Notes: generated by a model not told the origin, from the letters alone. A DNA stretch of 64,000 nucleotides from a bacterium (GCA_963669175.1 OY769902.1:896001-960000), one strand, 5' to 3'. Shown: positions 1 to 64,000, counted from the stretch's first letter. Translations and numbers: made by a program.

Positions 1-7
1 GGCCGTA

Positions 8-664
8 ATGTTTACCGGACTGGTGGAAGAAGTCGGCACAATTCGCATGATGCGCCGCCGTGGGGACGGAGCTATCCTCACCATAGAAGCTCGCAGGGTG
101 CTGGAAGATGTACAAAAGGGCGACAGCATCGCTATTGCCGGGGTTTGTCAGACTGTCGTGCATTTCCAGCCGGGCTGGTTCCAGGTGGAAGCGGTGAAGG
201 AGACGCTTGAACGGACACGTTTTGCCGAGTGGAGCCGTGGGCAGAAGGTCAACCTGGAACGCGCCATGCGTCCCATCGACCGGCTGGGCGGACACCTGGT
301 GCAGGGGCATGTAGACGGTATGGCGGAGGTAGCGGGCATCAAACGCCTGGAGAGTTCTCACCGCCTGACCCTCCGTCCGCTTAATGGTGACATGACCTAT
401 ATCGTGGAAAAAGGTTCGATCTGCCTGGATGGGATCAGCCTTACGGTAGCGTCACTGACTGACAGCACATTTGATGTGGAAATTATTCCGCATACCTGGG
501 AAGCTACCACGCTGCACCTGCTGAAGGGTGGCGACAAGATTCACCTGGAGTGGGATGTCATCGCCAAATATGTGTACAAGATGCTACATGCTTTCAAAAG
601 TGGAACAGACAAGAAAGAATCCGGCGGCCTGACTGCGGAAAAGTTGATGGAATATGGATTCTAA
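8..664 (+). CDS. ribE: riboflavin synthase (alpha chain)
   Basis: N-terminal MFTG signature, GDSIAI..VC.TV, VNLERA and GGHLVQGHVD motifs; rib operon context. A TAATG overlap at 6-10 suggests coupling to an upstream gene outside the window. Confidence 0.96.
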   Translation: MFTGLVEEVGTIRMMRRRGDGAILTIEARRVLEDVQKGDSIAIAGVCQTVVHFQPGWFQVEAVKETLERTRFAEWSRGQKVNLERAMRPIDRLGGHLVQGHVDGMAEVAGIKRLESSHRLTLRPLNGDMTYIVEKGSICLDGISLTVASLTDSTFDVEIIPHTWEATTLHLLKGGDKIHLEWDVIAKYVYKMLHAFKSGTDKKESGGLTAEKLMEYGF

Positions 665-693
665 GTAAAGAAGGTAAAAAAAGTAAAGAAGGT
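662..693 (+). repeat. 9-mer periodic purine-rich array, left arm of cassette 1
   Basis: taagt aaagaaggt aaaaaaagt aaagaaggt, beginning in the ribE stop codon; complementary to 1149-1194. Confidence 0.8.
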
Positions 694-732
694 GATAGAG
701 TGTGACAGAATATTTTAAAGAGGGGTAATAGC

Positions 733-1098
733 ATGACTACGAAATACAAGAGCTTTGAAGAGTTGGAAATATGGCAAAAGTGATGCAGGTTGGCAGCGGA
801 TATTTACAGGGAAACCAAAGAAGGTTCCTGGAAAAATGATTATTCATTACGTGACCAAATCAGGAGAAGCGCAGTATCAATTCCATCCAATATTGCAGAA
901 GGGTATGAACGAAACAGCAGAAAAGAGTTTATCCGTTTCTTGAAAATAGCAAAAGCATCATGTGGAGAATTTCGAACACAATTATATATAGCAAAAGCGA
1001 TAGGATATATGAATAAGGAGACTTTTGATAAGTTTCACGAATCATCAAGAAAAGTCAGCGCAATGATCCAATCTTTAATAAATAGTATCAGAGATTGA
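733..1098 (+). pseudogene. four helix bundle protein (23S rRNA IVS-protein family) with in-frame TGA at 781-783
   Basis: RBS (agagggg) and ATG at 733 give MTTKYKSFEELEIWQK*CRLAADIY...LRDQIRRSAVSIPSNIAEGYER...AKASCGEFRTQL; collinear with the intact paralog at 3082. Confidence 0.8.
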
Positions 1099-1148
1099 AG
1101 ACTTGGATATTCAAGATGTTACGAACAACATTCAGAAGCATTAAGAGG

Positions 1149-1194
1149 TTTTTACTTTCTTTACCTTTTTTACGTTTTTTACTTTTTTCACTTA
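1149..1194 (-). repeat. 9-mer periodic array, right arm of cassette 1
   Basis: Reverse complement reads taagt gaaaaaagt aaaaaacgt aaaaaaggt aaagaaagt; ends a few nt before the ribBA RBS (aaggag). Confidence 0.8.
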
Positions 1195-1213
1195 TCCATA
1201 AGGAGAAACAGTC

Positions 1214-2416
1214 GTGATTTTTCATCCCATCGAAGAAGCGATAGAGGAGATCCGTGCAGGACGCATGATTATCCTGTGCGATGATGAAGACCGGGAGAAC
1301 GAAGGTGATCTGGTAATGGCGGCCTCGAAGGTGACCCCGGAAGCGGTCAACTTCATGGCGAAAAACGGGCGTGGCATGATCTGTATGTCCCTGAGCGAGG
1401 AAAAGGCTCATCAGCTCGACCTGGCGCCCATGGTGGATACCACGCATAATACCGCGTTGCACGGCACCAAGTTCACCATCACTATTGACGCTGCCGAAGG
1501 CACCACTACCGGTATTTCCGCCGCGGATCGTGCGATAACGATGCAGAAGGCTGCAGAAGCGGATGCCAAGCCGGAAGATTTCGGACGTCCGGGCCATGTT
1601 CACCCGATCATCGCTGCGCAAGGAGGAGTGTTGCGTCGGGCCGGGCACACCGAAGGCACAGTCGATCTGGCGCGTTTGGCCGGATGCCCACCATTGGGTG
1701 TTCTGTGTGAAGTGATGAACGAAGACGGTACTATGGCGCGTGTTCCCGACCTGCACAAGCGAGCGCAGGAATGGGGCCTGAAGATGTTCACTATCCGTGA
1801 TCTGATCGAGTATCGTCAGCGTACGGAAAAACTGATTGAACGTACCGTGACCGTCCCCCTGCCGACCTGGCATGGTGATTTTATGATGCACCATTACCAC
1901 GAGGTAGCTTCGGGCAAGGAACATGTTGCGTTGACATTGGGCGAGTGGGAAGAGGATGAGCCGGTGCTGGTGCGTGTGCATAGTGAATGCCTGACCGGGG
2001 ACACATTGCATTCCAAGCGCTGCGATTGTGGGCAGCAACGGGATCGCGCCCTGGAAATGATACAGGAAGAAGGCAAGGGTGTATTCCTGTACATGCGTCA
2101 GGAAGGACGTGGTATCGGCCTTGAAGCGAAGCTGAAAGCGTATGCCTTGCAGGACAAGGGACATGATACCGTGGAAGCCAACCTCTTGCTGGGATTCAAG
2201 CCAGATCTGCGTGACTACGGAATTGGCGCCCAGATCCTGCGTGATCTCGGGGTGCGCAAGATGAAGCTGATGACCAACAACCCGAAGAAAATCGTCGGCT
2301 TAAAGGGATACGGGCTGGAAGTAGTGGATCGTGCGCCGATCGAGATCGAGGCCAACGAGTACAATACCTACTACATGCAGACGAAAAAAGAAAAAATGGG
2401 GCATTTGTTGCACTAG
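1214..2416 (+). CDS. ribBA: bifunctional DHBP synthase / GTP cyclohydrolase II
   Basis: [38 protein letters not shown] and RQEGRGIGL motifs. Confidence 0.97.
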
Positions 2417-2454
2417 AAGTGAAAAAAGTGAAAAAAGTGGGCAGTGAAAAAAGA
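2417..2454 (+). repeat. GTGAAAAAA 9-mer array, left arm of cassette 2
   Basis: aagtgaaaaaagtgaaaaaagtgggcagtgaaaaaag directly after the ribBA stop; inverted copies at 3030-3066 and 3459-3494. Confidence 0.85.
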
Positions 2455-2489
2455 GCTTGAGTGGAAGCACTCTCAACTCTGACAGACTA

Positions 2490-2753
2490 GTGGACCATTG
2501 CACCTGATATGAGTTGTTCTGCTTGTTTTTGATGAGTCGATTTCAAGGCAGTTTCACGAAATCATAGTGGTTCTATTCTGAGTAAAACTAACGCAGAAAT
2601 CGGCCATCAAAAACAAGCCCTAAGGGAGCGCGCGCTTTGCCCCATGACTGCGTTGCTTTCCCTTGAAATAGCCCGCTATGTCTGTAGTCAAGCACCTTGT
2701 CCTGAGGTAAAGTGCGCAGCTCAGAAAACATCATAGCAGGTGCAATGGTCCAC
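2490..2753. mobile_element. MITE-like element (~264 bp)
   Basis: Perfect 17-bp terminal inverted repeat GTGGACCATTGCACCTG / CAGGTGCAATGGTCCAC, extending imperfectly to ~30 bp; no convincing ORF. Confidence 0.7.
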
Positions 2754-2962
2754 AAGCACGAAAACGGGAAACATGATAAAAGAAAACCAATAGAGAGTTA
2801 ATGAAAACCAAGAATTATAAAGTGTTGGACATTTTGAGGTGAATATAAGCATTAGTGGTTGATTTTTGTGGCGTTGCTGGTAAGCCGGATTGGGTCAAAG
2901 GTTTTGTCTGGCGTGATTACCTGCATAAAAGCGCAGTATCCATTCATTCGATTTTGGAAGCA

Positions 2963-3018
2963 TAGAGTTTTCTGCCATGATTCAGTCGCTAATAATACAT
3001 TTATCGAGAGAGAATTAG
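2963..3018 (+). pseudogene. 3' remnant of another four helix bundle gene
   Basis: Reads EFSAMIQSLIIHLSREN* versus EISAMIQSLITHLSKES* at the end of 3082-3447, followed by the same right-arm repeat. Confidence 0.7.
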
Positions 3019-3029
3019 TAAAGCAGTTT

Positions 3030-3066
3030 CTTTTTTCACTTTTTTCACTGTCAACTTTTTTCACTT
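3030..3066 (-). repeat. TTTTTTCAC array, right arm
   Basis: Inverted relative to 2417-2454; directly before the RBS (aggag) of the gene at 3082. Confidence 0.85.
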
Positions 3067-3081
3067 TAGCAGGAGAACCGT

Positions 3082-3447
3082 ATGGCTACCAAGAAATTTG
3101 AAGAGTTGGATATCTGGAAGCGGGGATGCAGGTTGGCTGTTGATCTTTACGGCCTGACAGGAAAAGGGAATTGGGCAAAAGATTTTTCACTTCGAGACCA
3201 GGTCAGACGATGCGCAGTGTCTGTTCCGTCCAATGTTGCGGAAGGATTTGAACGTGGTGGAGTGAACGAATTCCGTCGTTTTCTCCGTATCGCCAAGGGA
3301 TCATGTGGCGAACTTCGTACCCAACTGTATATAGCACAGGCAATCGACTATATTTCCAAACCTGATATGGATCCTATTGTTCAGGAAACACGTGAAATCA
3401 GCGCCATGATTCAATCGCTAATAACCCATTTATCGAAAGAGAGTTAG
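3082..3447 (+). CDS. four helix bundle protein (23S rRNA IVS-protein family)
   Basis: FEELDIW, LRDQVRRCAVSVPSNVAEGFER and AKGSCGELRTQL motifs; 121 aa; good RBS. Confidence 0.92.
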   Translation: MATKKFEELDIWKRGCRLAVDLYGLTGKGNWAKDFSLRDQVRRCAVSVPSNVAEGFERGGVNEFRRFLRIAKGSCGELRTQLYIAQAIDYISKPDMDPIVQETREISAMIQSLITHLSKES

Positions 3448-3458
3448 CAATACGGTTT

Positions 3459-3494
3459 CCTTTTTCACTTTTTTCACTGTCTACTTTTTTCACT
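3459..3494 (-). repeat. TTTTTTCAC array, second right arm
   Basis: Near copy of 3030-3066; directly before the ribH RBS. Confidence 0.85.
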
Positions 3495-3510
3495 CCAACA
3501 AGGGGTTATT

Positions 3511-3981
3511 GTGAAAACTATCGAAGGCATTCTGGACGGCAAGGGCAAGAAGTTTGGCATCGTTGCCAGCAGGTTTAACAGTTTTATCGTGGATCGGTTG
3601 ATTGAAGGCGCAGTGGATGGCTTGAAACGTCATGGCGTGGAAGAGGATGACATTATCCTGGCACGTTGTCCTGGCAGCTTCGAGATTCCTGGCGTGGCGA
3701 AGAAGATGGCCCGGAGCGGCAAAGTGGATGCCGTCATTGGGATTGGCAGCCTGATCCGTGGTGCAACAACCCATTACGATCACGTGGCCGCAGAAGTAAC
3801 AAAAGGCCTTGCGACGCTTTCGTTTGAGGGTGACATTCCGGTAATTTATGGGATTGTTACGGCAGAAAGCATTGAACAGGCCATTGAACGTGCGGGCACA
3901 AAAGCTGGCAACCGTGGCTTTGCTGCGGCCGAGAGCGCATTGGAAATGGTCAATCTTTACGGGAACCTGTCGTCCCTTTAG
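3511..3981 (+). CDS. ribH: 6,7-dimethyl-8-ribityllumazine synthase
   Basis: [23 protein letters not shown] and [12 protein letters not shown] motifs. Confidence 0.97.
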
Positions 3982-4075
3982 ACGGTTAGAGTAATACTAT
4001 AGATCGAGACCGGCAGCGCGTTGTTCCAGGAAAGGGACAACGCCCGGACAGGGATGGGGATAGATTGGAGGACGT

Positions 4076-6445
4076 ATGCGCGGCCGCACTATGACTCTGC
4101 CTCTGGGAGTCCTGGTATTAGCCTTATTTGCCGATGTGGCGTTTGGGGATACCTGGCGAACAATCACTGCCGGGTGGAAACCCAACCGAGTTGCCATTGC
4201 CGGTGGAAAAATCTGGGCGTGTTCGGAAGGTGGATTGTACGATGTCGCAGCGGATTTCTCCGACATTCGTCTCCTGAACAAGGATGACGGGCTCTATGCG
4301 AATGATGTCAATGTGGTGCGCGCGGAAGCGGACGAGTCCCGCATATGGATCGGGTATGATGATGCCGGAGTTGATCGTATTGATCCGGCCACAGGTGACA
4401 TTGTTCAACGTATCCTTGATTTTGTCGAATCGAACGAAGTCTTCTCCATCTATGATATTTTCCTGTCCGAAACAGAAGCTTACGTTGCAACAGATATCGG
4501 TGTAAGCAAGCTTATTCCTTCCGATTATGACGATCTCTGGGTCGTAAGCGAAACCTACCGAAACTTCGGAGTCGGGACAGATGCCTGGCCTCAGCCGGTC
4601 AAGGTGGAGTCTGTGTTTTCGGACGGGGAATGGTTGTTTGTCGGTGGTATAAACGGTATCGCGGTCGCGTCGCTGGAAGACAATCTGTTTGATCCCGGGG
4701 TATGGCAGACATTTGACTTTGAGAGTGACCTTCCCCATCGTAGTGATGTGACAAACAATGTGAGCTGGTTTCGTCAGATGAACGGCGAAATCTATGCTGG
4801 ATTGTACCTGTTTACTGTCGTGCGCTGGGATGGAGAAGAGTGGGATCAGGCCACTCCGAACTACAGATTCTATTTCGGTATGACGGACTCGCCTGACAGC
4901 ACGATTTACTGTGGCGCCGGCAACGGTTTATATAAATGGAATCGTGATGACAACACCTTTGACCTGCTGATCCCCGACAGCCTGACCCAAAAAGTCTTTG
5001 ATCTGACCTGGGCTTTTGGCAATGTTGTGGGAGTTCTTGATACGGACGCCAAAGATAAGGGTGGTGTATTCAGGTTTGATCCTGATACAGGCGAGTATAT
5101 CGTAATTCACCCCAACACTCCTGGTGGGAACCAGGCTACCCAATTGCACATCGATGAAAGCGGTACGGTTTGGATTACAGCGCGCTCTTCCAATCAGAAC
5201 GGTATCTATGGGTTGACGGCGGAAGGGGTATGGGAATCGATCACACGTTTGGATCTGACTCAGGATGCGTTCAACTATACGTTCCTTGATATCGGGACAG
5301 ACGATGCCGGTGGGGTCTGGATCGGCAGCCGTGGCGATGGTCTTGTTCACATCATGCCCACTGACACCGGTCTTGTTCCAACCTGGTTTAATGCGGACAC
5401 CAGTACGGGGGCACGTTTGCAACCAATGTCCAATGATGGTTTTGTTCTGATCGGTGGTGTAGCACGTGAGCCGGGAAAAGGAATGTGGTTGGTAAACACC
5501 TATGCTGGCGATGAATTATCCGGTGTGCTTCGCAAGCCATTGATCTTTGTTCCTCTCGCCTGGTATACCGACCCGACCACAGAATGGCAGACATACAGCA
5601 CGGTTGATGGTGTACCAACGATTGATATCAAGAGTGTAATACGTGACCATTATGGACGTTTGTGGTTTGGTCCTCTTTCGGACGCTGACCAGTATTCCAT
5701 GGTGATGATGAACCCGGCCGGAACACCCATGAATCCGGATGATGATTCCTACATGACATTTGGCACCGGGGATGTCGGATTCACCATGGTCAACGATATG
5801 GTGCTGGATGATGAAGGGTTCCTGTGGGTTGGTGCGCCGGATGGATTGTACTACATCGACACGAACCATGACGATAGTTTTATCGTTGGATCTGTCACTG
5901 GTGCGCTGGGAGAGGAAATCACTGCTGTAGCCCTGGACCCGATGGGGCACATCTGGTGCGGTACCCACAACGGCGTGTCGGTATTTAATCCGGCACGGAT
6001 GAGCTGGGTGAATCACTATACGGTTGCCAGTGGCCGCTATCCGAGTCGATTGGTTGACGATGATATCACCTGCATGGAATTCAACGGAGAAACCGGGGAA
6101 GCCTGGATCGGGACCAACATCGGCGTTTCCGTGTTGACGACACCATACCGGAATTTCGGAGATGAACTGGGTGAGATTGATGTGCGTCCCCAACCTTTCC
6201 TGCTAGGTAATGATGGCGTATCCCTCCAGTTTATGGGGGAAAGCCTGGTCAACGGTGCAACGATAAAGATTTTCACTCCTTCAGGCAGACTGGTGCGTGA
6301 ACTTAGCTTCAGCGAAGCCTCTTCAGAGGGGTGGGATGGACGCAACAAGGAAGGTGAACTGGTTTCCAGCGGAGTCTACCTGTTGCTGGTGACAGACCCG
6401 GAAGGACATTCCAAAGTTGGGAAAGCGGCTGTTGTGCGTAAATAA
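4076..6445 (+). CDS. secreted beta-propeller protein with C-terminal FlgD/Ig-like domain (PorZ-like architecture)
   Basis: Signal peptide; repeated D..G.[VL]W[IV]G blades; C-terminal IKIFTPSGRLV...WDGRNKEGELVSSGVY...GKAAVVR. Confidence 0.65.
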   Translation: MRGRTMTLPLGVLVLALFADVAFGDTWRTITAGWKPNRVAIAGGKIWACSEGGLYDVAADFSDIRLLNKDDGLYANDVNVVRAEADESRIWIGYDDAGVDRIDPATGDIVQRILDFVESNEVFSIYDIFLSETEAYVATDIGVSKLIPSDYDDLWVVSETYRNFGVGTDAWPQPVKVESVFSDGEWLFVGGINGIAVASLEDNLFDPGVWQTFDFESDLPHRSDVTNNVSWFRQMNGEIYAGLYLFTVVRWDGEEWDQATPNYRFYFGMTDSPDSTIYCGAGNGLYKWNRDDNTFDLLIPDSLTQKVFDLTWAFGNVVGVLDTDAKDKGGVFRFDPDTGEYIVIHPNTPGGNQATQLHIDESGTVWITARSSNQNGIYGLTAEGVWESITRLDLTQDAFNYTFLDIGTDDAGGVWIGSRGDGLVHIMPTDTGLVPTWFNADTSTGARLQPMSNDGFVLIGGVAREPGKGMWLVNTYAGDELSGVLRKPLIFVPLAWYTDPTTEWQTYSTVDGVPTIDIKSVIRDHYGRLWFGPLSDADQYSMVMMNPAGTPMNPDDDSYMTFGTGDVGFTMVNDMVLDDEGFLWVGAPDGLYYIDTNHDDSFIVGSVTGALGEEITAVALDPMGHIWCGTHNGVSVFNPARMSWVNHYTVASGRYPSRLVDDDITCMEFNGETGEAWIGTNIGVSVLTTPYRNFGDELGEIDVRPQPFLLGNDGVSLQFMGESLVNGATIKIFTPSGRLVRELSFSEASSEGWDGRNKEGELVSSGVYLLLVTDPEGHSKVGKAAVVRK

Positions 6446-6469
6446 ACACTGAATCGCCCCACTCATTAT

Positions 6470-6507
6470 CGGGTATTCCCTCGAAGCAGGGTAATACCCG
6501 TTTTTTT
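6470..6507 (+). terminator. intrinsic terminator
   Basis: cgggtattccct...agggtaatacccg hairpin followed by T7. Confidence 0.75.
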
Positions 6508-6616
6508 GTCAGAAACCTGTCTTTCCAATCGGTTGAAATTTGTTTTCTTGAGAGTTATACTCCACCGGGGTTAGAAAAGTGAGTGGGTATAGATTTTTTG
6601 TAACCGGAGTCCCCCA

Positions 6617-7651
6617 GTGGCAAATCCTTCTTCAGGTTTTCAATTGCTGGAAACCATCCCGCAGCCCGTCATTTTTACCGATACTTCGAAGCAAATCATT
6701 GCTGTCAATAGTGCATTCTGCCGTGAATATGGTTATGCATGCGACTCGCTGAAGGGTAAAGGGCTGGAAGCAATCCTGCAAAGCGAATCGTTGACAACCG
6801 TATCGTTTTCAGAGCTTCTGAGCGATGCGGATAGCCAGCCGGCAGAAAACAGGCATAAAGCAGTGATCAATGGCCATAATGGGAATTTATATCACATTTG
6901 TGTTTCTGTCGTGCCAATATATAACGGGCAGCAGGATCCACTATTTGCTCTGTTTGTTTCCTGTGATACAAAAGCTTCTCTGAAAAACGTATATGAAGAT
7001 GAAGTTGCTATTGAAATCATGGATATTTTCACAGATGGTATCGTATTCCTCAAAATGGATGGGACAATAATCTATGCCAATTCCTGGGCAATGGACTTGT
7101 TTGGAAAGTCAGTCAAAAACTTTTCTGACCTGAACATTCTTTCTATAATCACACCCGCAGATCCCGAGCTGGCAAGGCTGGAACAAACCCTGGATATATG
7201 GATAGGGGGAGGGATTGGCCAGGAAGGTTTGATTCAACACGATGAAACTGGTGAATTTCCTGTTGAAGTAAAAGGGGTGATGCTATCTACGGAGCAACAC
7301 AGAAGTGCATTTGTCTGTCTTATTATTCGTGACCTGCGGGAACGAAAACAGTTTGAAAAAACCCTGATGGAACGTGAACAGTTTGAAACAGCAGTTCAAA
7401 TGTCAATCGCTTTGGCGCACGAAGTGAATAACCCCCTGGCTGTGATCAAGGGCAGTATTGACATGATGAAGATGGGGGAATACACAGAAGAACAGCTTTC
7501 CTGGCTTGAAAAGATGGACAGTCATGTCACTCGAATTATCAAGATTGTCAAGGATATGACAGAGCTTCATTTGATAAAAAAGCGAAGCTACACGACGGAT
7601 TTGAAATATATCGACATCCACTCCAGCGCTGAAAAAGATGAAAAGGAGTAG
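6617..7651 (+). CDS. PAS-PAS-HisKA sensor protein lacking the HATPase domain
   Basis: Two PAS-like repeats (VNSAFC..YGY; ANSWA..LFG); H-box ALAHEVNNPLAVI; ends about 75 aa later with no N/G boxes. Confidence 0.8.
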   Translation: MANPSSGFQLLETIPQPVIFTDTSKQIIAVNSAFCREYGYACDSLKGKGLEAILQSESLTTVSFSELLSDADSQPAENRHKAVINGHNGNLYHICVSVVPIYNGQQDPLFALFVSCDTKASLKNVYEDEVAIEIMDIFTDGIVFLKMDGTIIYANSWAMDLFGKSVKNFSDLNILSIITPADPELARLEQTLDIWIGGGIGQEGLIQHDETGEFPVEVKGVMLSTEQHRSAFVCLIIRDLRERKQFEKTLMEREQFETAVQMSIALAHEVNNPLAVIKGSIDMMKMGEYTEEQLSWLEKMDSHVTRIIKIVKDMTELHLIKKRSYTTDLKYIDIHSSAEKDEKE

Positions 7652-7673
7652 GAGCAGCATCGCAATTTCATGT

Positions 7674-7701
7674 GCCACCCCTTCGAGGTGGCTCTTTTTT
7701 T
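7674..7701 (+). terminator. intrinsic terminator
   Basis: gccacc ccttcga ggtggc followed by a T-run. Confidence 0.6.
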
Positions 7702-7926
7702 GGCTATGTTCATTCAAAGCAGAAAGTATCCCGCCACTTCGAGGTGAATTCTCACCACAACATGAACTGGATTCATGTATACACATTGTTCGCTAGCCCG
7801 AATATTTCATGAACAAAACATGGATAATCATCTTAACACATTTCATATCAGCACAATACAACTGATTCATACAGCATTTTGCAGGGTACAGTTTGCTCCG
7901 GTATCCCTTTGCGTGTTTATTCCTTG

Positions 7927-8259
7927 GGCTGCTCACAAGAATTTGTGCATATTATCGACGAGCACGTTTCGTCAGGTCTTGACGTGATGCCTTTTTCTTG
8001 TTTTTCTCCGTAATTTCAGACATCTGTCCGACTTCACACCTGCTATTTCGCATGATAGATCGTCGTCAGGCATCACGTTGTGACCTGACGACAGCGAGAG
8101 TGCTGATACAGGTGGCAGGTCACAACGCGACAATAACAGTACGAGAGGTGGTTTCAGTATCATCGTGTATTCGGGAAAACATCGCGAAAGCCGAAAACGG
8201 AAAGTCGCGTCAAGACCTGCCACAACTTTGCCCGAATGCACAAATTCTTGTGAGGAACC
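7927..8259 (+). mobile_element. ~330-bp MITE copy 1 (GG..CC ends, 8-bp TSD; ISL3- or IS1595-like)
   Basis: TIR GGCTGCTCACAAGAATTTGTGCAT / ATGCACAAATTCTTGTGAGGAACC; TSD ATTCCTTG on both sides. Confidence 0.9.
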
Positions 8260-8350
8260 ATTCCTTGTTTCGCTGACAAACTGAAGCTGAGTTTCGGAAA
8301 CCGCCCCGGAAGGGGCAATCTGTATTAGCCCAGGGCGGCCGCCGTTAGTT

Positions 8351-8746
8351 CTGTCTCTTACCCACATCTTCTGAAAGCTGTATCAGTAAAAGAGTTGTGG
8401 ACATAGCATTTTTAGAATCCCGGCGGGATTCCCTATTTTAGCATAGTGTACAGGCCGTCTGTTTGGCCTGTACACTATGTCAGGTATTCTAACGAATAAT
8501 CAACCCTGGAAGGGTTGCATAATACGCGATTCATATTAGTACGTTCAATAAATACAGGAAATAACGCATTTTATATTCTATACAAACCAATTGGGTGTAA
8601 ATTATACGTTATGCAACCCTTCCAGGGTTGAGATAAGGTTTGATCTTTTTCGTAGGGTAGACGCTAAACAGACAGCGTCAACCCTACGCTAAAATATACC
8701 ACCCCCTCTGGGGTGGCAGAAACACGAAGATGTGAGCAAGAGACAG
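8351..8746. mobile_element. 396-bp MITE with IS50/Tn5-like (IS4 family) ends
   Basis: Ends CTGTCTCTTACCCACATCTTC / GAAGATGTGAGCAAGAGACAG; 10-bp TSD GCCGTTAGTT; internal palindromes such as CAACCCTGGAAGGGTTG. Confidence 0.85.
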
Positions 8747-9422
8747 GCCGTTAGTTGGCGGCTACCTTGGGAGATGAATCCCACTACTATTTACTCCGGC
8801 AGGAGTAACCTGAATATTATTATTGGTATACAGTTTGGATTCTTAGGCAACCACTGTCGGGGTTGGCAGGTAGTCTACACCCTTTTCCCACCGTGAGCGC
8901 CAAACAGACTGGAGCTGGACGGTGGGTTTATTCAGGGAACCACTGCCGTGGTTCTTATCCCGCCCGTTCCATCAAGTATCACATGTGAAAGTGCCAGTCG
9001 TGAAATATCCGGGCCAGTAACACCATGTTTCGTACATAGACGAAACAGCGGGACCTTCCTGATAGCATAGTGATGTAGTAAAGAACCCACCCATCACCCA
9101 GCCTGCGCACCAGATTCACAGGGTAAGCACCAGCTTCGCAGTTTTTCTTGGTACATATAGCTTTCAGGTTTCTCTTTCACAACACTGGAGCCCTGATTTA
9201 CCTCTCTTGTTCACCTTCATGACAATGAAAATCTATTCGGGCAACAGGTGTCTGCTTAGCCTTATTGCCTACAAGCTAAAAAGAATTCTGAAACGATCGT
9301 AATACAGTCGAATTCCTTATCAGAAGAGGAATTGCATTTTCAATTGGAGTAATTCTTGCTCGTGTTTGTGTCGGGGATCACTTCGGCGTGTGAAGGGGAT
9401 CACGCGACCAAGGGGGGATAGA

Positions 9423-11744
9423 ATGAAAGTGCAACGCATCCTTGCAGGAGTATTTTTACTTCTTGCAGCATTCACCGGACCTGTTTTCGGTGAAGCGATT
9501 ATGATCCCGCAAACCGAAGGTTACACCAGTGAGCTTGTCCCGCTAAGAAAAGTAGCCGCTTCCATTTCCATCCAGGACCAGGTAGTCATTACAGAAGTTG
9601 ATCAGAAGTTTGATGCTTTCTGGGGCGGTGGGCCACTGGATGTGTTTTACGCTTATCCGGTTCCGGAGCTGGCGAGTGTGATCGGGTTCGGACGCTGGGT
9701 GGACGGCGAAATATCCTATTTTCCGCTCGTGCAGGAGGAACAGCAGGAGCCGGGTGGAAATGGGGGCAGCCATTTTGAAGAAATCATGGAATACCTGCAA
9801 CCCAATCCTCTTTTTGCGCCACTTTACGAATTGCCGGACGAAATCCTGAACATGCGTCTCGAATATGCCCAACTCATGGAATACGATTTCGGCGAATATG
9901 TCTTCACCTACCCGCTTGGAACCCCCTTTAATGCTGGCAGCATCGATACGGTGATAGTCAATATTGCGATAGAATCCCAGCGGACCATTAATGGTTTTAT
10001 CGTTGAAAACTATAACGTGGAAATCCTGCACCAGGATGCGGACAGCATATCGCTGCAATTCACTGATTTCACCACGCTACCCAACGAAGACCTGACTATC
10101 CGTATCATGGTTGACCAGGAAGACACGGGCATGTGGGTGATGTCCTATTGTGAACATCCTGATTCCATGGGGCATTACCTGGCGGTTCTGGAGCCGGGTG
10201 AAGTAGAACCGGACAATATCCTTCAGAAATACTTCACTTTTGTGCTGGATATCTCTGGAAGTATGGCAGGCACCAAGATTCAGGAAGCACGGGATGCAGC
10301 CATTTTCTGCATTGAACACCTGGACGAAGAGGATTATTTCAACATTGTCACGTTTGAGGGGCAAGTTGCCTGTTGGATGCCGGACCCTGTCATTGCTTCT
10401 GTTGAAAACAAGGCGGCAGCAGTCAGTTTCCTGAATTCACAAACAGCAGGAGGCGGCACCAACCTCAATGGCGCAATGATGCAGGCGCTTGGTCAGGTGA
10501 TGGACACAACGGCTGCAATCCAGGTTCTTCTACTCTCTGACGGTGAACCGACATCGGGTATCACCTATCTGCCATCCATTCTGGATAACATTCAAGAAGC
10601 AAATGTATCAGATGCTTCCATTTTCACCATTGGGGTTGGGGTTTCACAAGCCAATGGCAGCAGTCCGCTCGATTTCCTGAACATGATTGCCTATGAAAAC
10701 CATGGCCTCAGCCTCTTTATCGACCAGACAGACCCGGATATCGCCGGACAGATCGAGAATTTCTTTACTCGCTTTGCTTCTCCTGCCGTGGTAGATATTC
10801 ACATCGGGTACGGCGAGGTTGGTGTGTTCGATTATTATCCGCCTGAACCGTATGCAGTATTCATCGGTTCCCAGACCTTGATTGCCGGACGTTATGAACC
10901 GGGCGGCATGGATTATTGCACCATCACCGGCCGTGTTTCCGGGAATACCTTTGAGGAAGTCTACGGCCCCTTCAATTTCACCGAAGAAGCCCAGGAATTT
11001 CCTTTTGTACCACGTATGTGGGCCATGTCCAAGATCGACTACTGGCTGGCGTACATGGCCGTAAATGGCGAAGATGATGAGATCGTGGATATGATCGTGG
11101 AGCTGTCGCTTCGCTATGGCATCGTCACGCCTTATACCTCATATGATACCGGCGGTGGTGATGATGGCGGCGGTGGCGACGACAACCCGGTATACCGTGG
11201 ACTGTTCCTGACCGCAACCTCCAAATCAGATGGCATCCACCTGAGCTGGAATGAGCCGTCAGTTACCTGTGCAGTGTCCTATGTCATCTATCGCAGTGAG
11301 GACGGCGGACGGACCTTTGCGCGGCTGAATGCAGTTCCCTTGCAGGCGACCAGGTATGTCGATACAGAAATAGTCTCCGGACAGGATTATGTCTACCGTG
11401 TCGAAATGATCGGGCATGACGGGCCTCCGGTATACGGTGAAACAGAAGTGCGCAGCCGTGGAGACATGGATACTGACGCCTTCAGCCTCTATCCAAATCC
11501 GTTCAACGCCGAAGCGAAGCTGAACTTCACTCTTGAAACATCAGCGGCGGTACGTGTGGATCTGTTCAATGTGCTTGGTCAGCAGGTTGCGACCCTTGCG
11601 AACAGCACTATGGGCGCCGGTCAGCACAAATTGTGGATTGATGCGAACCAGTATGCCAGCGGCGCCTATTTCCTGCATATGCACGTACAGCCTGTTGGCG
11701 GTCAACCAGTCACACGGATTCAGCGATTGGTCATAACGAAGTAA
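9423..11744 (+). CDS. VIT + vWA domain secreted protein with FN3-like domain and C-terminal sorting tail
   Basis: Signal peptide from ATG 9423 (RBS agggggg); MIDAS FVLDISGSM, GGTN, LLSDGEPT; SLRYGIVTPYTS; YPNPFN tail. Confidence 0.85.
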   Translation: MKVQRILAGVFLLLAAFTGPVFGEAIMIPQTEGYTSELVPLRKVAASISIQDQVVITEVDQKFDAFWGGGPLDVFYAYPVPELASVIGFGRWVDGEISYFPLVQEEQQEPGGNGGSHFEEIMEYLQPNPLFAPLYELPDEILNMRLEYAQLMEYDFGEYVFTYPLGTPFNAGSIDTVIVNIAIESQRTINGFIVENYNVEILHQDADSISLQFTDFTTLPNEDLTIRIMVDQEDTGMWVMSYCEHPDSMGHYLAVLEPGEVEPDNILQKYFTFVLDISGSMAGTKIQEARDAAIFCIEHLDEEDYFNIVTFEGQVACWMPDPVIASVENKAAAVSFLNSQTAGGGTNLNGAMMQALGQVMDTTAAIQVLLLSDGEPTSGITYLPSILDNIQEANVSDASIFTIGVGVSQANGSSPLDFLNMIAYENHGLSLFIDQTDPDIAGQIENFFTRFASPAVVDIHIGYGEVGVFDYYPPEPYAVFIGSQTLIAGRYEPGGMDYCTITGRVSGNTFEEVYGPFNFTEEAQEFPFVPRMWAMSKIDYWLAYMAVNGEDDEIVDMIVELSLRYGIVTPYTSYDTGGGDDGGGGDDNPVYRGLFLTATSKSDGIHLSWNEPSVTCAVSYVIYRSEDGGRTFARLNAVPLQATRYVDTEIVSGQDYVYRVEMIGHDGPPVYGETEVRSRGDMDTDAFSLYPNPFNAEAKLNFTLETSAAVRVDLFNVLGQQVATLANSTMGAGQHKLWIDANQYASGAYFLHMHVQPVGGQPVTRIQRLVITK

Positions 11745-12136
11745 GTCGATTTTACGGCCCTGGAAGCACAGAGCCTTGGGTAAATGTCACTTTTTCTGAA
11801 ATACGAACATGAAACACGGTAATGAGTCATTCTGAAAAGACGCCGGGATTCAACACCGGGCGATGAGCCGGACCGATGACACCGAATAAACCACACGTCT
11901 AGGCTATGCCAGGCAACCATGATACGATTTTCTGACAGGTTCTATGACACCGAATAAAACGCAGGTATGAAATGCTCAATGAAACGGTGTACCTCGTGGC
12001 GCAGGGGGCGATCCTCGACACGGTTGGCAATGCGGTTTCCTATGCGCACCCAGGAAGTCTCCTGGAAGCAGGCATCCTGATCGGACCTCCAGGATGTCAC
12101 CAATAGCCCGCGGGATCCCGCGGTACAGTATCACCC

Positions 12137-12174
12137 GGGCTGTCTCGGTTTCGAGGCAGCCCCTTTGTTTTTCT
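12137..12174 (+). terminator. intrinsic terminator
   Basis: gggctgtctcg gttt cgaggcagccc followed by a T-rich tail. Confidence 0.75.
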
Positions 12175-12501
12175 GGCTGCTCACAAGAATTTGTGACTAT
12201 TATCGACGAGCACGTTTCGTCAGGTCTTGACGTGATGCCTTGTCCTTCTCCGTAATTTCAGATATCTGTCCGACTTCACACCTGCTATTTCGCACGATAG
12301 ATCGTCATCAGGCATCATGTTGTGACCTGACGACAGCGAGAGTGCTGATACCGGTGGCAGGTCACAACGCGACAATAACAGGACGAGAGGCGGTTTCAGT
12401 ATCATTGTGCATTCAGGCAAACATAGCGAAAGCTGAAAACGGAATGTCGCGTCAAGGCCTGCCACAACATTGCCCGAATGCACAAATTCTTGTGGGGAAC
12501 C
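12175..12501 (+). mobile_element. ~330-bp MITE copy 2
   Basis: Same TIRs and body as 7927-8259; TSD GTTTTTCT; inserted in a terminator T-tail. Confidence 0.9.
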
Positions 12502-12640
12502 GTTTTTCTCTACAGCGTGTTAAGGATTCACGCCATATTTCTGTATCTCAAACAGCTTTTCCCTTGCTCAGCCTGTTCTTCTGTCGCATATTAGTGTCAG
12601 AGCTGGATCTTGCACGGTTGTCCCTGGTCTGGGAGGAGTT

Positions 12641-15600
12641 ATGTCTACCCGAATCCGCACCATATTCATTTTGCTATCCCTGTTGCTTTTTCCTGTTGTG
12701 AGCCTGTCCCAGGTTACGCTTGAGGGTGCCCTGAGCGGTACACTTGAGGCGGATACCTATGAAGTCGTTGGTTCGATCACGGTAAATCCTGAAGATACCC
12801 TTGTGATTGAAGCCGGGACACGTTTTGAGTTCATGGGATTCTACACATTCGCGATACAGGGATACCTTGAAGCCGAAGGAACTGAAGAAGATTCTATCGT
12901 TTTCATGGCTGGCGATACGACGGCTTGGAGCGGGATTGTTTTCCAGGGCGAACATGAAGATTCCTGCCGCATTTCATATGCTCTGATTACAGGGGCGTCA
13001 ACGGGAGCCATATACTGCCAGAACAGCGCCAACCCGGTCTTTCACCATGTCGATATTGTACACAATGCAGGTTCCTACGGCGCCGGGATCTCATGCAGCT
13101 CCTCTAACCCGCGCATCAGCTATTGCCTTTTGCTGGAAAACAATGCCTCGGTAAAAGGTGGCGGAATCTATTGTATTCAGTCCAGCCCGCATATCTCACA
13201 CAGCCAGTTTATCCGTAATGATGGCGGGAGCTGGGGTGGTGGCATGAACCTGTATACCGGATCAGCCCCCCTGATTGAATACTGCACCATTGAAGACAAT
13301 GTCGCCGGATCAACCGGTGGCGGTTTCCATATCAGTGGCAGTTCACCGACGATCCGTAACAGTGTCATCGATGGCAACGACGCCCCGAACTATGGTGGCG
13401 GGATTAACCTGTACAACGGCGCTACTGCGTTGGTGGACCACTGTCTCATTGTCGGCAACACCACGAATATCGGCGGCGCGGGTATTTATCACACACGTTC
13501 CAGTTCGCAAATCCGCTATTGTACTATCGTGGATAATGTGGCCGGTTCTTACGGTGGCGGTGTCTGTTTTTATGAGTCGGACAGTACTTCGATTGTCGGG
13601 TGCATTGTATCAACCAATACAGGTTTTGGGGGGCTTTACAATACTGCTTCCGATGTGCTGGTCGGCTATAACCTGGCTTTTGGGAATGATGGTGGAGAGT
13701 TTGCCGGTGAATGGGCGGACTGGATCGGTGATGCGGTGATTACCAATGCCAACGGTGATGATTGTGACCTGATGTATAACATTCAAGTGGATGCCGGGCT
13801 GGCGGAGGATTACACGCTGTCTGACGTGTCACCGGCGCTGGATGCCGGGAATTGGAATGACGAGGCTGACCCGGACGGCACCCTTCCCGATATTGGCGCA
13901 TTTTATTATGAGCACGAGGATTCGCCGGAAGTGCCCGAAGCCCCGGGCACGACTACCATGAACTGTGTAGCACGGCTCCAGTACAGCAATAACCACGCAG
14001 GGATAAAGATTGTTCTTGTGCCCCAGTCACCGTTCGCAGAACGAGATAGCACCTATACCAACGCAACAGGCAATTTCTCGTTTTCCGTAATAACCGGTGT
14101 ATATGACCTGGTGTATTCGTATGATGAGTACCAGTCCATCACCCTCCCGCTTCGTGGGATTTACGAAGGCGCATATATAGCCATGCAAACTCTCGCTCCC
14201 GATCCCATTTCCGGTAGTATCTCCGGGATCATGGGCCCGGGTTTTTACCGCGTCGATGATACCCTCCGAGTGGAAACGGAAGACAGCTTGACAATTATGC
14301 CCGGTACGACAATACTTTTCGATGGAGATGTCGTTTTTGAAGTGAATGGCGTCCTGCTTGCCGAAGGGACATCGATAGACAGTATCCTGTTTTATCCCTC
14401 TACGACCACCAACTGGCAGGGGATTCACCTTACCGGCGATCAGGCTGGCGGCAGCCGTTTCAGTTATTGCCGTATGCTGCATGCCACCCCGCATGCGGTG
14501 GAAATATCAGGCTCATCACCTCAGTTTGTGGACACGGAATTCCGAAACAACAATGCGGGGAACCGAAACGGCGCCGGTGTTCTTGTTGAAGACGAAAGTG
14601 CGCCCCTGTTCAAGCGTTGCCTGTTCCGTGGAAATACGGCCGCTTCCGGCGGTGGCGCTGTGGCTGTAACGAACAATGCCGAAGCTGAATTTGTCCAATG
14701 TACATTCGTATCCAATACCGGTGATTATGGGAGCAGCGCCTATATCATGGACAGTTCACCCACGTTTAATTCGTGCCTGTTCACCAACGACAACGGTCAG
14801 TTCCTGTTTGCCTTGGCAAACTGCGCCGGATTGAGTATTCATCATTGCCTGATGGATACGGAAAACAATCTCTTTTACGGTGAACAGGAGTTGCCTGCAG
14901 GTATGGGCGTGGTTGACAGGGTGAACGCCTCGAATGATTCCACGGATATCTTCTTCAACCTGTATTGCCCGCCACTGCTGCGGAATGTGAACCTCAGGTA
15001 CTATACTCTTACAGTCCATTCCCCGGCGCTGAATGCCGGTGACCCGGACTTGCCGTTGGATGCTGACTATACGGTCGCGGATATCGGGGCGTTTCCCTAT
15101 ACGCATCAGGGTGCAGGCTCACGTTTCCCCGAGACCATTCACAGCTTCGGTGAATTGACAATCATGGAGCCCGTTGTCTGGGAATGCCGGGTTGTGAACA
15201 CCGGGTCCGAAAACCTGGTCATGTCCATCTGGGAATGCAACACGGATGCTTTCCGTATTGAACTGGGTGATTCCATGGTTGTTGCCCCGGGTGAATTCTC
15301 CACCATTCCGGTCTGTTTTGATGGGGACGAAGATGGGGTGTATAACGGCATCCTGACGATATATACCAACAACCCGCTGTTACCCGAGGTTGTTTTACGG
15401 TTGACCGGTTCTATCAACACAAACGATGTTGCTGAGGGAACCCGTCCGCCCATTCCGGAAACCTTCTCTATTACGAGCGCTTATCCAAATCCTTTCAATG
15501 CTCGTTTGTCGGTGGAGGTTGGTCTGCCGCAGTCGGGACGTCTGTTACTGGATGTCTATAATGTACTGGGACAGCGAGTAACACAGCTTGCCGATACGGA

Positions 15601-15727
15601 ATACCGCGCGGGATATCACCTGTTCTCCCTGGACGGGGACGGACTGGCAACGGGGCTCTATTTCGTCCGGGCACAATTTGGTGGAGATCGTAATGTGGCT
15701 ATGCAGAAGGTGATGCTTCTGAAGTGA
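12641..15727 (+). CDS. secreted right-handed beta-helix repeat protein (two modules) with Ig-like domain and C-terminal sorting tail
   Basis: Signal peptide; N.A...GGGI repeats; duplicated SPAL.AG...D.D.T..DIGAF; YPNPFN tail. Confidence 0.85.
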   Translation: MSTRIRTIFILLSLLLFPVVSLSQVTLEGALSGTLEADTYEVVGSITVNPEDTLVIEAGTRFEFMGFYTFAIQGYLEAEGTEEDSIVFMAGDTTAWSGIVFQGEHEDSCRISYALITGASTGAIYCQNSANPVFHHVDIVHNAGSYGAGISCSSSNPRISYCLLLENNASVKGGGIYCIQSSPHISHSQFIRNDGGSWGGGMNLYTGSAPLIEYCTIEDNVAGSTGGGFHISGSSPTIRNSVIDGNDAPNYGGGINLYNGATALVDHCLIVGNTTNIGGAGIYHTRSSSQIRYCTIVDNVAGSYGGGVCFYESDSTSIVGCIVSTNTGFGGLYNTASDVLVGYNLAFGNDGGEFAGEWADWIGDAVITNANGDDCDLMYNIQVDAGLAEDYTLSDVSPALDAGNWNDEADPDGTLPDIGAFYYEHEDSPEVPEAPGTTTMNCVARLQYSNNHAGIKIVLVPQSPFAERDSTYTNATGNFSFSVITGVYDLVYSYDEYQSITLPLRGIYEGAYIAMQTLAPDPISGSISGIMGPGFYRVDDTLRVETEDSLTIMPGTTILFDGDVVFEVNGVLLAEGTSIDSILFYPSTTTNWQGIHLTGDQAGGSRFSYCRMLHATPHAVEISGSSPQFVDTEFRNNNAGNRNGAGVLVEDESAPLFKRCLFRGNTAASGGGAVAVTNNAEAEFVQCTFVSNTGDYGSSAYIMDSSPTFNSCLFTNDNGQFLFALANCAGLSIHHCLMDTENNLFYGEQELPAGMGVVDRVNASNDSTDIFFNLYCPPLLRNVNLRYYTLTVHSPALNAGDPDLPLDADYTVADIGAFPYTHQGAGSRFPETIHSFGELTIMEPVVWECRVVNTGSENLVMSIWECNTDAFRIELGDSMVVAPGEFSTIPVCFDGDEDGVYNGILTIYTNNPLLPEVVLRLTGSINTNDVAEGTRPPIPETFSITSAYPNPFNARLSVEVGLPQSGRLLLDVYNVLGQRVTQLADTEYRAGYHLFSLDGDGLATGLYFVRAQFGGDRNVAMQKVMLLK

Positions 15728-15774
15728 AAAAAGTGGACAGAGAAAAAAAGGTAGCCCGTCCATGCCTGGACGGG
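15722..15774 (+). repeat. GTGAAAAAA array fused to a GTAG-REP-like palindrome
   Basis: The array supplies the TGA stop of the upstream gene, then GTAGCCCGTCCATGCCTGGACGGG; same composite at 54661-54720. Confidence 0.8.
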
Positions 15775-15777
15775 TTT

Positions 15778-15963
15778 TTACTGACTATAGTGATCACGGA
15801 AAACCAGGAAAAAATTGCGGCCGCATTCCCCGCAGTGGTAGGGGTGCCAGTTCAGCATGGGCCAGATCACCATCTGCACGAAACCTTTTCGTCCCTCGCG
15901 CCGGATACGCTGGCTGCCACAATAGGGACACGCTTTTTCTCTAAAACGGTTCAGGAAGCCCAT
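15778..15963 (-). CDS. small zinc-ribbon protein
   Basis: RBS aaggag; CPYCGS...YHCGECG (two CxxC motifs); 61 aa. Confidence 0.65.
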   Translation of the reverse strand: MGFLNRFREKACPYCGSQRIRREGRKGFVQMVIWPMLNWHPYHCGECGRNFFLVFRDHYSQ

Positions 15964-16174
15964 TACGGGCGCTCCTTGTAGCAAAGTTTCACATGGCTTT
16001 TGCAGGGAAAGTACGAGGTTGATTCCCTGGATTCAAGTTGCGAGAGGTCATGTACAGGTGATAATCGAGTAGGAAACCATTCGCTGGAACCTCCTCGCTT
16101 CTTGCCATTGCCTGACATAAGCTATAGCTTATAGAGAAACGAAGGGTGGGTATCCTTCACGATTGGGAGGCAGG

Positions 16175-16810
16175 ATGACACGAAAGTTCCTGGTTTTTAC
16201 ATTGATTTTGCTGGTGCTGACGCCGGCTGCATTTGCGAAAAGAGATGCGTACTACATCAACGCGGGTGTATTCAACCCCAAAGCCACCGACAGCGGCCTG
16301 ATGATTCATCTGAATACCAGCAGGGTATTCGATGAAAAGGTCGATTTCGGCGTTTCGCTGGACTTTTACAGCAAGACATCAACGGATGATCAGCGCATTA
16401 CCTGGCAGGATCCGAATACAAACACCAGCATTGACACGGTAGTGACCAGTTTTGAATCACGGAAAGTGATGCTTCCGGTCATGGCTGAGCTAAGTATCCG
16501 AATTCCTGTTGAATTTCCGGTTTACCCGTTAATCAAGGCCGGTCTCGGGTACGCTTTCCTGTGGAACAGCTTTGACAACTATAAGACAAAAGAGAGTGAA
16601 ACCCAGTTCTATCACGGCATGTGCTGGCGACTGGGTATTGGCGGGATGTACCGTCTGGGTCACAGCAGCGCCTTGACCGTGGAGGGGTTCTACAATGGCT
16701 GTAAAACCAGCCGTAAAGAGGATTCCGTGATCGGGTTGCCCACACGTACTGAAATAGACATGAGTGGCCTTGGTTTTATGGTCGGCCTTCGCCTGGGTGG
16801 TTTTTATTAA
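16175..16810 (+). CDS. outer membrane beta-barrel protein
   Basis: Signal peptide, alternating amphipathic strands, aromatic C-terminus, RBS ggagg. Confidence 0.75.
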   Translation: MTRKFLVFTLILLVLTPAAFAKRDAYYINAGVFNPKATDSGLMIHLNTSRVFDEKVDFGVSLDFYSKTSTDDQRITWQDPNTNTSIDTVVTSFESRKVMLPVMAELSIRIPVEFPVYPLIKAGLGYAFLWNSFDNYKTKESETQFYHGMCWRLGIGGMYRLGHSSALTVEGFYNGCKTSRKEDSVIGLPTRTEIDMSGLGFMVGLRLGGFY

Positions 16811-16832
16811 GCCGAAACACCTGAGATTTCCC

Positions 16833-16861
16833 AACGCCGGGTCATACGATCCGGCGTTTTT
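16833..16861 (+). terminator. intrinsic terminator
   Basis: aacgccgg gtcatacgat ccggcgtt followed by a T-run. Confidence 0.7.
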
Positions 16862-16971
16862 CATATGGCAATCATTGTCAGTATCTTACACTTGCAGAAC
16901 AGGTTTTCAGATAGCACCTTACAAGCAGATTCTTTTTTCTTCTTCCACCCAGTTTTCGAGAAGGCAAATCC

Positions 16972-18252
16972 ATGACCAGGACGCGTTCAATTCTTATATC
17001 AGCCATCCTGATCCTGATAGCTGTCGTCAGCCAGTCTACGGCCGGCATCATCCTTTCGCCTGAACCGAATATCCGCAAGGAGCCGGTCAGGAAAACGCCG
17101 CCCAATGCGTCCCAACTGGATACGACAACTCCGCAACCGACTGCGATCCTGCCGGACAGCCTGCTGATTACTACCGAACCGGATACCATCACTCTGCTTG
17201 CGGTCGGTGATATCCTGTTCCACGATACCTGCATTCGTTCCGGGTTTGATCCAAAAACCAACACTTATGATTTTTCCGCCATATTCTCCGAAGTGGCGCC
17301 CCTTTTCCACAAAGCCGACCTGGTTATCGGGAACATGGAAGGCAAGCTGGCCGACACGGAAATCAAGGTTAATATCTGGGAATACAAGGATTTCGGCGGG
17401 TATACCGGCTATCCCCTTTTTAATGCGCCGCCACAACTCGCCACAGACCTGAAAGAAGCCGGTTTCACCGCAGTTACCACCGCTAATAATCACGCCATGG
17501 ATCGTCTTTCTGCGGGCATTTTCAGCACCAACCGGCACCTTGATGAAGCTGGACTGATCCACGCTGGCACGTCAACCAGCCAGGCGGACCGGGACTCGAT
17601 ACGAATTCTCGAAGCGGATGGGTTCCGGATCGCGTTTTTGTCCTGTACGTATGGCACCAACGGTATCCTGCCGGACAGCAGCCAGCCGTGGCTGGTGAAT
17701 TATATCGATCTCAAGCAGATCCGTGCCGATGTCGAGCGTGCCAAAGCGCTGCACCCGGACCTGATCCTGATCACTCCGCATTGGGGAATCGAATACCAGC
17801 GGACCCCGAATGATGTGCAGACATCCCTGGCCGACTCCATGTTCGCCATGGGGATCGACATCATCCTGGGCAGCCATCCGCATGTTGTCCAACCCTGTGA
17901 AATCCGCTATTCCGAGACGGATTCCACTCGTATTAAAGGTGTTGTCATTTACTCTCTCGGCAACTTCATTTCCAACCAGAGCAACGAATTCACTGACGAA
18001 GGCCTGATCTTACAGGTTGACATCGCACGAGATACTACCGGCGTAGTCTTTATCGCCGATGTTGTCACGCATCCGACCTGGGTGCAACGCTGGGACGTGG
18101 ACAGTATTCGTTATTTCAAGGTCATCCCAATCGAAGAAAAGATCCTTGTGGATAAAGATCATCCCCCGGCGCTGGATCGTGCGATGCTGGAAAAACTGTT
18201 TGACCGCGCCCAGAAACACCTTCAATCACTGGATACTGATGAGCAGCCTTGA
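16972..18252 (+). CDS. CapA / poly-gamma-glutamate synthesis family metallophosphoesterase
   Basis: AVGDI, GNME, TANNHAMD, PHWGIEY, GSHPHV and YSLGNFIS motifs. Confidence 0.92.
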   Translation: MTRTRSILISAILILIAVVSQSTAGIILSPEPNIRKEPVRKTPPNASQLDTTTPQPTAILPDSLLITTEPDTITLLAVGDILFHDTCIRSGFDPKTNTYDFSAIFSEVAPLFHKADLVIGNMEGKLADTEIKVNIWEYKDFGGYTGYPLFNAPPQLATDLKEAGFTAVTTANNHAMDRLSAGIFSTNRHLDEAGLIHAGTSTSQADRDSIRILEADGFRIAFLSCTYGTNGILPDSSQPWLVNYIDLKQIRADVERAKALHPDLILITPHWGIEYQRTPNDVQTSLADSMFAMGIDIILGSHPHVVQPCEIRYSETDSTRIKGVVIYSLGNFISNQSNEFTDEGLILQVDIARDTTGVVFIADVVTHPTWVQRWDVDSIRYFKVIPIEEKILVDKDHPPALDRAMLEKLFDRAQKHLQSLDTDEQP

Positions 18253-18979
18253 GCGACCACGCTACCTGTCGCCCGGTTTAAACCCGCAGCAGTTCCCTCC
18301 TGTACCGGAGAACTTCTGGGGCCAACTCTTCCAACATCTCTGGGATTACTGGGGTGATCCCTACTGGTGGCCGGGTCAAGACGCCTGGGAAGTGGCTGTG
18401 GGAGCTGTCCTGACTCAGAATACCACCTGGACCAATGTGGAGAAAGCGCTGGTTGAACTGCGGTCACGTAAGCTGACTACTCCTCCCGCTATCCTTGGCA
18501 CAGCTCGAGCAGAACTGGCGCCGATTATCCGGAGTGCAGGCTATTTCAACCAGAAAGCGAAGAAACTTCACGCTTTAGCTGAACTGTGGCTTTCGGAATC
18601 CTTCAAGCAACGCCTGAAACTGTTAAGTGGGACAGGGAACCCGGACTTTTTATCCGTACAAAGTATGCGTGATTCTCTGCTACAAGTCTGGGGAGTCGGG
18701 CCTGAGACGGCTGACAGTGTCTCATGCTACTCGCTGGGGTTGCCTGTTTTTGTTGTGGATAAATATACTCAGCGTATGCTTGCACGGGTAAATGGAACTT
18801 CCATATTGCCTTCTTATTGTGACGTTCAAGAGGATGTTCACACCTCTCTTCCACGCGATACCATGCTTTTTAACCATCTGCACGGCCTGATCGTCAACCT
18901 GGGCAAGGATATTTGTACCGCACGCGTAACCCATTGTGATCGTTGCCCGTTAAACGAGATGTGCGCCTCCCGGGTTTGA
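18239..18979 (+). CDS. endonuclease III-related HhH-GPD DNA glycosylase
   Basis: WEVAVGAVLTQNTTW, GVGPETAD, FVVDKYT and C-terminal Cys cluster; ATG 18239 overlaps the end of the upstream gene. Confidence 0.88.
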   Translation: MSSLERPRYLSPGLNPQQFPPVPENFWGQLFQHLWDYWGDPYWWPGQDAWEVAVGAVLTQNTTWTNVEKALVELRSRKLTTPPAILGTARAELAPIIRSAGYFNQKAKKLHALAELWLSESFKQRLKLLSGTGNPDFLSVQSMRDSLLQVWGVGPETADSVSCYSLGLPVFVVDKYTQRMLARVNGTSILPSYCDVQEDVHTSLPRDTMLFNHLHGLIVNLGKDICTARVTHCDRCPLNEMCASRV

Positions 18980-19221
18980 GTTAAACACCAACTATATAAA
19001 GGGATAACACACTCTCTTCAGCCTCTTTTTGAAGGGATGAGCCTAATCTTTGTCTCTGAGGCGACCTCTCGGAGGCTCTCGCTTGCATTTCACGTTTTTC
19101 CGGTTTTTGTTCCGTATACTCTATCCGTAAGAAAGCTCCGGGATGTTGGGGTTTTCGATGAGAACCAGGCCTTGGGAGGTGCTGGGAGGGTCGGAACGGT
19201 TGGGAAACCAGCGAGGCGATC

Positions 19222-19476
19222 ATGACAGAGGCGAAGACAGTACGTTTGGAAGTCCGCTTGCCTGAACGCATGATGGAGGAAGTCAAGAAGATTGCTCCTC
19301 CGGACGGATCAGGTCGGCCGAATGTGAGCCAGTTGGTCCGGGATGCATTGCAGGCCGAACTGCAAAAGCATGCGGCGCAAGGGATGGTCAAGTGGGCAAA
19401 GCGTAGCCAGGATGTCTTGCGGGGAGTTGAACATGAATGGAGCGTCAGCAGTTCAGACGGAGTCTCTGCGGGTTGA
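19222..19476 (+). CDS. ribbon-helix-helix antitoxin (MazE/NdoAI-like)
   Basis: VRLEVRLP...NVSQLVRDAL RHH pattern; overlaps a PemK-like gene. Confidence 0.75.
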   Translation: MTEAKTVRLEVRLPERMMEEVKKIAPPDGSGRPNVSQLVRDALQAELQKHAAQGMVKWAKRSQDVLRGVEHEWSVSSSDGVSAG

Positions 19477-19846
19477 GAACCTCCGTCGCGGCGACATCTG
19501 GTTTGTCAAGATGGGCCGCATGGACGGTAGCGGGCTTCGTAAAATCATGCCCTGCGTGATCGTCCAGATTGACGAGATGAACCAGTCGGGCGCGTTGGAT
19601 ACGGCTGTGATTGTTCCCCTTTCCAATCGTGTTCCGGCTGACGACGAACTTACCGAGTACGATGTGGTGCTCGATCCTCAGGACACCGGGCTGCCGAAAC
19701 CTGCCATTGCGGCTTGGACACAGATCCGAACTTTATCCCCTGATTTGATGATGAAACGCACCGGACGGGTAAACGGGGAGATTATGCGCCAGTTGGCGGA
19801 TAATATCGCTATGCTGGTGGGGAAACTACCGGAGCGTTTCGATTGA
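19433..19846 (+). CDS. PemK/MazF family toxin-like protein
   Basis: RRGDIWFV, P.VIVQ.D..N, IVPL, TGL.KP, QIRTL..(R).G pattern; RBS gggag before ATG 19433. Confidence 0.85.
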   Translation: MNGASAVQTESLRVENLRRGDIWFVKMGRMDGSGLRKIMPCVIVQIDEMNQSGALDTAVIVPLSNRVPADDELTEYDVVLDPQDTGLPKPAIAAWTQIRTLSPDLMMKRTGRVNGEIMRQLADNIAMLVGKLPERFD

Positions 19847-20814
19847 ACCTACCCGACTCCATGTGGGCGGTGCGGGTTGATAGCGGCATGAAAGCCGTGA
19901 GGACCGCTCTGCCTCCACGTCACCCTGGTGACTGCCTGGTCAAAATCCAACGTATCGGCATTTGTGGAACCGACCTGAAAATGTTTGAAGGATATACCGA
20001 TTTTCAGGGCATTGTAGGGCACGAATTCGCAGGTACCGTGATCGAAGCGGATGATCCTTCCTGGATCGGCAAACGTGTTACATCTTCCATCAATCTCCCC
20101 CCTGCTGACGCCGATTCTTCCTTTGATTGGGCGTCGGTGAAACATCATCCCCGTCGCCGAGCCTTGGGAATCCGTAACTATGACGGTGTGATGGCGGAAT
20201 ATGCTTCTCTGCCGCCGGAAATACTGGTTGAACTCCCGGATTCGGTAGATGATCTGGCCGGGGCAATGGCGGAGCCGTTGGCTTCTGCGCTTGAAGCGGT
20301 GGAGGTTCTGCCGAAGAAATACAATCCTGTGCTGGTGGTTGGCGACGGACGTGTGGCGCAACTGGTGATTCGTGTGCTGGACGCCGCCGGGCTGGAAGTA
20401 CACCTGATGGGGAAACACGCAGACAAAATCAAGCTGGCGCAACAATCCGGCGCGTTCCTGCGTGATAAGGCAACCATTACCCCGGAAACACGTTACCCGG
20501 CCGTCATCGAAGCGACCGGGTCCGCTTCTGGCGTACAGGATGCCCTTACCGCGACTGCACCGGAAGGAGTGCTGGTGCTGAATACGACTCTGCCGCATGG
20601 GGTTGAGCTTGACCTGGCGCGTATCGTAGTCGATGAAATCAAGCTGATCGGATCGCGTTGCGGGGATATATGTAAAGCGGTGGCACTGCTGGAACACGGC
20701 AAAATCAACGTGGACGACATGGTCTCGGCTACGTATCCCTTGCAGGAAGCGGAAACCGCTTTTCGGAAAGCGCAGGAAAAAAGTTCGCTGAAAATACAAC
20801 TTGTTGTTAATTAG
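19843..20814 (+). CDS. zinc-dependent alcohol dehydrogenase (MDR family)
   Basis: GICGTD, GHEF.G, AEPLAS, VVGDG.VA, EATG and GSRCG motifs. Confidence 0.9.
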   Translation: MNLPDSMWAVRVDSGMKAVRTALPPRHPGDCLVKIQRIGICGTDLKMFEGYTDFQGIVGHEFAGTVIEADDPSWIGKRVTSSINLPPADADSSFDWASVKHHPRRRALGIRNYDGVMAEYASLPPEILVELPDSVDDLAGAMAEPLASALEAVEVLPKKYNPVLVVGDGRVAQLVIRVLDAAGLEVHLMGKHADKIKLAQQSGAFLRDKATITPETRYPAVIEATGSASGVQDALTATAPEGVLVLNTTLPHGVELDLARIVVDEIKLIGSRCGDICKAVALLEHGKINVDDMVSATYPLQEAETAFRKAQEKSSLKIQLVVN

Positions 20815-21064
20815 GAATTAGAAATGAGGATTTAGGAATTGACAACGGGTGGCCCGAATCGCAACTGATCCTGCCTGCTTTACATCGCTTTCAGAATATT
20901 CTATTCGGCGCTGACAGTGAAATAATGCTTGGAGCGCTTCGGGGATTATCCTGGTTCGAATTTTCGATGATTCTTGCTGTGAGTGTTTAGGCATGCCTCG
21001 ATGTATCAATTCTGCCGGGTCACGCATGAGTGGGCTACAGACTAACTTTCCCGATTCAGAACCC

Positions 21065-21101
21065 TCCTTTTTCACTTTTTTCACTGCTTGCTTTTTTCAC
21101 T
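21065..21101 (-). repeat. GTGAAAAAA array supplying the stop codon of the minus-strand gene
   Basis: Minus strand reads GAG TGA aaaaagcaagcagtgaaaaaagtgaaaaagg. Confidence 0.8.
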
Positions 21102-22134
21102 CAAAACTCCATACCGCCAACGCCTGCGGAGGATCATCGAGGTTGATCGAACGTATCACCGCGTCATCTTCGACAACATCAAGCTGCACCGCATCTTTGC
21201 AGGCTACATACAGCCGTCCCGTTTCCGGATCAACCGCCACATCCAACGCCCCCGTCCCAGTGGCAATGGAATCAAGGGCGCCAAGTGTGTTCTCATCGTA
21301 GGTCAGCACCAGGCCGTGCTGATCGCCATCCAGTTCAAACCCACCGGCTGCAAGGTACATGGTCCCATCCGTACCACGAGCGATACGGCCGGGGTACGCA
21401 TTAAATTCGATGGCGTCCACCTCATCAAACGGATCAAGCTGATAAACACGCACTTCCCCGGTTACGTTGTCATAGTTGCCGGTGCAGACCACATGCAGGC
21501 GTCCCTGGCTGTCCAACGTACCAAACTGGCTGTTCATCCCAGTTTCCACAGTGAAACGACGTGTGCCGGTCTCAAGATCAAACGCCCAGATAGATCCTCG
21601 ATTGTGACGCAGGTTGTTAAAATCGAACCCGGTGTTCAACACAAAAGCCATATCGGATGTGACCAAAACACCTTCCGGCGCGACACCCGTTGCCCAGACA
21701 TCGGTGATAGTCGCGTTCACCAGATCCACAACGCTCACCGAATTGCGCATCAGGTTGGTGACCAGCAAATCGCCATCCGAGGTTAAAACGCCGCAATAGG
21801 GATTGTTGTTCGATCCCAGCCCGATATCAAAGGAACCCGCGAGGGATATAACGCCGTCTGAAGCTTCGAACACGTTGATATCGTTGGACAGGCTGTTGAT
21901 GACGTACATACGGTTCCCATCCGGGATCGCCCAGTTCGGAGCGTTCCCCAGCCCCAACGGTTCCTCGATCAATTCGTTTGTGGTCAAATCAAACAGGCGC
22001 AGGGTACTGAACCCGATGATCGCCAGGTAACGGGTGTTATCCACATTCGCTACAGGATCATCAGCCTTATCATCGCAACCTGTAGCCAAAATCAATCCGG
22101 CAAGTAACAGGCAGATTAACGTGTACTTTTTCAA
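21097..22134 (-). CDS. YncE-type beta-propeller lipoprotein (BtuG-like)
   Basis: Lipobox LATGC; YVTN-like repeats; overlaps the stop of the TonB-dependent receptor in a B12-riboswitch operon. Confidence 0.75.
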   Translation of the reverse strand: MKKYTLICLLLAGLILATGCDDKADDPVANVDNTRYLAIIGFSTLRLFDLTTNELIEEPLGLGNAPNWAIPDGNRMYVINSLSNDINVFEASDGVISLAGSFDIGLGSNNNPYCGVLTSDGDLLVTNLMRNSVSVVDLVNATITDVWATGVAPEGVLVTSDMAFVLNTGFDFNNLRHNRGSIWAFDLETGTRRFTVETGMNSQFGTLDSQGRLHVVCTGNYDNVTGEVRVYQLDPFDEVDAIEFNAYPGRIARGTDGTMYLAAGGFELDGDQHGLVLTYDENTLGALDSIATGTGALDVAVDPETGRLYVACKDAVQLDVVEDDAVIRSINLDDPPQALAVWSFE

Positions 22135-24443
22135 TTCCGGCTCCTCCAGGATGTGTCGAGTGATATTCGCCAGATTCGCCCGGGCATGGGCATGCGGTCC
22201 AGGAGTTCATACTGTGTGTTGGTCACGTTGTCCACACCCAGCTCCAGGGTAACACGCGCCTGTTCACGCGATACATCTCCCCCGACAGCGATATCAATTA
22301 CTCCGTATGGTTCAAGCCCGCCACCGGCCAGCGACAGGTAATCGAGGTTACTTTCGGTGGAGTAACGGCGTGCGGAGAATCGCCACTCGGTACGGGCAAA
22401 CCACTGCCGCCACGCTAGTGAAAGCTGCGAGGAACCATACCAGTCCGGTTGGAACGGGATATGGTTTTCGTAATAGGGTGAGTTCGGATTATTGTTGCGT
22501 ACGTGCTGCCAGGTAAAAGCGTTACGCCAGGTAACCCGGTCCTGGAACAGGGATAGCCCGAAAGCTGTTTCAAGCCCCTGTGTCAGCGCTTTACCCACAT
22601 TGGCCGGGTAATACTGACCACGATAGTTCTGTCGCCAGGTGATCAGGTCACGGGTTGAACGGTAAAATCCTGTCAGCGAAATATCTAGTGTGGAAAACAT
22701 GTCGGAACGTCCCAACGACACCCCGCCGCTGACTTCCTGCGCTTTTTCCGGCTCCAGCTCCGGGTTGCCCAGGGCAAAGATGGATTCGCTCAGGAAAGAT
22801 GCGGAAAAAGGTGGTGGGGTGAAGCTGTTGCTTCCGCCGATATGTAGCCCCCAACTCCATCCGTCCTGCACGGCTTGTTTCCAGGTAAAGGTGCAATTGC
22901 CGATAAATAGCTGTGTTTCCTTTTCGACGCTGTTGGTTACCAGATCGCGATATCCCGCCACACCAGCGTTGACACGTGTTTCCAGGGGATAGCCGAACAA
23001 CGGCAGCGCTCCCCGAAACTGTGCGGTTGCATGCCCGTTGCTGCGATACACCGTTCCCAGCAGGCGCTGTTCAACGCCTCCTGATTGCGCTCGATCCTGG
23101 CTGTCGAAAGATTCATAGGAGCCGCCAATGGAAAAGCCTGCGCTCTGTCCTCGGACTCCCGGGCTGGCGGCATCCAGGGACACCGAACCGCCATAGACTA
23201 TTGACAGCTCTTCCAGGTGAACCGGGGTATAAAACATGGTTTCCTGCGTGTAAGGATTCACCTGTCTCGCGGGATTCTCAAATTCCCGTGCGTTGCTGGT
23301 GACATACCCAATAAAGACCAGCTCGCTGTTGCTGACCGGACGGCTTATTTTCAGGCTGCTTCGTGTATGTAACTGGGAATGTTCCGCGTCCGGTGTTGGG
23401 GGCTGGTATAAAGGTGCGGGGCTGCCAGCCTGATATCCGCCCGCTGAAACGTCCAGACGGCTTTTCCAATTATTCACGAACGTGTATTCGTTGCCAAACG
23501 ACAAGTTGACACGTTTCATTTCGTTGTTGTTGCGCTTAAACGACGCGCTGTTATCTTCGTATTCGAATTTTCCATCGGCATTGGAAAGCTGTCCTGCGGT
23601 GTACCAGCGTGAAGTAGCGCCGTTGCGTTCGATGGACCAGCCGCCACGAATGCCGCCATACTGCTCCAATTCCAGATAGCCACGTCCGTTATTCGCAAAC
23701 GGGCTTCCCTGCTGGGTCAGGATGTGCAGCACACCGCCCTGTGCATTGCCATGATCCGAACGCGGTTCGATTTCAATCTTGTGGACATTTGCCAGTGGGA
23801 TCGTTGCCAGATCAACCGCGTTCCCGGAACCGTCGTTCAGGAAAACACCGTCAACTTCAACCAGTACCTGTTCGGGACGGCACCCACGATAGGTAATCCG
23901 TTTGGCGCTGCCGAGACCACCACTTCCCAGCAAGTTCACGCCGGGCAGGGTGGAGACCGCTTCGCCGACATCTTCCCAATTGGCCTGCTCGATACGTGTA
24001 CGGTCAATCATGTTCGGTTCAAGCGACGGGGTTGTTCTTTGTCCGCGCACCTGAATCGGCGTCATTTCTATAGTTTCAGGCAACAACCGTAATGTTTTCC
24101 AACTGGACATGCCTTCACGAATCCGAACCGGAACCAGTTGCTGGTGATAGCCAACGTGTGTCACAGTCAGCGTCCAGTCACCCGCAGCAAGCGAAACGAA
24201 GGAGAAGCGACCGTTTTTATCTGCTACTACCAGCAACCCCAATTCAGTCAAGCGAATATGAGCGCCGACCAACGGCAAGCCGGTCTCATCATCCAGCACC
24301 TGGCCTTCAAGCAGGGCGGGGGATTGGGATACGGAAAGCGTGATGTCCGGTGAGGCCGCACCTTCCCCGTGTTCACCCGCCACGGCCACACCGGCCAGCA
24401 GCAGGATCAAGAACAAGGCGCTATGTCGGCACACACTTTTCAC
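22131..24443 (-). CDS. TonB-dependent receptor, probably cobalamin (BtuB-like)
   Basis: Signal peptide, carboxypeptidase-regulatory-like N-terminal domain, plug (LPGV...RG...QVLVEVDGV), GNPELEPE, VDNVTN..Y...PMPGR; riboswitch context. Confidence 0.85.
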   Translation of the reverse strand: MKSVCRHSALFLILLLAGVAVAGEHGEGAASPDITLSVSQSPALLEGQVLDDETGLPLVGAHIRLTELGLLVVADKNGRFSFVSLAAGDWTLTVTHVGYHQQLVPVRIREGMSSWKTLRLLPETIEMTPIQVRGQRTTPSLEPNMIDRTRIEQANWEDVGEAVSTLPGVNLLGSGGLGSAKRITYRGCRPEQVLVEVDGVFLNDGSGNAVDLATIPLANVHKIEIEPRSDHGNAQGGVLHILTQQGSPFANNGRGYLELEQYGGIRGGWSIERNGATSRWYTAGQLSNADGKFEYEDNSASFKRNNNEMKRVNLSFGNEYTFVNNWKSRLDVSAGGYQAGSPAPLYQPPTPDAEHSQLHTRSSLKISRPVSNSELVFIGYVTSNAREFENPARQVNPYTQETMFYTPVHLEELSIVYGGSVSLDAASPGVRGQSAGFSIGGSYESFDSQDRAQSGGVEQRLLGTVYRSNGHATAQFRGALPLFGYPLETRVNAGVAGYRDLVTNSVEKETQLFIGNCTFTWKQAVQDGWSWGLHIGGSNSFTPPPFSASFLSESIFALGNPELEPEKAQEVSGGVSLGRSDMFSTLDISLTGFYRSTRDLITWRQNYRGQYYPANVGKALTQGLETAFGLSLFQDRVTWRNAFTWQHVRNNNPNSPYYENHIPFQPDWYGSSQLSLAWRQWFARTEWRFSARRYSTESNLDYLSLAGGGLEPYGVIDIAVGGDVSREQARVTLELGVDNVTNTQYELLDRMPMPGRIWRISLDTSWRSRN

Positions 24444-24570
24444 ACGCTATACTTTCTGCAGGTGGTGAATTTTCTTTGCATCAGAACGCTATACAATGAA
24501 CTTCCCCGATTGCCCCATTGGCTTGTCAAACGGGGTTTACAGTATATGAATCAAAGAGCCAAGTCCTTGT

Positions 24571-25476
24571 TTATCTCACCAAAACCACCCGTGTCATCTG
24601 AGTCTGTATTCCATTTCCCACCTGTACCCAATACACGCCCGCACTGGTTGTGGATGCAGGTTGCCACACCCAGGTATTCACCCCGAAAGCGGCTTCATGA
24701 TAAATTTCCCGTCCCAGAGTATCGAACACGCGTACCGGCGTATTTCCATACACACCGCCACTCCACTTAAAACGCACCACACTGTTAAACGGGTTCGGCC
24801 AGGCAGTGATCGTGAGTGCATCCGGAAGACTGTTTTCAGAATCGTTTATCCCATTCCCTGACTCACCATGAAGAACAGCAACCGCATCCAGGTCGAAGCT
24901 GGGGCCGGAATCGGGCACGAAATCACCGGAATCGGTGATACGAACATACGCCGCATGCGCGAGCCCGACATCTGCCAGGTCAAAAGCGTCGCCACCACTG
25001 AAAGTGGGGTCCAATGGATCTGCGGAACCATCTACTGGCGTTACCCCGGCCAGTCCAGCGAACGTGTCCGGATCATACGGGAATTCATACCACGTTACCC
25101 CATCTTCACTAACTGCCACAATCGCTGTTTCACGATACACCAGGCTATCCATTCCATAGTAGAAGGGGTTTTCGAACACGGTAAAATCAGGTCCGGCGCC
25201 ATCGACAATTCCACCATCCCGAAATGCCAGAATGATGACACCGCTTGTACCGAGAGTCAGCAGTTCTACCGGCGAAGATGACGGCACGGACGGCGTGGCT
25301 ACCGGGTCCGGTGGGCCGAGAATGTTGTCCGGGAAAGACTCCTGCCCGAAACCGGCCCCAACTCCATAGGTCACACTGATCACCTCATCTGGCCAGGGAT
25401 CCACCGCCCCGGCCTGTGAAGCCATCAAAAGCAAACCCCAGTACAGGGCCGTTATCGTCAGGATAGTCCTCCGCAT
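24571..25476 (-). CDS. secreted cell-surface protein with BtuH-like domain and C-terminal sorting tail
   Basis: Signal peptide; TLG..G.IILAF...IVDG.GPDFTVFENPF, E.AIVAVSEDG..W, GGDAFDL...YVRITD, FDLDAV; WPNPFN tail. Confidence 0.7.
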   Translation of the reverse strand: MRRTILTITALYWGLLLMASQAGAVDPWPDEVISVTYGVGAGFGQESFPDNILGPPDPVATPSVPSSSPVELLTLGTSGVIILAFRDGGIVDGAGPDFTVFENPFYYGMDSLVYRETAIVAVSEDGVTWYEFPYDPDTFAGLAGVTPVDGSADPLDPTFSGGDAFDLADVGLAHAAYVRITDSGDFVPDSGPSFDLDAVAVLHGESGNGINDSENSLPDALTITAWPNPFNSVVRFKWSGGVYGNTPVRVFDTLGREIYHEAAFGVNTWVWQPASTTSAGVYWVQVGNGIQTQMTRVVLVR

Positions 25477-26822
25477 TAACGCACCAGTACCAGTTTCTGG
25501 GTCAACGTGCGTCCTTCGCTGGTCAACACGGCGAACCAGGTTCCGCTGGCGAGATCCTCTGCTTGTATGGCAATCGTGGACGTGCCTGCTGTATAGGTGC
25601 CATTTGCCAATGTCCGAACGAGACGCCCCTCCACCGAATACAGATCGATCCGTACATCAGCGGCACGGGACAGGGTAAAGGAAAGTCGAGTTGTTGAGTT
25701 GAAGGGATTCGGCCAGGCCGGCTCAAGGGTGATTGTTGATGGTAATTCTTTGGACGATTCCGCAACATCCGAACCGCCGAAACCTTCGAAGAAACCAAGC
25801 GAAACCACTTCCCCGGTAAAAGTGCCCAGCAGGGTCACTTCCGACCAGTCATAGCTGCACCATTTAATCCAGCTATCACCGGCATAGTTTGCATTACCGA
25901 TGAATATCCCGTTCAGCCCGGTGGCCAACGCATTACCGCCGACCAGTGTATCGGGAACCTCGGTATCTTCAACAAACATAACCGCGTCATATGCGGAAAT
26001 GTTCGGCGTGGTATAGGCGTATTCATCACCCAGCACCAGTTTCGGCCCCTGGCAACATTCCGGGTATACGAGTGCAATCTGGCCCGGATTGCCTGCTACA
26101 GTAAATGACGTGCTGTCACCATCTTCCGGGTCATAGCGATATACACTTCCGCCAACCGGTTCATCGCCCCAGCTACGTCCGCTGCACAGGATGGTAAAGA
26201 CGCCAGTTGTATCTACCACGGACCATTGGGGATTGTCGCCGGTCAGGACAATTGTATCAACCATCATTGTCTCCGGATTGACCAGCACTGCCTGTGCGCC
26301 TGATCCCCACCCGGATTCCGCCACGCAGATTAGCGTGCCGTCTGTGGACATGCCTTCCGGCGCGTTCAGGCCGGTCAGGGTATCTACCGCTTCGCCCGTG
26401 GACAAGTCGATTTTGAACAGGCTGCCGGATGAGGTCAGGGTAACAAAAGCATAGCCCTCCAACACCAGTACATCCCAGGGATTGGACCAGGCGGGCAATT
26501 CGATGATTGTCCAGTCAGGGCTGGTATTCCCCGCAATTGCGGCTTCGATGTTTTCCAGTGTGGTGTACCAGACTTCGGCGCCTTCACCAGTGGTATAATC
26601 ACCGGAGTGGACGACGTAAACAGTATCTTCGAAAACACGGACAGAATTGGCAACAGACCCAAGCGCATCGATCAGGGTTATATCCCCATTGGTTGTCACG
26701 TAGGAAAGCGACGGGTTGGAATAGCCCGTTACAGCGAATACACCCGCTTCATCGAGTACGGTTGCGCTGGAAAAGGACACGACAATCAGGGCCAGCACAA
26801 AACTGGCAAACAGGCGCTGCAT
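25476..26822 (-). CDS. secreted YncE-like beta-propeller protein with C-terminal sorting tail
   Basis: Start reassigned to ATG 26822 (RBS ggagg; MQRLFASFVL signal peptide); NP.D/AP.G blade repeats; WPNPFN tail. Confidence 0.8.
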   Translation of the reverse strand: MQRLFASFVLALIVVSFSSATVLDEAGVFAVTGYSNPSLSYVTTNGDITLIDALGSVANSVRVFEDTVYVVHSGDYTTGEGAEVWYTTLENIEAAIAGNTSPDWTIIELPAWSNPWDVLVLEGYAFVTLTSSGSLFKIDLSTGEAVDTLTGLNAPEGMSTDGTLICVAESGWGSGAQAVLVNPETMMVDTIVLTGDNPQWSVVDTTGVFTILCSGRSWGDEPVGGSVYRYDPEDGDSTSFTVAGNPGQIALVYPECCQGPKLVLGDEYAYTTPNISAYDAVMFVEDTEVPDTLVGGNALATGLNGIFIGNANYAGDSWIKWCSYDWSEVTLLGTFTGEVVSLGFFEGFGGSDVAESSKELPSTITLEPAWPNPFNSTTRLSFTLSRAADVRIDLYSVEGRLVRTLANGTYTAGTSTIAIQAEDLASGTWFAVLTSEGRTLTQKLVLVR

Positions 26823-26946
26823 GAAAAAACCCTCCCGGTTGGTCGAACCACCGAAAGGGAGAGTACTTGACGAAAAGAAGCTGACTTGGCAGAAACGTAG
26901 ACGCTTCACCCCATCATGCCACCCCTCCCGGGTGGTCCGGGTTGTG

Positions 26947-27125
26947 CTGAAGCCGGTCTCCGGGCTCGCGGGTCACTCTCCTCCGGCGCCTTCCCAGGAA
27001 GCCGACCGCTGTCTTCGCGATCTACTCTTCCCAGTGGCAGGTTGCCGGACTCGTCGCCGCATACCGTGGCGGGGGCCGCTCCCGTATTTCACGGGATTCC
27101 CGATTAAGCCAAATGGCACTTCAGA
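26947..27125 (-). ncRNA. cobalamin riboswitch
   Basis: Minus strand: gtgcc..ttaatcGGGAAtcccGTGAAATacgggagcggccccCGCCACGGTA...GCCACTGggaa...ctGGGAAGGc...GAGCCCGGAGACCGGC; upstream of a BtuB-like operon. Confidence 0.93.
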
Positions 27126-27360
27126 CAGTTAGTAAAGAACAAGTCGCTCAAATGTAGCCCGCACACGGAGAGACTGCAAGCAAATGGGAGGGATCTACTC
27201 CATTGGCCGTTCTACCCAGGGAATGAAAAAGAAAGAGTCACAAATTTATCAAAATCAGGAGCCAGTGAAACCTGCCATTTGAAGAGCCAATAATAGCGAA
27301 AATCACATGGAGTATATCCCGGACAAGGCTAAACGACAGTGTTTCCAGGATGATAGGAGC

Positions 27361-27944
27361 GGCGAAAAATGGGGCTGTTACCTTTGCATTTTCCCAAATA
27401 CATGATAACCGAATCAGGGTTGATGAAAAGGGGTTCCTCACAAGAATTTGTACATCCGGGCAAAGTTGTGGCAGGTCTTGACGCGACATTCCGTTTTCGG
27501 CTTTCGCAATGTATTTCTGAATGCACATGATACTGAAACCACCTCTCGTCCTGTTATTGTCGCGTTGTGACCTGCCACCGGTATCAGCACTCTCGCTGTC
27601 GTCAGGTCACAACATGATGCTTGATGACGATCTATCATGCGAAATAGCAGCTGTGAAGTCGGACAGGTGTCTGAAATTGCGGAGAAGAACAAGAAAAGGG
27701 CATCACGTTAAGACCTGACGAAACGTGCTCGTCGATAATATGCACAAATTCTTGTGAGCAGCCTGAAAAGGCAACTGTGCCGAATTTTTCGCCTGCTTTT
27801 GTTCGATATCCAAAGGAAAATCCTGGGACAGCTACCTTTTCTGCAATTTTATTGTTTAAATACAGGTATTTTATCTACATAACCAGGCATTGACCTTGTG
27901 TTCGGGTAACATCTCTTGCAGAAAAGAGTAGCAGTCCCGATTTT
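27361..27944. repeat. GGGACAGCTACCTTTT-type inverted repeat pairs, the first split by a MITE
   Basis: ggcgaaaaatggggctgttaccttt ... gaaaaggcaactgtgccgaatttttcgcc, then gggacagctaccttttc ... gaaaagagtagcagtccc; related copies at 44057-44185, 50037-50226 and 55036-55277. Confidence 0.7.
27432..27763 (-). mobile_element. ~330-bp MITE copy 3 (inverted)
   Basis: Reverse complement of 7927-8259; TSD TGAAAAGG on both sides. Confidence 0.9.
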
Positions 27945-28065
27945 CTGCCAAATCTGATCACGTAGTTGTTGCTGTGGAGAGGAAGAGTGTAATCATACGA
28001 ACCATGTTGTATGGTAATCGGGACGCTTGCGTACCGATCTGTTCAGGTGTCCTGTTCCAACGACA

Positions 28066-28102
28066 AGAAAAACCCCCACTCCGGAATCTGCCGGAATGGG
28101 GG
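28066..28102 (-). terminator. intrinsic terminator
   Basis: Minus strand cccccattccgg...ccggagtggggg followed by a T-run, downstream of the 28155 gene. Confidence 0.7.
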
Positions 28103-28154
28103 CTGAATGTTCAAAGGTGAAAGTTGAAATCAAATAACTTTCAAACTTTCCAAC

Positions 28155-30584
28155 TTACTTGAGCAGCATGACTTTCCTGACGGAATTGAAGCCATTGGCG
28201 TTCATGCGGATGAAGTACATGCCGCTGGCCATGTTTTCAGCCTGCCAGGTCACGTTGTAGGAACCCGCAGCATAACGACCGCTGGCGAGCTTGGCGACTT
28301 CCTGGCCCATCAGGTTATATACCGCGATGGTCAGGTCGCTGCTCATCGGCACCTCGAAACGCAGGTTGGTGCTCGGGTTGAACGGGTTCGGATAGGCTTC
28401 GCTCAGGCTGAATGCTGACGGCAGAGCGTCATCGCCCAGGTCAACCACGCCTTCTACGTAATCTGCCCAGCCGACGACATGGATAAACCAGTCCGCGTCA
28501 GCAGCCGTAACCGTTTCGCCATCGAATTCAAAGCAATGGCCTTCGCCCCATTCCGGGCCGCTCCACAACGGGTGCGGGAAGGCGCTTTCGTCTATCAACT
28601 CCATCCAGACCCAGAAATCACCGAGGTCACGCAAAGCGTCAACCGTGCTGAAGTTCAATACACAGGTGTTACTGTAAATCAGATACTGGTTGATCCAGAA
28701 GTTCTGGGAATAGAGCTCTGTGCCAGGTTCGATCCCGGGGTTGGAATCATCGGAATAGAAATGGACCGTGATTTCAACGGAATCGATTTCGTTTTCCTGG
28801 AAGTCACCATTCCACAGGCAGCGAATCGAGTCGACATCAAAGTTGGCCAGGTCTTTCGGCAGTTCGTAATACATCAACGGACCCTGACCCTGCTCGAAAC
28901 GGCTGGTCGTATAATCGACGATACGGTTGTTGTAACCGAGTTCGTACTGACCTTCCGGCATAACATCCACTTCGATGGTCTCTGTGGTGTTGTTGGACGC
29001 ATTTTCATCCGGGCTGGCCAGGTGACGTGCGAAGAAAGTGTTGGCGCCTGAGGTCGTGGGCACCCACGCATCCAGACCGTCGTTCGGATCCGGATCCATG
29101 AACAGGGTAACGGTTTCGTCCGGCGCCAGGGTCAATTCTGTTCCAAAGACCTGCGGCACGCCATTGAAGTTCCAGAACGCGCTGAAGGTTTGTTCGTTGT
29201 TGCCCAGGTTGGCGTAAGTCGCACGAGCGCTTGTCGGGTAGCCGACAGAGGTCGGGAAGGGGATATCCAGCGGCAGAACCGCGATATCATATTCCAGACC
29301 GGTTGTGGAATGAATCATGACATCGTCGATGTACAGGCCTTCACCGGCGCCGCCATCATCATTGTCATCGGTACGTGCTTTGAAACGCAGTTGGACAGTT
29401 TCGCCCGCCCACGGGGTCAGATCGATATCTTCTGTCTGTGTACCACCACTGATGAGACCGTTGGTACGCAGCACCCAACCGGCTTCCGAATCGCCGCTGC
29501 CGTTGTCGTAACCATAATCATAAACTACCTGCACCCAGGAGACACCACCATCGTCGGTGATTTCAATCATGTAGTAGTCTTCGAGGGAGTTGTCGCCACT
29601 GCCATCGTCGTCCAGCATGTTGCACCAGACCCAATAGGTCATAAAGGTGGCCGGCCATTCTTCCTGGCTTGGAATCTCAATTTCCGGGGAAACCAGAGCA
29701 TCCAGGATTTCCGGTTCAACCGGGCAATGCCAGGCATGGGATTCGCTGTGGTACGAGGTTGTCTGCAGTTCCCAGAAGTCACCATTGCCACCCTGATCCA
29801 GACCGACAAGATCACTTGGGGTAGCTGTGCCATCGGCATCATTTTCCAGGTACGTTGTGCCACCATCGGAAAGAAGGATGTCATCAAGGAACCAGCTCAA
29901 ATAGCCGCCATCCGGGGTGGATTCACCCGGGTCGGCGCAGAAAGCAAAACGAATCTGGAAACTGCTTTCACCAGCGAAGTCGCCCAGGTCGAAGCTGACA
30001 GCCATCCATTCTGTCGCCAGGTCGCCATCCCAACCGGGGATTCCCGCACCCATACCGAACTCGCTGCCGAACCCATAGAGGCTTTCGGAACCGTAAGGTA
30101 CAGATGGGTCTTCCATGACGTTCCAGGTTTCACCGTCGGTGGAGTACCACACGTTGGCGCCATCCCAACCATCGTAGGGATCATCTGCGCCGGCAGAACC
30201 TTCGCAATCCAGGTACATCATAAAATCGAGAGCCAGATCATCGGACGCATTGGTCAGATCCAGTTCCGGGCTTTCAAGATACATCAGCCAGTGGTCGTTG
30301 TAGCCTTCCAGTTCGGGATCGGCACACCACCAGGAGTTGCCGTCATAGGCGTTAAAACTGTTTACATGCCACATGCTTGGCGAAGCAGTAAGATCACGGG
30401 GATCCCATGCATCCATGCCGCCCTCGAAATCATCGGTCCACCAAGTGGTGTCCTCATCTAATTCCGAGGTGGTAACCAGACTCTGCACGCGCCAGTTCTC
30501 CATGGGGATGGCACGTGAGTACGTGCCAGCGAACGCCGCAGAAGCAAGCAACGCCATCACCAAAATTAGAACCGTTTTACGCAT
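28155..30584 (-). CDS. large acidic secreted protein (jelly-roll, immune-inhibitor-A/MAM-like domains) with C-terminal sorting tail
   Basis: RBS aaggagg; signal peptide MRKTVL; L.SP.[LI]DL and G.YIDD[VI] motifs; YPNPFNP tail. Confidence 0.85.
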   Translation of the reverse strand: MRKTVLILVMALLASAAFAGTYSRAIPMENWRVQSLVTTSELDEDTTWWTDDFEGGMDAWDPRDLTASPSMWHVNSFNAYDGNSWWCADPELEGYNDHWLMYLESPELDLTNASDDLALDFMMYLDCEGSAGADDPYDGWDGANVWYSTDGETWNVMEDPSVPYGSESLYGFGSEFGMGAGIPGWDGDLATEWMAVSFDLGDFAGESSFQIRFAFCADPGESTPDGGYLSWFLDDILLSDGGTTYLENDADGTATPSDLVGLDQGGNGDFWELQTTSYHSESHAWHCPVEPEILDALVSPEIEIPSQEEWPATFMTYWVWCNMLDDDGSGDNSLEDYYMIEITDDGGVSWVQVVYDYGYDNGSGDSEAGWVLRTNGLISGGTQTEDIDLTPWAGETVQLRFKARTDDNDDGGAGEGLYIDDVMIHSTTGLEYDIAVLPLDIPFPTSVGYPTSARATYANLGNNEQTFSAFWNFNGVPQVFGTELTLAPDETVTLFMDPDPNDGLDAWVPTTSGANTFFARHLASPDENASNNTTETIEVDVMPEGQYELGYNNRIVDYTTSRFEQGQGPLMYYELPKDLANFDVDSIRCLWNGDFQENEIDSVEITVHFYSDDSNPGIEPGTELYSQNFWINQYLIYSNTCVLNFSTVDALRDLGDFWVWMELIDESAFPHPLWSGPEWGEGHCFEFDGETVTAADADWFIHVVGWADYVEGVVDLGDDALPSAFSLSEAYPNPFNPSTNLRFEVPMSSDLTIAVYNLMGQEVAKLASGRYAAGSYNVTWQAENMASGMYFIRMNANGFNSVRKVMLLK

Positions 30585-30939
30585 TCCCATCCTCCTTAAA
30601 GTTTTACGGATCAACAGGCAATCTTTTTCTCTCAACACTAACCACCAAAACGCCACCATAGCACGAGATTAAGGTTCCCACACCGGTAGCGAGTGTATCC
30701 CAATACCTCTATGGCAATGACCTGATGGCCATTGAGTACAAGATTGCGTTACAACCCAACTACATATACTAGGCACTCAGAACATTGCAACGCAATAGCT
30801 GAAGACGTTTTTAAGCGAGTGCTTCTAACAATTTACGAACTGCCTGGTGACTTTGCTTGGCAATCACGCACTCCCCTTGGCTACTCCTGCTTGGCAACTC
30901 CGACTGGCAACCCTGCCCGGCAACTCCATCTGCCACCTC

Positions 30940-31397
30940 CGCTTGGCACGCACCCGGGGTAAAACCACAACCACTATTCCAACCCTGAAGGGGTTGCATA
31001 AAGGCTGAAATAATGCAGCAAATGCCCGTATCGACTCATAAAACCATCCATGAAGCAACACCGTTCATTTTGAACTTTATCCAACTCCTTCGGAGTAGAA
31101 TAGATTGGCATTCAAAACCCAGGATTGCCGCCGTCAGTTTGGCGGCTACCCTGGGAGATAATGCGCACAACATATTTACTCCGGAAGGAGTAACCTGATA
31201 ATTATCACAAGTATACAGTGGTAATATTCAGGCAACCCGCAGCCGGGGTTGGCAAGTAGCGTACATCCTATTCCCACCGTGAGCGCCAAACAGACGGCGC
31301 TGGACGGTGGGCTAATACAGAGAACCACTGCCGTGGTTCTTGTACTGGCCGTTCCATCAAGTATCACATTGAAATTGCCATTGGTGAAATATTCGGG
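30940..31397. mobile_element. REP-like palindrome cluster joined to the right half of the 470-bp MITE
   Basis: About 31118-31397 matches 44398-44676 including the right end GTGAAATATTCGGG; upstream palindromes caaccctgaaggggttg and actccttcggagt. Confidence 0.75.
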
Positions 31398-31479
31398 CCA
31401 AGGTACTCCGCAGAATTTTTTGTTAGTCTTGAAGGTAAAATCAGTTTTTAGAACTACGATCTATATCCGGCAAAGTTAG

Positions 31480-32379
31480 CTACATGAATGTCAGGGAAAA
31501 TTTGGCCCTTTGTTCCTGTTGCTGTGGAGGAAACTGAATACGACTCAGACGTTGACGAACACAACGCTCTATCTCTTCACCGGTAAGGGGAGCAGACCAC
31601 TGAGAATTGGTGGTGCTGATGTTTTGAATGTGACCTGAAGGGCTTATCAGCAATTCAATCTGCATTTTTCCGCGCAACTGTGGGTTTTCACTTTTATGAG
31701 CCTGGTAACAAAGGTTCAATTTGGGTTTTGCCGCCCCGATAACACTCATAATCTCGTCCTGGCTCTTACGCTCGGATTTTTTTTCCGGTTGAACCGTTTC
31801 TGCCTGGTCGTTTTCCGGGCCTGTCTCGATCTGGAAGGGTACCGGTGTAAATACAATCCGTTTGAATTCTTCCAACTCGATCATTTGTACATCCGGCAGT
31901 GACAGCTTCTGATGGACAGGCTCCCGATTTATACCCTTTCGCTGCAGAGCAATATCGGCCATGTTTTTTTTGGTAATTTCCGATATGAATTGCAGGATTT
32001 CCGGGTCTGACAACGGCTTCAACGAATCCAGTTCTGCCAGTTCAGGCGGAAGATCCGCAGGAGGCTCCGGTGTATTTCCCAGCAGACGTTTGATCCGTTC
32101 GAATCCTGACGAGGTAGGATAGGTGACGATATAGAATGTTCTTTTGGGAACGCCAAGTGAATCCACCCCTTCGTTCAGAACATACAATTTCCGAACCGGG
32201 TCTGGTTCCGGGGAAAGACTCCAGATCGAGATGCCCGCTACAGCCACAAGGAAGAACAGGGCGACAAGGCCTGCCACGACCACCTGTTTTTTTCGGTCGG
32301 CTCGCTTGTAGCGACGTACAGCGTCTCCACGTCTCGGGCGAGTGGAGGGAGAAGAAGCGTGTTTTTTATGTGATCGCAT
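31480..32379 (-). CDS. single-pass membrane protein with AgmX/PglI (TonB-C-like) C-terminal domain
   Basis: Basic N-terminus, one TM segment, I..VI......L..CY......NPQLRGK...ELLISPSG...IERCV...L..IQFP. Confidence 0.75.
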   Translation of the reverse strand: MRSHKKHASSPSTRPRRGDAVRRYKRADRKKQVVVAGLVALFFLVAVAGISIWSLSPEPDPVRKLYVLNEGVDSLGVPKRTFYIVTYPTSSGFERIKRLLGNTPEPPADLPPELAELDSLKPLSDPEILQFISEITKKNMADIALQRKGINREPVHQKLSLPDVQMIELEEFKRIVFTPVPFQIETGPENDQAETVQPEKKSERKSQDEIMSVIGAAKPKLNLCYQAHKSENPQLRGKMQIELLISPSGHIQNISTTNSQWSAPLTGEEIERCVRQRLSRIQFPPQQQEQRAKFSLTFM

Positions 32380-32426
32380 ATGCGTTGTGTTCTAGCAAAA
32401 TGACCGGACAAAATCGAACGTCCAGT

Positions 32427-34895
32427 TTACTTCACCAACAACAGCTTCTGCAAGTGTGTTGTTCCATCCCCGGTGGTCAACCGGGCAAAATAAACCCCGG
32501 TAGACAGGTGATCCGCCTGCCAGGTAACGGTATGCACACCCGCCTCCATGACGCCATCCATCAGCAAAGCCACCTTCCTGCCGAGTACATCGAAAACTTC
32601 CACACGCGCCGCCGTCCGGGCAGGAAGAGCTACTTTCAGCGTGGTCGTGGAGTTAAACGGATTCGGCCAGGGGGATGCCAGTGAAATGGTTTCAGGATTA
32701 ACGGAGCTTGTGCCGTCCTCAACAGATACTGTGGTATGGCCACGCCCGCGAATGAAATAATCATAGTTGGCAGCAACAGCTTCCTCACCATCGTAATTAT
32801 AATACCTGTCGTCATTATCACCGGGATCGCATACGATGTATGGCACCAGTATATCGCTTCCATCGTACAGGGGTGTAAGCAATTCAAGCCAAACGTAGAA
32901 ACTGCTGTATTGCAACGGCAGTGACTCTCCGTCATTTATCAGCCAGGAACACCAGAAGAGAGAACCCATTCCCTCAATCCAATTGATAGTAGTTGTGTCA
33001 GCAAACATCTCCGAGAACTGCCCCAAATTGCCCGTGAAACCATGTGCGACAAGCTGAATTTCTTCGGGCCACTCCTCAAGGGGAGGCTTATAACACATGA
33101 CTTTTACGGAGTCCAGGTTGGGATCAAAACCGTCTGACCAATATGTTTCGTAATCATCCTCATTGAGAAGATGAACCATGGGGCCGTTGTTTGTATCTTC
33201 GTCCCGGGAAAAATAGGCGATATTCAGGGGACGGCGTTCATCATGCCCCAGCTCAATATCTCCGCCATCAAGCACATCCACTGTGATGGTCAGGCTATCG
33301 TTGGAGGCAACCTGGTCATCGTCACACGTGATCCATGTTGAAACAGTAAGCTCGCCCGATTCTGGCGGATACATTTGATGGGAAAGGGATAGAGTTTCAT
33401 CAACGACCAGCGAATAGGGCGGTTCTTCCAGAAACTGATAAATGCTTGAGCCAAACTGTAGAAATGCGTTGATGTTATCCATGTCTGTGCTGCCGATATT
33501 GGCTATATCAGCTCTTGTGTTAATTACCAATCCCCGGGTTGTGGGAAAAGGAACCTGAAGCCCGGTAACAGCTACGTCATTTTCCGCGTTCAACAATTCG
33601 ACCGTGAAATCATCGACATCGAAATAGCCGAAGGATATGGGGGCAACATTCGGCAAACGTGTAACCAGTCTTACTTTCACCTGGCGCCCCGCGTACGGTG
33701 TGCCATCCCAGGCAACATCCCACCCATCGCTGTGTTTTATCCACTCTTCGCCCGGTTCACCGGTGCAAATGGCGACAGTGTCTTCACCATACGGGCTGGT
33801 TGCGGGATACCAGAGTTCAAGATCACTTGGCATTACCCAGAGATCAAAGCTGAACTGGTCACGCGCCTCTTCCGCCCACTCAAATTCTCCCCTGAACCAG
33901 GCATCAAACCGAATGGATTGATCCGGCCAGATGTGGGGCAGGGTTATCCAGGGGGATTCCCAGACATGCATGACTCGCTGGGCAAAGGTGTCCATGTGAA
34001 GCGCATAATCACCGGAATGTGCGCCTTCCACCAGCGCTCTGGCAAACGAGTGTTCTGTGCTGGGATAGCCGTGCTCGTAAAATACAGGGCCACTGTTGTC
34101 ACTGTCAGGATCACCTATGTACAAGGTGTCTGACGAAGCAACAACCAGGATGCTGTCCAGTTGAAAACCAGTCCAACTGAATTCATCTCGTGTGTCGTCC
34201 CAATAATCGGAACAGAAAACAAACAGAAATTCGGCGTCTGGAACGGATAATTCTGTCCAGTTAGCGATGCAGTGATTCCAGCTACTTAATTCCGGCGAGC
34301 CAGTCCATCCGGGAATATTACCCATGCTGTCGCGATATAAATCAAAAGCATAATTTGCACCACCCAGTGAATCCGTGTTGTACGGGGTTCCATCAATATT
34401 GGTAATCACTTCCAGACGGTCACGCAATTCCGAGCGAAGCATGATAAAAGCGCCATCTCCCGTGTTGGAAGTACATGCTCGCAACAGGAAATCAAACGAT
34501 AACTGAATATCCGATCTTTCACGTAAATCTATCGGTGGCGTACGCAATATCTGGTACCATTGTCCCTCATACCCACCATTATCCGGAAATGCCGGACTTG
34601 TGGTTGAACATCTCCAACTGTTGCTGTGGCCTTGATCTCCCGCAAAGCTTGAAATCCTCCACCGGTTAGTTACCATATCATAACCGTCAAGAAGAGTCCA
34701 GCCATGATCCGCCGATTCAAAGTCCTCGCTGTAAATCAATTCATCCAATTCCATGGAGCCGGTATTATCATTTTCCGAAGGAAGTGGACGAACAATGACA
34801 TCAGCAAACACAAGTGTTCCCGCAACCAGGATCAGGAGGAGAGAAAACGTACAAGCGGCGAAAATCCGGAATGAAGTAGTTCCCATCTTGTTCAT
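32427..34895 (-). CDS. large secreted protein, divergent paralog of 28155-30584, with C-terminal sorting tail
   Basis: Shared motif order (DFE..W, SW.C, GY..W..L..P.IDL, PFPT..G, ELG..R, GP); WPNPFN tail. Confidence 0.8.
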   Translation of the reverse strand: MNKMGTTSFRIFAACTFSLLLILVAGTLVFADVIVRPLPSENDNTGSMELDELIYSEDFESADHGWTLLDGYDMVTNRWRISSFAGDQGHSNSWRCSTTSPAFPDNGGYEGQWYQILRTPPIDLRERSDIQLSFDFLLRACTSNTGDGAFIMLRSELRDRLEVITNIDGTPYNTDSLGGANYAFDLYRDSMGNIPGWTGSPELSSWNHCIANWTELSVPDAEFLFVFCSDYWDDTRDEFSWTGFQLDSILVVASSDTLYIGDPDSDNSGPVFYEHGYPSTEHSFARALVEGAHSGDYALHMDTFAQRVMHVWESPWITLPHIWPDQSIRFDAWFRGEFEWAEEARDQFSFDLWVMPSDLELWYPATSPYGEDTVAICTGEPGEEWIKHSDGWDVAWDGTPYAGRQVKVRLVTRLPNVAPISFGYFDVDDFTVELLNAENDVAVTGLQVPFPTTRGLVINTRADIANIGSTDMDNINAFLQFGSSIYQFLEEPPYSLVVDETLSLSHQMYPPESGELTVSTWITCDDDQVASNDSLTITVDVLDGGDIELGHDERRPLNIAYFSRDEDTNNGPMVHLLNEDDYETYWSDGFDPNLDSVKVMCYKPPLEEWPEEIQLVAHGFTGNLGQFSEMFADTTTINWIEGMGSLFWCSWLINDGESLPLQYSSFYVWLELLTPLYDGSDILVPYIVCDPGDNDDRYYNYDGEEAVAANYDYFIRGRGHTTVSVEDGTSSVNPETISLASPWPNPFNSTTTLKVALPARTAARVEVFDVLGRKVALLMDGVMEAGVHTVTWQADHLSTGVYFARLTTGDGTTHLQKLLLVK

Positions 34896-35039
34896 CGATA
34901 GCCTCGCACACGTCAGTATAGAGATGGTATTGCCCTGAACATCTCTAAATATAGGTGTCTCTCACAGCTTCGCAAACTGGTTTCCCGTATTCCGAACAAT
35001 CTGTCTTGCCTCCTCCTTGCAGGGGCACTACTTTCTGGC

Positions 35040-35807
35040 GTGCGACACAATACCGACATTTTCACGTCTCCAGAACAGAAACTGGTAATCGTTGCGGACG
35101 CCCATCTACCCCTTGATGGACGCCCTGGCGCCGAACTGCGTCTGAAACGGTTTAACGCACTGCTGGATAAACACCAGCAGGATACAGCCGTTTGGGTGCT
35201 ACTCGGTGATATCTTCGATTTCTGGTATGAATGGATTCATGTCGTTCCCAAGCGAGCCTTTCCCCTGTTGCATCGGTTACGGTCTCTCGTTGACCAGGGA
35301 GCACAAGTCCACCTTTTTGCCGGGAACCACGATTTTCGCATCACAGGCTTCCTGGAGAAAGAGGTTGGCCTTACTGTGCATCTGGACGAATGGGCTGCTA
35401 CGGTTGATGGCCGACGTATTTTCTTCCATCACGGTGACGGAATGGCCTCCAAAGATGTTGGCTACCGCAGGATGAAATGGGTTTTTCGGAAAAGCTGGAT
35501 GCAGCAGATTTTCGGAACGATTATCCACCCTGACCTCGCAATGAAAATTGCCAACCTGGCCAGCAGGAAAGGGTACAAGAAAAAAGAACGCTCTATCGAA
35601 GAACGCCGTCCTATTCTTGCTCAATATGAAAAACGAGCGCGCCGTATTCTATCCAATGGTTTTGACCTGGTGGTGTTCGGTCATACGCATAACGCAGCCA
35701 ATATTCACTATCCTGAGGGCTGGTATCATAACCCCGGATCTTTTGACGACGATTACGCCTACAGTGTGATCGAAGGTGGATTGCCGCAGGGGAGACGATT
35801 GAAATGA
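35040..35807 (+). CDS. lpxH: UDP-2,3-diacylglucosamine hydrolase-like metallophosphoesterase
   Basis: ADAHL, LGDIFDFW, GNHD, HHGDG and FGHTH motifs. Confidence 0.85.
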   Translation: MRHNTDIFTSPEQKLVIVADAHLPLDGRPGAELRLKRFNALLDKHQQDTAVWVLLGDIFDFWYEWIHVVPKRAFPLLHRLRSLVDQGAQVHLFAGNHDFRITGFLEKEVGLTVHLDEWAATVDGRRIFFHHGDGMASKDVGYRRMKWVFRKSWMQQIFGTIIHPDLAMKIANLASRKGYKKKERSIEERRPILAQYEKRARRILSNGFDLVVFGHTHNAANIHYPEGWYHNPGSFDDDYAYSVIEGGLPQGRRLK

Positions 35808-38068
35808 ACCGGAAAAAGAATCCCAACCGGCTCTCTATCGGCTTTCTGAACAGAAACAGGCAGGATGCCACCAAGACGAAGAAAAATCTACGACGTCTGT
35901 CCTTCAAGCTTGTTGCCATCTTAGGCCTGGTAACCGGATTGCTTGGCATCGGGCTGGTGTTCACCATCATTGCTCTTCTTTCGGAAGACCTTCCCGGGCT
36001 TGAACAGCTTGAAACCTACAACCCGCGCCTGATTACGCGAGTGCTGGACCGCAATGGCGCTACATTGAAAGAGTTCTTCACCGAACGCAGACAACCGGTT
36101 CCCCTGGATTCAATATCCCAGGCAATGGTCGATGCCATTATCAGTACCGAAGATCGTAAGTTTTATGATCACTGGGGTGTGGACGTATTCGGGATCGCAC
36201 GCGCTGCTGTTGTCAACACGGTTTCCATGTCCAAGAGGCAGGGGGCTTCAACCCTGACCCAGCAATTGGCGCGAAACCTGTATCTGCATCGCCGCAGGAC
36301 GATCCGAAGAAAAATCCGCGAGATCATTACCGCTGTCAATATCGAACGCACCTACGCCAAGGACGAAATTCTGCAAATGTACTTGACCGAAATGTATTTC
36401 GGTCATGGCGCTTACGGTGTTCAGGCGGCGTCACAACGATTTTTCGGTGTCGATGCCAATGACCTTACAGCGCCTCAAGCTGCGATGCTGGCGGGCATGC
36501 TGAAGGCTCCGACACACTATTCACCCGTATATCACCCGGCCGACGCACTGCGTCGAAGGAATACTGTTCTGCAGGCCATGCTGGAGAATGGAGCGCTTTC
36601 CAAGGCCGAGTATGAGGAAGCACGGCGAACTCCTCTGCGTCTGTCCGAAGATATTTTTATCAGTGATGCCGGTGTTGCCCCCTACTTCACAGAATGGATA
36701 CGTCGGCATCTCGAGGAACTGAAAGCCGATGAAGGACTCGATTATTATCGCGATGGGCTCACGGTATATACTCCTCTCGACTCTACCCTTCAGGCAATTG
36801 CTGAAGCGGTAATTGATACCCAGTTAACAACCCTCCAGGCGGATTTTGCCGAACGCTATCGTTGGGAAGAAGACTACAAGGAATGGGCTACCAAGACCTA
36901 TACGGACAGCTTAAACGACAGCGCCCCGGAATTAACGGAAAAAGCGTTGAGCGATTCAGTCCGTAAACTGGTTAATCTGGCCATTGCAGACTCGGCCTGG
37001 GCCTGGGAGATCATCAACCGTCGCTTCCCGGTACAGGTGGCGTTTGTTGCCATGGATCCTCAAACGGGTGACATCCTGGCAATGGTGGGTGGACGCGATT
37101 TTGAAGAATCGAAGTTCAACCGGGTGATTCAATCCCAGCGTCAACCCGGGAGTACGTTCAAGCCCTTTGTATATACTACAGCGATTGATAACGGCTATCC
37201 TCCGAACTACAAAGTGCTGAACATGGTAAAACCGATTACCATGGATGACGGCACCGTATGGCGTCCGGAAAATTATTCGGTGAATGACCGTGGCGGCTAT
37301 ATGAGCCTGCGTGAGGCGCTGCGTTTATCGAAGAATAATGTCACTGTCCGTATGGTCGCCGGAGAAGATCGCCTGGTGCCCATACGTGAGGTGGTCCGAT
37401 ACGCTCACAATATGGGAATCCGTACAGAACTGCCGCCTTATCCTGCTGTGGCGCTTGGCGCGACAGGCGTGATTCCCATTGATATCGTCACCGCCTATTG
37501 TGTGTTTGCTTCCTACGGCATGCGTCCTTCACCTCGTCCGATCTGGCGCATTGAAGACCGGACCGGGGGGACTGTGGCGTCCTATGCGACTTCACGGCAT
37601 ACGGTATTAAGTGAAGAAACCGCTTATATCATGGTTGATATGCTGCAAGATGCGATTAACCGTGGCACGGGAGCCGGGGCACGTTACCGCTACAAGTTTT
37701 ACGCTCCCGCGGCCGGGAAAACCGGAACAACCAACGATTTTACCGACGCCTGGTTCATGGGGTTTACACCGCAACTGGTGGCCGGGGTGTGGATCGGGTT
37801 GGACAATCCGGCCATCAGCCTTGGTCCTGGACAAACCGGTTCACGCGCCGCCATGCCTATCTGGGCCATGTTTATGCGCAATGCCTATGAAGTGAAAGAA
37901 TGGGAACACACCAAGTTCACCAAACCGGTTGGTGTTGTGAACGTGGAAATCTGTGAAGAATCCGACGAACTGGCCGGTCCCTACTGCCCCAAGACCTACA
38001 CCGAAGTCTTCCGTCGTGGCGAAGAACCCACCACGCCTTGCTCGATTCACCGGATCGATAAACGGTAG
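35804..38068 (+). CDS. class A penicillin-binding protein (PBP1A family)
   Basis: EDRKFYDHWG, QGASTLTQQLARN, RKIRE, QPGSTFKP, S.N and GKTGTT motifs. Confidence 0.95.
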   Translation: MNRKKNPNRLSIGFLNRNRQDATKTKKNLRRLSFKLVAILGLVTGLLGIGLVFTIIALLSEDLPGLEQLETYNPRLITRVLDRNGATLKEFFTERRQPVPLDSISQAMVDAIISTEDRKFYDHWGVDVFGIARAAVVNTVSMSKRQGASTLTQQLARNLYLHRRRTIRRKIREIITAVNIERTYAKDEILQMYLTEMYFGHGAYGVQAASQRFFGVDANDLTAPQAAMLAGMLKAPTHYSPVYHPADALRRRNTVLQAMLENGALSKAEYEEARRTPLRLSEDIFISDAGVAPYFTEWIRRHLEELKADEGLDYYRDGLTVYTPLDSTLQAIAEAVIDTQLTTLQADFAERYRWEEDYKEWATKTYTDSLNDSAPELTEKALSDSVRKLVNLAIADSAWAWEIINRRFPVQVAFVAMDPQTGDILAMVGGRDFEESKFNRVIQSQRQPGSTFKPFVYTTAIDNGYPPNYKVLNMVKPITMDDGTVWRPENYSVNDRGGYMSLREALRLSKNNVTVRMVAGEDRLVPIREVVRYAHNMGIRTELPPYPAVALGATGVIPIDIVTAYCVFASYGMRPSPRPIWRIEDRTGGTVASYATSRHTVLSEETAYIMVDMLQDAINRGTGAGARYRYKFYAPAAGKTGTTNDFTDAWFMGFTPQLVAGVWIGLDNPAISLGPGQTGSRAAMPIWAMFMRNAYEVKEWEHTKFTKPVGVVNVEICEESDELAGPYCPKTYTEVFRRGEEPTTPCSIHRIDKR

Positions 38069-38244
38069 CGATTTATTACTGTAGACTGGAAGATGGACAT
38101 ATTCCCGACTCGCTCGAAACTACATCATGGTTCGAAACAGCCCCACAGTATCCATCTGTGACTATAGCAGTAACTCCATCACTTGTGAGTCGGGCCATCC
38201 GGGATACTCGATTCATAGGATCGAAAACGGTAACGCTCTGCCAG

Positions 38245-39144
38245 TTATTGTGAACCCACAGGAATGGCTTCCCGGTCTGTGCTTGTCCCCTGTGACAAGC
38301 GCTGGTTATTGTAAATTTTGTTTATTCTTCCTGTTAGCTTCCAAAGAAGCAGAACCAGCATACATCTGGCCAGAGGTTGCAGATTATCGATAACGTGGAA
38401 GGTTATCGTGTTGGTATAATAAAAACCCTTGAAATACCCCTGGAAAAATGTGTCCGGAATAAAACTCAAGAATACACCTGTTATTGAAAAGACTACTGGT
38501 ATGCATACTAACAACAAGTATACGGTGGTTGGGGTAACAACCAGTCGCGTCTTGCCCTTATACTCGGGAAAAAGCCGGGACCAGATATCTTGCATGATGA
38601 GGATGGGAATGATGAGGTTGACTAATGGAATGAAGTATCCCAGTGAAGCCCAGGGCCTCCCAAAACTCAAACGTGTTTGCAGCAATATCGATGTGTTATA
38701 ATGGCTGCGGTGTGTCCATAACGCAATAAGAATTAGGAGGATAATGTCAATACTTATTGAACCGAAACTTATTTGGCTTTTGATTTCTTTAAGGTGATGG
38801 ATTCTATCTGTCAATGCCTTGTGTTGTTGAGATAGTTCGTCAATTTTTCGTTCCTGTGCTTCGCTTTTAGAGGAATTGTTTCTTAACTCGGCCTGCAGTC
38901 TTATTCTCTCGGTGGACAATTCGACTGCGATATCATTGATAGAATTGACACGATATGAAAAGAAATCGTATAGAGCGTCGATTGCAATATTCAGGAACAG
39001 GCATACCGTAAAGAAAATCAGGAGAGGCTTTATAGGTTTGAATTGAGCCAAGACCACAATGATTTCCTTGTTTGGTTCGCTGTATCCAGTATTTGTTGTG
39101 ACAGAAAATGATCGTATATCTGTTGCCATGATACGAGTGTACAA
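38245..39144 (-). CDS. DUF4328-like membrane protein with coiled coil (start uncertain)
   Basis: W.HR.H.N...W...GYFIP.VNL..P...MQDIW motif; several TM segments; AT-rich. Confidence 0.7.
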   Translation of the reverse strand: MYTRIMATDIRSFSVTTNTGYSEPNKEIIVVLAQFKPIKPLLIFFTVCLFLNIAIDALYDFFSYRVNSINDIAVELSTERIRLQAELRNNSSKSEAQERKIDELSQQHKALTDRIHHLKEIKSQISFGSISIDIILLILIALWTHRSHYNTSILLQTRLSFGRPWASLGYFIPLVNLIIPILIMQDIWSRLFPEYKGKTRLVVTPTTVYLLLVCIPVVFSITGVFLSFIPDTFFQGYFKGFYYTNTITFHVIDNLQPLARCMLVLLLWKLTGRINKIYNNQRLSQGTSTDREAIPVGSQ

Positions 39145-39360
39145 GTTGGTATGTTTGACGTTAAAAAATCAAGAATTTTCGTTATCAAAACCATCACAAT
39201 CCTCGGGCTGAGTCACCGTTATCAATTGTGATTTTCATTCTTTCCCGGGGCCGGCCGTTTGCCATTGCCAGAAAATTTGAATTTCATGTTTTTGAGGATC
39301 TTTTCTCTGGAATGAAGGGTATATATTGAAGCTCATGGTTCCCCTCAAACGGAGGTCTGC

Positions 39361-39558
39361 ATGCCAGAGAATGTGAAGCGTTTGTTCCGCAGCCGTGAAC
39401 ACCGGATGATAGCAGGGGTTTGCGGTGGGGTTGGAGAGTACTTCGATATTGACCCTGTTGTGATTCGTCTCATATTTGCGGTGGCGACCATCCTGGGGTG
39501 GGGCTCCACTGTCGTGATCTATATTATCGCCTGGATTCTGATGCCGGAGAACTGGTAA
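39361..39558 (+). CDS. PspC domain protein
   Basis: KRLFRSREHRMIAGVCGGVGEYFDIDP..IRL...YII.WILMP. Confidence 0.9.
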   Translation: MPENVKRLFRSREHRMIAGVCGGVGEYFDIDPVVIRLIFAVATILGWGSTVVIYIIAWILMPENW

Positions 39559-39573
39559 GAGGGAGGGGGGGGG

Positions 39574-40029
39574 ATGACAACTTCCGAAACGGATGGTCCC
39601 AGACGGTTATATCGCAGCCACATTGACAAATGGATTGCCGGTGTCTGCGGGGGAGTGGCAGCCTATACCAATTTGGATCCGTTGCTGATCAGGATGGGGT
39701 TGTTGGTTGTTCTCATTGCATCCAAATTCACCGCAATTGTTCTCTATCTTGTCATGTGGATCATTGTCCCTCCGGCCCCTCCCGGTTTTCACCAGGAAAC
39801 GCCGGCGTTGTCCTTGAGTAAGCTGAAACAGCGCAGGTGGGCCGGGACATTTCTCCTGCTGGTTGGCTTGACTTTCCTTGGGATCAAGCTCGACTTTTTC
39901 AACACGGATATCTGGGCCTGGATATGGCCTGTCGGAGTGATCCTGATAGGTATATTCCTGCTGGTAAAACCGGCAAAGAACAAGCAAGACGATTCTGACT
40001 CCTCTACCGAGGCTTTTGATGGCGACTAA
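39574..40029 (+). CDS. PspC domain protein with LiaI/LiaF-type TM region
   Basis: RLYRS..DKWIAGVCGGVA and C-terminal WP..VILIGIFLL. Confidence 0.85.
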   Translation: MTTSETDGPRRLYRSHIDKWIAGVCGGVAAYTNLDPLLIRMGLLVVLIASKFTAIVLYLVMWIIVPPAPPGFHQETPALSLSKLKQRRWAGTFLLLVGLTFLGIKLDFFNTDIWAWIWPVGVILIGIFLLVKPAKNKQDDSDSSTEAFDGD

Positions 40030-40525
40030 AGCGAAAACGAAAGATTCCGGCCGTCCCGTAACGGCGGCCCTCATGTTGATCCTGATCGGTGGGTTTTTCC
40101 TTGTTGACCGGATGAACCTGATTGAATTTCACTGGCCCCTTCTTCTGATTGCAGTCGGTGTGCTGCTGCTTATTTTCGCCATTCGTGATCACAAAGTCGC
40201 CGCAGAAATATTTCCTTCCGCATTGTTCATCCTGGTCGGACTGGTGTTATATGCCGAACGTGCAACTCCCTGGTTCCACGGGGGGCTGTCCGACGCATGG
40301 CCTTTACTGATTGTGGCGATCGGGGTTGCCAATCTGCTGGGGTTCATGTTCTCGCCGAAAAAGGGGAAAGGTCAGTTGATCAGCGGAATCGTCATGATCC
40401 TGCTTGGCTTCTTCTTCTTCCTGGTGGTATTCGAGTATATCATGTGGTCGGATATCAGCAGTGTGCTGACCTGGTGGCCGGTGCTGCTTGTCGGCGTGGG
40501 GATTTACCTGTTGATTGATAAATAA
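40019..40525 (+). CDS. LiaF/DUF5668-like membrane protein
   Basis: Three WP.LLI..G[VI] repeats; overlaps the upstream gene. Confidence 0.75.
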   Translation: MATKAKTKDSGRPVTAALMLILIGGFFLVDRMNLIEFHWPLLLIAVGVLLLIFAIRDHKVAAEIFPSALFILVGLVLYAERATPWFHGGLSDAWPLLIVAIGVANLLGFMFSPKKGKGQLISGIVMILLGFFFFLVVFEYIMWSDISSVLTWWPVLLVGVGIYLLIDK

Positions 40526-40613
40526 AGCCGGTACTCTGCCCAATTGGGTTGACTTCCTTGGAGTGACCGCTGTTTTCTCGTACTTTATGTGGATAGTCAT
40601 ACGAGGAATGGCC

Positions 40614-43073
40614 ATGATGCGTTACCTGCCGCTGGTACTACTGTGTCTGTTGTGTGCGACCGTTGCACTCGGGGAAGAGTTTTACGTTTCCACTTCCGGC
40701 GAGGATGATCCCGCCAACGGTAGCGAGCAAAACCCGTTTCGTTCACTATCCTATGCGTTGTCCGTTGCCGATACCACCCCTGCGGTGTCCAATACAATCC
40801 ATGTTGGCGCTGGCACCTACACCATTGAGACGGAAATCCTGCCCTTGCCCATGATTGACGACGTCATCATTTCCGGGGCAGGGCCACAGGCGACAGTGTT
40901 TACCGCTGACGATGGTCCAACCAACGTGTTTACCTGCGTAGGCGCGGATAACTGGACCCTCGAAAATCTGACCATCACCGGCGGAAACGCGATACAGGGC
41001 GGGGGCATTTCCATGCTCCAGTGTAGCCATGTCAACCTGCGAAACCTGATCATACGGAATAACCGCGCCGATCATCCGCAGATCCCGAATTTCGAAGGCC
41101 ACGGCGGCGGCTTGTATGTCTATGAATCAGACCTAGTGCTGATCGACCACGTTTTGCTGTACGATAATTCAGCTCGTGATGATGGCGGCGCTCTTTCCAT
41201 TGTTCACTGCAATCCCGCTCTGTCCTTTGTCACCATCACCCGGAACTCGGCTGATCTTGATGATGGCAGCGCGGCAATATTCTACCAGACTCTCGATGGC
41301 GGTCCCTGGACACTGGAGAATTCCATTGTCTGGGCCAACGGGGATTCCAGCAACGGGTTGGCGACAACGGTCACAACCGCGGGCGTCACCGTATCCTACA
41401 GCCTGGTTGAACGTGCCGATGGCGCTGCATGGGGTGGTACCGGGAATGTATGGAACGATCCCCTGTTTACAGACCCGGAAAACGACTTCACCCTTTTACA
41501 CGGATCCCCGGCCATAGACCTCGCAAATCCGGCTGAAGATTACACTGACGAACCGGCGCCGAATGGCGATCGTGCGAATTCCGGTTTCTACGGCAATACC
41601 GATGATGCCCAATTGGGGATGGTTCCGATAGTACTTTCACGTGGTCAGTACGCCTTCATCGGGCTTCCGGTTGAAACGACAACCGGTGATCCTCAAACCC
41701 TGTTCGGGGAGTATTTTGACAATACGACCCCGGGCGAGGATACCTGGCGACTGGAGCGTTGGGATAACACTACCGGTCTGTACCTGCGCTACGATGAAGT
41801 TGAGAGTGACGGCAGCGATCATGGTGATCCGCCGGTTATGGCGCCGGGGCTGGGATACCTGGTTCAGCAGAATATGGATATCCAGACTACACTCTGGGTA
41901 GATGGAAACGCGCTTGATCAGTCTGTGGATTACACGCTTGAACTTGCCACATCGGACATGGTGCAGATGCACATGATCGCCAATCCCTACCCTTACCCGG
42001 TAAACTGGAGTGACATGTGTTTCCAATCTCAAGCCGGACTGCTCTGCTTTGATGATGCCGCGCAGCTTAATTACGCTGACCGTTACCTGTATATCCTGGA
42101 CAGCCAGGGCCGGTTTGTTCCAACCCTGGATCGGCTTGACCCCTGGCAGGGCGCGTTTATCCTGACTCATCGTGAAGGCAACCTGACCTGGATAGTTCCG
42201 AGTGAACGTAATGAGGCCAACCCGGGCGATCTGCGTGATAACCTGGATTGGGGATTGTCGGCGGGCTTTTCCGCTCTTGATGCTTCCGGCGAAACCATGG
42301 CGGCAGACGAAGGCCACCTGTTTGGGACCGGAGAGTTGATGGAAGATGGCAGGGATGGCTATGACGCCTGCGTGCTCAACCCGCTGGAGATGCGTATCCT
42401 GACCTGGTCTGCTATCGGTGATGACGAATCCACGATGTTGTACCATGACCTGCGTGAACCGATCCCGGAACACGACATAAAGGGCTGGCATTTTCATACC
42501 ATGTATGTTCCCACCGGGGAAGCAGGAGATACTCTCTTACCGGAATCGTTCCTGTTTCGTGTCAATGGGTTTGCCTTTGATGACCTCGGAGAACCCCAGT
42601 ATCCAGATACGTCCTACCGTTTCCGGTTGATGGACAGTGAATTCACTATCCTGATGAGTGACATGCGTGACTATCCCGATACAACAGGGTGTGTCTACGA
42701 GGTCACGGCGCAACATTCCGGGGACACCCTTGCGACCGCAGATGTGTGGGTGTTTGCCGGAAATCAGGTCTGGGCGGACGCGGACGAGACCCCTGCGGAA
42801 CTTCCTTCACGGTTCGAGGTGACCGGTACATGGCCCAACCCGTTTAACCGTACTCTTTCCCTTAGCTTTACCCTGCCGCAACGTGGTGATGTCGCCATAA
42901 CTGTTTTTGATGTGCTGGGACGTGAAGTGGACCGTTTGCAGTACGCCGGATTAGCTGCAGGCGCACACCGTGTCGCCTGGCAACCGGAAGCAACTCTGGC
43001 CAGCGGTATCTATTTCATCCGTCTTAAACATGCCGGACATATGGCGCTACGCAAGGCAGTACTGGTCAAGTAA
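40614..43073 (+). CDS. secreted DUF1565/beta-helix protein with C-terminal sorting tail
   Basis: RBS gagg; signal peptide; YVS..G.D...GS..NPF.S motif; GGG repeats; WPNPFN tail. Confidence 0.8.
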   Translation: MMRYLPLVLLCLLCATVALGEEFYVSTSGEDDPANGSEQNPFRSLSYALSVADTTPAVSNTIHVGAGTYTIETEILPLPMIDDVIISGAGPQATVFTADDGPTNVFTCVGADNWTLENLTITGGNAIQGGGISMLQCSHVNLRNLIIRNNRADHPQIPNFEGHGGGLYVYESDLVLIDHVLLYDNSARDDGGALSIVHCNPALSFVTITRNSADLDDGSAAIFYQTLDGGPWTLENSIVWANGDSSNGLATTVTTAGVTVSYSLVERADGAAWGGTGNVWNDPLFTDPENDFTLLHGSPAIDLANPAEDYTDEPAPNGDRANSGFYGNTDDAQLGMVPIVLSRGQYAFIGLPVETTTGDPQTLFGEYFDNTTPGEDTWRLERWDNTTGLYLRYDEVESDGSDHGDPPVMAPGLGYLVQQNMDIQTTLWVDGNALDQSVDYTLELATSDMVQMHMIANPYPYPVNWSDMCFQSQAGLLCFDDAAQLNYADRYLYILDSQGRFVPTLDRLDPWQGAFILTHREGNLTWIVPSERNEANPGDLRDNLDWGLSAGFSALDASGETMAADEGHLFGTGELMEDGRDGYDACVLNPLEMRILTWSAIGDDESTMLYHDLREPIPEHDIKGWHFHTMYVPTGEAGDTLLPESFLFRVNGFAFDDLGEPQYPDTSYRFRLMDSEFTILMSDMRDYPDTTGCVYEVTAQHSGDTLATADVWVFAGNQVWADADETPAELPSRFEVTGTWPNPFNRTLSLSFTLPQRGDVAITVFDVLGREVDRLQYAGLAAGAHRVAWQPEATLASGIYFIRLKHAGHMALRKAVLVK

Positions 43074-43096
43074 CCTGTGGTCCACTGGGGGGAACT

Positions 43097-43837
43097 ATGC
43101 TGAAGCTTCGTTTTCTGCCATTGTGTGTGCTGATCACTCTTTTCCTGTGCGCCGGGTGCGATAATGACGAGGATGAAGACAGCAACCCGGATCTCGAGCC
43201 TCTTGAAGTGTTTGATCTGAATGTCCCGGCGCCAAACGGGCTGTGTATGTCAGCCGATGGGAATCATCTCTGGACTGTAAGTGACAGCACCGACTACCTG
43301 TACAAACTGGACATGCAGGGGCAGACACAGGAAATCATCATGCTGTACGGGATGGGTTTGCGAGGTGTGTGTATTGACAGCAGGGACAGCAGTTTTTATT
43401 CCGTGTCGGTAACAAGGAAGGCTGTGGTTCATCTCGATTCCACCGGAACTCTCCTGGAAGAATTTCAGCTCCCCGATACAAGCGTAGTTGACAACCTGTT
43501 CGGCCTGGCCCTTGACGAGAGCAGCGACGTCCTGTATGTAGTTCAGAGCGCCTACCCCGGCAACCTCTACCTGATGAGTATTCATGGTGGCTGGTTGAGT
43601 GCCTTCGAGCTCGATTCAGGCGCTGATTGCTCCGGTTTATGTATGGATTCAGCGACGGATCGTTTGTGGATCGTGTTTGCGCACAGCGACCGCCTGAAAA
43701 GAATGAACTCAACCGGTGTGGAAGTCGGAAGTTGGACACACGAATTGGCGGACCTGCAGGGAATCGAGGAACACAATGGGTATCTGTATGTCATCAGCTC
43801 AACCCATCAGCAACTGTATGTGCTGGATAAGCCGTGA
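43097..43837 (+). CDS. SdiA-regulated-like beta-propeller lipoprotein
   Basis: Lipobox CAGC; P.GL....D..HLWTVSD blade repeats. Confidence 0.7.
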   Translation: MLKLRFLPLCVLITLFLCAGCDNDEDEDSNPDLEPLEVFDLNVPAPNGLCMSADGNHLWTVSDSTDYLYKLDMQGQTQEIIMLYGMGLRGVCIDSRDSSFYSVSVTRKAVVHLDSTGTLLEEFQLPDTSVVDNLFGLALDESSDVLYVVQSAYPGNLYLMSIHGGWLSAFELDSGADCSGLCMDSATDRLWIVFAHSDRLKRMNSTGVEVGSWTHELADLQGIEEHNGYLYVISSTHQQLYVLDKP

Positions 43838-43964
43838 AGATGTGAGTTGGTTCTTCGCTGTTTCAAATGGATCAGGATATCTATAGTCAACAAGAAAACA
43901 ACGACAGGTTAGATCAGTGATTCTGTACCAGGTTTCGCTAAAGTCCACCGAAGGTGGGCTACTT

Positions 43965-44756
43965 GAATAGCGCGGTGCGTAAGCGCCGGGAATATGGTTG
44001 CCTTCCCCTTTCGATCCCGAAGGGATCGCACAACAATCCGTGATGAAATTCGAAGGAAAATCGGGACTGCTACACAATTTCGCCAGATGGAATTCCAATT
44101 TCTGTTGTTGAGGTTCGAGAGATAATCATGCTCATCCATTTCCGGATAACGTAAAGCGAAATTGGTAGCTGTACCAGGATTTTCCTGGACTAGATAATCA
44201 CTTAGCCCGGATATTTCACGAACGAAACATGGATAATCATCTTAACACATTTCATATCAGCACAATACAACTGATTCATACAGCTTTTTTATGGGTACAG
44301 TTTGCTCCGGTATCCCTTTGCGTGCCTATTCCCTGTTTCGCTGGCAAAATGAGGCTGAGTATCGGCAACCGCCCCGGCAGGGGCAACCTGTATTAGCCCC
44401 GGGCAGCTGCCGTCAGTTTGGCGGCTACCCGGGGAGATAATGCGCACCATATATTTACTCCGGAAGGAGTAACCTATTAATTATCATAAGTATACAGTGA
44501 CAATATTTAGGCAACCCGCTGCCGGGGTTGGCAAGTAGCGTACATCCTATTCCCACCGTGAGCGCCAAACAGACGGCGCTGGACGGTGGGCTAATCCAGG
44601 GAACCACTGCCGTGGTTCTTGCACTGGACATTCCATCAAATACCACATTTGAAATTGCATTGGTGAAATATTCGGGTTAGCCAATATGTGCGTCCCCTTC
44701 AGGGACGATAGATGGTGGAGACACTGATTTTCCGGCGCTTACGCACCGCGCTATTC
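43965..44756. repeat. perfect 25-bp inverted repeat pair enclosing nested elements
   Basis: GAATAGCGCGGTGCGTAAGCGCCGG (43965-43989) and its reverse complement (44732-44756). Confidence 0.8.
44206..44676. mobile_element. uninterrupted 471-bp MITE (IS1380-like ends, 4-bp TSD)
   Basis: CCCGGATATTTCAC / GTGAAATATTCGGG; TTAG on both flanks. Confidence 0.85.
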
Positions 44757-45020
44757 GGGTGTCACCTCTTCGAGGTGGAAGGGACTGTAAATTCTATCCT
44801 TTTTATCCTGCCTATCCTGTAAAGTCGTTCAAGACTTTCAACATTATACCAGCTTTTTCCATTACCAAAAAGTCAGCCCGGGTGCAAGCACACCGGGCCA
44901 CACGTTTGTGCGTATTATAATTCACAATCAGTCTGTTTCTTCACATTATAAATTCCTTCATCCTTGTTATCCTTTTCATCCTGTCTATCCTGTAAATTCT
45001 ACCACGAGTCGCAACTTGTC

Positions 45021-45263
45021 TTACACCGTCTTATCCACTGTCTGCTCATCCCCGCCCTGTTTCTGGACGATATTGCGGAAATGCTGACGGATGGCTTCTT
45101 CCGCGCGTTCGTGGCGGCTGATATCTTCTTTGCCTTTCATGTCCTTGCTGGCCTGGAGCGGGTCACGTCCCTCTGATTTGAGCACAGTATTTTTCGAAGG
45201 ATCTTTGCCCTCGGGAACAAAATTCTGTCCATTCATCAGTTTTCCTGGTTCGACAGCGTCCAT
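45021..45263 (-). CDS. small hydrophilic hypothetical protein
   Basis: RBS gaggtg before ATG; 80 aa; no recognised family. Confidence 0.5.
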   Translation of the reverse strand: MDAVEPGKLMNGQNFVPEGKDPSKNTVLKSEGRDPLQASKDMKGKEDISRHERAEEAIRQHFRNIVQKQGGDEQTVDKTV

Positions 45264-45399
45264 AACCACCTCAAAAAGCTTAACCTCTTCTTTGAAAGAC
45301 AGCTGTTTTTGAGCTGCATCGTTCGCGAATTCCCCTTATCTTATCGGCACATTATGGTTTTAGCTTCAAAAGACAGAACAACAACCCTGGATTGATAGA

Positions 45400-46191
45400 A
45401 TGGCCGGAAAACCAGCCCCGTACAACGAACCATCACCTGCACGTTCGCAGCATCACCGCCTGATCACGCCGGATGATGCGATTGTCGCCATCAGGGAAAA
45501 GGTCCGCGCTGTCCCGTCCGGACGTGCCCCATTGGTGGTTTTTGACCTGGATGGCACACTCTTTGACAACCGTGTCCGCAGCCAAAGGATCATGATTCAC
45601 CTGGCGGAACAGGGCGGCGGACGTTTGCATGATGATGTCCGTAACATGGTTATGGCGTTGCCATTGAACCATATGCAATACGGTGTCGTCGATACGCTGA
45701 AAGGGGAAGGCATCGAGGATCAGAATATCCTTGACTATTTCCTGCAAGGCTGGTTCGACAATTTTTTCACCGATGAATGGGTGAAGCAGGATATTCCCAC
45801 TCCCGGCGCCCAGGACTTTGTGAAGCGTGTGCTGGCGTGCGGCGTCAAGGTGGTGTACCTGACCGGGCGGGATACGCCGAACATGCGGAAGGGCACCCTT
45901 GAATCCCTCAAGCAGCATGGTTTCCCCATGCCGGACGAGGAACGAATCATCCTGATTACCAAGCCGACCTTTGAAACTCCCGATCTCGATTTCAAGCAGG
46001 CCGCGATTGATCAGTTGCAACGGCTTGGAGACGTTGTCGCTACCTTTGACAACGAACCCAAGATGAACAATACACTTGCCAGTGCGTTTTCCGGCGCTAC
46101 CCACATTTTCCTGGATACACTCCACAGTGGAGACTGGGAACCTTTGAACCCGGAAATTGTAGTCATGACAGACTTTCGTTTACAGGCATAG
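45400..46191 (+). CDS. HAD-superfamily hydrolase
   Basis: FDLDGTLFD, YLTGR, K and FDNEP motifs. Confidence 0.85.
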   Translation: MAGKPAPYNEPSPARSQHHRLITPDDAIVAIREKVRAVPSGRAPLVVFDLDGTLFDNRVRSQRIMIHLAEQGGGRLHDDVRNMVMALPLNHMQYGVVDTLKGEGIEDQNILDYFLQGWFDNFFTDEWVKQDIPTPGAQDFVKRVLACGVKVVYLTGRDTPNMRKGTLESLKQHGFPMPDEERIILITKPTFETPDLDFKQAAIDQLQRLGDVVATFDNEPKMNNTLASAFSGATHIFLDTLHSGDWEPLNPEIVVMTDFRLQA

Positions 46192-46203
46192 AGGACTTTT
46201 ACC

Positions 46204-47595
46204 ATGGCAGACAGCTTGCCGTTTTCCCATTCCCAGGCGTACCGCTGGCGCCGGTTCTTCAACTGGTTTCCCCTTGGGCTTACCTATGCGTTCCTGTATA
46301 TGGGACGGTACAACCTGACGGTATCCAAGAACGCCCTTGGCGATTTGATGACCAAGGAAGATTTCGGGATCATTTTCGCCGCGGGTACGATTACCTACGC
46401 GTTTGCTTTCCTGCTGAACGGACCGTTGACAGATAAAATCGGCGGGAAACGGGCGATCCTGATCGGTTCGATGGGATCGGCCATAATGAACATCGGGATG
46501 GGGCTGGCTGTTTATCACCTGCTGCACCATCCTGCCGAGGTCAATATTCGTCTGCTGTTCAGCATTTTGTATGCAGGCAACATGTATTTCCAGAGTTATG
46601 GCGCAGTTGCGATTGTCAAGGTGAATGCGCACTGGTTCCATGTGAGGGAACGTGGGGTGTTCGGAGGGATATTCGGCATCCTGATTTCACTCGGTATTTA
46701 CTTTGCCTTTGACTGGGGTTACGCCATTGTACGAGCTACCAAAGCCGTAGCTGATCCCCAATTGGGCTTTATCCTGAAAGCGCTACGTGCGGTTCTGGGG
46801 ATTGAGGGCGCGACCATGGACGAGACCTGGTGGGTGTTCTTTGTCCCGGCCGCGTTGCTGGTGGTGATGTTTATTATCGAGATCATCATCCTCCGAGATC
46901 GTCCCGGCCAGGCAGGCTTTGAGGATTTTGACACGGGTGACGCTTCTTCCGGTGAAGAGGATGAACCGTTCAACCTCGGCCAACTCCTGAAGAGGATCCT
47001 GACCAATCCCATTATCCTGACCGTAGCCGCAATCGAGTTCTGCAGCGGTGTCATGCGTAACGGTGTTATGCACTGGTACCCGATTTATATTAAAGAAGTG
47101 CTTCACTATGGTTCCGACCATTTCATGCGTGAGCACTGGGGGTTGGTGTTGATGATCGCCGGTGTTCTGGGTGGGATTTTCGCCGGGTTTATTTCCGATC
47201 ATGTTTTCGGTTCACGTCGTGGTCCGGTTGCCGCCGTACTCTATGGCTTCCTGCTGATCGGAACCATTGGCCTGGTTTTCACCCTTGATTCACCGTGGTA
47301 TGTGCTCGGCGCGATTGCTTTCTTCATGAGCTTGAGCGTGATCGGGGTACACGGCATGCTGTCCGGTACCGCTACGATGGACTTCGGCGGACGAAAAGGC
47401 GCGGCAACGGCGGTGGGTCTGATTGATGGATTCGTCTACTTGGGAACCGGTTTGCAGTCGCTTTCACTTGGCTACCTGACCACGGCGAACTGGCACTACT
47501 GGCCGATCTTCCTGCTCCCGTTCAGCGTGATCGGGCTGCTCCTGGCGATCCGTATCTGGAAAGCCTTCCCGCACGCCAAACGCAAAGGAAAATAG
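46204..47595 (+). CDS. MFS transporter, GlpT/OPA-like
   Basis: Y...YMGRYN, NGPLTDKIGGK, WF..RERG and GFISD..FGSRRG motifs; about 12 TM segments. Confidence 0.88.
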   Translation: MADSLPFSHSQAYRWRRFFNWFPLGLTYAFLYMGRYNLTVSKNALGDLMTKEDFGIIFAAGTITYAFAFLLNGPLTDKIGGKRAILIGSMGSAIMNIGMGLAVYHLLHHPAEVNIRLLFSILYAGNMYFQSYGAVAIVKVNAHWFHVRERGVFGGIFGILISLGIYFAFDWGYAIVRATKAVADPQLGFILKALRAVLGIEGATMDETWWVFFVPAALLVVMFIIEIIILRDRPGQAGFEDFDTGDASSGEEDEPFNLGQLLKRILTNPIILTVAAIEFCSGVMRNGVMHWYPIYIKEVLHYGSDHFMREHWGLVLMIAGVLGGIFAGFISDHVFGSRRGPVAAVLYGFLLIGTIGLVFTLDSPWYVLGAIAFFMSLSVIGVHGMLSGTATMDFGGRKGAATAVGLIDGFVYLGTGLQSLSLGYLTTANWHYWPIFLLPFSVIGLLLAIRIWKAFPHAKRKGK

Positions 47596-47608
47596 CTCCA
47601 AGGACACA

Positions 47609-48254
47609 TATGACTCACAGGATAATAGGATAGAAGGATATCAAGGATAACTGCTGGTTGAATTTACAGGATGAAAAGGATGAAAAACTGAAGATTTATG
47701 TAAAACTGGGACTGACCCATGGTGGTCTGTCCCGTTGTTTTTACTTGAATCTCTATCCTTCAGTCATCCTATCATCCTTCTATCCTGTTAGAATCTTTTC
47801 TTTGCGCCTTTGTGTCCTTGCGTGAAACATTTTTAAGAAACATAAATCCCCGCCAGACCTGATCTCCAGCGGGGTTCTTTTTTGTATGACTCACAGGATA
47901 ATAGGATAGAAGGATATCAAGGATAACTGCTGGTTGAATTTACAGGATGAAAAGGATAGTAAGGATGTCAAGGATAGAAACATAAATACAAATTATTTTT
48001 GTTTTTACCTTGTAGTTTTTCTTTTCTTTGCGCCTTTGCGTCTTTGCGTGAAACATAAAACCCCGCCGGATCTGATCTCCCGCGGGGTTCTTTTTCACAT
48101 GACTCACAGGATGATAGGATGTAAAGATAGCAAGGATAAAAAGGAAAAGATCTGAAAATTTTTTGTTAAAACAGGATTTACCTGCGAAATTCATCCTGTT
48201 CTTTACACTATTCTTTCATCCTTCAGTTATCCTATCATCCTACTATCCTGTTAG
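47609..48254. repeat. mosaic of AGGAT 9-mer arrays, duplicated ~73-bp block and hairpins between convergent genes
   Basis: 47609-47681 repeated at 47885-47957, partial third copy at 48098; inverted ATCCT arrays at 47755-47791 and 48217-48254. Confidence 0.85.
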
Positions 48255-48266
48255 GGGTTGGAAAGA

Positions 48267-49427
48267 TTACCCTTGCAAGAACTCGATGATCGCGTCCGCG
48301 ACTTCCTTGATCTGATCATCGGTCAGTTCCGGGTAGACCGGCAAGGCCAGTGTCTCAGCCGCTGCAATCTCACTCAAGGGGAAATCGCCTTCCTTGTAGC
48401 CCAGATCCGCGAAACATTCCTGCATATGGAACGGCACCGGGTAATAGATAGCATTCCCGATCTTACGTTCATCGAGGAACGCCTTCAGTTCATCCCTGCG
48501 ATCCACACGGATGATGAACTGGTTGTAAATATGACGCACGTCGCCCGCCTCGATCGGCAGGATCAGGGCATTGGTATCCTTCAGAGAAGTAATATCTTCC
48601 GCTTTGGTCGCCTCTTTGACCACACCGGCAGCACGGAACAGCTCGCCATACGTGTGCGCGTTCTTCTGACGGCCTTCGGTCCACTGGTCGAGATACTTCA
48701 GCTTGACCTGCAATACCGCTGCCTGGAGGGCGTCAAGGCGGAAGTTGCCGCCGATGACACTGTGGTAATATTGACGTTCCCCGCCATGCACACGCATGAT
48801 ACGGACACGTTCGGCGATGGTGTCGTCATTAGCAACGACCATGCCGCCATCACCCGCGCCGCCAAGGTTTTTCGACGGGAAGAAGCTGAAGCAGCCGTAA
48901 TGACCGATTTCACCGGCACGCTTGCCTTTGTACTCCGAGCCTATCGCCTGGGCGCCATCCTCGATTACGACCAGGTTGTGCTTTTCGGCAATCGCCATGA
49001 TCGCATCCATGTCCGCCATCTGACCATACAGGTGGACCGGCATGATTGCGCGTGTTTTTGGGGTAATCGCGGCCTCAATCAGGTTCGGATCGATGTTGAA
49101 GGTGACCGGGTCGATATCAACCAGCACCGGTTTCGCGCCGGAACGTGCAATACTGCCTGCGGTAGCAAAGAAGGAATAGGTCGTGGTGATAACCTCGTCA
49201 CCGGCGCCGATTCCGGCAGCCATAAGGGAGAGCAACAGGGCGTCCGTTCCCGACGATACCCCGATTGCATGGTTCGTGTGGCAATAATTCGCGATGGATT
49301 TTTCGAATTCGACAACCGTAGGGCCAAGAATAAAATATTGTGACTCAAATACCTGCTGGACGGCTTCATCGGTTTCCGTCTTGATCGTCTTGTACTGAGC
49401 TTTCAGGTCCAGAAGCGGGACACCCAT
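48267..49427 (-). CDS. DegT/DnrJ/EryC1/StrS PLP-dependent aminotransferase
   Basis: SSGTDAL, PVHLYGQ, IEDGAQAIG, SFFPSKNLG and NFRLDALQAA motifs. Confidence 0.95.
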   Translation of the reverse strand: MGVPLLDLKAQYKTIKTETDEAVQQVFESQYFILGPTVVEFEKSIANYCHTNHAIGVSSGTDALLLSLMAAGIGAGDEVITTTYSFFATAGSIARSGAKPVLVDIDPVTFNIDPNLIEAAITPKTRAIMPVHLYGQMADMDAIMAIAEKHNLVVIEDGAQAIGSEYKGKRAGEIGHYGCFSFFPSKNLGGAGDGGMVVANDDTIAERVRIMRVHGGERQYYHSVIGGNFRLDALQAAVLQVKLKYLDQWTEGRQKNAHTYGELFRAAGVVKEATKAEDITSLKDTNALILPIEAGDVRHIYNQFIIRVDRRDELKAFLDERKIGNAIYYPVPFHMQECFADLGYKEGDFPLSEIAAAETLALPVYPELTDDQIKEVADAIIEFLQG

Positions 49428-49763
49428 GGTTCTATCCTTTCAACCAACTGTTGGTAACAATGTCCAAGAGGGAACTCGGAGCCGGGTATTCAAGTTCCTT
49501 TTCCGAATGTTCTCTCTGCCCGGGTGAAGATAGGCACACCACTGGTGGAACGCAACTGGAGACCGGCGAGAATCCGGAGAAATGCAGCGCTAACCAAAAG
49601 AATTCAATGAGGTTACAATATGTGATTTTTTTAACAAAATCGGGAATTGTGGAAGAAAATCATGTGGAGTTACCCTGGAGAAAACTTTGTTCTAGAGATA
49701 TTTGCATCGGGCAAAGTTCTCGTTTACCTTACGCGCTGACATAACGACGAACGGAATCGCCAC

Positions 49764-49850
49764 GGAGAGGTGACAGAGTGGTCGATTGTGCACGCTTGGA
49801 AAGCGTGTGAGCGGGTAACCGTTCCGTGGGTTCGAATCCCACCCTCTCCG
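49764..49850 (+). tRNA. tRNA-Ser (GGA)
   Basis: GGAGAGG/CCTCTCC acceptor stem, anticodon arm cacgc-ttGGAaa-gcgtg, long variable arm, GTTCGAATC; CCA not encoded. Confidence 0.95.
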
Positions 49851-49854
49851 CTAC

Positions 49855-49891
49855 GCGCCCGGCTGAAGAAGCCGGGCGCTTCTGTTTTTTC
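49855..49891 (+). terminator. intrinsic terminator after tRNA-Ser
   Basis: gcgcccggct gaaga agccgggcgc followed by a T-rich tail. Confidence 0.8.
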
Positions 49892-50036
49892 TGTGCGTGT
49901 GACCTTTCCAATTATCTCTCCCTCTTTGCTACAGAAAAAACTGAAGGGTGGCCCGATTTTCCCCGTGAGGATGTTGATGCCTTTATTACACATATTGCTG
50001 TTCTCGATTTTATTCCGACATAATAAAGATTGCCGG

Positions 50037-50226
50037 GAAAAGGGGACGGGATCCTTTTCCTCGCGCGCATATGAAACACTCTCGCCGAACTTGTGGAAAA
50101 GGAAACTGTACCCTTTTCCGTGTACGTCCTGCCTGCTCTCAAGAAAAAGGGTACAGCCACCTTTCCCGGTCCTTGCTCACAGCGGGAAGGCTTTGCCCCA
50201 GGGAAAGGAAACTGTCCCCTTTTTCC
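50037..50226. repeat. two GGGACAG/CTGTCCC-type inverted pairs
   Basis: aaaaggggacgggatcctttt ... aaaaggaaactgtaccctttt; aaaagggtacagccaccttt ... aaaggaaactgtcccctttt. Confidence 0.7.
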
Positions 50227-50798
50227 ATATCCTTATCCTTTATTCCAACCATATGGTTGACCTTTCACTGATCTGGCACATGACCACATGACGGAATAAT
50301 AATGGGAATCGCTATACTTTACATGGAATAGAGCTTCCACGAGCATCAAAATCTGATTGGCAAAGTCGGGAAAATGACAAAATCTGTTTACCACCTATTG
50401 GTCTCACTAGTGAAAGTCTCAAGTATCCCGACTTGCTCATCATCCGCATCACAGGACGACGGCCCACAAGTGTTGTCAGCATTTTGAGAGGATCATGCTT
50501 CATATCCGGCAAATCGGGCCATGCACTCCTATGCTGTATCGTTAGAAACGTACAGGGCCACCCGTCCTACTGGGAAACGTACAGGGCTACCCGACCTTTA
50601 CTCCACAGGGATAAATGACAGAAAGATATTTCGTGTATGACGCTTTCTGTCCCTTCACACATCTTCAGTGAAAGCAAGGCATTTGATTGATGACAATCAC
50701 AACGGAACCCGTCCCGATGGGAGCCTGTATAATGCCAGAGAGTCGTAAAAGAGTATTGAAATGGGTTTATATACTTGAAGGAAAGCAGTATTTTCTAG

Positions 50799-51842
<1,044 letters not shown>

Positions 51843-51858
51843 ACTTGTATGTCCTTAG

Positions 51859-51899
51859 GGAACCCGTGACCGGACCACCACGTTACGGGTTCCTTTTTT
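51859..51899 (+). terminator. terminator/stability hairpin between gap and pgk
   Basis: ggaacccgtgac ... gttacgggttcc followed by T6. Confidence 0.7.
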
Positions 51900-51961
51900 C
51901 AACAGAAACAAGGTGATATGCCTGACGCAGAGTTGCGAACAGGGCCAAAGGAGGGCCTGTT

Positions 51962-53161
51962 ATGTTCGACAAGATGACCATAGACGACGTTGATGTACGG
52001 GGTAAAAAAGTTCTGATGCGAGTCGATTTTAACGTCCCCCTGACAGAAGACCAGGAGGTCGCGGATGACGCTCGCATTGTCGCATCCCTGCCAACGATTC
52101 GTAAGATTTTAAACGACGGTGGACGGCTGGTATTGATGAGTCATCTGGGCCGCCCGAAGGGCAAGCCGATGCCGAATTTCAGCCTGCGTCCCGCGGCCGG
52201 AAGGCTGTCGGAATTGTTGAACAAGCCGGTCAAACTGGCGCCGGATTGCATCGGACCGGAAGTAGTGGTGATGGTGGAGAGCCTTCACGACGGCGATGTG
52301 GTCCTGTTGGAGAATGTTCGTTTCTATCAGGAAGAGACGGATAACGATGCTGAATTCTCCCAGGCGTTGGCGCGTCTTGCTGATGTCTACGTCAATGATG
52401 CGTTCGGCAGTGCCCATCGGGCTCATGCGAGTGTAGAAGGGGTTGCCCACCACGTTACTCCGGCTGTCGCCGGGTACCTGATGAAAAAAGAGCTGGAGTA
52501 TCTTGGCAAAGCTCTGAATACCCCGAAGCGTCCCTTTGTTGCGATGCTGGGCGGGGCGAAGATCAGCGGCAAAATTGACGTCATCGAAAACATGCTGCCG
52601 AAGGTGGATGCATTTCTGTTGGGAGGCGCGATGACATTCACCTTTGATGCCTGCGAAGGGCTAAAGGTCGGTACGTCTCTGGTCGAACAGGAACGTATGG
52701 ACATGGCGAAAGATCTGCTGGCCAAGTTCGGCAATGTGGACGCAAAAGTCATGCTGCCGTTGGACTATGTGGTCGCGGACAGCTTTTCCGCAGATGCAAA
52801 GACTGCGGTTGTCAATCGTGGCGAGATTCCTGACGGCTGGATGGGACTGGACATCGGTCCCAGGACAATCGAAGCCTATTCGAAGATGCTTGAAGAGGCT
52901 GGAACAGTAGCCTGGAACGGTCCGATGGGTGTATTTGAAATGAAACCTTTCGCATTGGGCACGCGTGCAGTAGCAGAAGCCTTGGCCAAGGCGACCTCGA
53001 AGGGTGCGGTTACGGTTGTCGGCGGTGGTGATTCTGCCGCGGCGCTGGCGGACTTCGGGCTCACGGGTGCGGTATCTCATGTGTCCACCGGAGGCGGAGC
53101 CTCACTCGAATTCATGGCTGGCAAGGTTCTGCCCGGAGTTGCAGCGCTTTCAGATCGATAA
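51962..53161 (+). CDS. pgk: phosphoglycerate kinase
   Basis: [34 protein letters not shown] and [11 protein letters not shown] motifs. Confidence 0.98.
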
Positions 53162-53229
53162 AGTTGGCTGTATTTTAACAGAATGTCTGAACGCCCGATG
53201 GTGGGTTGGGGGTTAACGAGGTAGGTGCT

Positions 53230-53982
53230 ATGCGCAAAAAACTGATCGCAGGTAACTGGAAAATGCATCTGTCTGCGGATGAAGCAGTAGAGCTTGCAAA
53301 ATCTATTGTTTCAGCGGCAGGCGATAATGGACCGGATGTGCTGTTATGTCCCTCTTTTACATTGTTGAGTTATGTAAAGCATGTTGTGACAGGCTCGCGT
53401 GTGGCCGTGGGCGCCCAGAATGTATATTGGGAACCCAAAGGTGCGTTCACCGGTGAGATCTCCGCTTCCATGCTGGTGGATGCCGGTTGTAGCCATGTCA
53501 TTATCGGACATAGCGAACGTCGTCAGTATTTCGGAGAGACTGACGCCAGTGTGAACCGCAGGACACGTGCGGCGCTCGACGCGGGATTGGTTCCCATCGT
53601 ATGTGTCGGGGAGACCCTCGAGGAACGCGAAGAAGGTCATACTGAAGAGGTAATCGAGCAGCAGATCAGTGGTGCATTTGAACGGTTCACGGCCGAAGAT
53701 ATGCAGAAAATCGTCGTTGCTTATGAGCCTGTCTGGGCGATCGGAACCGGAAAAACCGCAACACCGGACACAGCACAGCAGGTTCACGCTCTGATTCGGA
53801 GCTGGATCACGGAGCGTTATAGCGACAAGGTTGCCCAGGAAATTCGCATCCTTTACGGTGGTTCCATGAAACCGTCCAACGCCGTAGAACTGTTGTCGCA
53901 GGAAGATATTGATGGTGGGCTGGTTGGTGGCGCGAGCCTGAAAGCCGACCAGTTCAGTGAGATAATCAAGGCGGCTCGCTAG
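53230..53982 (+). CDS. tpiA: triosephosphate isomerase
   Basis: AGNWKM, GHSERR, AYEPVWAIGTG and YGGS motifs; ATG at 53230 with RBS aggt. Confidence 0.98.
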   Translation: MRKKLIAGNWKMHLSADEAVELAKSIVSAAGDNGPDVLLCPSFTLLSYVKHVVTGSRVAVGAQNVYWEPKGAFTGEISASMLVDAGCSHVIIGHSERRQYFGETDASVNRRTRAALDAGLVPIVCVGETLEEREEGHTEEVIEQQISGAFERFTAEDMQKIVVAYEPVWAIGTGKTATPDTAQQVHALIRSWITERYSDKVAQEIRILYGGSMKPSNAVELLSQEDIDGGLVGGASLKADQFSEIIKAAR

Positions 53983-54061
53983 AGCCCGAAAAGGCTTGCG
54001 AGACCGTAACCTTCGATCTAAATTACGTGGCTTCAAGCACAACCGAACGTAGAGACTTAAC

Positions 54062-54454
54062 ATGCAGGAAGTACTGTACATCATTTTGCTGGTTCTGCAC
54101 ATCCTGGTATCGATCTTTCTGGTCGTCGCTGTGTTGATGCAGCGCGCCAAGGGTGGCGGACTGGCAGGTATCGCAGGTGGCGCAGCCTCGCAGGCCATGT
54201 TTGGCGGGCGTGGAGCGGCAACCCTGCTGCACAAGGTTACCATTGGACTCGCCATTTCGTTTGGCGTGATCTGCCTTTTGCTGGGTGTGCTGTCCAAGGG
54301 AATGAGTTCCAAGCATTCCGTGGTACAGCAGGAACTGGAAGCCAACCCGTTGCAGGAAATGCTGGGCACTGCCCCGTCCGCAACCACGGCTCCCGTTGAA
54401 GCGCCTATAGCAGCTCCGGCGGCTGATCCGATGGATGCAGCGACCCAGGAGTAA
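54062..54454 (+). CDS. secG: preprotein translocase subunit SecG
   Basis: VLMQ.AKGGGL...FG..G...L.KVT with two TM segments; tpiA-secG-tRNA-Leu synteny. Confidence 0.93.
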   Translation: MQEVLYIILLVLHILVSIFLVVAVLMQRAKGGGLAGIAGGAASQAMFGGRGAATLLHKVTIGLAISFGVICLLLGVLSKGMSSKHSVVQQELEANPLQEMLGTAPSATTAPVEAPIAAPAADPMDAATQE

Positions 54455-54517
54455 GTAATACCGTTTGAGTGTTGCACCGGGTTGTTTCATCCGAGAGAAC
54501 CCGGGTTGACATAGGTT

Positions 54518-54604
54518 GCCGGAGTGGTGGAATTGGCAGACACGCTGTGTTGAGGGCGCAGTGTCCTACTGGACGTGCCGGTTCGAGTCCGGCCTCCGGC
54601 ACCA
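54518..54604 (+). tRNA. tRNA-Leu (GAG)
   Basis: GCCGGAG/CTCCGGC acceptor stem, anticodon loop ttGAGgg, variable arm, GTTCGAGTC, encoded CCA. Confidence 0.96.
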
Positions 54605-54616
54605 TTTTTTTTCAAA

Positions 54617-54652
54617 AACAGGGACTGACCCAAGGGGTCTGTCCCTGTTTTT
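54617..54652 (+). terminator. hairpin terminator after tRNA-Leu
   Basis: aacagggactgaccc aag gggtctgtccctgtt followed by a T-run; related hairpin at 47708-47733. Confidence 0.7.
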
Positions 54653-54660
54653 GTCTCATC

Positions 54661-54756
54661 AAGTGAAAAAAGCAGGCAGTGAAAAAAGTGAAAAAGGTAG
54701 CCCGGCCATGCCTGGCCGGGAGTTTGAAAGTTGACAAGTTAGAAAGTTCTAAAGTT
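54661..54756 (+). repeat. GTGAAAAAA array, GTAG-REP and AAAGTT 8-mer array
   Basis: First part matches 15722-15774; the gtttgaaagttgacaag block recurs at 57070. Confidence 0.8.
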
Positions 54757-54830
54757 GTTGAGCGAAAACCGGGACTAACCCATCGCACTCTGTCCAGTTT
54801 TCAGAAATGTTCTAACACCATAATATCAGT

Positions 54831-54988
54831 ACGTTTGGCCCGACTCCTCGCGAAGGCGGGGATCTCCTGTCGGGATGCTGAAGGGATTGGTGTTATAGTA
54901 GTATTGAAATACCCTTGTTGGCGTGGTTTTTTCGTTTGCTGTATCTCAGCGGGCGCAGAAACCCGACAACAAGCAGTCGGGCCACGCG
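54831..54988. repeat. REP doublet (REPIN-like), copy 1
   Basis: tggcccgac...gtcggg ... cccgacaacaagcagtcgggcca; direct near-identical copy at 57123-57266. Confidence 0.85.
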
Positions 54989-55412
54989 CCCTGGATATAA
55001 GGGTTTAATTCGATGGAAAAGGGGAATTGCTGGCGGAAAATGGGGACTGCCACACTTTTCGTCTGCGAATATGCCAGATATTGTTGACCATGTTTCATTT
55101 ATACGCAAAATCATTAATCGCTGGGAAGATATGTTGCGAAAAGGTGGCTGTCCCAGCATTTTCCGGTCCGGAACCATCTTACAGAACAGGCAAAAAATTT
55201 GGTACAGTTACCTTTTCAGCAATACTGATGTGATTGTTCTGCATTCGAGAGCATGAAAAGGTAACAGTCCCATTTTTTGCCTGCTTGCCCATTCAAAATA
55301 GCGAGGAACCGTATTCTTTCATCCTTACCATCCTGTCAATCCTGTAAATTCTTCCAGAAAGCCTCTATCCTGTTTATCCGCCCGGGTGCAAGCACGCCGG
55401 GCCACGCGGCTT

Positions 55413-57053
55413 TTACCGTACGAGCATCAGGCGTTTCACATATGCCGTTTGCTCCGTTGTAATCCTCAGGAAATAGACACCGCTTGCCAGGAATGAGCTC
55501 TCAGGTGATGATCCATTCCACTCAAACTGCACCCTTGTTGGATGTTCCGGAAAGGAACGGTCGTACACAGTTCTGCCAAGAATGTCGGAAATGGTAATCG
55601 ATTGGACCGGCTCACCCTTTAGCGAGATCCGAACCTCAGCATTGAACGGGTTGGGATACAGATCGATAGCAAGCTGTTCCGGCAGAGCAGTCGTTGTTTC
55701 ACCCGGTGTAACCTGGTGCGGACTGACGCCGAGATAACCGTCGGCCGTGATCCGTCCCAGGATGGAAGCGCCATAGCCCACACCGGTCGCGAAGATCGCA
55801 CCGCCCCGTCCATCACTGCAGGCATGTGTGTCGAACAGGTGATATCCCGGATCATGTTCGAACATATCCAGGTCTTCCCTGATCAGGTTGCCGCAGGAAT
55901 CATAGACAGACGCAGTAAACCGTAAGCCCAGTTCACCGTATTCGCGGATATTGAAGCGTACCAGTGAACCGTTGTCCGTAGCAAATGGCAGATCACAGCT
56001 ACCGTCCAGAATATCGAGGATTTCTACCACGTTTTGGCTGGCCGTAATCCGGTAGTAGTAGTCGTAGAAATACCTGTATTGCAGCCAGTAAGCGTTGCCG
56101 TTGGGTTCCGGTGCCGTTTCCACCCAGGTGTATCGGTTCAGGTTGTTGAAATGGTATGTCGGCGGTTCCCAGACATACTCCAAGTCCGGATCGAGGAGCA
56201 TGGCATCCCATTCGCTGAAAAGAAACAGGTCGCCATCGCATGTGGTAGAGGCTGCTTCAAGATAGGATAAGCCGGTGATTTCGGGTAACGCTGAATCAGG
56301 ATAGACGGCTCCGTCTTCAAGGATATGTTGTACTGAAACGGCTGTTGATTCATCATCAAACTCAAGGTTCTGCAACTGATATAAACCACCGTTATGATCA
56401 GTAAAAACTGTATGTACACCATGTAAGTAATCGCTAATATTATAATAATAAGGATAAGGCATTAAGATATCACCTTGATTAGAGAATTTTATTATTCCTC
56501 TCATAATATCATTGTTATAATTCCAAAAAGTGAACCAGAATCCATCCGTTGTATCGGCGAAGAAATGGCCGATACCAAAGTAATCCGGGATAGCTATTCC
56601 GTCATCACCCCAAAGTTGTTGGCCGTTCACATCAATTTTCTTCAGACGATCTGAATACCAGACATCATCTTCCCATATTCCTATTCTATACACAAGACTG
56701 TGATCGGATAATGTTATCGAACTACCATACATTGATGGGATGGAATCGCCAACCCACATGTTGGCGCGTACGGGGCCATCGGGAAAGGTCATGTTGCCAT
56801 TGGCATCAAAATGCAATATCCAATGGCTGTTAACCTGGAATGCAGAAGAGGTGATCAGGTAAGCGCCACCCAGACCATCAGCGTGCAAATCCGTAACAGA
56901 TGAAAGCTGAAAGTTAATGAAATAAGGATCTTCAGGATCTGTATACCATTCGGCAGAGAGAGAACAGGGCAGGCTAAGGGCCAGTATCAATAGCAGCCTT
57001 TTCGACCAATCGGATATGCCAAAGTGTATCACATTTCCTCCTGTATGGGGCAA
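55413..57053 (-). CDS. secreted protein with C-terminal sorting tail (start uncertain)
   Basis: Signal peptide; D..GG[AF] blade-like repeats; YPNPFN tail. Confidence 0.8.
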   Translation of the reverse strand: MPHTGGNVIHFGISDWSKRLLLILALSLPCSLSAEWYTDPEDPYFINFQLSSVTDLHADGLGGAYLITSSAFQVNSHWILHFDANGNMTFPDGPVRANMWVGDSIPSMYGSSITLSDHSLVYRIGIWEDDVWYSDRLKKIDVNGQQLWGDDGIAIPDYFGIGHFFADTTDGFWFTFWNYNNDIMRGIIKFSNQGDILMPYPYYYNISDYLHGVHTVFTDHNGGLYQLQNLEFDDESTAVSVQHILEDGAVYPDSALPEITGLSYLEAASTTCDGDLFLFSEWDAMLLDPDLEYVWEPPTYHFNNLNRYTWVETAPEPNGNAYWLQYRYFYDYYYRITASQNVVEILDILDGSCDLPFATDNGSLVRFNIREYGELGLRFTASVYDSCGNLIREDLDMFEHDPGYHLFDTHACSDGRGGAIFATGVGYGASILGRITADGYLGVSPHQVTPGETTTALPEQLAIDLYPNPFNAEVRISLKGEPVQSITISDILGRTVYDRSFPEHPTRVQFEWNGSSPESSFLASGVYFLRITTEQTAYVKRLMLVR

Positions 57054-57122
57054 TCATTCACTTTTGTAAGTTTGAAAGTTGACAAGGTAGAAAGTTTAAA
57101 AGTTATCTTATCAAATTATCAC

Positions 57123-57266
57123 ACGTTTGGCCCGACTGCTTGCAGTCGGGATGCTGAAGAGATTGGTGTTATAGTAGTATTGAAATACCCTTGTTGGCGT
57201 GGTTTTTTCGTTTGCTGTATCTCAGCGGGCGCAGAAACCCGACAGCAAGCAGTCGGGCCACGCGCC
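57123..57266. repeat. REP doublet (REPIN-like), copy 2
   Basis: Direct repeat of 54831-54988. Confidence 0.85.
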
Positions 57267-57443
57267 GAAAGCCTTTATCCTGTAAGTCTGCCCGGGTGCA
57301 AGCACACCGGGCCACGCGGTCTGCTTACCCATTCAAAATAGAGAGGAACCGTATACCTTAATTCTTATCATCCTTACCATCCTGTCTATCCTGTACATTA
57401 TTCCCTCAAGCCTTCATCCTTGCTATCCTATCATCCTGTGAGT

Positions 57444-60400
57444 CTAGTGAGTCTTGTGAGCCAAAAAGAGCTGGTGGAATTCTGAGGCGGCTTTCCGGTA
57501 AAAAGTCCAGTCAGCTTCAGTGACAGCGATACTCTTCCGTACCCCCGGCGACAGAAAGACCAGTTCTGCCTGTGCCTGTGTGGTTTGCCAGGCGGACATC
57601 AGAGCCAGCGCGTACAGTCGTGCCTGGTGATCGTAGCCATGTTCATGTATCCGCTGGTCCAGCGAATTGGCATCCCAACGATTTGTTTTATAATCGAGTA
57701 GATAGGCTGTGCCATCCTGCAACCAGGCCAGGTCAGCACGTCCGGTCAGGGTCAACGGCCCCAGCTCAAACCGTATCCCAACCTCACGTTTCGCCTGCAA
57801 GGGGATCGTGTGCAGACCGAGCGAGCGTCCGTGTTCAAATAGAGCCTTCACCCACGATTCAATTGACGAAACCTGATTCTTTCCGACCAATAAATCCAGC
57901 GTGGAATGGACCTCGCTACGCGCCTGTTCCCAGGAACAGCCCGGTCCGAAACGTTGGTACAGGCGGTGAACCAGCGAGCCGATCTCCGAAGCCGTCTCAC
58001 GTGGGAATTGTTGGGACACCAATCCATCATCCGGGAAGACTTCGTGATCGTCGGAAGCGTCTTCATTGTCGCCGTCTTCAAACAGTTTATGGATGCTCGC
58101 TTTCCCCGGAGCTGCAAGGTATGCCCCGAATGCGGTCACACTCAGAACCAGCTTGTCCGGCGGTTCCGGGGAGGCAAGCCGAACCTGCGGATCTTCTATC
58201 GGTTCGGTTGGAAGTTGCCAGTTTTTCTCGAGATCGACAGCCTGCAAAGTGTTGCCTGACAAAGACGACGTATCCATAGCTTCTGCGCTGATCAGGGTCA
58301 GTTTGATACGGTCATCCGGTGGATCAAGGAAGGTTTCGTTTTCTGATTCCACCTGTAACGCGTCCAGCCATTTGGGCAGGGACCCGCAACGTCCGGCGGA
58401 CAGGGAACCGTCTTTCTTAAAGGTGGCCCGGCTGACCAGGAGCAGACGATCTCGCGCACGGGTAGCCGCCACATACATCAGTCGTTTCTCTTCCGCTTCA
58501 GCTTCAGCAGGGGAGAAGACTTCACGCATCCACCAGTGCAGAGGACGCTCCGGCCTGGACTCATCGGCCACATCCAGCATGCCCAGGTCATACAACGCCG
58601 GGTTGCCCAGTTCACGATACGGCCCGGAAGGTATCATCAGGTTGCCGCCACGCTTGTTGCTGCCTGATTTCATGCCGCCGGTCAGGTCTGCCAGCACGAC
58701 ATAGGGAAATTCCAGTCCCTTGGATTTGTGATAGGTCAGGATACGGATACCGTGTCCTTCGCTCAGGTCCGCCTGGCCGCTGACCTCATCGCCACCGCTT
58801 TCGAACAGCTCGACTAGCGCATGTCCTACTTGCCGCACTGATAATGCGCCCTGTCCGGCCAGCCCACGTATGATATCCAACAACTTGAAAACATTTGCTA
58901 CACGTTGCTCTCCCTCAATCCCGGACGCATACGCCGCCAGAGCGCCACTCCGGGTCAGAGCGTACAACAGCAGGTCCGCCGGGGCAATACTATCTTTCCG
59001 GTCCTCAAGCTCCCGCCATAAGGCCAATCCCTGTCTCAGTTTGGAGACAGCCTCTTCACTCAGAACTTCAGGCGGCCAGTCTGGGGGAATCTTGCCCTCG
59101 GCGAGGGTTTGCCAGGCTTGGAGAGGTTCTTCATTCAGAAGGTGAAAAAGGCTGACGATGGTGTCCGGGAAATTAAAAAACGGTTCTCGCCATACCCCGG
59201 TCCAGGCGACACGGTCACGTTGATCACCCAACGCCAGCAACAGGTTCAGTTGATCGAGCACTTCCTGACGTTGCGCAAAACCACCTTCCCCTTCGGGGCG
59301 AGGATGCAAACCAGCAGCTCGCAATGCATCCGCGATGGTGGTCAAACGCCCCCGTGTACGCAACAGGATGATGATGTCATCCTCTTCCAGGGGACGCAGG
59401 CCATTTTCACCAACCACCTGAACCGTTCCGATTTCAGCCTTCAAACGGGTTGCCAGTTGCTGATACAGGACTTCGTCCGATAAACACGGCGCCAGCATTA
59501 ACTCACAAAGTGGCCCTCCCGGCGCATCTGTCGTGGAGCGCATCGGAGACAGCGGCTGTGGGATCGCTTCAAAAGGTAATGGCTTGCTATGCGGGGGCTG
59601 AAGCAGACGATCGAACACCGGATTCAGGGTGTCAACCAACGGCGGCAGGGTACGGAAATTGTCGTTCAGGTTGACAAAACGTCCGGTTCGCTGGGCCGCT
59701 TCACGGTCTACCGTGCCGCACATCTTCTGCATGGCGAGCTGAACCACGGTAACATTGGCTTCACGGAACCCGTAAATTGATTGTTTTTCATCTCCGACCA
59801 GGAATAGGCGGTCCGGATCGAAGTTGCCATTCTGGTCAAGGGTAAGAAGCTGGAAGATTTCCCACTGAATGGTGGACGTATCCTGAAATTCATCGATCAG
59901 AAGAGTTCGCATGGACCGTCTGATTCGCTTCGCCACCTCGGGTTGTGTGGATAGCAGACGCAGTGTCAGTTGCTCGAGATCATCGCTGGACAGTTCCGTA
60001 TCCGGTGCAGCGCCCCCGGAAACCAGCGGCAGCGCAACATGGGCGAGGGCTTGGAGATGATGGATATACTCACCGTGTGTACCCGGGGTGGCTTCCGGCG
60101 CTTTTTTTGTCGTTCCGGTTTTCATCGTTTCCGGCCAGTCGGCAACCAGCATTCCCAGGTTTGAATCCAACTCCTGCTTTGCCGCATCCGGATTATCCAG
60201 CATTCGCTTCAAGGCTTCCTGCAAGCCACGGTTGGAAATGACGTATAGCACCAGGTTTTCGATGGCGTCACGGCTGCCCAGCGCGTTAAGCAGGATTTCA
60301 AGATCAGCATTCCGTTGATAGCCAAGCCGACGTATATGTTCGTGAACCTGGGTGAAGCGTGCAGGGTTGCCCTGATCTTTCACTGAAAAACCCGGATCAA

Positions 60401-60758
60401 CCCCAGCTTCGAATGGATACGCCCGAAGCAGACTGCCGCAGAAGCTGTGTATAGTGCTGATACGCGCCCAGGGCATCCGTTCACGCCGTTCCCGCCAGAA
60501 GTCACGTCCCGGCGCCTGATCCATCGCTTCACGTTTCAGCAGTGTTTTATAGACTTTTGATTTGAGCTGAGCGGCAGCTTTACGTGTGAACGTGACAGCA
60601 ACAACCTGATCCGGGAAGTATTCCAACTGATCCAGCAGTCGCATGTAGCGTTCGACCAGAACGGTTGTTTTTCCCGATCCGGCTCCGGCCAGCACCAGCT
60701 TCCCACGTGTCAGATCCAACGCATCCGTCTGTCTTGGCGTGTAGCGTATCTCGCTCAT
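57444..60758 (-). CDS. addA: UvrD-family helicase/nuclease, AddA-like
   Basis: AGAGSGKT, TFTRKAA, STIHSFC, IDEFQDT, VGDEKQSIYGFR, T.HKSKGLEF, YVAATRA; C-terminal GRAD...DYKT...Q..LY nuclease motif. Confidence 0.88.
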   Translation of the reverse strand: MSEIRYTPRQTDALDLTRGKLVLAGAGSGKTTVLVERYMRLLDQLEYFPDQVVAVTFTRKAAAQLKSKVYKTLLKREAMDQAPGRDFWRERRERMPWARISTIHSFCGSLLRAYPFEAGVDPGFSVKDQGNPARFTQVHEHIRRLGYQRNADLEILLNALGSRDAIENLVLYVISNRGLQEALKRMLDNPDAAKQELDSNLGMLVADWPETMKTGTTKKAPEATPGTHGEYIHHLQALAHVALPLVSGGAAPDTELSSDDLEQLTLRLLSTQPEVAKRIRRSMRTLLIDEFQDTSTIQWEIFQLLTLDQNGNFDPDRLFLVGDEKQSIYGFREANVTVVQLAMQKMCGTVDREAAQRTGRFVNLNDNFRTLPPLVDTLNPVFDRLLQPPHSKPLPFEAIPQPLSPMRSTTDAPGGPLCELMLAPCLSDEVLYQQLATRLKAEIGTVQVVGENGLRPLEEDDIIILLRTRGRLTTIADALRAAGLHPRPEGEGGFAQRQEVLDQLNLLLALGDQRDRVAWTGVWREPFFNFPDTIVSLFHLLNEEPLQAWQTLAEGKIPPDWPPEVLSEEAVSKLRQGLALWRELEDRKDSIAPADLLLYALTRSGALAAYASGIEGEQRVANVFKLLDIIRGLAGQGALSVRQVGHALVELFESGGDEVSGQADLSEGHGIRILTYHKSKGLEFPYVVLADLTGGMKSGSNKRGGNLMIPSGPYRELGNPALYDLGMLDVADESRPERPLHWWMREVFSPAEAEAEEKRLMYVAATRARDRLLLVSRATFKKDGSLSAGRCGSLPKWLDALQVESENETFLDPPDDRIKLTLISAEAMDTSSLSGNTLQAVDLEKNWQLPTEPIEDPQVRLASPEPPDKLVLSVTAFGAYLAAPGKASIHKLFEDGDNEDASDDHEVFPDDGLVSQQFPRETASEIGSLVHRLYQRFGPGCSWEQARSEVHSTLDLLVGKNQVSSIESWVKALFEHGRSLGLHTIPLQAKREVGIRFELGPLTLTGRADLAWLQDGTAYLLDYKTNRWDANSLDQRIHEHGYDHQARLYALALMSAWQTTQAQAELVFLSPGVRKSIAVTEADWTFYRKAASEFHQLFLAHKTH

Positions 60759-63700
60759 GGCTGTTCCTCCAGTGAAGCGAAGCGCTGGCCTTCAAGGATA
60801 TAGACTCCGTTTAAGTAGTCTTTCTTCAGGTGTTCCTGACGCATGGCAAACAGGTTGTGGTCCTTTCGGCAGACATGTTTGTAAGGGCAGAAGTTGAATT
60901 CTCCCGCGCTGCACAGGTCATTGTTCTGATCGAGCGGATGATGAAACCGTCCCGCCTGGATTGCGCCCTGAATCGCGAGCACATTGGCGATCAGGCTGTC
61001 CCTGAAGGCCATATGCTCATCCTTGGTCCATTTCCCGGTTTCACCGACAGAACCATCTCTTGGCCGGATTTGATAAAATGCGCCCCGTTCCGTTTCCCTG
61101 CCGTAACTTTCATGGTCCTGCAGGTAGCGAAGCAGCACTTCAAGGTATATGGGCAACTGGAAGCTTATGCCTCGTCTTACCGCGCCGCCGGTTTTCTGCG
61201 GGGCATTGGAAACCTTGTAGTCCCAGATACGCCAGCCGGATTTCGGGTGCAGGGAGACACGGTCGATCCGCCCCTGCACAGTGGCGTGCCTTTCGCCGTC
61301 CGAGCATTCCAAAGGCTGATCCAGCAGGATTTCGCCGTCAAAATCCGGTTGCGGTTCACCGAACAGTGCTTCCGTGAAAACGATACGTTCCCCGCTGATC
61401 CCCTTGGACATTTCCTTGTTCACCACCAGGCGCAGGATGCCCGGGGGATCATCTTTATTGCTCAAACCGCTCAGGATGGCGCGCAGCTTGTTATCCCAGA
61501 ACAGGTTGTCGTAGGGAAGGTCCGCAGTCATTTCGTTCGTGATCTCATGCATGATACGCGCGGTTTCTGCGTGGAATTCACCGAAGGAACGCGACAGACC
61601 ATCCTCCGCTTTCATCCGTTTGGCGGTTTCGGCGAGGATATCATGCACAAGCGTTCCCAGCCCGGTTTCATCGGCTTCATCTTCCACTTCTTCCAGCGGG
61701 TCGATATGCAGGATATTGCCGAACAGGAAGCGCATCGGGCAGGCTGCGTAAGCGTCCAATCGCGTGACAGAGAAAGGATTCGAAAGGATACGTCGCGCCA
61801 GCAGGTCGCCTGCCGGACTGTTTTCCAGCAAACCGTTGAACTCGGACAGGATGCGTGGATCATCACGGAGGCGGTCTACATACACGCGGTCAACTGTTCC
61901 ATGCGCCCATTCAAGGGATGTATCCGATTCAGGAAGCCAGGTACGAGCTGCAGAAAGACGTCTCAGGCCACGTTCCCGCAAGTCATCCTTTCCCAGGTCT
62001 TCACCTATAGCGGTCAGCGTATTGGTGATGGAATAGAATACGTCCGGCGCAGGTGTGGAGACGAATTGAATACCGGTAGCTTGAAGATCACGGATAAGCG
62101 GTGAAGGAGTGGTGTCGCCTTCATCCGTATCCGGACAGGGAGCGCTGAAAACAAGGTGCTCAGCGGCATACAGCGCTTCCCAGGTCAACGCCCTGCTTTC
62201 CGCCAGCCGATTGACCTTATCTCCCCAAACCGGCGCAAAAGGATCAAGCGGATCGGTTACCGGGTTGCGTGGCCAGAGATCATCCGACATTCCCAGGAAA
62301 AAGAGATACTTTACGCGCAGCCCTCGCACTTCCAGCGGCCCGGTTACCGGGATACCGCCACGAGTCCGGTTGTCGGGACGCAAGCGTTGTTGTCTTGCGG
62401 CAAAGGCGAACTGTTCCGCAAAGCGTGAAACCGGCCAGCTTTTCTGCCCGGACAGGTATAGTGTTTCCTTAACACGCTCCAGTGTGAGCCAGACAAATTT
62501 CAGTGCGGCGTTTTCGTTTCCGGTGTTGCCATTTTCGCGGTGTTCCCAGGCGTTGACCCCAAGCTGGGCCAGCAGATCCTTGATCCAATCTGTCGCAGTG
62601 TCGGCGTCACAGGGATCAGGCAACGCTTCAAGCATACCGCCCAACTCCTCCAGTTCCGGCAGGATACGTTGCAGGCGATCTCGCTTGCGCAGAATGGCCA
62701 TTCGCCGATGTTCCGATTGAGTGTCTTGAGCGGATTTCGCCAGCCACACGATCTGGTCTGTGAGGGGTTCCAGCCAGGTTTCACAGAAAGAGCCGCGAGA
62801 GCCGACAATACGAGCGTCCCGTGCAAAAGAATCCAGCTCCAGCACTGCCGCATTGTCACGAAGCGTTTTACCGAACCGGACACAGGGATTCAGCAGAACA
62901 GCCGTAACCGCTTCACGTGGCCAGCCTTCACTGCGCCCTTCGAAAAGTTGCACCGCCAGTTGGGCGATGGGACTGTCGCTCAACGGCGGCCCGAGACGTA
63001 AATCCGGAGTCAGGCCATAGAGGGGAAAGACAGTTTCGATCAGCGATGCGTATGTGGTCAGGTCGGTTGCAACAACAGCGATATCCTCATCGGGGATTCC
63101 CTCGTCACGCACCAGGTAAGCCAGACGTTTTGCGGTATCCTCCACCTCTTCACGAGCATTACGGTGTGTCTGCCAGCCGATGGGATGTAACCCGGTGCCC
63201 TCGGTTTCGTCATTCTGATCATCGCGCGCAGTTCTTGATCCGACCGCGTTGAACAGGGTATTGACCAACACCGCCTGCGTCTGGTTGATTGAAAAGGCAC
63301 GTACTGTGTGCGATGGATGCTTTTTCCATGTATTCAGTTCATGCGTCATCAGATCCAACGCAGGTCCGGGCGATTCCGTCCAATCCAGCATCACGATAGT
63401 TTTGCCGGAACAGTTGGCCAGCGTATGGATCAGCGAGACAACCTTTTCACGTAATGGCCCGAGACGGTCAATTATCAGCAGGTCGGGAGGTCGAAAGGTA
63501 CTGGTCTGGACTTCTGCTATAGCGGTCAGCGGAAGGATGGTTTCATCCAGAAGCCCGTGTCTATCTAGTGTCTTGTGATATTGTTCCAGCGTTTTGCCGA
63601 TCCAGGGATGCAGACGTTCCAGGCGGTCCAGGATCTGTTCGCCGTCCATGATTCGCTGATGCAGTTCCAGCACACGTTGAATCCAGCCTGATCCTGCTGC

Positions 63701-63955
63701 TTCGCCGCCCAGTTCGGGGATGTCCAGTGTGGCGGTGATCTCTCGTAACAGCAGAACACGCGTGTCCGAATCCAGTGCCTGAGGTTCCAGTCCGGAAGCG
63801 CGCAACATGTAACGTGCGAGTCCACCGGCGGTGATGACATCCACACCCACTACAGGTGATTGGGTATGCTGTAACAGGCCGGATTCTACACGTTCGCCAC
63901 GGCGCATGCTGTCCACGACCCACCATGTAACCCCGCCGTTACGCATCGTTTTCAC
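60755..63955 (-). CDS. addB: AddB-like PD-(D/E)XK nuclease subunit
   Basis: S.TRL..Y..CP, G..VH..L, GRIDRV, DYK, QLPIY and three C-terminal Cys; ATGA overlap with addA. Confidence 0.85.
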   Translation of the reverse strand: MKTMRNGGVTWWVVDSMRRGERVESGLLQHTQSPVVGVDVITAGGLARYMLRASGLEPQALDSDTRVLLLREITATLDIPELGGEAAGSGWIQRVLELHQRIMDGEQILDRLERLHPWIGKTLEQYHKTLDRHGLLDETILPLTAIAEVQTSTFRPPDLLIIDRLGPLREKVVSLIHTLANCSGKTIVMLDWTESPGPALDLMTHELNTWKKHPSHTVRAFSINQTQAVLVNTLFNAVGSRTARDDQNDETEGTGLHPIGWQTHRNAREEVEDTAKRLAYLVRDEGIPDEDIAVVATDLTTYASLIETVFPLYGLTPDLRLGPPLSDSPIAQLAVQLFEGRSEGWPREAVTAVLLNPCVRFGKTLRDNAAVLELDSFARDARIVGSRGSFCETWLEPLTDQIVWLAKSAQDTQSEHRRMAILRKRDRLQRILPELEELGGMLEALPDPCDADTATDWIKDLLAQLGVNAWEHRENGNTGNENAALKFVWLTLERVKETLYLSGQKSWPVSRFAEQFAFAARQQRLRPDNRTRGGIPVTGPLEVRGLRVKYLFFLGMSDDLWPRNPVTDPLDPFAPVWGDKVNRLAESRALTWEALYAAEHLVFSAPCPDTDEGDTTPSPLIRDLQATGIQFVSTPAPDVFYSITNTLTAIGEDLGKDDLRERGLRRLSAARTWLPESDTSLEWAHGTVDRVYVDRLRDDPRILSEFNGLLENSPAGDLLARRILSNPFSVTRLDAYAACPMRFLFGNILHIDPLEEVEDEADETGLGTLVHDILAETAKRMKAEDGLSRSFGEFHAETARIMHEITNEMTADLPYDNLFWDNKLRAILSGLSNKDDPPGILRLVVNKEMSKGISGERIVFTEALFGEPQPDFDGEILLDQPLECSDGERHATVQGRIDRVSLHPKSGWRIWDYKVSNAPQKTGGAVRRGISFQLPIYLEVLLRYLQDHESYGRETERGAFYQIRPRDGSVGETGKWTKDEHMAFRDSLIANVLAIQGAIQAGRFHHPLDQNNDLCSAGEFNFCPYKHVCRKDHNLFAMRQEHLKKDYLNGVYILEGQRFASLEEQP

Positions 63956-64000
63956 TGCTTCCTCTGCCGTCGCCGTAAAACGTCCGGAGCCAGGAAGCCC

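What the first reader, a model, noticed from the sequence alone, without database searches (positions are those of the whole stretch)
662..3510. Four-helix-bundle cassettes inside the riboflavin operon, bracketed by inverted 9-mer arrays: possible mRNA intervening-sequence elements
Seen: both rib gene junctions (ribE|ribBA and ribBA|ribH) hold a four-helix-bundle gene. A purine-rich 9-mer array starts at the upstream stop (662, 2417). A complementary array ends a few nt before the next RBS (1194, 3066, 3494). In cassette 1 the stem base is TAAGT (containing the ribE stop) paired with ACTTA just before AAGGAG. Known: this protein family was described from 23S rRNA intervening sequences, which are excised from stems by RNase III, and it is related to DGR Avd. 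Inference: in the mRNA the arms form a 30-40 bp stem that loops out the passenger and re-juxtaposes stop and RBS. That would make it a non-disruptive operon-inserting element, possibly processed.
Basis: partly seen in the sequence, partly recalled or inferred. Interest (0 to 1): 0.75.

Follow-up and report, generated by a model that had tools for sequence, protein, structure and literature searches.

The report
Hairpin-bracketed passenger genes inside riboflavin operon
Small four-helix-bundle genes of the kind first found inside 23S rRNA sit between the riboflavin genes, each bracketed by inverted short-repeat arrays, and the same design recurs in many bacterial phyla, so the rRNA "intervening sequence" looks like one case of a wider operon-invading element.

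Summary
ribE|ribBA holds a four-helix-bundle (4HB, PF05635) gene that carries an in-frame TGA. ribBA|ribH holds a decayed copy split by a MITE, followed by an intact copy. Purine-rich 9-mer arrays start at the upstream stop codons. Complementary arrays end 5-6 nt before the next Shine-Dalgarno sequence. The arms score 42-44, against a maximum of 25 at 300 random genome positions.

The design is general:
- The genome's third 4HB gene (korA|korB) and its only GxxExxY gene (nuoH|nuoI) have the same design.
- 25 of 26 4HB genes examined in the bacterial family have such arms.
- 47 of 76 4HB genes from many phyla have them (controls 0 of 68), and none of 80 lies in rRNA.
- 20 of 27 GxxExxY genes have them.

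Arms are mostly heptamer arrays, travel with the gene, and start about 1 nt after the upstream stop. Relatives have empty junctions whose spacer matches what is left after removing arm-to-arm.

The Coxiella 23S IVS has the same parts, and RNase III cuts its stem there. The best reading is an IVS-type cassette living in mRNA.

RNA pairing and processing remain untested. No RNA data were available, and there is no G·U strand signal. A DNA-level role for the arms is not excluded.

The parts
8..664 (+). ribE (riboflavin synthase). Its stop codon TAA at 662-664 lies in the base of stem 1.
   Evidence: PF00677 and NF006767; fold.
662..693 (+). Left arm 1: a purine-rich array with period 9 (AAGTAAAGAAGGTAAAAAAAGTAAAGAAGGT).
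   Evidence: Inverted repeats I2 and I3; TRF period 9.
733..1098 (+). 4HB gene 1 (PF05635/TIGR02436), with its own GAGGGG Shine-Dalgarno sequence at 720-725. An in-frame TGA at 781-783 makes it a likely recent pseudogene.
   Evidence: A relative's contig has G at 781.
1151..1194 (+). Right arm 1: a pyrimidine-rich array with period 9, complementary to left arm 1. It ends 5 nt before AAGGAG (1200-1205) of ribBA.
   Evidence: Duplex energy -37.5 kcal/mol, z -4.7.
1214..2416 (+). ribBA (DHBP synthase / GTP cyclohydrolase II).
   Evidence: PF00926 plus PF00925, and NF006803.
2417..2453 (+). Left arm 2: an (AGTGAAAAA)n array that starts at the base after the ribBA stop codon. It is shared by the two tandem cassettes.
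   Evidence: Inverted repeats I4, I5, I8; fold.
2487..2756 (.). Nested 270-nt MITE with 35-nt terminal inverted repeats, inserted into the dead cassette.
   Evidence: Inverted repeat I1. Four other full-length copies at 93-97% identity, plus diverged ones.
2801..3018 (+). Decayed 4HB remnant. The N-terminal part is 42% identical to residues 1-50 of the intact copy. The middle is deleted. The C-terminal tail is 88% identical in DNA to that of cassette 3.
   Evidence: tblastn; direct repeats D3 and D5.
3030..3067 (+). Proximal right arm: (TTTTTCACT)n, complementary to left arm 2. It is followed by AGGAG at 3071-3075, which serves the intact 4HB gene.
   Evidence: Inverted repeats I4 and I8. Duplex energy -37.2 kcal/mol.
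3082..3447 (+). 4HB gene 3, intact, 121 aa.
   Evidence: PF05635 E 9.6e-34; NF008912 at 139 bits, above its cut-off of 124. PDB 2gsc (XCC0516) E 3.4e-16.
3459..3494 (+). Distal right arm, complementary to left arm 2. It ends 5 nt before AAGGGG (3500-3505) of ribH. The minimum-free-energy fold pairs it with the left arm and loops out about 1 kb.
   Evidence: Duplex energy -39.4 kcal/mol, z -4.2.
3511..3981 (+). ribH (lumazine synthase).
   Evidence: PF00885 and TIGR00114.

Best explanation
These are intervening-sequence-type passenger cassettes living in a messenger RNA instead of in 23S rRNA.

Each element has three parts: a left tandem array, a Shine-Dalgarno sequence with a roughly 120-codon four-helix-bundle ORF, and an inverted right array. 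It sits in the operon's orientation, exactly between the stop codon of one cistron and the Shine-Dalgarno sequence of the next.

Inferred mechanism. In the polycistronic transcript the two arrays anneal into a 27-32 bp stem (longer in relatives). The stem loops out the passenger, so the upstream stop and the downstream ribosome-binding site are again about 16-20 nt apart through the stem. This stem is probably an RNase III substrate, as it is in the rRNA versions. The passenger ORF is translated from the loop. The insertion therefore does little harm to an essential operon and persists.

Shown: the anatomy, the complementarity, the fit of the boundaries to empty sites, co-inheritance of arms and gene, generality across phyla, polarity of the arms, and purifying selection on the protein.

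Inferred: pairing in vivo, RNase III cleavage, rescue of downstream expression, the way the element moves, and what the protein does.
For: 1. Anatomy and significance of the arms in the window.

2. All other candidates in this genome have the same design. The third PF05635 gene lies between korA and korB. The only PF13366 gene lies between nuoH and nuoI. Both are on the same strand as their neighbours, with the left arm at the upstream stop and the right arm before the Shine-Dalgarno sequence.

3. Empty sites in relatives.
- ribBA|ribH is 16-18 nt in L007, L009 and L013. ribE|ribBA is 37 nt in L010.
- korA|korB is -2 to 30 nt in 6 genomes.
- What remains in the window after arm-to-arm removal is 16 nt and 19 nt.

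4. Generality.
- 26 of 27 cassettes in the family have arms.
- 47 of 76 4HB loci from many phyla have arms, against 0 of 68 distal-flank controls.
- 20 of 27 GxxExxY loci have arms, against 0 of 24 controls.

5. Arms are tandem in 55 of 72 cases, against 8 of 500 random segments. Period 7 accounts for 48 of them.

6. Arms travel with the gene. Pairs of proteins at least 65% identical share an arm 6-mer in 88% of cases, against 10-13% below 55% identity. This includes a Calditrichota and a Smithella pair.

7. The left arm starts a median of 1 nt after the upstream stop, and within 10 nt in 56 of 68 cases.

8. Polarity with respect to the transcript. The 5' arm has G>C in 60 cases and C>G in 6, out of 73. 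A purely symmetric DNA end would not need this.

9. Complementarity is kept while the units change. The same-genus ortholog has (GTGGAAAAC)n/(GTTTTCCAC)n, although synonymous sites of the neighbouring ribBA are near saturation at dS 1.76. Arms stay intact around a dead gene in cassette 2.

10. The Coxiella 23S IVS has 2-3 tandem GACAGAT heptamers ahead of its S23p ORF. [quoted passage not shown]

11. The genome has one RNase III gene. No terminator-like site lies on the + strand inside the cassettes.

12. The protein is under purifying selection, dN/dS 0.13 in the one unsaturated pair.
Against: - There is no direct RNA evidence of any kind.
- Mismatches in the arms show no sense-strand wobble bias: 22 G·U against 23 A·C. 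The sense duplex is more stable in only 16 of 26 cases (Wilcoxon p 0.16).
- Some arms carry a periodic mismatch in every unit, for example L041, L056 and L059. Such stems are imperfect.
- 29 of 76 cross-phylum 4HB genes lack strong arms.
- Arms are about as frequent where the neighbours are not co-directional: 9 of 18, against 30 of 48.
- The G>C polarity is not seen in GxxExxY arms, 7 against 10.
- This genome carries many short arrays and MITEs, and 10 Y1-transposase hits. A DNA-level origin of the arms is therefore plausible.
- Related sequences are not independent, so the counts overstate the support.
Confidence: 0.6

Rival explanations
1. The arms act on DNA only. They are the ends of a mobile element: hairpin-forming single-stranded DNA recognised by an HUH/Y1 transposase, or by the cargo protein, or homology arms for cassette exchange between array-bearing sites. 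Their ability to pair in RNA would then be incidental.
For: - Arms and gene are inherited together, also across phyla.
- There is no G·U strand signal.
- Arms are also present where the neighbours are not co-directional.
- The genome has 10 Y1_Tnp hits and many MITEs.
- Arm-only hairpins without cargo sit at korA|korB in G003 and G026. These could be landing pads or footprints.
- In metagenome contigs, similarity ends exactly at the arm ends.
Against: - I saw no target-site duplication at the three window boundaries or at kor, by inspection.
- Copy number is low, 3-7 per genome, and each copy has its own unit.
- No cassette-type arrays lie beside the Y1 transposase genes.
- Arm polarity with respect to the transcript is 60 against 6.
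- The tight fit to stop codon and Shine-Dalgarno sequence is not needed for a DNA end.
- Arms are kept around a dead gene, and over saturating neutral divergence.
- The rRNA homolog is cut in its stem as RNA (PMC4990558).
Confidence: 0.2
2. The arrays are binding sites for a protein, either the 4HB pentamer itself or a host regulator, that tunes translation or stability of the neighbouring cistrons. They would be part of a wider network of intergenic short tandem repeats.
For: - Short arrays are far above chance in this genome: TRF score 40 or more in 516 cases, against 37 in a third-order Markov copy. Most are solitary: 41 inverted pairs among 552 merged arrays.
- Heptamer direct repeats just upstream of start codons are described in Beggiatoaceae, cyanobacteria and Bacteroidetes, and a regulator has been proposed (PMC4679880 abstract and passages; bioRxiv 10.1101/2022.06.06.494920 passages).
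- The 4HB protein is conserved (dN/dS 0.13; invariant Q, R, S, N, E, E columns).
- Unit type correlates with protein subfamily.
Against: - The two arrays of a cassette are always inverted complements. A binding-site model does not require this.
- Arms persist where the gene is dead (cassettes 1 and 2) or absent (G003 at kor).
- An unrelated cargo, GxxExxY, has the same design.
- No binding data exist.
Confidence: 0.1
3. The four-helix-bundle genes are genuine members of the riboflavin operon, with a role in flavin synthesis.
For: They lie on the same strand, within the operon, each with its own Shine-Dalgarno sequence.
Against: - They are not found at these junctions in the 14 other genomes of the family, by tblastn at E 1e-5 or better.
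- The same family sits in kor, ribF|rpsO, fliI|fliJ, secY|adk-type and other junctions, and in cas and capsule loci (PMC3936711, PMC13688083).
- Two of the three copies here are broken.
Confidence: 0.02

Closest known systems
23S rRNA intervening sequences that carry an S23p / four-helix-bundle ORF (Leptospira, Coxiella)
   Same: - Same protein family (PF05635).
- Element of about 430-530 nt with lower G+C than its host: 36% against 50% here, and 36% against 42.5% in Coxiella.
- Terminal inverted repeats form a stem of about 28-32 bp.
- Tandem short repeats lie at the 5' end of the element.
- The ORF is sense to the host transcript.
- Copies often decay.
Source: PMC4990558.
   Different: - The host transcript here is a protein-coding operon, and the site is between a stop codon and a Shine-Dalgarno sequence, not a 23S helix tip.
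- This genome's single 23S gene has no insert: 2954 nt for 2925 model positions.
- The units here are 9-mers.
- RNase III cleavage is not shown here.
Intergenic tandem heptamer repeats (TAACTGA repeats of Beggiatoaceae, cyanobacteria and Bacteroidetes; cyanobacterial STRR repeats, the latter recalled from memory, not from a call)
   Same: Arrays of 2-40 copies of a 7-mer lie in intergenic DNA, often ending just before a start codon. Their function is unknown (PMC4679880).
   Different: Those reports treat single direct arrays. They found one inverted case and drew no link to a passenger gene. Here the arrays come as inverted pairs that bracket a gene.
MITEs and REPINs (hairpin-forming miniature mobile DNA; RAYT/Y1 transposases)
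   Same: Two inverted arms around a spacer, found in intergenic and intercistronic places. The genome has Y1 transposase genes.
   Different: The arms here are tandem arrays that differ from copy to copy. I saw no target duplication. Copy number is low. The elements carry a conserved ORF. No arrays lie next to the Y1 genes.
Intercistronic RNase III sites of phage T7 early mRNA and of bacterial operons (recalled knowledge, not from a call)
   Same: A stem between cistrons is cut without harm to their translation. This is how the arms here would work if they are processed.
   Different: Those are short local hairpins with no passenger gene, and they are not mobile.
Avd of diversity-generating retroelements
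   Same: A homologous four-helix-bundle fold, which assembles as a pentamer in the solved relatives (PMC10053308 passage; 2gsc has 5 chains).
   Different: No reverse transcriptase (PF00078) was found in this one-contig genome. No template or variable repeat logic is present. The neighbours are housekeeping genes.
23S_rRNA_IVP genes seen inside cas loci
   Same: 18 such genes were noted within cas operons, for example between cmr3 and cmr2 (PMC3936711 passage). That is the same kind of intercistronic placement.
   Different: They were read as a CRISPR-linked function. In the passage I read, neither arms nor a passenger nature were noted.

Membership tests
23S rRNA intervening sequence (IVS) with S23p ORF | Lies inside the 23S rRNA gene (helix 9, 25 or 45) | tested here: not met
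   The cassettes lie between protein-coding genes. The only 23S gene has no insert. None of the 80 cross-phylum loci hit 23S.
23S rRNA intervening sequence (IVS) with S23p ORF | Terminal inverted repeats that form a long stem around the element | tested here: met
23S rRNA intervening sequence (IVS) with S23p ORF | ORF of the S23p / PF05635 family, sense to the host transcript | tested here: met
23S rRNA intervening sequence (IVS) with S23p ORF | Excised from the transcript by RNase III, without ligation | not testable with these tools
   No RNA run was listed. An RNase III gene is present.
Diversity-generating retroelement (Avd accessory protein) | Adjacent reverse transcriptase | tested here: not met
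   No PF00078 match in the whole genome, which is 95.9% complete and in one contig.
Diversity-generating retroelement (Avd accessory protein) | Template and variable repeat pair with adenine-specific differences | not tested
   No search for such a repeat pair was made.
MITE / DDE-type transposon | Terminal inverted repeats plus a target-site duplication; many near-identical copies | tested here: not met
   Inverted ends are present. No duplication is seen at the arm boundaries by inspection. The genome has 3 copies with different arms. The nested 270-nt insert at 2487-2756, by contrast, does behave as a MITE.
REPIN / RAYT system | Inverted REP pair mobilised by a cognate Y1 transposase that is flanked by the same repeats | tested here: inconclusive
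   There are 10 Y1_Tnp hits. No cassette-type arrays lie within 900 nt of them.
Intergenic tandem heptamer repeats (STRR / TAACTGA type) | Head-to-tail copies of a 7-nt unit in intergenic DNA | tested here: met
   The period is 9 in the window. The period is 7 in 48 of the 55 tandem arms of relatives.
Riboflavin operon component | Conserved presence within rib operons of relatives | tested here: not met
   Among the 15 family loci examined, the gene is present only in G000 and, at ribBA|ribH, in G001.

The most novel reading that the evidence does not exclude
The '23S rRNA intervening sequence' would be the rare, first-seen niche of a pan-bacterial class of hairpin-bracketed passenger cassettes. 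Their cargo is a four-helix-bundle protein or a GxxExxY nuclease-fold protein, and their main home is the gap between cistrons of housekeeping operons.

Their inverted tandem-repeat arms would act as an RNase III-cut, unligated 'mRNA intervening sequence' that makes insertion harmless. The G-rich-first, C-rich-last polarity would keep the nascent RNA free of exposed Rho-loading sequence.

Many of the puzzling solitary intergenic heptamer arrays of cyanobacteria, Beggiatoaceae, Bacteroidota and this lineage would be arms or footprints of such cassettes.
Probability: 0.35. Interest if true: 0.85.

Novelty: new variant of a known kind. Interest (0 to 1): 0.72.

Why it matters
- It moves a 30-year-old oddity, rRNA intervening sequences and their conserved ORF of unknown role, into a much larger and testable setting. 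In my sample, 0 of 80 relatives of the ORF lie in rRNA, and most lie between co-directional genes.
- It gives a concrete design rule for how a roughly 0.5-kb insert can sit inside an essential operon. The insert starts at the stop codon, ends before the Shine-Dalgarno sequence, has complementary repeat arms, and has its own translated ORF.
- It offers an origin for intergenic heptamer repeats, whose role is still called unclear in the papers I read.
- It warns annotators that four-helix-bundle genes found inside cas, capsule, rib, kor or nuo operons are probably passengers, not pathway members.

Tried and rejected
- No RNA holder was listed for 600-3600, so expression and processing could not be examined.
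- Reads laid from four runs:
  - One contig in X1 joins 2452 to 3458 (side 27, content between the two sides not known). It is too short, and probably comes from another arm-bearing locus, so I did not use it.
  - The X5 relative has no cover over 2452-3021 and 3136-3363. I drew no conclusion from this.
- Whole-flank RNA duplex z-scores were uninformative, because the program paired the entire 260-nt flanks. I replaced them with a local-alignment arm score with controls.
- G·U against A·C strand test: no signal.
- The alignment of all three 4HB subfamilies was too diverse for the locus search. I used the 13-sequence subfamily alignment instead, so the cross-phylum sample is biased to that subfamily.
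- The PADLOC defence models gave nothing for the 4HB proteins.
- Y1 transposase genes have no cassette-type arrays beside them.
- The sigma-70 promoter scan was at the shuffle level: 5 found against 4.6 expected.
- Ralph and McClelland 1993 is not held. It is cited only through PMC4990558.
- Literature searches for a published link between four-helix-bundle genes and inverted repeat arrays in operons found none. Subscription journals and database family notes are outside that library, so prior description is not excluded.
- TGA as a sense codon was considered and rejected. A relative has GGA at that codon, and ordinary genes in the relatives' loci end in TGA.

Full report
WHAT IS IN THE WINDOW

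ribE (8-664), ribBA (1214-2416) and ribH (3511-3981) are identified by Pfam and NCBIfam.

Between ribE and ribBA lies a PF05635/TIGR02436 four-helix-bundle (4HB) gene at 733-1098, with its own GAGGGG Shine-Dalgarno sequence. It carries an in-frame TGA at 781-783. The paralog has GGA at this codon. A roughly 91%-identical relative in one public run has G at 781. The stop is therefore a recent, strain-level nonsense change.

Between ribBA and ribH there are two cassettes in tandem.
- The first is dead. It has a 270-nt MITE at 2487-2756, with 35-nt inverted ends and four other full-length copies at 93-97% identity in the genome. After the MITE comes a decayed 4HB remnant at about 2801-3018.
- The second, 3082-3447, is intact. 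It matches the solved pentameric protein XCC0516 (2gsc, E 3.4e-16).

THE ARMS

Purine-rich 9-mer arrays begin at the stop codon (662-693) or at the base after it (2417-2453). Complementary arrays lie at 1151-1194, 3030-3067 and 3459-3494 (27-32 nt, 84-93% complementary; one 20-nt stretch at 100%).

- The first and third right arms end 5 nt before the Shine-Dalgarno sequence of the next rib gene.
- The middle right arm ends 3 nt before the Shine-Dalgarno sequence of the intact 4HB gene.

The minimum-free-energy folds pair the arms. In cassette 1 the helix runs from the last ribE codons and TAAGT to ACTTA (z -2.98, 1 of 100 shuffles as good). In the second junction the left arm pairs with the distal right arm and loops out about 1 kb.

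Cognate arm duplexes are -37.2 to -39.4 kcal/mol. Non-cognate combinations are -20.4 to -28.5 kcal/mol.

With a local-alignment score on 220-nt flanks, the window cassettes score 42-44. At 300 random genome positions of the same geometry the mean is 16.8 and the maximum is 25.

THE REST OF THE GENOME

The window lies in a 5.45-Mb one-contig genome.
- It has only three PF05635 matches. The third lies between korA and korB, on the same strand, bracketed by AATTAAG-type arrays. Its left arm overlaps the korA stop, and its right arm ends before AAGGAGG.
- Its only PF13366 (GxxExxY, PD-(D/E)XK fold) gene lies between nuoH and nuoI with a 35-nt AGGATA-type stem.

Short arrays are far above chance. 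At TRF score 40 or more there are 516, against 37 in a third-order Markov copy. At score 50 or more there are 162 against 0.

A search for an array with its reverse complement within 3 kb gave 41 pairs among 552 merged arrays. Besides the four gene cassettes, these pairs bracket:
- AT-rich ORF-less segments with ACGCAAAG arms;
- MITEs;
- short loops;
- some ordinary genes, when neighbouring junctions carry the same unit family.

RELATIVES AND EMPTY SITES

ribBA was found in 40 of 41 related genomes. 30 loci were fetched.

Within the family (15 loci), only the same-genus genome G001 has a 4HB gene in the operon. It sits at ribBA|ribH, is 69-71% identical in protein, and has arms (GTGGAAAAC)4/(GTTTTCCAC)3. 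The contig ends before the other junction.

Empty junctions are 16-18 nt at ribBA|ribH (L007, L009, L013) and 37 nt at ribE|ribBA (L010). Removing everything from the base after the stop codon to the end of the right arm leaves 16 nt and 19 nt in the window. Each spacer holds the Shine-Dalgarno sequence.

At korA|korB the state varies among relatives:
- The gap is -2 to 30 nt in six genomes. The ancestral state is probably overlapping or abutting genes.
- 4HB cassettes are present in G000, G001 and G006.
- Arm-only hairpins without a gene are present in G003 (169 nt) and G026 (90 nt).
- Other hairpin or MITE-like inserts are present in eight more genomes.

HOW GENERAL IS IT

PF05635 matched in 10 of 16 family genomes, giving 33 rows. 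I examined 26 of them. Left out were:
- three rows without a locus;
- one with a 10-nt flank;
- one weak match below the cut-off;
- two pieces of a split gene.

25 of the 26, and the GxxExxY cassette, score 32 or more. For the intact window gene I placed the upstream search window beyond the dead cassette. L050 scores only 18.

A scan of one genome per species, with an alignment of one 4HB subfamily as the query, returned 80 loci from Desulfobacterota, Nitrospirota, Planctomycetota, Bacteroidota, Acidobacteriota, Verrucomicrobiota, Chloroflexota, Proteobacteria, Firmicutes and others.
- 76 could be scored, and 47 score 30 or more. 0 of 68 distal-flank controls do so, with a maximum of 27.
- None of the 80 hits 23S rRNA.
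- 48 of 66 have the dominant ORF on the same strand on both sides (crude ORF calls).

For GxxExxY genes in the phylum, 27 of 29 fetched loci could be scored. 20 have arms, against 0 of 24 controls. Their units are about 9-10 nt, of the CACAGAG type.

PROPERTIES OF THE ARMS

- 55 of 72 arms are tandem (self-identity 0.70 or more at a shift of 5-12), against 8 of 500 random segments. The period is 7 in 48, 8 in 3, 9 in 2 and 10 in 2. The window's 9-mers are therefore unusual.
- Arm units follow the protein. Pairs at least 65% identical share an arm 6-mer in 88% of cases (n=16). Pairs at 55-65% identity do so in 29% (n=149). Pairs below 55% do so in 10-13%. A Calditrichota and a Smithella gene, 68% identical, share AGGCTGT arms. 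Within the family, the third protein subfamily has AATTA[AG]G arms in five of its six loci; the sixth, L050, has no scoring arm.
- The left arm starts a median of 1 nt after the upstream stop (interquartile range -9 to +7; 56 of 68 within 10 nt). The right arm ends a median of 27.5 nt before my crude call of the next start.
- On the sense strand the left arm has G>C in 60 cases, C>G in 6 and ties in 7, out of 73 (mean skew +0.47). GxxExxY arms do not show this, at 7 against 10.

SELECTION

The one ortholog pair with unsaturated synonymous sites gives dN/dS 0.13 for the 4HB protein. Elsewhere pN is 0.20-0.28 against pS 0.71-0.95.

ribBA of G000 and G001 differ by dS 1.76. Even so, each genome's arms are 93-96% complementary while their units differ, AGTGAAAAA against CGTGGAAAA. 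Two explanations fit:
- pairing is maintained, by selection or by conversion between the arms;
- the cassette was replaced, since the 4HB proteins are only 69% identical where ribBA is 91%.

Arms are intact around the dead cassette 2.

RNA OR DNA?

Against a specifically RNA-level constraint:
- Arm mismatches are 22 G·U-type against 23 A·C-type.
- The sense duplex is the more stable in 16 of 26 cases (p 0.16).

For an RNA-level constraint:
- The polarity of the arms relative to transcription.
- The tight fit to the stop codon and the Shine-Dalgarno sequence.
- The absence of terminator-like sites inside the cassettes.
- The published behaviour of the rRNA version, which carries the most weight.

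In Coxiella the 428-nt IVS in helix 45 is bordered by inverted repeats that form a 28-bp stem. RNase III cuts it in mid-stem, as mapped by RACE. Its 5' region holds two or three tandem GACAGAT heptamers ahead of the S23p start, and the 5' cut falls at the first repeat. Repeat number varies among strains, and the ORF is decaying (PMC4990558; passages and Discussion read). That is the same architecture as here.

The genome has one RNase III gene. It has no reverse transcriptase, so the elements are not DGR parts. It has 10 Y1-transposase hits, but none lies beside cassette-type arrays.

HOW IT MOST LIKELY WORKS

The element is transcribed as part of the operon.
- The left arm emerges first and stays unpaired while the passenger ORF, which has its own Shine-Dalgarno sequence, is transcribed and translated.
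- When the right arm emerges, the two arms anneal.
- The stem brings the upstream stop and the downstream Shine-Dalgarno sequence to the spacing of an empty site. By homology with the rRNA elements, RNase III can then cut it, releasing the passenger RNA and leaving the two operon halves with stem remnants.

All of this is inference from anatomy and homology.

Two further ideas are my speculation:
- Tandem arrays make a stem that tolerates indels, because any register pairs, and that can be regrown by slippage.
- The G-rich-first, C-rich-last polarity avoids exposing a C-rich, G-poor Rho-loading stretch on the nascent RNA.

How the cassette moves and what the protein does remain unknown.

WHAT IS KNOWN AND WHAT IS NEW

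Known from the papers I read:
- The IVS in 23S rRNA, with its ORF and its RNase III excision (PMC4990558).
- Such ORFs in 16S and 23S inserts of CPR bacteria (PMC11270868, passages).
- Homology to Avd (PMC10053308, passage).
- 18 such genes inside cas loci, read as CRISPR-linked (PMC3936711, passage).
- One such gene inside a capsule locus (PMC13688083, table row).
- Intergenic heptamer direct repeats of unknown role (PMC4679880, abstract and passages; bioRxiv 10.1101/2022.06.06.494920, passages).

In seven full-text searches I found no paper making any of these points:
- the ORF family is usually an intercistronic passenger of protein-coding operons;
- it is bracketed by inverted tandem arrays that abut the stop codon;
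- GxxExxY genes share the design;
- solitary heptamer arrays may be related to these arms.

The library lacks most subscription journals and database family notes, so earlier description cannot be excluded.

I file it as a new variant of a known kind. It works like an IVS and is homologous to one. It fails the defining location in rRNA.

CAVEATS

- Gene calls in flanks are crude stop-to-stop ORFs.
- The cross-phylum sample comes from one 4HB subfamily and from the best 80 of more than 600 hits.
- Related genomes are not independent.
- Arm boundaries come from local alignments of repeats and can shift by a unit.
- No RNA data were available.

Noticed in passing
window 781-783: In-frame TGA in the first four-helix-bundle gene. 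A related strain in one public run has G at 781 (GGA, Gly), as does the paralog. This is a strain-level nonsense mutation, not recoding.
   Followed up: yes
window 2487-2756: A 270-nt MITE with 35-nt inverted ends, nested in the dead cassette. Four other full-length copies at 93-97% identity, and many diverged ones, lie elsewhere in the genome.
   Followed up: yes
G000:C1:3093169-3093639 (L034 1430-1910): The genome's only GxxExxY (PF13366, PD-(D/E)XK fold) gene sits between nuoH and nuoI in a 35-nt AGGATA-array stem. 20 of 27 such genes scored in the phylum have inverted array arms, of a CACAGAG-type unit of 9-10 nt.
   Followed up: yes
G000:C1:5095592-5096090 (L003); L144-L169: korA|korB is a hot spot. 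Among relatives it is empty in six genomes (gap -2 to 30 nt). It holds a 4HB cassette in three, an arm-only hairpin in two (G003, G026), and other hairpin or MITE-like inserts in eight. G006 has three 4HB cassettes within about 9 kb of this operon.
   Followed up: partly
G000:C1:1515816-1516041, 1520977-1521210, 1523524-1523746, 2908035-2908328, 3842457-3842862: A family of elements with roughly 40-nt inverted ends made of ACGCAAAG units, around 150-360 nt of ORF-less DNA of 12-22% G+C. The interiors are not similar to each other. Their function is unknown.
   Followed up: partly
G000:C1:382227-389739: In an operon that holds ccoS- and ccoI-like genes (names from my reading of the translations, not from a family search), successive junctions carry AGGATA-, AATTAAG- and AATTAGG-type arrays. 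As a result, ordinary genes of 0.4-2.7 kb are bracketed by inverted arrays, partly in crossing order.
   Followed up: no
window 1172-1193 and 2417-2438: The right arm of cassette 1 is 91% complementary over 22 nt to the left arm of cassette 2. An alternative pairing could therefore loop out ribBA itself, but it is weaker than the cognate pairs (-28.5 against about -37 to -39 kcal/mol).
   Followed up: partly
whole genome G000: The genome is very repeat-rich. One MITE of about 335 nt gives 233 blastn hits and another of about 70-100 nt gives 70-86. There are 10 Y1 (IS200/IS605 or RAYT-like) transposase matches and no RVT_1 reverse transcriptase.
   Followed up: partly
window 20809-20840, 21068-21085, 47668-48049, 54678-54756, 57063-57104: Further short arrays of the same unit families (AATTAGG, TTTTTCACT, AGGATGAAA, TCTTTGCG, AGTGAAAAA, TTTGAAAG). 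I found no inverted array partner nearby.
   Followed up: partly
window 4076-6445: A 789-aa protein with a PorZ-like N-terminal beta-propeller, Reg_prop repeats and a FlgD-Ig-like C-terminal domain. It suggests a type IX secretion cargo or component.
   Followed up: no
L041 (G005:C133), L046 (G015:C52), L054: Some cassettes have very long arms: about 25 GTCAGAG units against CATCTGA units with one mismatch per unit, 68 nt of GAGCTGT units, and a right arm of more than 150 nt. Arm length is highly variable.
   Followed up: no
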